DNA of 64,000 nucleotides, from contig NIVC01003078.1 of NCBI GenBank assembly GCA_002269645.1, positions 36,854 through 100,853 on the forward strand, read 5' to 3'. How positions within the stretch are numbered: the stretch's first letter is position 1; the number at the start of each line of letters is the position of its first letter. This DNA comes from Macrostomum lignano. Its lineage: Eukaryota. A program made the translations under genes and the position numbers. The notes beneath the pieces were generated by a model. It was given only the letters and a program-made list of their open reading frames with translations. It did not search any database and was not told where the DNA came from. Below are positions 1 through 64,000 of this stretch, piece by piece.

Positions 1-114
1 CTCTGCCGCAGGAAATTTCCGTGGGAAACCACGGGCCTGTAGTGTGTAAACATAGCGCCTATGTAAATGCATTGGTGGACTCTGCGCAGGGAAAGCCATG
101 GAAATTCCATGGGG
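1..114 (+). repeat. Left terminal inverted repeat (truncated by window edge)
   Basis: ctctgccgcagg...ccatgggg matches the reverse complement of 16379-16493. Confidence 0.93.
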
Positions 115-261
115 CCTTAGTGAGAGAACATAGGCCTATGTTTTTCTATTGCTGTATGTCTGCTGCAGTGGTTTAGTCTATATAAGGACCAAAAAATCTC
201 TTTGATTCATGAAAAAACGATTTTTTTCGACGAGATAGTTTATTCTGTTAGATTTTAAGTC

Positions 262-1029
262 ATGGACATCGGCGAAGGATATAAACTCCAAATACAGGAG
301 TATGAAGGAGTTTATGTTCATTGCTATCAGAAAATTTTACCGACATGGCAGCACTGCGAGTTTGAAACCTGGAGTCCCCGGCTTCAATTTGAACATCCGT
401 CAGTGGGAGAAGCTCAAGGAGTTGAAGCGATCGCTTGTCAAGGCGGCCTTGGACAAACAGCCAAAGGTTGTCAAACTCGGCTTCGATAAGTTCATCGAAG
501 TGAAAAACGGCATTATCTGGTTAAAGCGATTGCCGGAGGACTGCTGCGACGAGTTTCTTAAGCGGAACACCGTGCCGCTGACACCGCCGCTGTGGCGAAA
601 GCTGTGGCAGTACGCGGATTGGATCGACGAGCAGCTATCGGCTCCACGTGAGATTTCCGATGTATACGAGCTGGAGTCGGGATCTTCCTCCAACAGCATC
701 GAAAATGAAGACGGTGCTGGCGAAAACGCGAAGAGACCAAGCCGGTAGTGAAGGCGGAGGACGATGCTCCTGCTGCTGCTGGCGATGTGGCTGGCATGCC
801 ATCCAATCTGCAAATCGACACAGCGTTTGCCACTTCAACGCCTCTGCAACTGACCAAGCCAGCAGCTGGAGCGATTCCTCGGCAGGACACTGATCTGCAA
901 GAGGACCCAGTCTGGTACCAGTTCCGAGCTCAAGCAGCCGCCGCTGAGAACGCCAGGAAACGCAAGCAGCCGCCGTTCGCTCTGCGCAGATTGGATGCCA
1001 TGAAGCTGCCCAGGCCGTGCTTCGACTGA
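262..1029 (+). CDS. Tandem PC4 (p15/Sub1-like ssDNA-binding/coactivator) domain protein with low-complexity C-tail; frameshifted at ~310 and probably ~737
   Basis: Joining ORF 262 (MDIGEGYKLQIQEYEG) to ORF 302 (FMFIAIRKFY...LKPGVPGFNLNIRQWEKLKE) gives the PC4 pattern (human [24 protein letters not shown]...[20 protein letters not shown]). A second weaker copy follows (LGFDKFIEV...VPLTPPLWRKL...IDEQL). ORF 748-1029 joins if one C is added at cc737-738. Confidence 0.72.
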
Positions 1030-1196
1030 TTGCAGACCCTCTGACATTGAGACAAACTCTGTGCTACGAGCTTTTATCCAGACCTGCTTTCCATCTCTTT
1101 GTTTGAAAATAAAAAATATATGCTTGCTTTCACATGCGCTATACATTTTCAATGTCTTAAGAAAACCTAAAAAAAAATGTTTCTTTGTTTCTGAAA

Positions 1197-2262
1197 ATGG
1201 AAAAAATTTATTTCAACCAAATCAGCCTGCGAGCTATTGCAGTTCTTCAAAACTGCAACCTGAACTGCGAAAAAGAGGCGAGCATATTGGAGTCAAGAGC
1301 ATTGAGCAGTGGCTAAGTCAGCAGCCAGTACACACTCTGCATAAGCCAGCTAGAGTACGATTTCCAAGGGCGCCAATAATAGTGAGGGCCATTGATGATC
1401 AGTGGGAGATGGATCTGGTGGAAATGATTCCGTTTGCAAAGTATAATCGCGGGCATAAATACATTCTCACCTGCATTGATGTTTTGTCTAAATTTGCAAT
1501 GGCCAGAGCACTGAAGTCTAAGAGCGCGGCAGAAGTGAAATCTGCGTTTGAGAGCATGCTGAAGAGCTCAAAGCGGCAGCCGCGCACTGTCCGCACAGAT
1601 CAGGGAAAGGAGTTTGTCAACGCAATTTTTCGCCAGTTCTGCATAGACCGGGGGATTCTGGCGTTTCCAACTAGCAGTGAGCACAAAGCAGCCATAATTG
1701 AAAGATGGAATCGAACTTTAAAAAGCAAGATGTGGCGTTACTTTACTCACAACAGCACTCTACAATGGCTTGATGTGCTGCCTAAACTGGTCAAGTCCTA
1801 TAACAATACTTTCCACAGAAGCATCAAGACTACACCAATGAATGTCAGCAAAGCAAACGAGACTGAAGTGTGGATGAACCTTTATGATGGGAAAGCGATT
1901 GAGACAGTTGAGAAACTGAGAAAACCGAAGTTCTGTGAAAACCAATCAGTGCGGATTTCCAATGCACCCAGACTCTTCAGGAAGGGATACAAGGCGAACT
2001 GGAGCGAGGAGGTGTACACCATAGTGTTTAGGGCACCAAAGCATTATCCCTACATGTACAGGATTCGAGACATGAAGGGGGAAGACATAGAGGCCTCTTC
2101 CACGAGCATGAGCTGCAAGCTGTTCCGGACTCGCAGCGGCTGTATGTAATCGAGAAGGTTCTGAAGACTGAGAAGCGGAAGGGAAAGATCCGATATCTCG
2201 TCAAGTGGGCCGGCTACAAGTCCACTGACTGGGTGGATGAGAAGGACTTAAGAAAAGTGTAA
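1197..2262 (+). CDS. Polinton retroviral-type (rve) DDE integrase with C-terminal chromodomain; -1 frameshifts at ~1218 and ~2098
   Basis: HTLHKPAR..F, catalytic QWEMDLV / RTDQGKEF / IIERWNRTLK, KGYKANWSEEVY. The shifted frame continues FHEHELQ...YVIEKVLKTEKRKGKIRYLVKWAGYKSTDWV (chromodomain) to TAA 2260-2262. The repaired start is MEKIYFN(P)NQPASY at ATG 1197. Confidence 0.93.
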
Positions 2263-2292
2263 GATACCGACATTGTGCAGCCATTCCCAACT

Positions 2293-3101
2293 ATGAGAAG
2301 CATCATCATTTGTAGCGAAAATGCTGAAGGTACTCCTAGTGACTTTCATTTTCACCTGCCTTCACTATTTACTTGGATCGAAATGTGGACTATGAGGCAG
2401 GTCTGGCTGAAATCCATCTGCCTGCTGCATGGTTCAATGTTGACGAGCCTTACTGCTTCACTGTCTCAGATGGAAGAGAGCATGAGGCCCTGGTTCTTCA
2501 ACCCGGACGCTTTGCTAGAGTGGAGGAACTGGTTGAGCGCATGAATGAGCTGCTGGCCAACTCTGAGTCACTGTTCTTCGATGCAATGAGCGAAAGGGAG
2601 TCTGAAATGGAAGCTGATGAGTCCGGTTTAATGGGGCGAAGCAGCGCTAGAGATATTGGCATAAAGTTTGAAATCCAAGAGTTGAGAACGGTAGTGCTCA
2701 ACAACACGGCTCGAGCAGAATTGTTCCTTCCATCAAGTAAAATTCTGCAGTGGCTGGGATTCGGAAACCAGCCTGTGAAGATCCCACCCGGACGGCAAGT
2801 GTCACTCTGCTGCATCGGTTGTCCGCCCACCAACCTGATCAACTTGCACTGCAGCATTGTGGAGCGAACAAACTGTAACTGGAACTCCGTGCTGCGAACT
2901 GTGAGCATGTCATCCGATGTCGAATGGGGCAGCTACATGAGCAAAGTGTTTAAGAAAGCAATATTCTTCCCGATTCAGAAAGCTAATTTTCTACATGGCA
3001 TTAGATTTCAACTGCGTGACATCTTTGGCTACTCACTGACTGCTCGGAGCAGCAGCCCTGTTCTGCTCACAGTTCATATTCGGGAAAGGCTAATACAATG
3101 A
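2293..3101 (+). CDS. Minor capsid protein (penton-like, single jelly roll); -1 frameshift at ~2360
   Basis: N-terminus TPSDFHFHLP-FTIYLD...YEAGLAEIHLPAAWFNV and C-terminus FFPIQK...IRFQLRDIFG...VLLTVHIR match Polinton minor capsid motifs; located between integrase and major capsid. Confidence 0.8.
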
Positions 3102-3508
3102 ACTACCAACAGCTGATTCGTCAGTATTCAGGGACTCTGGCAGGAAGCCAAAAGCCGGCGCTCTATGGCTGTGGGAGTTTTCCAGGAATCATGACTTACC
3201 AGCCTCCTCCAGAAGCTTCCACAAAGTCAATATCGCTATCAAAGCCAGGGCATACCACCGCCAGCGGTAGCAGCAGCAACAGCAGAAGCAATAGAAACAG
3301 ACCAAAGCAGCGACTAGTCAAACAGGGCAGTAAGAAGCAGACAAAAAAGAAGAAAAAGAGTAAGACGGAGAAATCACCGAAAAGAAGCCAGTCAGGGCGA
3401 AATAAACCTAAGAAAGGGAGGTCTAAAACTCAAAGCAAGAAAACAGGCAAAGGAAAGCAAAAAGTGAGCAAAAAGACTGTTAAACGTGTTCTGGACTCGC
3501 TCTCATAG
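3098..3508 (+). CDS. Highly basic (Lys/Ser/Arg-rich) putative virion core/DNA-condensing protein
   Basis: Very K-rich C-terminal half; ATGA overlap with the minor capsid stop; immediately upstream of the major capsid gene. Function is inferred. Confidence 0.6.
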   Translation: MNYQQLIRQYSGTLAGSQKPALYGCGSFPGIMTYQPPPEASTKSISLSKPGHTTASGSSSNSRSNRNRPKQRLVKQGSKKQTKKKKKSKTEKSPKRSQSGRNKPKKGRSKTQSKKTGKGKQKVSKKTVKRVLDSLS

Positions 3509-3510
3509 CA

Positions 3511-4793
3511 ATGGCTTACGGATTCAACCCGAGACTCGATTTGTTCAAGTCCCCCGTGCTGCAGACTGCCATTGAAAAATCCACATATGTTGATATTCAC
3601 CCCGTGAACTCTATTGCTACTAACTCACCTATTGAATTCGACTGTCATCCATCGGCTGATGAGTACACTGATCTGCTGAGCTCATTCCTGTATATTCGCT
3701 GTCGCCTAGTCCGGCTTGGCGGGGCTTTGATGAGGGAGGAGGTTCGAAATGCCGATGGAGTTGTCACTGAGCGCAGAGACAGTGGGGTGCACCCAGAAAA
3801 CTTTGTCCTGTCTACGGCATTCTCAGATGTAATCGTGAGCATCAACCAGCGCATTGTATCAGGTGGAGACCAGCTCTACCCCTACCATGCCTACCTAAAA
3901 GCTCTCATGAGCTCATCCGATGCTCAGCAGTTAAAGTTCTACCCCGCCGGATTCCTGGAACCCGAAACTGCTGCTGAGGGGCATGCCGAGAGACACAGGG
4001 AGTCCCGCTGGGTGGAGTATGCGGGACCACTGCTCAGCGACATTTTCCAGTGTCCTGTTCTGCTGCTGAACAATTTACACCTGCACATCAAGCTGATGCC
4101 CAGCGATACTGCATTCGCCATCCGAACCCCAGATGAGAACAACACAGCCTACCGAATGGAAATCTCCCACTGCATTCTGAACCTGCGCCGAGTCAAAGTG
4201 GCGCCTCACATCAGCCTGGCGCATGAGCAGGGACTGACCAATCAGAACGCACTTTACCCCATCGAGCGAACCGAAATGCAAAACTTTATTCTACCCAGGG
4301 AATTCAGTCAAAAAACATTGAAGGATTCACCCATGGCAAACTGCCGAAGTTCGTTATGCTGGTCTTCGTGAACCACCGAGCCTTCAATGGCCATCACCAT
4401 TCCAGCCCCTTCGAGTTCCAGAGCTTCAACCTCAGCCAGCTAGCACTAAAGAAAGGTGGTGAAGCCATGTGCCACGCTGCATTTGCACCTGAGAATAATT
4501 CATTCGTGAGAGAGTACTTGCACTACCTGAAAAGCTGTCAGTCAGCCAGCCCTACCAACTCGGTTCCGTGGGTCCCCTACCAGTTGTTCTCCAACGGCAA
4601 CACAGCTTTCGCATTCGATCTCACGCCTGAGGGAGCGGCCCTGTGGTACGGACAGAAGGAGGGCAATTTGCGGCTGGAGATTCGCTTCCGACAGGCCCTG
4701 GAGGAGCCTGTATCTCTGATTGTTATGTGCCTGTATGACTCACTGATTGAGGTCACCAAGCACAGGGAGATTCTGCTAGATTTTCCATCCTAG
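3511..4793 (+). CDS. Major capsid protein (double jelly roll, PY/hexon-like); -1 frameshift at A-run ~4310-4315
   Basis: LDLFKSPVLQTAIEKSTYVDIHP...PIEF...YTDL; YPYHAYL; KLPKFVMLVFVNHRAFNG...PFEFQ; FAFDLTP; GNLRLEIRF...SLIEV. All are typical Polinton MCP motifs. Confidence 0.92.
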
Positions 4794-4816
4794 GAGTACG
4801 CTGGCGCAACGCTAAT

Positions 4817-5329
4817 ATGGATGCTTTTCAACTGCTTAAACTGGCTAAAAGCTTTTTGCCACAAAATAACTGTTTAATTATTGTCTTGAATTCAATAAAT
4901 AAAACATCTTATGCTTTAAACTTTATTCAGCGAGCAACTCTCAAAAGAAATTTATCTCGATGTAAGTTTATTTTCTTTCTGCTTCAGTACAGCTCATCCT
5001 TCGGTCACTGGGTGGTTTGTTATGCTGATAAGGAGAATTCCATAGAACTCTTTAACTCTCTGGGCTGGGACTCCAGCACTTTAGAGATCATTCACAGAGC
5101 ACTGAAATCCTTTTGGTATTCTCCATTCTACTTACGTAGCAATGTGAATCGAATTCAGAGCTGCAACTCTGCTAAATGCGGTTTGTTCTGTCTCTTGTTT
5201 GCCTATCAAAAGTTTCGTTTCAAGCGCTCGTTTGAGTGGGTTCTGCGGCACCTCCATGCAAATCAGCAGAGCCACTTGAATGAAAGAATTCTGCAAAGGT
5301 TTGAGAGTTGCTTAAGAAAAAAAATTTAA
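4817..5329 (+). CDS. Adenain-like cysteine protease (virion maturation protease)
   Basis: GHWV (His), F[N]SLG, RIQS (oxyanion Gln), CGLFC (Cys); lies between MCP and ATPase. Confidence 0.85.
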   Translation: MDAFQLLKLAKSFLPQNNCLIIVLNSINKTSYALNFIQRATLKRNLSRCKFIFFLLQYSSSFGHWVVCYADKENSIELFNSLGWDSSTLEIIHRALKSFWYSPFYLRSNVNRIQSCNSAKCGLFCLLFAYQKFRFKRSFEWVLRHLHANQQSHLNERILQRFESCLRKKI

Positions 5330-5366
5330 TTAGATTTTAAAAATCAAGAATTTAGCTCAACAGGCA

Positions 5367-6020
5367 ATGGAAACACGTGAGCGGATAAACTGTTATGATG
5401 TGCGCCTGCGACAGGGAAGCTGCATGATTGTCAGCGGGCCTACAAATGCAGGAAAGACAACCTTCGTGAAACATCTGATACAATACAAGGATGTCATGTT
5501 TGATGTGAAGCCTGGGAGAGTTCTGTGGTACTACGGGATTTCACAAGCAGCACACTCTGAGCTCAGCAGTCTCGGCGTGCACCTGCAGCAGGGATTTCCC
5601 AGCAGTATCGAGACCGCACTGAGACCCAATGACCTGGTTGTATTTGATGACCTGATTGAAGAAACTTCCAATTCTGCTGCAATGCGAAATGTTTTCACTG
5701 GAATTGCCCATCATTTGCCCTGCTTTCTGGTTATGCTCACCCAAAATGTATTTTTTAAAGGGAAGGAGTTGCGAACAATGAGTCTGAATGCGATGTACTT
5801 TGTGATCATGAAGAACCCCAGAGACCAGCTGCAGATTGCAGCGCTGGGCAGGCAGTGCTTTGCTGAGAAGCCCGGCTTTCTGCTGTCAGTGTTCAAGCAC
5901 GTGACATCGCACGGCAGGGGAGCCTACCTGCTCCTGGATTTTCACCCTTCCACCCCTGATGAGCTGCGCGTCCGGGCTCGAATCCTGCCCAATCAGCGAC
6001 CCCACCTTGTTTACACTTAA
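5367..6020 (+). CDS. Genome-packaging ATPase (A32/FtsK-HerA superfamily)
   Basis: Walker A GPTNAGKT, Walker B LVVFDD, HH..C...LTQN, KNPRD, YLLLD.HP.T...LRVR. Confidence 0.95.
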   Translation: METRERINCYDVRLRQGSCMIVSGPTNAGKTTFVKHLIQYKDVMFDVKPGRVLWYYGISQAAHSELSSLGVHLQQGFPSSIETALRPNDLVVFDDLIEETSNSAAMRNVFTGIAHHLPCFLVMLTQNVFFKGKELRTMSLNAMYFVIMKNPRDQLQIAALGRQCFAEKPGFLLSVFKHVTSHGRGAYLLLDFHPSTPDELRVRARILPNQRPHLVYT

Positions 6021-6067
6021 GAATAACAGCCGAGATTTCGCCATTTGTTCTATATTCTGCAACACTA

Positions 6068-6384
6068 ATGATAATGGAAACCTTTGACTCACATGAAAGT
6101 TTGTTTATGTTCTCGCGTCACCGAAATATTCCATCAGCTTTAAACGTCTGTTGATCAGAGCGGGTCCAAAAGCCGTACGTGAATTTCTCATTGAGGCCTG
6201 CTACAACCTATTGCAAAACACTCTGTCGTTCTCACTCACTCAAAAGGCAGCGCTGGTGAAGCAAAAGCAAATAATCCGCAAAATTTCTACACATAGAAGA
6301 ACTGCGGATCTGCTAAATACGGGTTTTATCAAAATTCTCTACATTCTAATAAAGCTAGTGAAGAAAAAGAAGCAAAATGAATAA
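6068..6384 (+). CDS. Conserved small Polinton protein (PW-like class, label uncertain); -1 frameshift at ~6097
   Basis: FLIEACYNLL.N.L.....QK..L.K.K.IIRKI resembles the small ORF that usually follows the Polinton ATPase. Adding one A in gaaag extends the frame to ATG 6068. Confidence 0.6.
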
Positions 6385-7098
6385 GTTCTCAGAGATGGTT
6401 CTGATCCCCAAGTCAGAGTACGACATGCTCACACAGAATTTGAAGCCAGTCGAGTCTGAACTCGACACTGCTGTGAGATATGCGCAGAGGAAATGCAATG
6501 ATATTTTGCTTGCCGAGGATTGCCCAGACGATGTGAAAGCTGCCATGTACCATGATGCGATGAAGAGTTTGCTGGCCAAGCGCAAGCGGACTGGAAAGGA
6601 TGGTGCGGTACCTGCGAGTGATGCAAAGATGCTGAAAACAGATATTGCACCAGCAGCTGGGGGGAAAAGATCACCCAATCCGTGCCGCAGAAGTTTAAAG
6701 CGAGAGCCCGCAGTCTATGGGCCATCCTATCTGGCAATCCCTCTCTGATTCAGGTGTCCGAAAATGGCGAGGCGCAAATTTCTGGGAAGACAATACCCTC
6801 CTCAAACATCCTGGATTTGTTTCACAGTGCGGTGAGGGATTCGAAATGTGCCAACGAGCCGGTAGGCTGGAGTGAGTTTGTCTCATTGCTTCAAGACAAA
6901 AAGCTTAACATCCCAGCTTCGGCTATAGGAAAGTCAGTAAGGCAGCTAATTTCTAAACCGGCTGTTTCTCCAGAGGCCACCCCTGCACATCATACAGTTA
7001 AGGGATTCGGGAGTGGGAGAGCCTGGCTACAGCTGAGCAGGAAAAAAAACTATTTAAGAAGGGGAACTGAGTCGGCTTCCCGACATCTTGCGTCTTGA
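6377..7098 (+). CDS. Conserved Polinton hypothetical protein (PZ-like class, label uncertain); -1 frameshift at G-run 6659-6664
   Basis: N-terminal MVLIP and C-terminal GE..ISGKTIPSSNILDL...P.GW.EF...L...NIP.S.IG motif, typical of Polinton core ORFs. Confidence 0.7.
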
Positions 7099-7110
7099 AA
7101 CCATCCGATC

Positions 7111-7628
7111 ATGAACTATATTGACTTCCAAGGCTTCCCACGCGAGAGATCGAGCAGAGATTTCGTTGTGAAGGAGCTGGCCATTGCCCAAGTCCGGGCT
7201 GGCAGTTACCATATCACTCATCACGTGTACGCCTCTCCGTTCTCATGGGAGAGAATCTCACCTGAGATGCAAGTGCATTACAGAAAGCTCTCAAAGAATT
7301 TGCATCATTTCAAGTGGACAGATGGATCTCGACCGTACATGCATTTGGCAAATGACATTCTAAACATTGCTTACGGTCCCACCTGGACAAGCGGGGTGAA
7401 GAAGTCCATCTTTCTGACTGAGCTGCTTGGCAGACAGGTGTACAACCTAGAGGATCTGGGATCACCTTTGATTCAAGCATCTGATACTGGTTGCGCAGTG
7501 AAAAATGTATTACTGTACTACAACTGGCTGAAACCGAAGTTCTGTATCAACTTAAGAAGCGAGGTGTGCCCGCACCACTCAAAAGCTCGCAAAGACAGTA
7601 CCACAGGCAGAAAGGACTCTCTAAATGA
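7111..7628 (+). CDS. DEDD/DnaQ-like (RNase H fold) nuclease-family protein; probable -1 frameshift at ~7532, stop overlapping the TBP ATG
   Basis: IDFQGF...FVVKELAI...H.Y.SPF.W...LHHFKWTDGSRPY pattern. One extra A at aaa7531 gives WLKTEVLYQLKKRG...GLSK-TGA (7626-7628), an ATGA overlap with 7625. Confidence 0.55.
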
Positions 7629-8188
7629 GTACACCTGCGACAGCCCTGCGAGTGACCAATCTGGTCGGCGGCGTGGATCTGAGACTTGCTGGAGGCAGGG
7701 GTGCCCAATTGCCTCTGCGGGAACTGGCTCTCAGCATGGCTCATGTCATCTATCGTCCCGTCTGGCCCCGAGTGCTTATCAAGAGGATGCGGAATCCCAG
7801 AGTGACTCTATTGCTCTATCCGACTGGACAACTGAGTATCTGTGGCGCCCGGAGCTACTCGGCCTCAGTCAGGGCCGCTCGTCGCTTCGTGGCTATGCTG
7901 CATCGCAGAGTGCCTGCTCAACTGCTGCCTCATCAAGCTGTGCATGTGCGGATTAAAACTATTACTGCTCATGGGAAGATTGACTTGTGCAGAGCACTTC
8001 CCCTCGCTAATCTTGTAAACACTTTACCAAGTGCTCAATATGAGCCAGAATCATTTTCTGCTTTGATCTGCAAACTAAGCTTCTGCAAATGCCTGCTTTT
8101 TCACAATGGCTCATTTGTTCTCAGTGGTGCAAAAACAATGAGCATGCTAATTTCCGACTTTTCCTTGCTTGTCCGTTTTCTGTGCTAA
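7625..8188 (+). CDS. TATA-box binding protein (TBP)-like protein, core domain only, Polinton-encoded
   Basis: Two TBP half-repeats: VTNLVG..DL; YRPVWPRVLIKRMRNPRVTLLLYPTGQLSICGARS..SVRAARRF and QYEPESFSALICKL...CLLFHNGSFVLSGAK. These align to cellular TBP [36 protein letters not shown] and SYEPELFPGLIYRM...LLIFVSGKVVLTGAK. Confidence 0.9.
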   Translation: MSTPATALRVTNLVGGVDLRLAGGRGAQLPLRELALSMAHVIYRPVWPRVLIKRMRNPRVTLLLYPTGQLSICGARSYSASVRAARRFVAMLHRRVPAQLLPHQAVHVRIKTITAHGKIDLCRALPLANLVNTLPSAQYEPESFSALICKLSFCKCLLFHNGSFVLSGAKTMSMLISDFSLLVRFLC

Positions 8189-8907
8189 TAATAACCATAT
8201 GTTTCAACAATTAAATAAAAAGACGACAGCTGAACAAAAATATAATAATTTGCATGCATATACCACGTATTAAGATGCGTGCATTTTAATCAATATACCT
8301 GAAAATCAGACTTCGATCGACTTTTTCTTTATTTTCAAAACTGAAATCGCAATATTAGTTTGAGTATAGAAAATTTAATCAGACCACCACCAACTCAAGA
8401 AAAAAAGCACACCCATCACTCAGATTATGCACTGCTAAGACAAAAACGAACAAGAACTAGCAGAAATGAAAAAGGAAGCAAATATTTTTCAGATAATCAT
8501 TGGATAATGGTTACAAAAAATATGAGTAGCAAAGCTAGCAAAGATAAAAAAGGACAGTAACTCAGTTCATTCAATTGTGCAAAAATTCAAGGATAATAAA
8601 AAAGGGGAAAGCCAGACCAATATGCCGCAAATTATTCCAACATGGCTTTCACAAGTTCGTATTGAAATAAATCTGGAACAACTCAACTCGAAAATGTTAC
8701 GCTCAGTTAGTTGCTTAGAGACTACAAATATGTAACTAACTGAATTGGCTCTATTCGTTCCAGCATTGTCATTATCATCATCATCCATCATTATCATCAT
8801 CATCCATCATCATCATTCAGATTAATTAAACCACAGAAACAATTCATGGAGTACATAAGTAAAAGTCAATAAATTTCAACGCCAAGGTTACACAGATGTG
8901 CAAAGCA

Positions 8908-11900
8908 TCACTCTAAGCAGTCCGCTGTCCTTTTCGGACTACCCCTGATTAACAGCTGAAAGTGGCCGAACGGAAGACTTGAGTTCGAGCCAGTCCACGC
9001 TCGCTTGTCCTCCCAGATACTGAGAGCGAGCTTACGTTGCTCAATGGTGAAAACGCGATGTTTCTCACTTCCAATTCGACGAACAGTGAGCGACAGCTTT
9101 GAAGCCCCCTTGAAAATCTTGACATAGTCGTCGTGGGAGACTTCATTCTTCAGCACGCTTCGCTGGATGCCTTTTGCTTTTGCTTTGCATGCCGCCGAGC
9201 TTTCAGCGAGGAAAGAATAGAGCTTGGGCCTTAGCAGCACCCACTCAATCTGTTGCAGTCCACCAGCTTCATCTTTAATGCAGCCTAGCTTGGCCTTTAG
9301 CCGATTCGAGAAGAGAGGATGATTAGTGAAAAAATTGGAGGTGTCCAAGAGGCCTTCGGCATGCAGGATTGGCAGCACTTCTCTCTGCAAACTAAGGTTC
9401 TCTAAGCTCAAAAACAACGAGTCTGTATCGCCACCGCAAACTCGAACTCTTGCTCCATCACGGAATTCTAGCATGGGTTTTATTTTGTCATAGTAAAGTC
9501 GATACATGATGATCTTGGAGCGATCTAGAACACACTGCCCCATGAAGATTGGGCGATCAAGAGTTACTTCGTGCTTTTGAAGCTCAAAGATGCTGAGTGA
9601 CGGTGTAATGATTGTGAATGATGCGACATTTGGTTGAGAGAAACAGTCTTGGCTTTTTTCTTGTCAGTACACACTCTGATGTCCCGCCGCTTGCGCACGT
9701 TCTCCATTGTTTTGCCAAACAGGAGTTATTTTTCAGTTTATAGAAATCCTTCTCGAAATCATTTTTCGCCATAGAGCGCTTCTCGCTATTCATCTTAATG
9801 TAGTCCGCGAAGACAGGTTCTTGCCTGAATTCGATCATCCTGTGGAGCCCATGCAACTTCATTCCGTGCGATAGATAGAATCGGAGAGCAGACGAGTGCA
9901 GTACATAGGAAAACTTGTTGTGGCATGTGAGCATTAATTTTTGTACTCCACGGTAGCGCGCAACGGTAGGATTCTCAGTCGTGTTCGCGTCGGGCTGCTG
10001 CTGCTGATGATGATGAGAATGATCATTGTCATGTTGAAGCAGTACCCATAATTCTCGCATGTACTGCGGAAATTCTTCGAAATTCGGACACCTTTTCTCT
10101 GGGGCGAATGGAAGATCCTCCGTTGCCGTGTGGATTTCGGCTGGGTAGAGCAAATCCGCTTCGACAAGGTAGCCGATTGGAGCGTCATCATCCAGGGAAA
10201 GAAAGCGGCACTCGGACCAGGAGCACAGCTCCTCTTGACTGAGCCAGCGAAAGCCGCCAACAGGTAGGGGCATTGTGAGCGCATGACCATAAAGGTTATT
10301 AGCATCAACAGCCAGTAAACTCCTACCTGCTGGTTCATTATCATCATCACTACTTTCGCTCTGGACATGATGTACATTGACAAAAGACATTCCACCCCGA
10401 ATTCCTTTCTCAAACATTTTATACATCTCGAGGTCAGTTAGCAGTTCGATCTTGACTTGAGAAGACTTTAGTGCAGAAGCGAATGATAAGCCTGGAGTTG
10501 ACACAAAATGCACCGGATCTAGCTTGTCTTCCTGCAAACTCAGCCTTCGAAACCCTTCAAAGATATCTGCTAGTTGCCTGATGTCCAGCTCCAAGTAGCA
10601 GAGATGTAATCGCGCAATGTTGTAGATTCGAATTCAGTCCAGGCCTTCTGCGCATGCCGATACTCCGCCTCGGTACAGTGGCTGTTGGTGAGTCGGTTAA
10701 AAAAGCTTTCTACTTTTGGTAGTTGGCGATCATCAAGCACATTTAAATTCGAGAGATAATCATACGGGAAAACTCCCTTACTAAACAGTACATCGCTTGA
10801 GAGATTTGGATACTTTGATCGCATCGCATTAGTGATGGGACAGTTGTCCTCCGGCAAGTTCTTAATAAGTTGAGAGAGACTGCTGTGTAGGAATTGCAGT
10901 GAGTCGATGAATTGTAGCGTGAAAAACAGGGGCTTTTTTACGCCATCTTTCTCATACTCATCAATCTGGAACTCGACCCTCATGGAGAGGTACGACTCAG
11001 CAGTTTGGGGGATGACGCTCACCCTCCAACCAGTCATGTCACCCAGCGCAGTTGAGAAAATCAAATGCAGGTCATATCCGCGAAGATTGTGGAAAACTAT
11101 TGGCAAAAATCGCCGTTTCAGCCGAGCAAGCTTGTTACACGAAGCGCAGGCAGCACCCTTGTATTCACCGCTGAGGTGGTCGTGATCCCAGTGCTTGTCA
11201 GAAGATGAAATGAACACTGCATTGCATAAATAGCACTGTGTGGCATCTTGAAAGCTGCGCCTGTTGTCATCACTGTTTCTGTCAGCAATCTGATGACTAA
11301 ACTCGGTATTCCAACCATAAACTTCACGAGCAAGACGTTCGAGTGAGGCCAAAAACTGTTTCACGACAGAATTCGGATTGGGTCCGCTGCAGAGGAAAAC
11401 ATCCTCACTCGGCCTCAGAATTTTGCTGCTCATACCCTCTCTTGGAATAACAATGTAGCCAGCAGCTACAGGTACATGCTCAGTTAACTTGGTGACAGTA
11501 ACTTCTCTTTCAGGCTTCACTGGTTCACGTGGGGTGTTCAGAGCTTCAAAATCTGCGTAGACAACAAATGGGGGACTGATTGTCTTTTCCCAAGCCATGA
11601 ACTGCATTGTGTTGCTACTTGCATCAGGCATGCGCTCCATGATGGCTGGTTTCAGTTGAGGATTGCAGCTGTCTCGATGCTGCTCCAACTCTTCCTGGAA
11701 TCGAAACGGAGAAATGCACTTCTCACACCATTTGCGATTCCTCAGACCTTTTTTGCTGTTCAGGAGCCGGTCCAGGTTCGAAACTGCACACCAGTGTCCA
11801 GTCCCACAATTCTCATCACCACCATCATCATCATCAGCATCATCGGAGCTGGAGTTGCGAAGCAAGAGTAGAGGAATAACCTTGCGAGAGGCACAAATCC

Positions 11901-12764
11901 CAGGAAGAGGCTGGCGAATGACATAGGCCTCATCATCTTCCCAGCTAAAAACTGTGAAACAGATTTCGGAATTATTTTCCTCTATAACGTCTAAATCGGA
12001 AATTGCGACTGGTAGTGCGATGCACTACCAGTTACAGCAGATTATCGATCTGCTGTAACTGGATAGTGCACGATAGTGTTACTCGATTACAGCAGATTAT
12101 CGATCTGCTGTAATCGATCAACTTACAGCAGATCGATTTCATCCAACCATCTGCTGTAAGTTGTTAGTCGATGGCAGGACTTCATCACACCTGGATCTCT
12201 GATGTGCAGGTAAGCGAGACAGGCAAACAGAAAGCAATTGTTTCCATCGCTCGGTGGGTTGATTATGGCCTTCTTAACGGCCAGCTGATTGGGCAAAGAA
12301 AAATTCGCGCATCGTCCACGATAGTAGCGAATGCGATCAGTGAGGGCAGAGCACAGATCAAAATAGTTGATTTGCTCAACTATCCAACCGCTCCCATTTG
12401 AATTGTAGGCATCAATCTTGCGTTCCAGCTCAGAAAACTGCTGCAACCACCACAATTCAAAATCTCTTAGATCAGAGAGAAGCTCAAGACCGCATGCGAT
12501 CCACTTATCTTCTGCATTGATTACCGCAGCTTCCTTGATTCTCACCATTCTGATGTTGAACTTGAGCTGCGCTCGAATAGAATTATTCTCGGATGAATCG
12601 AATCTCATCTCAACAGCCTGTAGCACTGCAAACTTCGTTGATGATAAAAAATGAAATGGCTCGAGATCTCTTGATGCTGGAGTGAAGCGTCTGACCTGCA
12701 GCGTGTCATCATGCGCACTAGCGTGAATAGCCGAGCTGAATTGAATGCCTGCATGAATTAGCAT
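8908..12764 (-). pseudogene. polB: Protein-primed family B DNA polymerase (with endonuclease VII-like insert), interrupted by a 101-bp insertion (12024-12124) and -1 frameshifts at ~10603, ~9718 and ~9642
   Basis: ExoI VVYADFE, HWDHDHLSGEYKGAACASCN (endo VII), FHNLRGYD, FIDSLQF, KGVFPYDY, IRGG, motif A DANNLYG, motif B KLKNNSC(FG)K, motif C GDTDS, LRPKLYS, KAKGI. The four fragments join into one frame after repair. Confidence 0.93.
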
Positions 12765-12839
12765 GTTGTTGGGTGTACGCGTTTCACTCGGCAGTTAAAA
12801 TTTATAAATCATAATCCTAATTCCACCTCATTATGGTGC

Positions 12840-13797
12840 GGGAATCGGTTAATCAGGAATCAGTGAATCAGGAATCAGTGAATCGGGAATCGGCGAATCA
12901 GGAATCGGTGAATCAGGAATCGGCGAATCGGGAATCGGTGAATCGGGAATCGGCGAATCGGGAATCGGTGAATCGGGAATCGGCGAATCGGGAATCGGTG
13001 AATCGGGAATCGGCGAATCGGGAATCGGTGAATCGGGAATCGGCGAATCGGGAATCGGTGAATCGGGAATCGGCGAATCGGGAATCGGTGAATCGGGAAT
13101 CGGCGAATCAGGAATCGGTGAATCGGTAATCAGTGAATCAGGAATCGGGAATCAGTGAATCGGGAATCGGTGAATCGGGAATCGGTGAATCGGGAATCGG
13201 TGAATCGGGAATCGGCGAATCAGGAATCGGTGAATCGGTAATCAGTGAATCAGGAATCGGGAATCGGTGAATCAGGAATCGGTGAATCAGGAATCGGCGA
13301 ATCGGGAATCGGTGAATCGGGAATCGGCGAATCGGGAATCGGTGAATCGGGAATCGGCGAATCGGGAATCGGTGAATCGGGAATCGGCGAATCGGGAATC
13401 AGTGAATCGGGAATCGGCGAATCGGGAATCGGTGAATCGGGAATCGGCGAATCGGGAATCGGTGAATCGGGAATCGGCGAATCGGGAATCGGTGAATCGG
13501 GAATCGGCGAATCAGGAATCGGTGAATCGGTAATCAGTGAATCAGGAATCGGGAATCAGTGAATCGGGAATCGGGAATCGGGAATCGGTGAATCGGCGAA
13601 TCGGGAATCGGTGAATCGGGAATCGGTGAATCGGTGAATCGAGAATCAGTGAATCGGTGAATCGAGAATCAGTGAATCGGTGAATCGGCGAATCGGGAAT
13701 CGGTGAATCGGCGATTCGGGAATCGGTGAATCGGGAATCAGTGAATCGGTGAATCGGTGAATCGGGAATCGGTGAATCGGCGAATCGGGAATCGGGT
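12840..13797. repeat. Tandem array of GAATC-based 15-bp units (GGGAATCGGTGAATC / GGGAATCGGCGAATC; 30-bp dimer) inside the Polinton
   Basis: Directly visible; produces the spurious RESVN/ESGIG ORFs. Confidence 0.97.
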
Positions 13798-14502
13798 TTC
13801 GTGACTACTTTTGCTTGTATTTATAGAGGGAAGAGTCTACTTTACTGGCTTTACTAATCACATTGGATTGACTCACTGGTTGGTTCGATTTCGATAGCAA
13901 AATTGGTAGACTCAAGCGGCCGATCACTTGCTGATGATGATGATGAAGTGTCTCTCGAAGAAGCCATCTCGGTTCGGTTGATGACACGGCTTAGAGCATT
14001 TTCGATGAGAATTAGAGGAGGAAATTTGCTGAAATACATATTTGTGAAATTATTTTTTCTTGCAAAAGTAAATTCAAATCCCTAATTTGTGGATATACGC
14101 TCGTATTAAGTGTACATATTTTCGAAAGTTGTACTTCGGGTCTTGTCGTTACGTGCCAAATTTCGGGGTCTCATAAAGGGTTTAATAAAAGGGTCTTATG
14201 AAACGAATTCTAAAAATTCAAAATAACTCAAAGCTGAAAACTTTTCCAAAATTCTGCGCTTCATTGCGCTTTAAAACTTATATTTTAAAAATGCAATGAT
14301 ACGCTACATTATTAGAAGCACAAGTTAAAGAAGGAGATTACAAACCCAACCAGAATCAAACCCAATCTGCATTCACACCCAAGCACAGCTTGCAATTGAT
14401 CAACGCGCACTGCCTGACGGATAATCATGCATCTCGCAATTTAATTCAACACAAAATGTTGCTAAATTAATATTTAACGACTGGTACATTAGAATTATTA
14501 GT

Positions 14503-15414
14503 TTAGAATTGAGAATTGCTCAGGCGAATACGGAAAGCCCCTCCCAAGTCAATCCAATATTCACCCGTAACACTGTTGGGCAGAACCAGCTGGATGCAGA
14601 GAGGTGCTGGCTGCTGCACTTCATTAGCGGCCGCAGGCTGAACCTCAGTCGGTGGCGGCGGTGGTGGAGGCGCAGGGCCTGAGTCCATATCGCGAATCAG
14701 GTCGGACAGGCTGACTTCGACCGCAGGCTGAACCTCAGTCGGTGGCGGCGGTGGTGGAGGCGCAGGGCCTGAGTCCATATCGCGAATCACGTCGGACAGG
14801 CTGACTTCTGCCACCATCCTGGCACGCTCCATATTTTTTCCGGGAACAGGGATTGCACGCCGCTGCTGCTGCTGTTGCATTTCTTGCTGCTCCTGTGCTT
14901 CAGGCTCACCATCGAGGTTCTCGAAGAAAGCGGTGTCCAGCTCATTCAGCTCGAAGTCAGGGGTGCCACCTCCATCAGCAGCATCAAGCAGGGGAGCTCC
15001 CACATCACCGTCGAGTAGAGCAGCAGAAGCAGCAGCAGGCTGGGCGTTGGGCTGGTCACCAGTGTTCGTTGATCGGCCGCATAAGCTCGTGATAACTTGA
15101 CTCAAAGTGCTCACCGGCTCTCGAATGCGTTCTGCCGCCCTGTTGCGTTCCTCTTGACGTGCAACTTCCAGAGCAGTAATGCGTGCCTGCTCGCGGTCCT
15201 CAGCAGAGCTCCAGTTAACAGTCGAATGATTTTTATGCCTTTTGATTTGGCCTCTAACGGTGAAGAGCTCAACGGACTGGCATTCATGGCATAGTAGCCA
15301 TCGGGTGACACTGCAGCCTTCATTCGCTACATGGTGCTTTAGTCCACCGAGCATACTAATATTGCAGGTGACACACACCTCATGAACGTAGGATGGGCAC
15401 CGAGAATGGCTCAT
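14503..15414 (-). CDS. Polinton accessory protein: N-terminal Cys/His putative Zn-binding region, then acidic, Gln-rich and duplicated Pro-rich segments
   Basis: Uninterrupted 303-aa GC-rich ORF in AT-rich flanks; CVTC...HH...CHEC...HKNH; DFELNELDTAFFENL; 90-bp tandem duplication at 14631-14808. Confidence 0.65.
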   Translation of the reverse strand: MSHSRCPSYVHEVCVTCNISMLGGLKHHVANEGCSVTRWLLCHECQSVELFTVRGQIKRHKNHSTVNWSSAEDREQARITALEVARQEERNRAAERIREPVSTLSQVITSLCGRSTNTGDQPNAQPAAASAALLDGDVGAPLLDAADGGGTPDFELNELDTAFFENLDGEPEAQEQQEMQQQQQRRAIPVPGKNMERARMVAEVSLSDVIRDMDSGPAPPPPPPPTEVQPAVEVSLSDLIRDMDSGPAPPPPPPPTEVQPAAANEVQQPAPLCIQLVLPNSVTGEYWIDLGGAFRIRLSNSQF

Positions 15415-16378
15415 GGTTTAAAATTTAATCAAGGGTTTTTTGTGAAAATTTGAAATTTCGAAGTCCGTTTAAATATCAACAAAATCTATTTTTAATGGCT
15501 CAGTAGAAGTTTTCAGTCCTTATATTCAAATCACCAGGCAATATCGCCTATATACACACACAGATATGTTTACACGTTACATATGTGTATGCACTAATTA
15601 TTTTCTTACCGTTATTGAACGATAATAATAATAAAACTGATAACATTCCCCCCGTCGCGTGCATCAGATAGTTCTAAAGACCTCCACCCCAGACCTGCAC
15701 CCCACTTCCCCGCGGCCAAATCAGCAGTATCAAGAAAAACAATAACAAGGCAATAAACGGCTCTTTGCAAGCTCACTTTCACAACAAATTCAGTCCAATT
15801 TGCGAGACTCGTACAAAAGTGCGGAGGAACTCATGAACATAGGCCTATGTATTCCCACTGCCAACAAAGTTTAAATATTGTGGAGATCGGAAGCCAGGTT
15901 CACCCAATTCTCAATTAATTATGGCTAATGTACACTAGAGAAGTTTTTTACTATTTTTAGAGAATCAGTTTTGGGCTTCCCAGGAACTTATGCTGCTTTC
16001 CCCGCGGCAGAGTCCACCAATCCATTTACATAGAGCTCTATTCGGCTTTTCATTGAAGATCGAGTAGGAAAATGAAAAGCGTCGAATTTTTCTATTCTAT
16101 TTTTGTCTACTTCTTAAAGGATAAAAACATGTCTATCTAAAATCTAGAAACTAGTATTCTTTTTGAAATGTTTGAAATGTTATTTCAAATTCGTCCTTTC
16201 GTTTCTATAGAAATACGACAAAGAATCGAGAAAATTTCTCGAACCGAATTCCAGAATCGGATCACGGTTCTGGAACCGAATATGAAGACGGAACAGACAA
16301 TATGAAAAGCTTCGAACCGATTCTGGTTCTGGAATCGGTAATATGAAAAGCCCGTATATTTCGCTCTCCGACCCCCCC

Positions 16379-16513
16379 CCCCATGGAAATTCCGTGGCTT
16401 TCCCTGCGGCAGAGTCCACCAATGCATTTACATAGGCGCTATGTTTACACACTACAGGCCCGTGGTTTTCCCACGGAAATTCCTGCGGCAGAGTCCACAT
16501 TTCCCCTACTACT
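16379..16513 (-). repeat. Right terminal inverted repeat (~135 bp)
   Basis: Matches 1-114 and ends in TACTACT; contains two copies of CCTGCGGCAGAGTCCAC (16403-16419, 16482-16498). Confidence 0.93.
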
Positions 16514-17845
16514 AACTGTAGTTAGATCTGGTCCAGGCTCCATTCCGATGGAAAACCCAAGGGACGTACATACGCTCGTAATTGTCTATAGGGCTCCAAG
16601 TTTAGATTTTTTCATGGAGTTAAGATAGATGTATCATCGACAATCTTAAGAAAATTTGCTAAGTTGCTTGCTAAAATTCGCTCTGCTCCGGAAGCATTTG
16701 CTTAAACCTTGTAAATCAACTAATGACAAAGCACATAATTACGTCCTTTTGGAGGTCCAGAAGGTGAGATTTTGACAGTTTAGTGCAATTGAAGGTGATT
16801 TATTTACGGTTCGTGAGGATGAGGTTAAAACTGTAGCCTACGCTTTGTGATTCAGTTTTTGCTTGATCAGCAAAGCTATAGAGAAATTGTCAACAGGGAG
16901 TCGCCTGGTGTCACCCGTTGAAGAGTGCCGACGGCATCGGGGTGATGATGAATGCTTGAATTGACAGCAGACTTTTTAAGCATACATAGCAGTTGGCGCT
17001 TGCCCATTGTCGAAGCTTGATCCGATACATCTGCTAGATAACTTCGCAATAGGGTGTCCATATAGTCACCTCGAAAGAAATTTTCTGGGGGGGGATTCCC
17101 GGTATTTCTACTGTTACAAAGGTAATGGTCGATTTCTTCCGAAATAGTGTTCTATATCGAAGTAATAAATTATCCCAATAACAATTGTTTCGTGTCAGAA
17201 AATGTGACTCAACTTTTTAAAAATCTATCGTAAGCTAAAATGGTTATGCTCTTTTTAAAAGCACCATCTTCCATATAAAAAAACTTATTTCTGAGTTCTT
17301 TTAGAACGATAAAGACTTCTAACATTCACAAAAACATTTTGCTGGTCTCAAACTACGACTAATTATTGGAACAAATAAATAAACGACATGCGATTATTGT
17401 ATTTAGTGGAGAGCAGCAGTTTCAGTTTCCAACCACAGACGAGTCTCGGTAAAGTTTAGCGCCTTATTTCTTTGGAAAAATATCTTTGGTTTGTTTTATT
17501 TGCAACAGCTAACTGGGCTGTCACGAATTTAAATAAAAAATAAGATTTCTCACAACACCGGTCTTTTTGTCTTGTATACCATACCCTCTGATCGCGATTC
17601 TTACGAAGTCACAAAACCCAACAATTGAAATTCGTGCCATAGAACTGGAAAGTCTAAAAAAACTCTATTCGAATATATTTTTGTTAAAACTGTGTCGAAA
17701 TTGCGTGTTTTAATTAATTGCAGGAAAACGCCGTTCAATATAACAGTTCTTGAATTGGTGCTTTCTTGAAATTCCAATGGTTCTATAATGTCTTACAATA
17801 CATGGAGTACAATTACAATTTATCTCTCTTAATCTTGTTCCACAG

Positions 17846-17993
17846 ACCTATCGGTGGCGGTGTCAACAGGCAGAAGGTGTACAAATTTCCCAAGAAGTCA
17901 GCAGAGTCTGCAACTGCGCCGGTAGTCGAAGAGGCCGCCGGGGCCAATTCACAAGGAGCCGATGCTGTTGGCAGCCAGCCAAGCCAAGGCTAA
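17846..17993 (+). CDS. Probable terminal coding exon of an unidentified host gene
   Basis: Acceptor ttgttccacag|, GC-rich frame PIGGGVNRQKVYKFPKK...SQG-TAA, and AATAAA at 18112-18117. Confidence 0.5.
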
Positions 17994-19051
17994 TTACCTG
18001 ACTGACACGCAGGGTTTAAACGTTCCGCTTTGTTTGTGTTTAATTTTTACTGTGTAAAGCATCAAACTACGTACCGTAATCATGGACAACTAAAGTAGAT
18101 CAGGACAATCTAATAAAGTGGGTATGTTTTCACTGCAAAATTCATTCGCGCGAAGTAAGTTTACAGATTTTTTTGAATCTATAGCTATTACCATAAAATC
18201 AAGAAAAAAAATCTGTTACTAATTCAGTTTCAATTGGAACTTTAGTCGATGTAATCTCTGTTCAACTGGTAGCATTTATAGAATTAAAGAAATAGTTTAA
18301 CTTGTGGTTCGTAAAGTTTAAATTCGGAAATTATATAGCCTAGATAATGGTGCCCTATGTTACAGCTTACGTGTACATGCGATGATGTACAACTGACGGA
18401 CGATTACCTGCACGAACCACCTGATTTATATGCCACTATAACTTTTCTTATTGATTTCTTGCCTTATTAATCCTCTAATACTAAAAATCTAACTTACTAA
18501 TCTTTTTTAAAACACTCACTGCTTTGTCATTTAATAAAAAATATACGATCATGCACTTAACTATAATTTTTATATTAACTGTTAGACCGCAAATCGTCCA
18601 CTTGAGAATTGCGGCCTGTTCCATGGTATCTAATTTAATATTGAAGTCAAGAAAGCTAGATTAAAATTATCTTCACAGAGTTTTTTTAACTGCCCTTTTA
18701 GGATATACGAGCTATTCTCCACAAATGGACATGTGCATGTAATTAACAGCGCGATTTCATCATTGCAATGATGATACAAGACTCCGATTGCATCACATAA
18801 ATTCTATCTACTTGAGTACATGTACCATAAATGATGTGCCGTCTACACACTATATGGTACATGTAATTGATTATCTGAAGATCTGATTTTTTATTTTTTT
18901 ATTTTAATGAACTCTCAGCAGATCAACACAGGAAAAGAGTTAAAACGAATATAGCCTATGTGCAGTTTGTTTTTTATTGTTTTAATCATTAAATAATAAA
19001 TTTGCATTATGCACAGAAAATATTATGTGTACATTCATACATGTTATATAC

Positions 19052-19415
19052 GGGGGCCGTAGCCCAGCGGTAGCGCAGCTGCTCTGGTGTGCCTGCGACC
19101 CAGGCTCGATTCCAAGGGCAGTCACATTAATTTGGGGCTGAATTGGAATCTCGGCTTGGCTCTGCTCGTGCAATTAACGGCCTTGAGAGCCAATCCCCCA
19201 AGGCGCAGTGAAGTGTACATGCCTAACGATAAAATAAAGTTAGGGCCGCTGTACACTCCTGTGTGAGTGTGTGCCTGCGTACGTATCCGCGCGCTTGTGT
19301 GCCTGCTCAGGGGAGTCGGCGAACGGGCAGTAATGCCTCTCGCCGGTTGTGTGCCTATGTCGCTTAAAGTGCGCCAGGGTGCACATACAAGCCCCTGCCT
19401 CTAATAAAAAAATAA
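19052..19415 (+). mobile_element. tRNA-derived SINE with 15-bp TSD
   Basis: A box TAGCCCAGCGG (19060-19070), B box GGCTCGATTCC (19103-19113), A-rich tail, flanked by ATACATGTTATATAC at 19037-19051 and 19416-19430. Confidence 0.85.
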
Positions 19416-19815
19416 ATACATGTTATATACAAATGTTTAAATATGTAATTTGATTAACCTGTGTACCGGCCCAGTGTTGTACAGGAAATCATGTATAAAA
19501 AGTCTCCGCCAATTTGTAATTCAGTTCTTTGTTTTCTGGAGACGGGATCTGATATTAAGATCCCATTTTTGTTCACCGAGGACAATTAAGTTACGATAAA
19601 ACATACATGTAACACGTACATGTACATTCACATTTTACAATGTATGCAGCTTGGTATTTCAATATGCATTATGCGTGTCTGGAAATTATCTATTTTTATA
19701 ACAAAACATTATATCAAAAAGATGTCTTTGAAATGTGCAAGAAAGCCATGCAAATCGGTTCAGTTTGTTCTGAAAGTGACTGCTGAAAGAATCAGCATTT
19801 CTCAGCTTCGGTAAT

Positions 19816-20815
19816 GGGCCGTATGCAGAAAGCTCTGTCGACTAGGGTAGTCCGGTCTTGAAAAGCTAGTCTGGGCTTGGATTTGGTATGCAGAAACACA
19901 AAGTTAGACTGGTCTACTATAGACAGAACAAAGGTAGCTAGACCATAGACTATAGACTGAACTACCCAAGTCCGGACTACTACTACTACTACTACTAAAT
20001 AAGTAATATGGCGCCTCAGCCATTGAACAGGCTCTAATTACGCCACTAGGAATGAATTAGGATCCATGTTGGGAGTCAGGGAGTGTACTAATGTACACTA
20101 GGTTTCTAAGCTATCTAAAAGAGGACTGTGGCCATCAAGCCGAGCAGGCGACACCAGTCGGGCTGAGGGCGCGGGCCCTACCCCCTACCGTCGGGGCGTC
20201 GCACCTACTCCAAACTCAAATCAAAACCTCCCCGGGGCTAGAGGGGGTTGAGTGAACCAATCAGGGAAGCCCGTGCCTTCTCCTGGGTTAGAAAGCCAAA
20301 AAACCGGTCATATGACCGCCCCCACGGCAAGTGCATGGCGACCCGAAGGAACCTCCCCACCCACTAAACCCCGGGTACTCTTGCCAGACAGTCTCTCATC
20401 TTTGAAGCGGCGGAGGGCTATTCGCCAGGACTGTTTCACCATTTGCTTCGCCAACCCGCCATTTTAATAGTGGCCATGTCAATTCGGCCCCGTCCTGCTC
20501 AGACTCAGTCCTGGTTTTGGCACACTCCAGCTTTAATAGAATCGCTGGTCTGTTCACCAGAGGACACTCCAAGGGAGACCGTGAGAGCATCAACTGGAAC
20601 AGGTATAGGCCTGCCTTCCTATACAGCTACCCACAGCCACAGCCCCCTCCTGATCTACCCTCTAACCCAGCCTACTAACTCATTACAAGCTTTCAGCCAG
20701 GCAGAGACAAGTGTCACAGGGGTACTGCGGTTCGGCGTCTCTATGCGAGACAAAACCAACTACCCAAGTCCGGACTAGCTAGTCTGGACTAGGCTTTATA
20801 CATACGGCGCGGCCC
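19816..20815. mobile_element. MITE-like element (imperfect GGGCC/GCCGTATG TIRs) interrupted by a retroposon insertion
   Basis: Left gggccgtatgcagaaagc versus right reverse complement gggccgcgccgtatgtataaagc; AAT on both flanks. Confidence 0.4.
19980..20757 (-). mobile_element. 5'-truncated non-LTR retroposon fragment with (TAG)n tail and 20-bp TSD
   Basis: AACTACCCAAGTCCGGACTA at 19960-19979 and 20758-20777; (CTA)n run abuts the left copy; GC-rich interior. Confidence 0.65.
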
Positions 20816-22911
20816 AATGTATTTTACAAGTATTAAAGAGTCTGTAGACTCTTTAGGATACACATAATTAAAGGTAAACAAACCACTTAGAACAGCAAAA
20901 CTATAAATCAAATCTTTCAATTTCAACTGAATTAGTCACTTATAGTTCTACTATTTTTTTCTTTTACGATCATATTTGATTTACTGATGTAACTATTTTA
21001 TTATCGCTTTTAACTTTTTTGTCTTGCCTTTATCATCGACGCGCGTTTACTGAAACATCCCTGATTATTTGTGTTTTGTTGTTTCGCCTATTGTTTGTAA
21101 CTTTGTACTGGGGCAAGGCCAGCTATCCCTAGCTGGCCAACTCACTAACTAACTAAGCCGAAAAAATTGCTGTTTGTCTAGACAGATATATAGGTTTGAG
21201 TAATTAGTTGTTGGCTTGTTTTTAGTCGTGAAGTTTTCACTACTGTGGTTCTGGCGTGTGTGTAGATCATTTCTTTTTTACACTAATTTGTTTCTTGATT
21301 CTAAGCCTGCATTATTATATAAAATGTTTTTGAACAACACATTTTACTCGTACATCGCATAAAATTGTATCAAGATTAAAGAGGCAGTAAAAAGTTGTAA
21401 AAAGTATGCAGAATAGGCCTATGCCATGCCATCGATAGTATAATTTTTTTAATTTTTTTTTGCCTACAGCAAAATAATATTTTGGAATAGAAGGCATATT
21501 TTAAACTAGAAATAGATGTTTTTTATCATCTTTTATTTGTTTTAGGTCTACATAATAAGAAACTTAAATTATATATAATAAACAAACTTAATAAAAGGTT
21601 ATTTTTAAATTATAATCTGCCAAATTATTTATTAACTATTGATTAAGTCCAGGAGGGCCTCCATTATAATGTCTCATTTCAGAATAATGGAAATTAAAAA
21701 TAATATGTTTTTATTTCAAAAATCAGATTAGGCCTAACTTTTGTTGGATCTATATATGTTAATTAATATAGCAATCAGAGATTATATTGAGTCTGCTAAA
21801 CAAACTTGTTTTACTATAATAACTTAAGACATTGTATTGTAATAATAGGAAAGTCACCATATCTATTATGTGTACCAACTAACTTTTGCCAACCTGGCTA
21901 AAATCTAAAATTTATACTAGAAATTTTTAGTGTATGTTGCATGATCTCTAATGTAGGCTAGAGACAACAAATTAACAAACAACATATTTTCATTTAGGTC
22001 TATTGTAAAAACTTATTATATCCAATCTGTTATATTTATACTTATTTAATGCTATATGCATAATATAAACCAAGTTCTTAAATCACCAAGGCTTTATAAG
22101 CAATTTTAATTAATTAATTTATTATTGCAATCATTATATTAAAGAAAATATTAACATATCTAACTTAATAACATATTATTGACAATTTTTTGACAAAAGT
22201 TTAGACAATTTTAGAAATATTATATAAAATAAGAAATATAATAATAAAAGTATAAGACCCATTTGTGTATTTTTTAGTTAAAGATTAGTAATTAAGCCTT
22301 TAAGTGATATTAGTAAAATAAGTTTTTAGTTTTTAAAATAAATTTTATTAAAGCATCAACAGCTAATATTAGCCAAAGATAAGGGTAACAAGGCTAGTAG
22401 TTTAGCACATTTGCTACTAAGTTAAGCTAGTAGCAAATGAGTTGGTTAGGTTAGTATATAGCTAAATGGGCTACTTGTGCAAATTACCCAACAGTAGTGA
22501 AATATGGCTTGCATAAGAGTTTAAACAAGGAAGTTGTCTATAGTTTGTAGAGCAAACTCAGTACAATTCAGCCCATTCATATACTAAATTGTTTGTCTGA
22601 AATATGTCTAGAGTCAGATTTTTACTATAGAGCCTTGGGGATTAGTCCTCAATGAGTGTGAATTACATGACAAATCCCAGTCAGTTTTTATGGATAAACA
22701 CCAATATAGGCTGCTCTGCCTCTGGAAATCCCTTCTTGGCATTGTTGTGTCATGACTTATTTCGTGGGGGCTGCAATGGTGAGGGTTGGCAAGTGAGTAG
22801 GCTGCGTATTAGTACTCTCGTATCATCTCTAGTTAGCACAGTACATCCATTGAAGTAGAAACCTTGTTTTTAATTTGTATTTAATGTGTAAAATGGAGTT
22901 GCAGACTTGCA

Positions 22912-23154
22912 TAATAATAATGAGAATTGATTACACCTGCATCAACTGGGCTGTTCAGTCCAAGGACTAGGGGAGGGGGTTGCCACACACACCCTCAATT
23001 ACCCCAGCTAATGCTGGCACCCATTTTACAGCTGGGTGAACTGAAGCAATGCAGAGTTAAGCGTCTTGCTCAAGGACACAAATTGTTCCAGTGGGATCGG
23101 GAATCGAACCCCCGACATTTAAGTCGTGAGTCCGACGCTCTAACCACTAGGCTA
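22912..23154 (-). mobile_element. tRNA-derived CORE-type SINE
   Basis: On the - strand: A box TAGCCTAGTGG, B box GGTTCGATTCC, then TGTGTCCTTGAGCAAGACGCTTAAC...CCCAGCTGTAAAATGGG (23020-23080), resembling the MIR/CORE domain; (ATT)n tail. Confidence 0.82.
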
Positions 23155-23298
23155 AAAGTAAAACTGCAGGCTTACAACTAAATACAATAGTTATGATATA
23201 TGCACTTGTTTCCAAGTCTCCTTTATTGATTGCAACTCTCTCCCTCACTCTCTGTCAGCACATATTCCAGCAGTCTTAGACAAGCCTTAACTTGTTCA

Positions 23299-53337
<30,039 letters not shown>

Positions 53338-53454
53338 TTTGAAATGTGCGATCGATAAGTTTTTTTCTGGCGTTGCTGACTTTATGATTTGATTTGCTTT
53401 TAGCAAGGTGCGTGGATTATAAACTTTTTTGAAGTATTGAATTGTGCAGAGTCT

Positions 53455-54260
53455 ACCCCGACTACCCAATCGTCTACGCTGACTAGCTACCCAATAGACT
53501 ACTTTGACTACCCAATATTGTACTATGACTACCCAATAGTCTACCCTGACTTACCCAATAGTCTACCCTGACTTACCCAATAGTCTACCCTGACTACCTA
53601 ATAGTCTACCCTGACTACCAAATAGTCTACTTTGACTACCCAATAGTCTACTTGACTACCCAATAGTCTACCCTGACTTACCCAATAGTCTACTTGACTA
53701 CCTAAAAGTCTACCCTGACTATCCAATAGTCTACTTTGACTACCCAATAGTCTACCCTGACTTACCCAATAGTCTACTTGACTACCAAATAGTCTACCCT
53801 GACTACCAAATAGTCTACTTTGACTACCCAATAGTCTACCCTGACTTACCCAATAGTCTACTTGACTACCTAATAGTCTACCCTGACTACCAAATAGTCT
53901 ACTTTGACTACCCAATAGTCTACTTGACTACCCAATAGTCTACCCTGACTTACCCAATAGTCTACTTGACTACCTAAAAGTCTACCCTGACTATCCAATA
54001 GTCTACTTTGACTACCCAATAGTCTACCCTGACTTATCCAATAGTCTACTTGACTACCAAATAGTCTACCCTGACTACCAAATAGTCTACTTTGACTACC
54101 CAATAGTCTACTTGACTACCTAATAGTCTACCCTGACTACCCAATAGTCTACTTGACTACCTAAAAGTCTACCCTGACTATCCAATAGTCTACTTTGACT
54201 ACCCAATAGTCTACCCTGACTACCCAATAGTTTACCCTGACTACCCAATAGTCTACTGGG
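53455..54260. repeat. ~21-bp minisatellite (ACTACCCAATAGTCTACCCTG), downstream of the CAPS stop
   Basis: Direct tandem repetition with an internal ~270-bp block duplication. Confidence 0.94.
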
Positions 54261-55334
54261 AAGTTGTCTAATGCCTTCTAAAATTAAGATGCTCTCAACA
54301 AATGCTACTCCAGCTCTACAATTATCACTTCACTATCCAATCCAATCTTTGACTTTATTTGATTAAACTATTTTTTTGCGCCTACAATTTTTTTTGTTTG
54401 TTTTTCGATTTCTTCAATCTTAACAAAGCAATGCGGCCTATTGACATGTTTTTACCCTCTACATAACATAGCATAGCTGATTTGGTAAGCTGGGGAAAGT
54501 ATTTTCTCATGTTACCATGCAATACACTTCAAAATGTAGTTATCGCTCAGTTACATTGTGTTGTGACTCAAACTTCGGAATTTTTTCTATTGTAGCTCGT
54601 AGTTCGAGTTTTTTGTGCAATTTTGTGTCTGACACGGGTGAATTTTGATTTATGATTATTTTTGCTGGATCTTTGTTCATTTTTTGAGCAACTGTTGCGT
54701 TTTCTAAGAAATGAAAGATTCGCTTTTGAGCAGCTCTGAATGTGGTGTAACAAAAGTATGTTGCTTGCATTCCCACCATGCTACTGACAGTTTGCCATTT
54801 CACAAGTAGCATGATAAGGATATTGATACATTCAACTTTATTCAGTTTCAATTTCGCTTTTACAGTTTCAATAGAATTCCAATCGAGTTCTGCTACTATC
54901 AAGTAGCTGTTTGCAAATATCTACGTTGCAATAAAATATTCTAATTTGCCAGTGGGTTTTTTAATTCCTTGAGAATTGAAAGATTTATTTTTTGTTGTGG
55001 CTATCAATGTGAGTATTGTATTATTGCTGTTGTCATTTTGTTTAACCGTATTAAAAAGTGGCTGATTTGAATTTAGTTAAGTTATATTTTTGTCTGTGTT
55101 TTTTTACTGTTTTTTGGCAATAATATTACATGGTACAGTGATACATATAGAGCTGATAGTAGTAACATGAGTCCGTTTTTTGCATAAATTATATTGCTGC
55201 TGGCACTGCTCGAATATTTTATAGTATCGTGTCTTTTTGCTTTTTCTTGAATCTTTGGAGCTAAATTCAACTTAGAGAATGTTTTTAAGGTACGAGGTAT
55301 AGGGTCAAGCTGTTAGATATGACGCCAAGTTGTT

Positions 55335-57615
55335 ATGGGTGTTGAAACTAAACAGGGTGTTAGACACGACGCTAAACAGCGTGTTAAACACGACACTAAA
55401 AAGGTGTTAGACACGGTGTTAATATGCGTTAGGCACGACGCTAAACAGGGTGTTAGACACGACGCTAAACAGGGTGTTAGACACGACACTAAACAGGGTG
55501 TTAGACACGGTGTTATTATGTGTTAGACACGACGCTAAACAGGGTGTTAGACACGGCATTAAACAGGGTGTTAGACACGACGCTAAACAGGGTGTTAGAC
55601 ACGACGCTAAACAGGATGTTAGACACGGAGCTAAACAGGGTCTTAGACACGACACTAAACAGGATGTTAGACACGGAGCTAAACAGGGTGTTAGACACGA
55701 CGCTAAACAGGGTGTTAGACACGACGCTAAACAGGGTGTTAGACACGGTTTTGAATATGTGTTAGACACTACGCTAAACAGGGTGTTAGACAGGGCACTA
55801 AACAGGGTGTTAGACGGGGTGTTAAATATGTATTAGACACGACGCTAAACAGGGTGTTAGATACGGTGCTAAACAGGGTGTTAGGCACTGCACTAAACAA
55901 GGTGTTAGACACGGTGTTAATATGAGTTAGACACGACGCTAAACAGGGTGTTAGACACGTCACTAAACAGTGTGTTAGACAAGGCACTAAACAGGGTGTT
56001 AGGCACGGCACTAAACAGGGTGTTAGAAACGGCACTAAGCAGGGTGTTAGACACGACGCTAAACAGGGTGTTAGACACGACGCTAAACAGGGTGTTAGAC
56101 ACGGCACTGAAAGTTGTTAGACACGACGCTAAACAGGGTGTTAGATACGGTGCTAAACAGGGTGTTAGGCACTGCACTAAACAAGGTGTTAGACACGGTG
56201 TTAATATGAGTTAGACACGACGCTAAACAGGGTGTTAGACACGTCACTAAACAGTGTGTTAGACAAGGCACTAAACAGGGTGTTAGGCACGGCACTAAAC
56301 AGGGTGTTAGAAACGGCACTAAGCAGGGTGTTAGACACGACGCTAAACAGGGTGTTAGACACGACGCTAAACAGGGTGTTAGACACGGCACTGAAAGGTG
56401 TTAGACACGACGCTAAACAGGGTGTTAGACACGGCACTGAAAGGTGTTAGACACGACGTTAAACAGGGTGTTAGGCACGGCACTAAACAGGGTGTTAGAC
56501 GGGGTGTTAAATATGTATTAGACACGACGCTAAACAGGGTGTTAGACACGACGCTAAACAGGGTGTTAGACACGACGCTAAGCAGGGTGTTAGACACGGT
56601 GTTAAATATGTGTTAGACACGACGCTAAACAGGGTGTTAGACACGACGCTAAGCAGGGTGTTAGACACGGCACTAAACAGGGTGTTAGACACGACGCCAA
56701 ACAGGGTGTTAGACAGGACGCTAAAAAGGGTGTTAGACACGGTGCTAAACAGGGTGTTAGGCACGGCACTAAACATGGTGTTAGACACGGTGCTAAACAG
56801 GGTGTTAGGCACGGCACTAAACAAGGTGTTAGACACGGTGTTAATATAAGTTAGACACGACGCTAAACAGGGTGTTAGGCACGGCACTAAACAGGGTGTT
56901 AGACGGGGTGTTAAATATGTATTAGACGCGACGCTAAACAGGGTGTTAGACACGACGCTAAACAGGGTGTTAGACACGACGCTAAGCAGGGTGTTAGACA
57001 CGGTGTTAAATATGTGTTAGACACGGCACTAAACAGGGTGTTAGACACGACGCTAAGTAAGGTGTTAGACACGACGCTAAACAGGGTGTTAGAAACGGCA
57101 CTAAACAGTGTGTTAGACACGGCACTAAACAGTGTGTTAGACACGGCACTAAACAGGGTGTTAGGCACGGCACTAAACAGGGTGTTAGAAACGGACTAAA
57201 CAGGGTGTTAGACACGACGCTAAACAGGATGTTAGACACGACGCTAAACAGGGTGTTAGACACAGGGTGCTAAACAGTGTGTTAGACACGGCACTAAACA
57301 GTGTGTTAGACACGGCACTAAACAGGGTGTTAGGCACGGCACTAAACAGGGTGTTAGAAACGGCACTAAGCAGGGTGTTAGACACGACGCTAAACAGGGT
57401 GTTAGACACGACGCTAAGCAGGGTGTTAGACACGGCACTAAACAGGGTGTTAGAGACGGTGTTAAATATGTGTTGGACACGGCACTAAACAGGGTGTTAG
57501 ACACGACGCTAAAAAGGTGTTAGACACGACGCTAAACAGGGTGTTAGACACAGGGTGCTAAACAGGCTCTTAGACACGACAGTTAACGCGGCGCAAAACA
57601 GATGTTAGACACAGC
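55335..57615. repeat. 24-bp minisatellite (GTTAGACACGACGCTAAACAGGGT)
   Basis: Direct tandem repetition with higher-order blocks. Confidence 0.96.
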
Positions 57616-58165
57616 ATATTAGCTTTATTTAGCGCCATCAGGCTTTACACACAGTTATATTTTCTGTTTTTATATGAAATTAATACTAGTACATACTGCT
57701 CTTCAAAGGCATTCATACTATAATTTCTGAATGAGTCAGTTCGTTCCCTGTTAAAATATTTCTCGTAGAAGCGACACAATCAGACGCCACTGCAGTTTGG
57801 TGCTACTTTGAACACCAACCAGCATTTTATGTAGCGGAATCTTGCATGCACTGCGCTAGGCTCAAGCTGAAGAGACTCTCTCATTTTTCCATGCGATTCG
57901 TCTTTTAACTGGGAATGAGAGAAATAGTTCTAGCGATGATTCTATAAAGAAAAATATTGTAACAGTATCTGTCCTCTGCACCGAAGTTCGGGAGGAAAGC
58001 GCTTGTGTTTTATTTCAGAAGACTACTATGAGATAAAGAAGGAAAGAAGGACAGGCACTCGGGACTGACACTAAGACTGACACTTAGTGCTGACACTAAG
58101 ACTGACACTTAGGGCTTACACTAAGACTGACACTTAGTGCTGACACTAAGACTGACACTGAAACA

Positions 58166-58574
58166 AGTATTGGTTTTGTCAGCCTAACTGAGAATAAAGC
58201 CATCCAAAGTGAGAATCCTGCCTACGCTGACTGCGAAGGGCCTGGCTGCGTGCAGCCTTAGTCTATGGGCCATAGACTATAAAGGACAAGCAAAGTGATA
58301 AAAAGCCATCCAATGTGAGAATCCTGCCTACGCTGAATACGAAGGGCCTAGCTGCGTCCAGCCTAGTCTATGAGCCATAGACTATAAAGGACAAGCAAAG
58401 TTTTAAAAGACCAATCGATTCTCACATTGGATGGCTTTTTATCACTTTGCTTGTCCTTTATTGTCTATGGCCCATAGACTAAGGCTGCACGCAGCCAGGC
58501 CCTTCGCCGTAAGCGTAGGCAGGATTCTCACTTTGGATGGCTTTGTTCTCAGTTGGGCTGACAAAACCAATACT
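58166..58574. mobile_element. Foldback MITE-like element with ~158-bp TIRs
   Basis: 58166-58323 is near-identical to the reverse complement of 58417-58574; flanks GAAACA / AAAACA. Confidence 0.8.
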
Positions 58575-58913
58575 AAAACAGAGTACAGACACTACATACA
58601 GACACTGCAGACAGTCACTAAAGAAAGACACTAAGACTGTCAGTAAGACACACCGAGACAGACACTAGGACAGACGCTACAGACAGACACTGAAACAAAC
58701 CCTACAGACGGATACAAAGACAGACACTGAGACAGACCGACACAGACAGACACTGAGACAGACCCTACAGACAGACCCTACAGCAGACCCTACAGACAGA
58801 CACTACAGACAGAAACATTTGTTGAAAATATTGCATGCTACCCGGCCTGCTTGTTAGCAGCATGCAGGCGCTGAGGCTGAAGTGTGTTAACCGAAGCGCA
58901 ACTAAGAAGGATC

Positions 58914-58944
<31 letters not shown>

Positions 58945-59481
58945 CAGGGCCGCAGCAACCAACCGATGAACCAACATGCAGAGCCAAGCCTGCAGCACTT
59001 CATCTTCGGACAGATTTTACCCCAGCTCTGACCCCAAGCGTACATGCAGACCATGCAGTCAACCAAAGCCAACCACCTCAAGCTGACGGGGGTTTACCAG
59101 CTTAGTTGCGATGGCATGTTGATAAATTGATGCTGCAGCATATTTCGGTAACCAGTCAGTCAGGAAGGTGCTTTAAATTCCTTAGCATTTTGCCGCACCC
59201 TCAGTCGGATTCAAGTTGAATTTGTGAAAGGAAATCAATTCAAATAATTATTCTTGTTTTGAAACTGAGATGGCCCAGCATCAACAGCATCAGCATCAGC
59301 AGCCGGCCCCGCCTCCGCCTCCACCAATTAGGACTACGGCGGAGCTGCAGCATCATAAGTGAGTTTTTGGGTAGACATACGATGGATCTGCTTTTATGGT
59401 GCGAAGTTTTTAGCTGTCTCGTTTTAATATCTATAATTTTACTTGTACATCAAGGTTTTTATCTTCATGGCAATCTCTGCC

Positions 59482-60065
59482 TACTCTCCTCTCTCCTCTG
59501 CCTACTCTCCTCTCTCCTCTGCTTACTCTCTTCTGTCCCCTCCCTACTCTCCGCTGTCCCCTCCCTACTCTCCTCTGTCCTCTGCCTACTCTCCTCTCTC
59601 CTCTGCTTACTCTCCTCTGTCCCCTCCCTACTCTCCTCTGTCCTCTGCCTACTCTCCTCTGTCCTCTGCCTACTCTCCTCTCTCCTCTGCCTACTCTCCT
59701 CTGTCCCCTCCCTACTCTCCGCTGTCCCCTCCCTACTCTCCTCTGTCCTCTGCCTACTCTCCTCTCTCCTCTGCTTACTCTCCTCTGTCCCCTCCCTACT
59801 CTCCTCTGTCCTCTGCCTACTCTCATCTGTCCTCTGCCTACTCTCCTCTCTCCTCTGCCTACTCTCCTCTGTCCCCTCCCCACTCCCCGCTGTCCCCTCC
59901 CTACTCTCCTCTGTCCCCTCCCTACTCTCCACTGTCCCCTCCCTACTCTCCTCTGTCCCCTCCCTACTCTCCGCTGTCCTCTGCCTACTCTCCTCTGTCC
60001 TCTGCCTACTCTCATCTGTCCTCTCCCTACTCTCCTCCGTCCTCTCCCTACTCTTCTCTCTCGTG
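59482..60065. repeat. 21-bp minisatellite (TACTCTCCTCTGTCCTCTGCC), translating as YSPLS(S/P)(A/P) heptads
   Basis: About 27 tandem units. Confidence 0.93.
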
Positions 60066-61229
60066 TCCTAACTCTCCTCTCCTCTGCCCTATCTCCTCTC
60101 TCCTCTCTCCTCTGCCTACTCTCATCTCATCTCTCCTCCCTTCTCTCTTCCCTCTCCGCTCTCCCCTCTCCTTTCACCCCACACCTCTCTCCTCTCATCT
60201 CTCTCTCTCTTTTCTTCTCTCTTACTTTCTCCTCCCTTCTCTCCTCTCTATCTTTTCGTCTCGTCTCTTATTCCCTATCACATTTTCACCTGTTTACACC
60301 TGTTATTCAAAATGACCTGGAACATTGCCAAACAATCTTTGACTAATATTTCAATTATAAAAGCTCGTGTGCTATGATTTGGTACATTAACTTTAACCAT
60401 ATTTTTATTGGCAAGGCCGCACAATCATTTAATCAAGCGATGAATATATAGATAATTCTGTAGGTGTAAACACAGCTTGCATGAAGTGTCAATGCAGTAT
60501 ACCTACAGGGTAATAAAACCTTTAACCTTAATAATATCGTTGGGCTTATATTTTGATATATTTTATTGCTATATTTAGCGGTTTTAAGGAACTTCGGGTT
60601 TCCAGGGAATTTCGTGTTTCCAGGGAAACTGCACGCGGGTCTAAGAATAGTCGGAACAACAAATAAATATAATCAAGTATTTTTGAATTAAACAATATTT
60701 GCTTTGTTAAGATGCAAGTTTTAAAAAGCCTGCATAAAAACATTCTAGATTTTTAAGAATCTTTGAGTAAAATTTCACTGAAGCCTTTAAAAGCTTATCT
60801 AGCTTAGCAATGCTTGAGCTCTTTATTCCCTGTGCTTCAACTTGTTTCAATATCAGCTCAACTATATCAAGTCTATTTAAAAGTATATTTTGCAAACCAT
60901 TGAGCAATCGATCGGTGACAATGCCCTGCTCAGTACGTACGGAGTTTATTGATTGATTTGACCCCAGAACAGGTGGCACCAAATGCATTTTTTTAAACGC
61001 GTGGGTGCTTTAAAGCTATTATACTAGTATTTTCATTTTTCGCTTTAGTTTCAGCATTGGATTGACATTTTATTAAAGTAGTACTACTAATAGTAGCTTT
61101 AATGGACATTACCTGCATATGCATCCCGTATTTATAGTGCTCACTAATTCTATACTCAAAATTGTAAAGTATCTAGGCGTAAAGTCCTAGAAAATTGTTT
61201 ACATCTAATCGGAAATACATAAGTACATC

Positions 61230-63310
61230 AATCAACCAATCAAAGACGCATTATCCCCAATCGAAGACACATTATCCCGAATCGAAGACACATAATCACC
61301 AATCAAAGACACATTATCACCAATCAAAGACGCATTATCCCCAATCAAATACACATTACTCCTAATCAAAGACACATAATCCTCAATCAAATACACATAA
61401 TCATCAATCAAATACACATAATCATCAATCAAAGACACATTATCCCCAATCAAATACACGTAATTCTCAATCAAAGACACATTATCCCCAATCAAATACA
61501 CATTATCCCCAATCAAAGACACGTAATTCTCAATCAAAGACACATTATCCCCAATCGAAGACACATCATCCCCAATCGAAGACACATTATCCCCAATCAA
61601 AGACGCATTATCCCCAATCAAAGACGCATTATCCCCAATCAAATACACATTACTCCCAATCAAAGACACATAATCCTCAATCAAATACACATAATCCTCA
61701 ATCAAAGACACATTATCACCAATCAAAGACACATTATCCCCAATCAAAGACACATTATCCCCAATCAAAGACACATTATCCTCTATCAAATACACATTAT
61801 CCCCAATCAAAGACACACTATCCTCTATCAAATACACATTATCCCCAATCAAAGACACATTATCTCCAATCAAAGACACATTATCCCCAATCAAAGACGC
61901 ATTATCCCCAATCAAATACACATTACTCCCAATCAAAGACACATAATCCTCAATCAAATACACATAATCCTCAATCAAAGACACATTATCACCAATCAAA
62001 GACACATTATCCCCAATCAAAGACACATTATCCCCAATCAAAGACACATTATCCTCTATCAAATACACATTATCCCCAATCAAAGACACATTATCACCAA
62101 TCAAAGACACATTATCACCAATCAAAGACACATTATCCCCAATCAAATACACATAATCCTCAATCAAATACACATAATCATCAATCAAAGACACATTATC
62201 ACCAATCAAAGACACATTATCCCCAATCAAAGACACATTATCCTCTATCAAATACACATTATCCCCAATCAAAGACACATTATCACCAATCAAAGACACA
62301 TTATCACCAATCAAAGACACATTATCCCCAATCAAATACACATAATCCTCAATCAAATACACATAATCATCAATCAAAGACACATTATCACCAATCAAAG
62401 ACACATTATCACCAATCAAAGACACATTATCCCCAATCAAAGACACATTATCCCCAATCAAAGACACATTATCCTCTATCAAATACACATTATCCCCAAT
62501 CAAAGACACATTATCACCAATCAAAGACACATTATCACCAATCAAAGACACATTATCCCCAATCAAAGACACATAATCCTCAATCAAATACACATAATCA
62601 TCAATCAAAGACACATTATCACCAATCAAAGACACATTATCCCCAATCAAAGACACATTATCCCCAATCAAAGACACATTATCCTCAATCAAATACACAT
62701 TATCACCAATCAAAACACATTATCCCCAATCAAAGACACATTATCCCCAATCAAATACACATTATTCCCAATCAAAGACACGTAATTCTCAATCAAAGAC
62801 CCATTATCCCCAATCAAAGACACATTATCCTCTATCAAATACACATTATCCCCAATCAAAGACACACTATCCTCTATCAAATACACATTATCCCCAATCA
62901 AAGACACATTATCTCCAATCAAAGACGCATTATCCCCAATCAAAGACGCATTATCCCCAATCAAATACACATTACTCCCAATCAAAGACACATAATCCTC
63001 AATCAAATACACATAATCCTCAATCAAAGACACATTATCACCAATCAAAGACACATTATCCCCAATCAAAGACACATTATCCCCAATCAAAGACACATTA
63101 TCCTCTATCAAATACACATTATCCCCAATCAAAGACACACTATCCTCTATCAAATACACATTATCCCCAATCAAAGACACATTATCTCCAATCAAAGACA
63201 CATTATCCCCAATCAAAGACACATTATCACCAATCAAAGACACATTATTCCCAATCAAAGACACATAATCCTCAATCAAAGACACATCCCCTAATTGAAG
63301 ACACATTATC
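61230..63310. repeat. 21-bp minisatellite (ATCAAAGACACATTATCCCCA)
   Basis: Direct tandem repetition; source of the IGDNVSL ORFs. Confidence 0.96.
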
Positions 63311-63759
63311 TCTCATCCAAGACACACACTATTCTGTCTGTTCTTCAGTCAAGATGTTGAGAAGCCCTCTTCAAAATGACTGCAGGCGCACAAGACTGTT
63401 ATCAGACATCTTTCTCTCTATAATGTTGAAACGTGTAAGTTAATAATTAAAGTGGACAAAGTGAAGTATAGGAGCGAAAAAGAGATGGGATTCTGTTTGA
63501 CTGTTAGAGATGTTGATAGGCTTCTTGAGGGGGCGAATGCTCTGGCTGGGATCACGTGATGCAAGCCCTCATCAATTCTAAGAGCCTGAAGCTCTATGTG
63601 AGTGGGTTATTCTGCTATTTCTTGAGTAATTTCTAAATCTGCATGTCAGATAATTATTGCCTCGAATCCCTTTTAATCTCTTGCTGAGACTATCGCGTTT
63701 AGAAACTACTTCTGCCTATCATGGCGGCTTCGGATATGCCCCAACTCTGTTGGTCTATC

Positions 63760-64000
63760 TCTCTTGGTCTATCTCTCTCCCTTGGCGTACCTTGCTCTCT
63801 TGGTCTATCTCTCTTGGTCTATCTCTCTTGGTCTATCTCTCTTGGTCTATCTCTCTCTTGGTCTATCTCTCCCTTGGCCTATCTCTCTCTCTTGGCCTAT
63901 CTCTCTCTCTTGGCCTATCTCTCTCTCTTGGCCTATCTCTCTCTCTTGGCTTATCTCTCTCTCTTGGCCTATCTCTCTCTCTTGGCCTATCTCTCTCTCT
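63760..64000. repeat. ~16-18-bp minisatellite (TCTCTCTTGGCCTATC), runs off the window end
   Basis: Direct tandem repetition. Confidence 0.9.

Follow-up and report, generated by a model that had tools for sequence, protein, structure and literature searches.

The window, by which we mean the whole 64,000-nt stretch of Macrostomum lignano DNA analysed here (contig NIVC01003078.1, positions 36,854 to 100,853), contains a Polinton bounded by terminal inverted repeats (TIRs). The repeat arms lie at 1-114 and 16379-16493; the left arm extends past the window start, with the left end of the element just outside the window, and the right TIR (16379..16513) ends in TACTACT at 16513. The copy on contig C84 has TIR ends matching at 40/40 positions and an exact 6-bp duplication, and the copy on C1545 has 40/40 TIR ends and a duplication matching at 5/6. 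These are the two of five other copies tried in which the target duplication was readable; the remaining three did not yield both ends. On the plus strand the genes run in the order PC4-like, integrase, minor capsid-like, basic protein, major capsid-like, protease, ATPase, a small ORF, exonuclease-like and TATA-binding protein (TBP); PolB lies on the minus strand, convergent with the cluster that TBP ends.

The PC4-like gene (262..748, +; PF02229, E 4e-4, and 8e-5 in copy L032) is in two pieces here and encodes 220-254 aa in unbroken copies; an ordinary TATATAAG lies 5' of it at 179-186 (+). A retroviral-type integrase is present as a fragment (1409..2149, +; PF00665, E 2e-14), its length in unbroken copies being 355 aa. 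The minor capsid-like gene, in two pieces, and the basic protein (2293..3508, +) were recognised by homology to the same genes elsewhere and gave no match in a Pfam search; their names are presumptive and follow from position. The following gene (3511..4793, +), in two pieces here and 427 aa in unbroken copies, likewise gave no Pfam match; it matches metagenome contig L128 (E 4e-9) and is presumably a major capsid gene. An adenovirus-type cysteine protease (4817..5329, +; PF00770, E 4e-5) is followed by a packaging ATPase (5367..6020, +), which is 34% identical to the L128 ATPase, itself a match to Pox_A32 (PF04665). Protein-primed PolB (8908..12764, -; PF03175) is in pieces, with a TATAAA ~42 nt before the first of them, and an AATAAA at 8214-8219 (+), judged by its sequence, is the likely poly(A) signal closing the plus strand cluster. 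The genes broken in the window copy (PC4, integrase, both capsid-like genes and PolB) are unbroken in other copies.

PolB and an rve integrase (both fragmented here), protease, ATPase, capsid-like genes, TIRs with AGT-type ends and the 6-bp duplication correspond to an adintovirus-type Polinton/Maverick. TBP and PC4 are not known to belong to the usual Polinton gene list. A short tandem repeat lies inside the element upstream of PolB (12833-13129), and a 24-nt tandem array of more than 100 units lies outside it (25337-28000).

The TBP core and the overlapping ORF

The final plus strand gene, inside the TIRs, is an unbroken ORF of 187 aa running from ATG to TAA (7625-8188, +). It matched PF00352 in two stretches (E 1.6e-21), and all 35 matches among PDB sequences were TBP or TBP fusions (best E 1.7e-16). 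An AlphaFold2 model (pLDDT 84.6) superposed on solved TBPs with TM 0.71-0.78 (best E 3e-13), the values for the cellular TBPs 1cdw, 1ytb and 1ais being 0.77-0.78. With the selection described below, this confirmed that the ORF encodes a real, selected, two-lobed TBP homologue, and the description in an earlier note on this DNA, an intact TBP core ending the virion operon within the TIRs, holds. The same note called the gene intronless; the frame is indeed single, but so are those of the host TBP and TRF2, and the trait therefore carries no weight. The coding regions of these two host genes (L051, L052; contigs C70, C350) are present in three assembly copies each.

Compared with cellular TBP, the element protein is 24-28% identical, lacks the N-terminal extension, has a 6-residue insert after strand 1 and is multicopy in a mobile element. 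Element residues were read from alignments against the host TBP, yeast numbering being the host position + 23. As claimed earlier from an alignment by eye, the N-lobe Asn (N12=N69) and the C-lobe Phe pair (F144=F190, F159=F207) are kept, the C-lobe Asn159 has become Thr (T112), and the second N-lobe Phe, F116, has become Tyr (Y65). The first N-lobe Phe had been read as Trp; in our alignments F99 falls on Pro48, and Trp47 stands opposite R98. A Phe-to-Trp change is unsupported in this register because Trp47 is His in family 2 while Pro-Arg is kept, and the former assignment was probably one residue off, unless the loop has slipped locally by one residue. Downstream of this position, I103, R105, R107 and P109 are identical and ungapped. 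The other DNA-face changes are V122S (S71), T124C, V161T and P191S (S145). The canonical set of four Phe and two Asn is thus incomplete, indicating a divergent member of the TBP family and not a canonical TBP.

The residues E140-P-E142, F144, F159, N12 and T112 are invariant in all 14 family-1 and family-2 proteins, and the DNA-face residues N12, T112, I113, Y65, F144 and F159 are invariant across families that are 34% identical. In sequence, the acidic C-lobe stirrup (E140/E142=E186/E188) is present in 14/14 of these proteins; passages of PMC7221094 describe the stirrup glutamates of TBP as its TFIIB contact. Polinton-type TBPs share the replacement of Asn159 by Thr or Ser and, mostly, the acidic stirrup, and the family 2 TBP has lost the basic patch on helix 2 that host regulators use. 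Host TRF2/TBPL1 (L052) resembles the element TBP as a divergent paralogue with an altered Phe set, but it carries F116R and F190H, keeps N159 and forms a separate branch; the element TBP neither groups with it nor shares its substitutions.

Upstream lies a 281-aa ORF (7111..7956, +) with a Ser/Gly/Arg-rich tail, whose N-terminal ~150 aa are putatively DnaQ/DEDDh-like, to judge from a motif and from a weak Maelstrom look-alike (0.87); a Pfam search gave no match. The tail overprints, in another frame, the first 332 nt of the TBP gene (7625-7956), which encode the N-lobe. Of the 30 closest copies, 24 have an overprint that runs on to the same stop, and six are broken at a point farther 5'; among 20 more distant stretches, 13 share it. 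The family 2 overprint uses the same relative frame; beyond the first Asn it extends 122-124 codons in 11 of 14 copies, 83 codons in two and 102 in the last, a count that leaves out three divergent copies. Given the TBP protein, the chance of an open overlapping frame was 0.04 and 0.02 in family 1 and 0.003 in family 2. The content of the tail is not conserved in its own frame, where dN exceeds dS. Because the frame is open beyond chance yet the tail sequence is unconserved, it is the openness of the frame, not its content, that seems to be under selection. In the Polinton groups D and H described below, the upstream ORF overlaps the TBP-like frame likewise.

An approximate recombination boundary could be placed at the TBP lobe junction (7925..7956, +) from an identity drop and from dS. 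Nine of the 17 pairs compared are 94-100% identical up to about +300 and 68-80% identical beyond it, and dS was 0.03-0.19 versus 1.1-1.9; the N-lobe moves with the virion module and the C-lobe with the polymerase side. Few virion modules are paired with many polymerase modules, a pattern of recurrent exchange at the lobe junction. Low N-lobe dS was rejected as proof of dual coding, being mostly due to recombination; against distant lineages dS was 0.47-0.72 versus 0.83-1.15 in the ATPase and exonuclease.

Copies, families and relatives of the element TBP

The element TBP has at least 152 matches in the genome, and about 94 of the 150 listed matches were near full length without a stop and 72-100% identical (counted by eye). 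The canonical host TBP, to which the element TBP is 29% identical, and TRF2 are separate low-copy genes. Between sub-lineages dN/dS was 0.07-0.34 in both lobes, mostly 0.1-0.3, indicating purifying selection. All 18 family-1 stretches examined have Polinton genes beside TBP, except a degraded copy (L042) that retains only the exonuclease-like neighbour; in two further stretches a C-lobe fragment adjoins the protease and major capsid genes. That the gene is a young retrocopy of the host TBP or a neutral passenger, in favour of which one may note that the host TBP ORF is itself one open frame, has practically no chance of being right: the ORF is not confined to one copy and does not cluster with the host TBP, and the low identity to the latter, dN/dS far below 1, the many stop-free matches and the separate clade in the tree (below) refute a recent retrocopy.

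TBP-like frames were found in nine of the ten Polinton groups sampled in M. lignano. At least ten such groups are present in the genome, many with near-identical copies, which suggests recent activity. Family 2 has about 40 matches, 24 of them near full length, and its TBP is 34-35% identical to that of family 1; the element contains PolB, integrase, capsid-like genes, protease, ATPase, PC4 and 232-nt repeats. A capsid search of the genome exposed further families; of the eight groups sampled (A, B, C, D, E, F/G, H and I), seven have two or more copies with a TBP-like frame. None was present in the single degraded stretch sampled for group I, nor was one seen in the short or damaged stretches on C2158, C1390, C356 and C105. 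In Pfam searches the frames of C, E and G scored above the cut-off, those of B and H just below it, and those of A and D did not match. Profile comparison with TBP gave 96.5% over both lobes for A/B/C/E/G. For D/H, hhalign gave 49.9% over the C-lobe only, and because of this their assignment as TBP is tentative.

The frames of A, B, C, E and G (L186, L187, L199, L189, L174) all begin at the same codon, behind a pyrimidine-rich AG; because this AG resembles a splice acceptor, they are probably spliced. The D and H frames (L160:5481-6014, L170:5710-6300) are very divergent, and their N-lobe Asn is not preceded by an ATG. In family E the TBP-like frame runs stop-free into a deoxynucleoside kinase (PF01712, E 7e-24; L189:1039-2445, -; contigs C297 and C362), as a fusion or a read-through pair. 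Other accessory genes are a Fic domain in H (PF02661, E 8e-14; L160:3165-3944) and a dUTPase in G (PF00692; L174:3965-4498). Families 1 and 2 (window 262-748; L088) and the metagenome loci L122-L126 and L131 carry PC4-like genes alongside TBP, with tandem PC4 domains in L122 and L131; no PC4 match was obtained in families A-H.

A profile search of 1.84 billion proteins returned two more members of the family-1/2 clade (P0009, P0010), to which three Logan proteins also belong. A search prompted by the tree yielded about 30 short (~170 aa) metagenomic TBPs, with Thr at the N159 position in 22/22 aligned. Nine of 14 marine metagenome loci of such proteins have an integrase match, L122 has an integrase start and L131 has PC4; three are below 1.4 kb and had no match to Polinton proteins. 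The L128 contig carries PolB, an A32-type ATPase, integrase, TBP and capsid-like genes. Scans of viral contigs and metagenome contigs with the Macrostomum-type TBP alignment found no relative, scans of viral contigs with alignments A5, A7, P0181 and the ATPase found none, the ATPase had no match in a phage collection, and 17 viral-contig TBPs had no adjoining Polinton genes. The exon-TBP fusion proteins P0006, P0008 and P0011 were left out as apparent products of gene models or indels.

In a 42-row tree, 20 Polinton-type TBPs formed one clade (86/85) apart from cellular TBP and TRF2, nested with five unplaced short TBPs (98/99); branches are long. The union of the Macrostomum and metagenome clades was supported only at 71/91 in an earlier 53-row tree, and a 151-row tree was a quick search. 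The immediate neighbours of the Polinton clade in the tree are five short TBPs that retain Asn159 (P0016, P0058, P0092, P0097, P0110; contigs of 1-26 kb), and their context may reveal the donor. The simplest reading of these sequences would be a single old capture from a eukaryote. The proposal of an old captured TBP agrees with the purifying selection, the 34-35% identity between families, the metagenome relatives and the separate clade. The accompanying remark that TBP is an unusual Polinton gene needs qualification, as the gene is lineage-wide and not a one-off capture, and a TBP label appears in a figure legend of PMC8502044.

Candidate promoter words and residue 122

The hexamer TAAGAA was first noticed by eye in upstream regions. 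Within 100 nt before 45 gene starts in eight elements it ranked first of 4096 hexamers (19 occurrences versus 2.0 expected), a post hoc ranking because the motif had already been seen by eye; ten of the 19 sites come from L128 and none from L130, L131 or L121. In the window, the candidate internal TBP promoter CTTAAGAAG (7551..7559, +) lies within the upstream ORF, 72 nt 5' of the TBP start codon, and is exact in three other sub-lineage copies whose overall identity is 73-74%. TATTTAAGAAG is located 5' of the exonuclease-like ORF (7051..7061, +); its counterparts are TATATAAGAAG and TACATAAGAAG in sister lineages and CTATAAGAAG in family 2. Further TAAGAA words occur on the plus strand at 1158, 2249, 2951, 3331, 3409, 5313 and 6018 (span 1158..6023), of which those at 1158, 2249, 3409, 5313 and 6018 precede the integrase, minor capsid, major capsid, ATPase and small ORF, respectively, with starts taken from unbroken copies.

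Most virion-cluster genes and TBP sit behind a conserved sense-strand CTTAAGAA. In family 1 the word lies 37-56 nt before the integrase, minor capsid, ATPase, small ORF and exonuclease-like genes, 63-72 nt before TBP and 102-108 nt before the major capsid gene; there is none within 120 nt of the protease, the basic protein and one small ORF. The window sites were exact in sister copies at 7/9, 8/9 and 7/9 (hexamer background 21-22%). Sense and antisense words numbered 10:0, 11:0, 6:0 and 12:0 in four elements; for the family-1 copy L032 (10 versus 0), 2.2 were expected. Word counts were 3-5 fold above a third-order model. One of ten words in L032 and three of 12 in L128 fall on stop codons, and some L128 words fall on Arg-Lys-Lys codons. 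A role of TAAGAA as a poly(A)-like end signal is disfavoured because the hexamer precedes the first genes and the cluster ends with AATAAA.

PC4, PolB and ORF 14503 are preceded by ordinary TATATAA/TATAAA or TATTTAAA, and the family 2 TBP gene by an ordinary TATAAAAG. Families A, B, C, E and G have TATAAG[CT]AA, mostly 41-58 nt before the same genes, families D and H have the ordinary TATAAATA, and the L128 word is [CT]GTAAGAA; L130 and L131 have no TAAGAA before genes. The family-1 CTTAAGAA and the L128 CGTAAGAA differ from TATAWAWR at three positions, and TATAAGCAA and TATAAATAA begin with a normal TATA. As a weak control, TAAGAA preceded 2 of 45 listed ORFs on four partial Polinton-like contigs with no TBP match, the remaining ORFs having TATAAA-type words or none.

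To compare position 6 of the word among elements, xxTAA[GA] cores located 25-110 nt before ORFs were counted uniformly. The G:A ratio was 49:23 in 11 elements with Ser, Thr, Gln or Asn at residue 122 and 1:19 in three elements with Ile or Val there; family 2 was weak (3:5). Val122 presumably faces base pair 6, to judge from TBP-DNA structures and from symmetry with Val213. G at position 6 thus appears to covary with a polar residue 122, circumstantially and over about three polar and two hydrophobic lineages that include the tentative D/H. The L128 TBP keeps Pro191, yet its words mostly have C at position 1. For the earlier suggestion of altered promoter specificity, the non-canonical word and this covariation are circumstantial support, binding of the word by the element TBP being our reading of the sequences.

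Role of the element TBP

It is likely that the element brings its own switch for the capsid, packaging and integrase genes, since most of these share a non-standard TATA-like word and the element encodes a TBP. More specifically, we consider it reasonably probable that the element TBP is a late-promoter factor of the element's own, which would read CTTAAGAA-type words and recruit host TFIIB and RNA polymerase II. Taking the words as promoters, we infer an early and a late step. First, PC4, the polymerase and the exonuclease-like gene would be turned on by host TBP through their ordinary TATA boxes. The element TBP would then be made and would read the non-canonical word through a DNA face reshaped by Val122 to Ser, Asn159 to Thr, Pro191 to Ser, Phe116 to Tyr and the loss of Phe99. 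Through the same word it may boost its own gene and switch on the virion cluster (integrase, capsid and packaging genes), with host TFIIB and Pol II presumably recruited via the kept acidic stirrup.

A genome search with PF00382 (TFIIB) gave 15 matches on seven contigs, against ~150 TBP copies, and no element-borne or multicopy TFIIB, a result that a very divergent TFIIB could escape. A predicted complex of the element TBP with one exon-encoded part of host TFIIB, run without alignment and without DNA, scored 0.01, a value that speaks neither for nor against contact. None of the sequencing records carrying the element is listed as RNA, and contigs of four runs cover it evenly.

The TATAAG-type words may be readable by host TBP, and according to the record PDB 1qn5 the G(-26) TATA variant has been solved with wild-type TBP. 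The element TBP could also be a general supplement that binds whatever words host TBP binds and mainly makes the element independent of TFIID, Mot1/NC2 or scarce host TBP, the words being plain Polinton core promoters. The normal TATA at the start of TATAAGCAA and TATAAATAA fits this, as does the loss in family 2 of the basic helix-2 patch, and passages of PMC7221094 report that viral TBP N-lobes evade host regulators. Considering that CTTAAGAA and CGTAAGAA depart from TATAWAWR at three positions, that early-type genes in the same element keep ordinary TATA boxes and that residue 122 covaries with position 6, we regard a general supplement as unlikely.

Without Phe99 and Asn159 the protein may hold DNA less well, and the acidic stirrup is its best kept surface; both would suit a decoy, an idea raised in the earlier note for TFIIA/TFIIB, that binds DNA weakly, soaks up host TFIIB/Brf or TFIIA and dampens host transcription. 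A decoy accounts neither for the element-specific words before virion genes nor for the DNA-face residues that stay invariant between distant families, and we find it quite improbable. PC4 is a single-strand binding protein; it adjoins TBP or shares its element in family 2, L122-L126 and L131, and TBP often adjoins the integrase, so that a role outside transcription might be imagined, in which TBP together with PC4 bends the element ends to aid replication, integration or packaging, a very remote prospect given that the TFIIB stirrup is kept and that the words precede gene starts on the sense strand only.

For the late-promoter factor that we favour, the closest working model is the vTBP of beta- and gamma-herpesviruses, with its polar DNA face and its reading of a non-canonical late word. 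PMC12529657 describes KSHV ORF24 as a 752-aa protein with polar residues at V122/T124/V161, four Phe kept and no acidic TFIIB stirrup, which works on the late word TATTWAA with host Pol II, a Pol II-binding N-domain and five partner vTAs. Compared with ORF24/UL87/BcRF1 as so described, the element TBP is a bare 187-aa core with the stirrup kept and no Pol II-binding N-domain or CTD. A conserved non-canonical word also stands before virion genes of the element, where it would be a candidate late promoter. Giant DNA viruses with a TBP nearly always encode their own TFIIB, and the stirrup Glu is conserved in about 40%, as stated in passages of PMC7221094, where the word 'Polinton' has no occurrence. 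Theirs too is a viral TBP with a diverged N-lobe; on the Polinton side, in contrast, no TFIIB of its own was found and the stirrup is kept. The element TBP is 8-19% identical to the viral TBPs matched in BFVD, and L103 and L104, the two viral TBPs of eukaryote type included in the tree, group with cellular TBP.

A TBP-like gene on a Polinton-like virus or related element is also indicated for the MELD viruses of Starrett et al., where 'TBP' stands as an abbreviation in the Fig. 5 legend, in the section on non-animal datasets (PMC8502044; preprint 10.1101/697771); the likeness is one of legend label. The text searched contains no analysis of TBP, and one supplement file gave no match. A search of openly accessible article text found no study dealing with TBPs of Polintons or with promoter words of this kind. 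Viral TBPs are already known; M. lignano adds many families living together in a single host, the division of genes between ordinary TATA boxes and non-canonical words, and the covariation of residue and base.

As a tentative extension, and a rather less probable one than the late-promoter role itself, each family's TBP may have co-evolved with its own TATA variant, a polar residue 122 pairing with G at position 6, into a private late-transcription code of a large Polinton lineage, the ten families being natural altered-specificity pairs on host TFIIB and Pol II, with recombination at the lobe junction reshuffling the DNA-reading halves. Polintons and adintoviruses have no RNA polymerase, and the question addressed here is how their virion genes are timed and switched on. 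The 187-aa TBP and its short word form a directly testable pair in a laboratory flatworm. If the late-promoter reading is true, the family series would provide natural TBP specificity variants for work on TATA recognition or for orthogonal expression, and small DNA viruses would have reached the herpesvirus solution, a viral TBP with late promoters, more simply, keeping host TFIIB.

What the first reader, a model, noticed from the sequence alone, without database searches (positions are those of the whole stretch)
12008..12139. Nested snap-back palindromes: 101-bp templated insertion inactivating pPolB
Seen: three stacked hairpins. ACTGGTAGTGC-gat-GCACTACCAGT (12008-12032); a ~22-bp stem TGCACTACCAGTTACAGCAGAT-tatcg-ATCTGCTGTAACTGG(A)TAGTGCA (12021-12070); and CGATTACAGCAGAT-tatcg-ATCTGCTGTAATCG. 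All are built from inverted copies of the two flanks. Deleting exactly 12024-12124 rejoins EIDLL-CIALPVAISDLDVIEENN in frame with the downstream PolB ORF. Inference: iterative template-switch/foldback synthesis at a break (Pol theta-type templated insertion, or slippage by the viral polymerase). This is likely a real biological lesion, unlike the homopolymer indels.
Basis: seen in the sequence. Interest (0 to 1): 0.7.

Follow-up and report, generated by a model that had tools for sequence, protein, structure and literature searches.

The report
Repair scar in flatworm virus-like element
One copy of a virus-like jumping element in a flatworm carries a real 105-base patch, written by a repair polymerase that kept folding back and copying the DNA next to a break; this is a known kind of repair scar, unusually long and legible, and nothing suggests it has a function.

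Summary
The hairpins are real (fold z = -10.3; 5 of the window's 6 perfect hairpins with stems of 11 bp or more). They lie in the pPolB gene of a Polinton/Maverick of Macrostomum lignano. All 4 sibling proteins and all 4 runs laid show the uninterrupted form. One run also holds the left junction and the whole patch without a mismatch, at about 1/11 of that depth; the right junction is not bridged. Each broken end snapped back on its own flank (2- and 5-nt primers). One end then re-primed about a dozen times on its own product, and the ends met at a newly made 5-nt microhomology. This fits synthesis-dependent end joining (SD-MMEJ/TMEJ). Pol theta is the likeliest enzyme (~0.65) but is not shown. 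Known kind, long example, low interest. The scan noted similar scars on other DNA before (e1-7273018, e1-7930009, e1-7591757).

The parts
1..16512 (.). Polinton/Maverick copy; its left end lies just before the window
   Evidence: Terminal inverted repeats 1-85 / 16409-16493; right end reads AGTAGT on the minus strand; integrase, adenain-type protease and PolB genes
12123..12794 (-). pPolB gene, piece upstream of the lesion; its stop codon lies in the first templated tract
   Evidence: ORF list; 96-99% identity to 4 M. lignano records; sibling match ends at 12129
10570..12024 (-). pPolB gene, piece downstream of the lesion, with an endonuclease VII-like stretch
   Evidence: (PF02945, E 2.6e-07)
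8908..10633 (-). pPolB gene, two further pieces in different frames (9584-10633, 8908-9663)
   Evidence: 2204 relatives at E <= 0.001, about 50 of the 120 listed carry PF03175 (hand count)
12024..12128 (.). The lesion: 105-nt templated patchwork in place of a few native letters
   Evidence: Joint in 4 of 4 runs; X2 record 13 holds 11994-12129 with no difference
12008..12032 (+). Left-end snap-back: native 2-nt primer (12022-12023 on 12017-12018), 3-nt loop, 9 new bases 12024-12032
   Evidence: exact match, next template base not followed
12119..12163 (-). Right-end snap-back: native 5-nt primer (12129-12133 on 12149-12153), 15-nt loop, 10 new bases 12128-12119
   Evidence: exact match, next template base not followed
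12083..12119 (-). Unit 1: four further inverted re-primings on flank and own product (primers 1, 2, 1 and 3 nt; tracts 7, 13, 4 and 12 nt)
   Evidence: minimal parse; exact checks. The 4-nt tract could be chance or untemplated.
12058..12082 (-). Middle patch: direct (in trans) copy of the left flank 12008-12018 with one extra base, a repeated 7-mer, and short pieces that cannot be assigned safely
   Evidence: parses disagree here
12028..12058 (-). Unit 2: exact 27-nt repeat of unit 1 (12032-12058 = 12087-12113, same loop orientation), then snap-back on itself to 12028
12028..12032 (.). 5-nt overlap of the last tracts of both ends: inferred joining microhomology, made by synthesis on both sides
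   Evidence: equal-cost split points include 12027-12032

Best explanation
[quoted passage not shown] Shown in sequence: the left end's first 9 new bases and the right end's first 10 are exact inverted copies of their own flanks, primed by native 2- and 5-nt matches; later tracts copy earlier ones; the last tracts of the two ends overlap by 5 nt; a few native letters are lost. Inferred: the order of events (the right end re-primed about a dozen times, once or twice across the break on the left flank), a break as the trigger, and the enzyme. The product is an inert scar that stops the reading frame of this copy's pPolB.
For: Siblings uninterrupted: 4 of 4 proteins and 4 of 4 runs from 4 studies. 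Patch present in short-read contigs of 1 of 4 runs, no mismatch, depth 16.8 against 186.3. Minimal parse of 16 steps against 39.0 +/- 4.2 (100 shuffles) and 38.9 +/- 4.7 (100 element stretches), lowest control 29; with slips allowed 14 against 32.1 and 31.0, lowest 23. No 14-mer of the patch elsewhere in the window. Primers of 1-5 nt and loops of 3-15 nt lie in the published range: 90% of primers 3 nt or less, loops mostly under 10 and up to 29, primers within 30 bp of the break (PMC9303309, passages). Pol theta starts stem-loop synthesis from two base pairs, whereas Pol delta and RB69 exo- do not extend ssDNA (PMC11292364, passages). It switches between cis, trans and untemplated modes (PMC4912351, passages). 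Complex multi-round inserts are known in flies (PMC2895639, passages).
Against: The enzyme cannot be read from sequence: Pol eta and Pol lambda also extend stem-loops, and yeast, which lacks Pol theta, makes 5-34-bp fold-back inserts with Pol delta (PMC11724301). 105 nt is far above the 7-bp median, with over 25 bp only occasional. In C. elegans snap-back is a minor class and 16 of 17 complex inserts used one flank only (PMC5068794); here both flanks serve. The right template ends 35 bp from the join, past a 30-bp criterion (PMC5728401). About 25 nt in the middle have no unique parse. The right junction is covered by one letter only, three runs show no contig over the patch, and X2 may be the sample behind the assembly. 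A POLQ gene in this worm was not checked.
Confidence: 0.65

Rival explanations
1. Real scar, but written by another host route: Pol delta/eta/lambda fold-back synthesis at a break, or repeated template switching at a stalled fork (MMBIR/FoSTeS type).
For: Pol delta-dependent fold-back inserts in yeast; Pol eta and lambda extend stem-loops; the sequence names no enzyme.
Against: The yeast local inserts are described as 5-34-bp inverted duplications, and the complex ones seen in the passages have two fragments; here there are about 14 steps, several with 1-3-nt primers, as described for Pol theta.
Confidence: 0.17
2. Artefact of library preparation or assembly.
For: Seen in 1 of 4 runs; that contig ends in adapter letters one base past the patch; the run may be the assembly's own sample. 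Library chimeras form at inverted repeats (PMC10908179, passages).
Against: The window joins both flanks, and a short-read contig matches 136 letters without difference at mean depth 16.8. The published chimeras are read-end (soft-clipped) events at pre-existing repeats, while the native flanks fold weakly (-3.4 and -3.9 kcal/mol) and the patch needs about 14 steps. Contigs drop rare variants, so absence in three runs proves nothing.
Confidence: 0.08
3. The element's own protein-primed polymerase wrote the patch on a single-stranded replication intermediate before this copy integrated.
For: The lesion lies in a self-replicating element; nothing seen fixes its time relative to integration.
Against: B-family enzymes tested did not extend ssDNA by stem-loop; both ends were extended, as at a two-ended break; no second such cluster in the element; low depth fits one or few copies.
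Confidence: 0.06
4. A tiny mobile element, a new intron, or a transposon excision footprint.
For: Hairpin-rich; a GTAAGT hexamer lies near the 5' end of the patch on the coding strand. An excision could have made the break.
Against: Both ends are copies of this site's own flanks, so it is not a mobile unit; no second copy in the window; native letters are lost rather than duplicated; the patch's ends are not GT-AG, and the uninterrupted form stands in DNA-type runs.
Confidence: 0.04

Closest known systems
SD-MMEJ / polymerase theta-mediated end joining with templated insertions (PMC5728401, PMC9303309, PMC4912351, PMC11292364, PMC2895639, PMC5068794)
   Same: Small deletion plus insert copied from the flanks; snap-back and in-trans tracts; 1-5-nt primers; short loops; join at a newly made microhomology.
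   Different: 105 nt and about 14 steps against a 7-bp median; almost wholly snap-back; both ends extended; one 27-nt unit made twice; natural genome, no genetics on the enzyme.
Pol delta-dependent fold-back inverted insertions at breaks in yeast (PMC11724301)
   Same: Microhomology-primed inverted copy of the flank at a break.
   Different: Short (mostly 5-34 bp), favoured by RPA or resection defects; no long chain of re-priming in the passages read.
Polinton/Maverick (adintovirus-like) elements (PMC8502044)
   Same: PolB, integrase, protease, terminal inverted repeats, TBP-like gene.
   Different: This copy's genes are in pieces; capsid genes not confirmed by a family hit.

Membership tests
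SD-MMEJ/TMEJ templated insertion | Insert copied from DNA flanking the break | tested here: met
   75 of 105 bases in 7-mers matching a flank, 98 of 105 with self-copies; parse 16 against 39 steps in controls
SD-MMEJ/TMEJ templated insertion | Primer repeats within 30 bp of the break ends (PMC9303309) | tested here: met
   left primer at 12017-12018, right primer at 12149-12153
SD-MMEJ/TMEJ templated insertion | [quoted passage not shown] | tested here: inconclusive
   left 16 bp, right 35 bp; the rule was not made for multi-step inserts
SD-MMEJ/TMEJ templated insertion | Short primers (1-6 nt) and short loops | tested here: met
   primers 2, 5, 1, 2, 3 nt for the first long tracts; loops 3, 15, 9, 5, 5 nt; some 4-nt tracts have no primer
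SD-MMEJ/TMEJ templated insertion | Final join at a microhomology | tested here: met
   5-nt overlap 12028-12032 under the two-ended reading; depends on that reading
SD-MMEJ/TMEJ templated insertion | Small deletion beside the insert | tested here: met
   a few native letters lost, 4 of 4 runs
SD-MMEJ/TMEJ templated insertion | Dependence on polymerase theta | not testable with these tools
   needs genetics or biochemistry
SD-MMEJ/TMEJ templated insertion | Host encodes POLQ | not tested
   no genome held; none of the 15 papers listed names Macrostomum; wide presence in animals is recalled
Polinton/Maverick | Protein-primed PolB | tested here: met
Polinton/Maverick | Retrovirus-like integrase | tested here: met
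   PF00665, E 2.9e-16
Polinton/Maverick | Terminal inverted repeats with AG...CT ends (end motif recalled) | tested here: met
   only the right end lies in the window
Polinton/Maverick | Adenain-type protease | tested here: met
   PF00770, E 6.3e-05
Polinton/Maverick | Packaging ATPase and capsid proteins | tested here: inconclusive
   P-loop ORF 5334-6020 has weak hits only; no capsid family hit in Pfam or PHROGs
Polinton/Maverick | 6-bp target-site duplication (recalled) | not testable with these tools
   left end outside the window; no genome held

The most novel reading that the evidence does not exclude
The patch was written by the Polinton's own machinery (its protein-primed polymerase, perhaps at a cut made by the endonuclease VII-like domain) through a sequence-programmed chain of snap-backs that ran the same path twice. 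Polintons would then mutate themselves by a fold-back route not found in my searches, and their copies would be rich in such scars.
Probability: 0.06. Interest if true: 0.6.

Novelty: new member of a known kind. Interest (0 to 1): 0.25.

Why it matters
Little by itself: one scar in one broken copy of a multi-copy element. Its use is as a worked natural example. The sibling copies give the state before the break, so the multi-step path can be read almost base by base, and published SD-MMEJ software did not model multi-step inserts (PMC9303309). It suggests Pol theta-type repair in a flatworm genome and shows one way in which endogenous Polintons are silenced. It would matter more if such scars proved specific to Polintons.

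Tried and rejected
No genome is held, so copies could not be counted or scanned for other scars. No RNA holder is on record; X4 is RNA by guess only, so nothing is said on expression. X11, X1 and X4 show no contig over the patch; contigs drop rare variants, so this is no evidence of absence. Single-copy depth of the runs is unknown, so 16.8: 186.3 is not a copy number. PDB sequence search with 9587-10633: 0 hits. Pfam gave no PolB hit on the window's own pieces; the name rests on relatives and a weak PHROG hit. A one-ended reading from the left costs 21 steps against 16 from the right or from both ends: rejected. A one-ended reading from the right ties at 16 but needs a skipped base or an unprimed last tract: less favoured, not excluded. 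A pre-existing native hairpin was rejected: the flanks alone fold weakly. Paper searches: M. lignano + Polinton gave 1 paper, unrelated by title and start of abstract; none of the 15 of 241 listed holds the word Polinton; 12 of 398 listed gave nothing on this element. Earlier notes on this genome: none. PMC7454005 and PMC12153051 (passages) added background only. No supplements were read; figure supplements on long inserts in PMC4912351 and S7 Fig of PMC5068794 (legend seen only) may bear on how rare this length and the snap-back share are. Whether the frame can be reopened was left open.

Full report
Setting. Window 1-16512 is a Polinton/Maverick. It has terminal inverted repeats at 1-85 and 16409-16493, a right end reading AGTAGT inward, an rve integrase, an adenain-type protease and a TBP-like gene, and a minus-strand PolB gene in at least four pieces. 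The piece 9587-10633 has 2204 relatives at E <= 0.001, and about 50 of the 120 listed carry PF03175 (hand count). The piece 12126-12794 matches four UniRef records of Macrostomum lignano at 96-99% identity, so the host is this flatworm and the family is young. No genome is held.

Observation. Two more (12099-12137 and 12119-12163) and an exact 27-nt direct repeat were missed. The stretch folds far better than chance: z = -10.26, 0 of 200 shuffles as good. It holds 5 of the 6 perfect hairpins with stems of 11 bp or more in the window and is the best-folding of 210 windows of the element.

State before the lesion. All 4 sibling proteins read straight across the site. In contigs of 4 runs from 4 studies laid on 11501-12700, all 4 show one joint that skips 12024-12128 with a few other letters in its place. 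The lesion is therefore a deletion-plus-insertion of 105 nt. It is not a spliced segment: the letters are replaced, the ends are not GT-AG, and the joint stands in a DNA-type run. No other indel was listed in these 1200 bases, and 8 positions differ between copies.

Is the patch real? Run X2 holds a 155-nt contig that matches 11994-12129 with no difference, at depth 16.8 against 186.3 for the uninterrupted form. It covers 30 letters of the left flank and the whole patch, then ends in adapter letters (named as such from memory) one base into the right flank. Arithmetic on the depth bins shows no other X2 contig over the right junction and none over the patch in X11, X1 or X4. Contigs drop rare variants, and X2 may be the sample behind the assembly. 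I put the chance of an artefact at about 0.08: library chimeras are described at read ends and at pre-existing repeats (PMC10908179, passages), while the native flanks fold weakly and this patch needs many steps.

Anatomy. With the flanks kept apart, the smallest parse takes 16 steps (14 if slips are allowed), against 39 (31-32) in 100 shuffles and 100 element stretches; the lowest controls were 29 and 23. The exact tracts are as follows. The left end folds on a 2-nt match with a 3-nt loop and adds 9 bases. The right end folds on a 5-nt match with a 15-nt loop and adds 10. It then re-primes on 1, 2, 1 and 3 nt to add 7, 13, 4 and 12 bases, each an inverted copy of flank or of fresh product. 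A middle patch of about 25 nt holds a direct copy of the left flank with one extra base and a repeated 7-mer; its parse is not unique. The 27-nt unit then recurs with its loop in the same orientation, either by the same priming path run again or by one direct copy, and snaps back on itself. That last tract and the left end's tract overlap by 5 nt at 12028-12032, and each departs from its template just past the overlap. This is what a join at a newly made microhomology looks like. The listed tracts of 7 nt or more cover 87 of 105 bases. The patch has stops in all three coding-strand frames. The copy has other frame breaks that I did not test, so this may not have been the first hit.

Comparison with what is known. 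I saw passages found by term search for every paper cited, section 17 of PMC11292364 in full, and no supplements. The anatomy matches SD-MMEJ: snap-back, loop-out and in-trans synthesis from short primers near the break, ending at a nascent microhomology (PMC5728401; PMC9303309). Pol theta primes stem-loops from two base pairs where Pol delta and RB69 exo- do not (PMC11292364), switches between modes within one product (PMC4912351), and is tied to complex inserts in flies (PMC2895639). Against a firm assignment: Pol eta and lambda can do the same reaction; yeast makes fold-back inserts with Pol delta (PMC11724301); the median Pol theta insert is 7 bp; in C. elegans snap-back is minor and complex inserts mostly use one flank (PMC5068794); and one template ends 35 bp from the join. 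It works like a TMEJ scar and meets the sequence criteria I could test, one of them inconclusively. Enzyme dependence was not testable.

Novelty. A new and long member of a known kind. Searches listed no paper on such a scar in a Polinton; the library lacks most subscription journals. Three earlier notes of this scan describe similar scars on other DNA; I read them after forming this view and did not check them. The boldest reading left open is that the element's own polymerase wrote the patch (about 0.06). Interest 0.25.

Noticed in passing
window 7625-8188 (+): TBP-like ORF inside the Polinton (PF00352, E 1.6e-21). TBP-like genes are already listed for related elements in a figure legend of PMC8502044.
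   Followed up: partly
window ~12750-13876 (-): Intron-like stretch of about 1.1 kb in the 5' part of the pPolB gene, filled with a GAATCG-type tandem array. Sibling model P0003 jumps from 13875 to 12752; donor-like and acceptor-like motifs lie at the edges. No RNA proof.
   Followed up: partly
window 12121-12126 (-): The first snap-back tract creates a GTAAGT splice-donor-like hexamer on the coding strand; probably coincidence.
   Followed up: partly
window 15979-16033: Partial inner copy of the terminal repeat, about 380 bases inside the right end.
   Followed up: no
window 1-135 vs 16355-16515: The two terminal repeats differ partly by one-base shifts in short runs, which may be sequencing errors; several element genes are split across frames.
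   Followed up: no
window 14620-14810: Repeated proline-rich unit in ORF 14503-15417; its number varies among sibling records (2 copies in P0001, about 8 in P0004).
   Followed up: no
window 58166-58574: 158-nt inverted repeat, 97% matched, with an internal repeated module, set in satellite DNA; looks like a fold-back or MITE-type element.
   Followed up: no
window 25337 onward: Long 24-nt-period tandem array and many other satellites fill much of the window outside the element.
   Followed up: no
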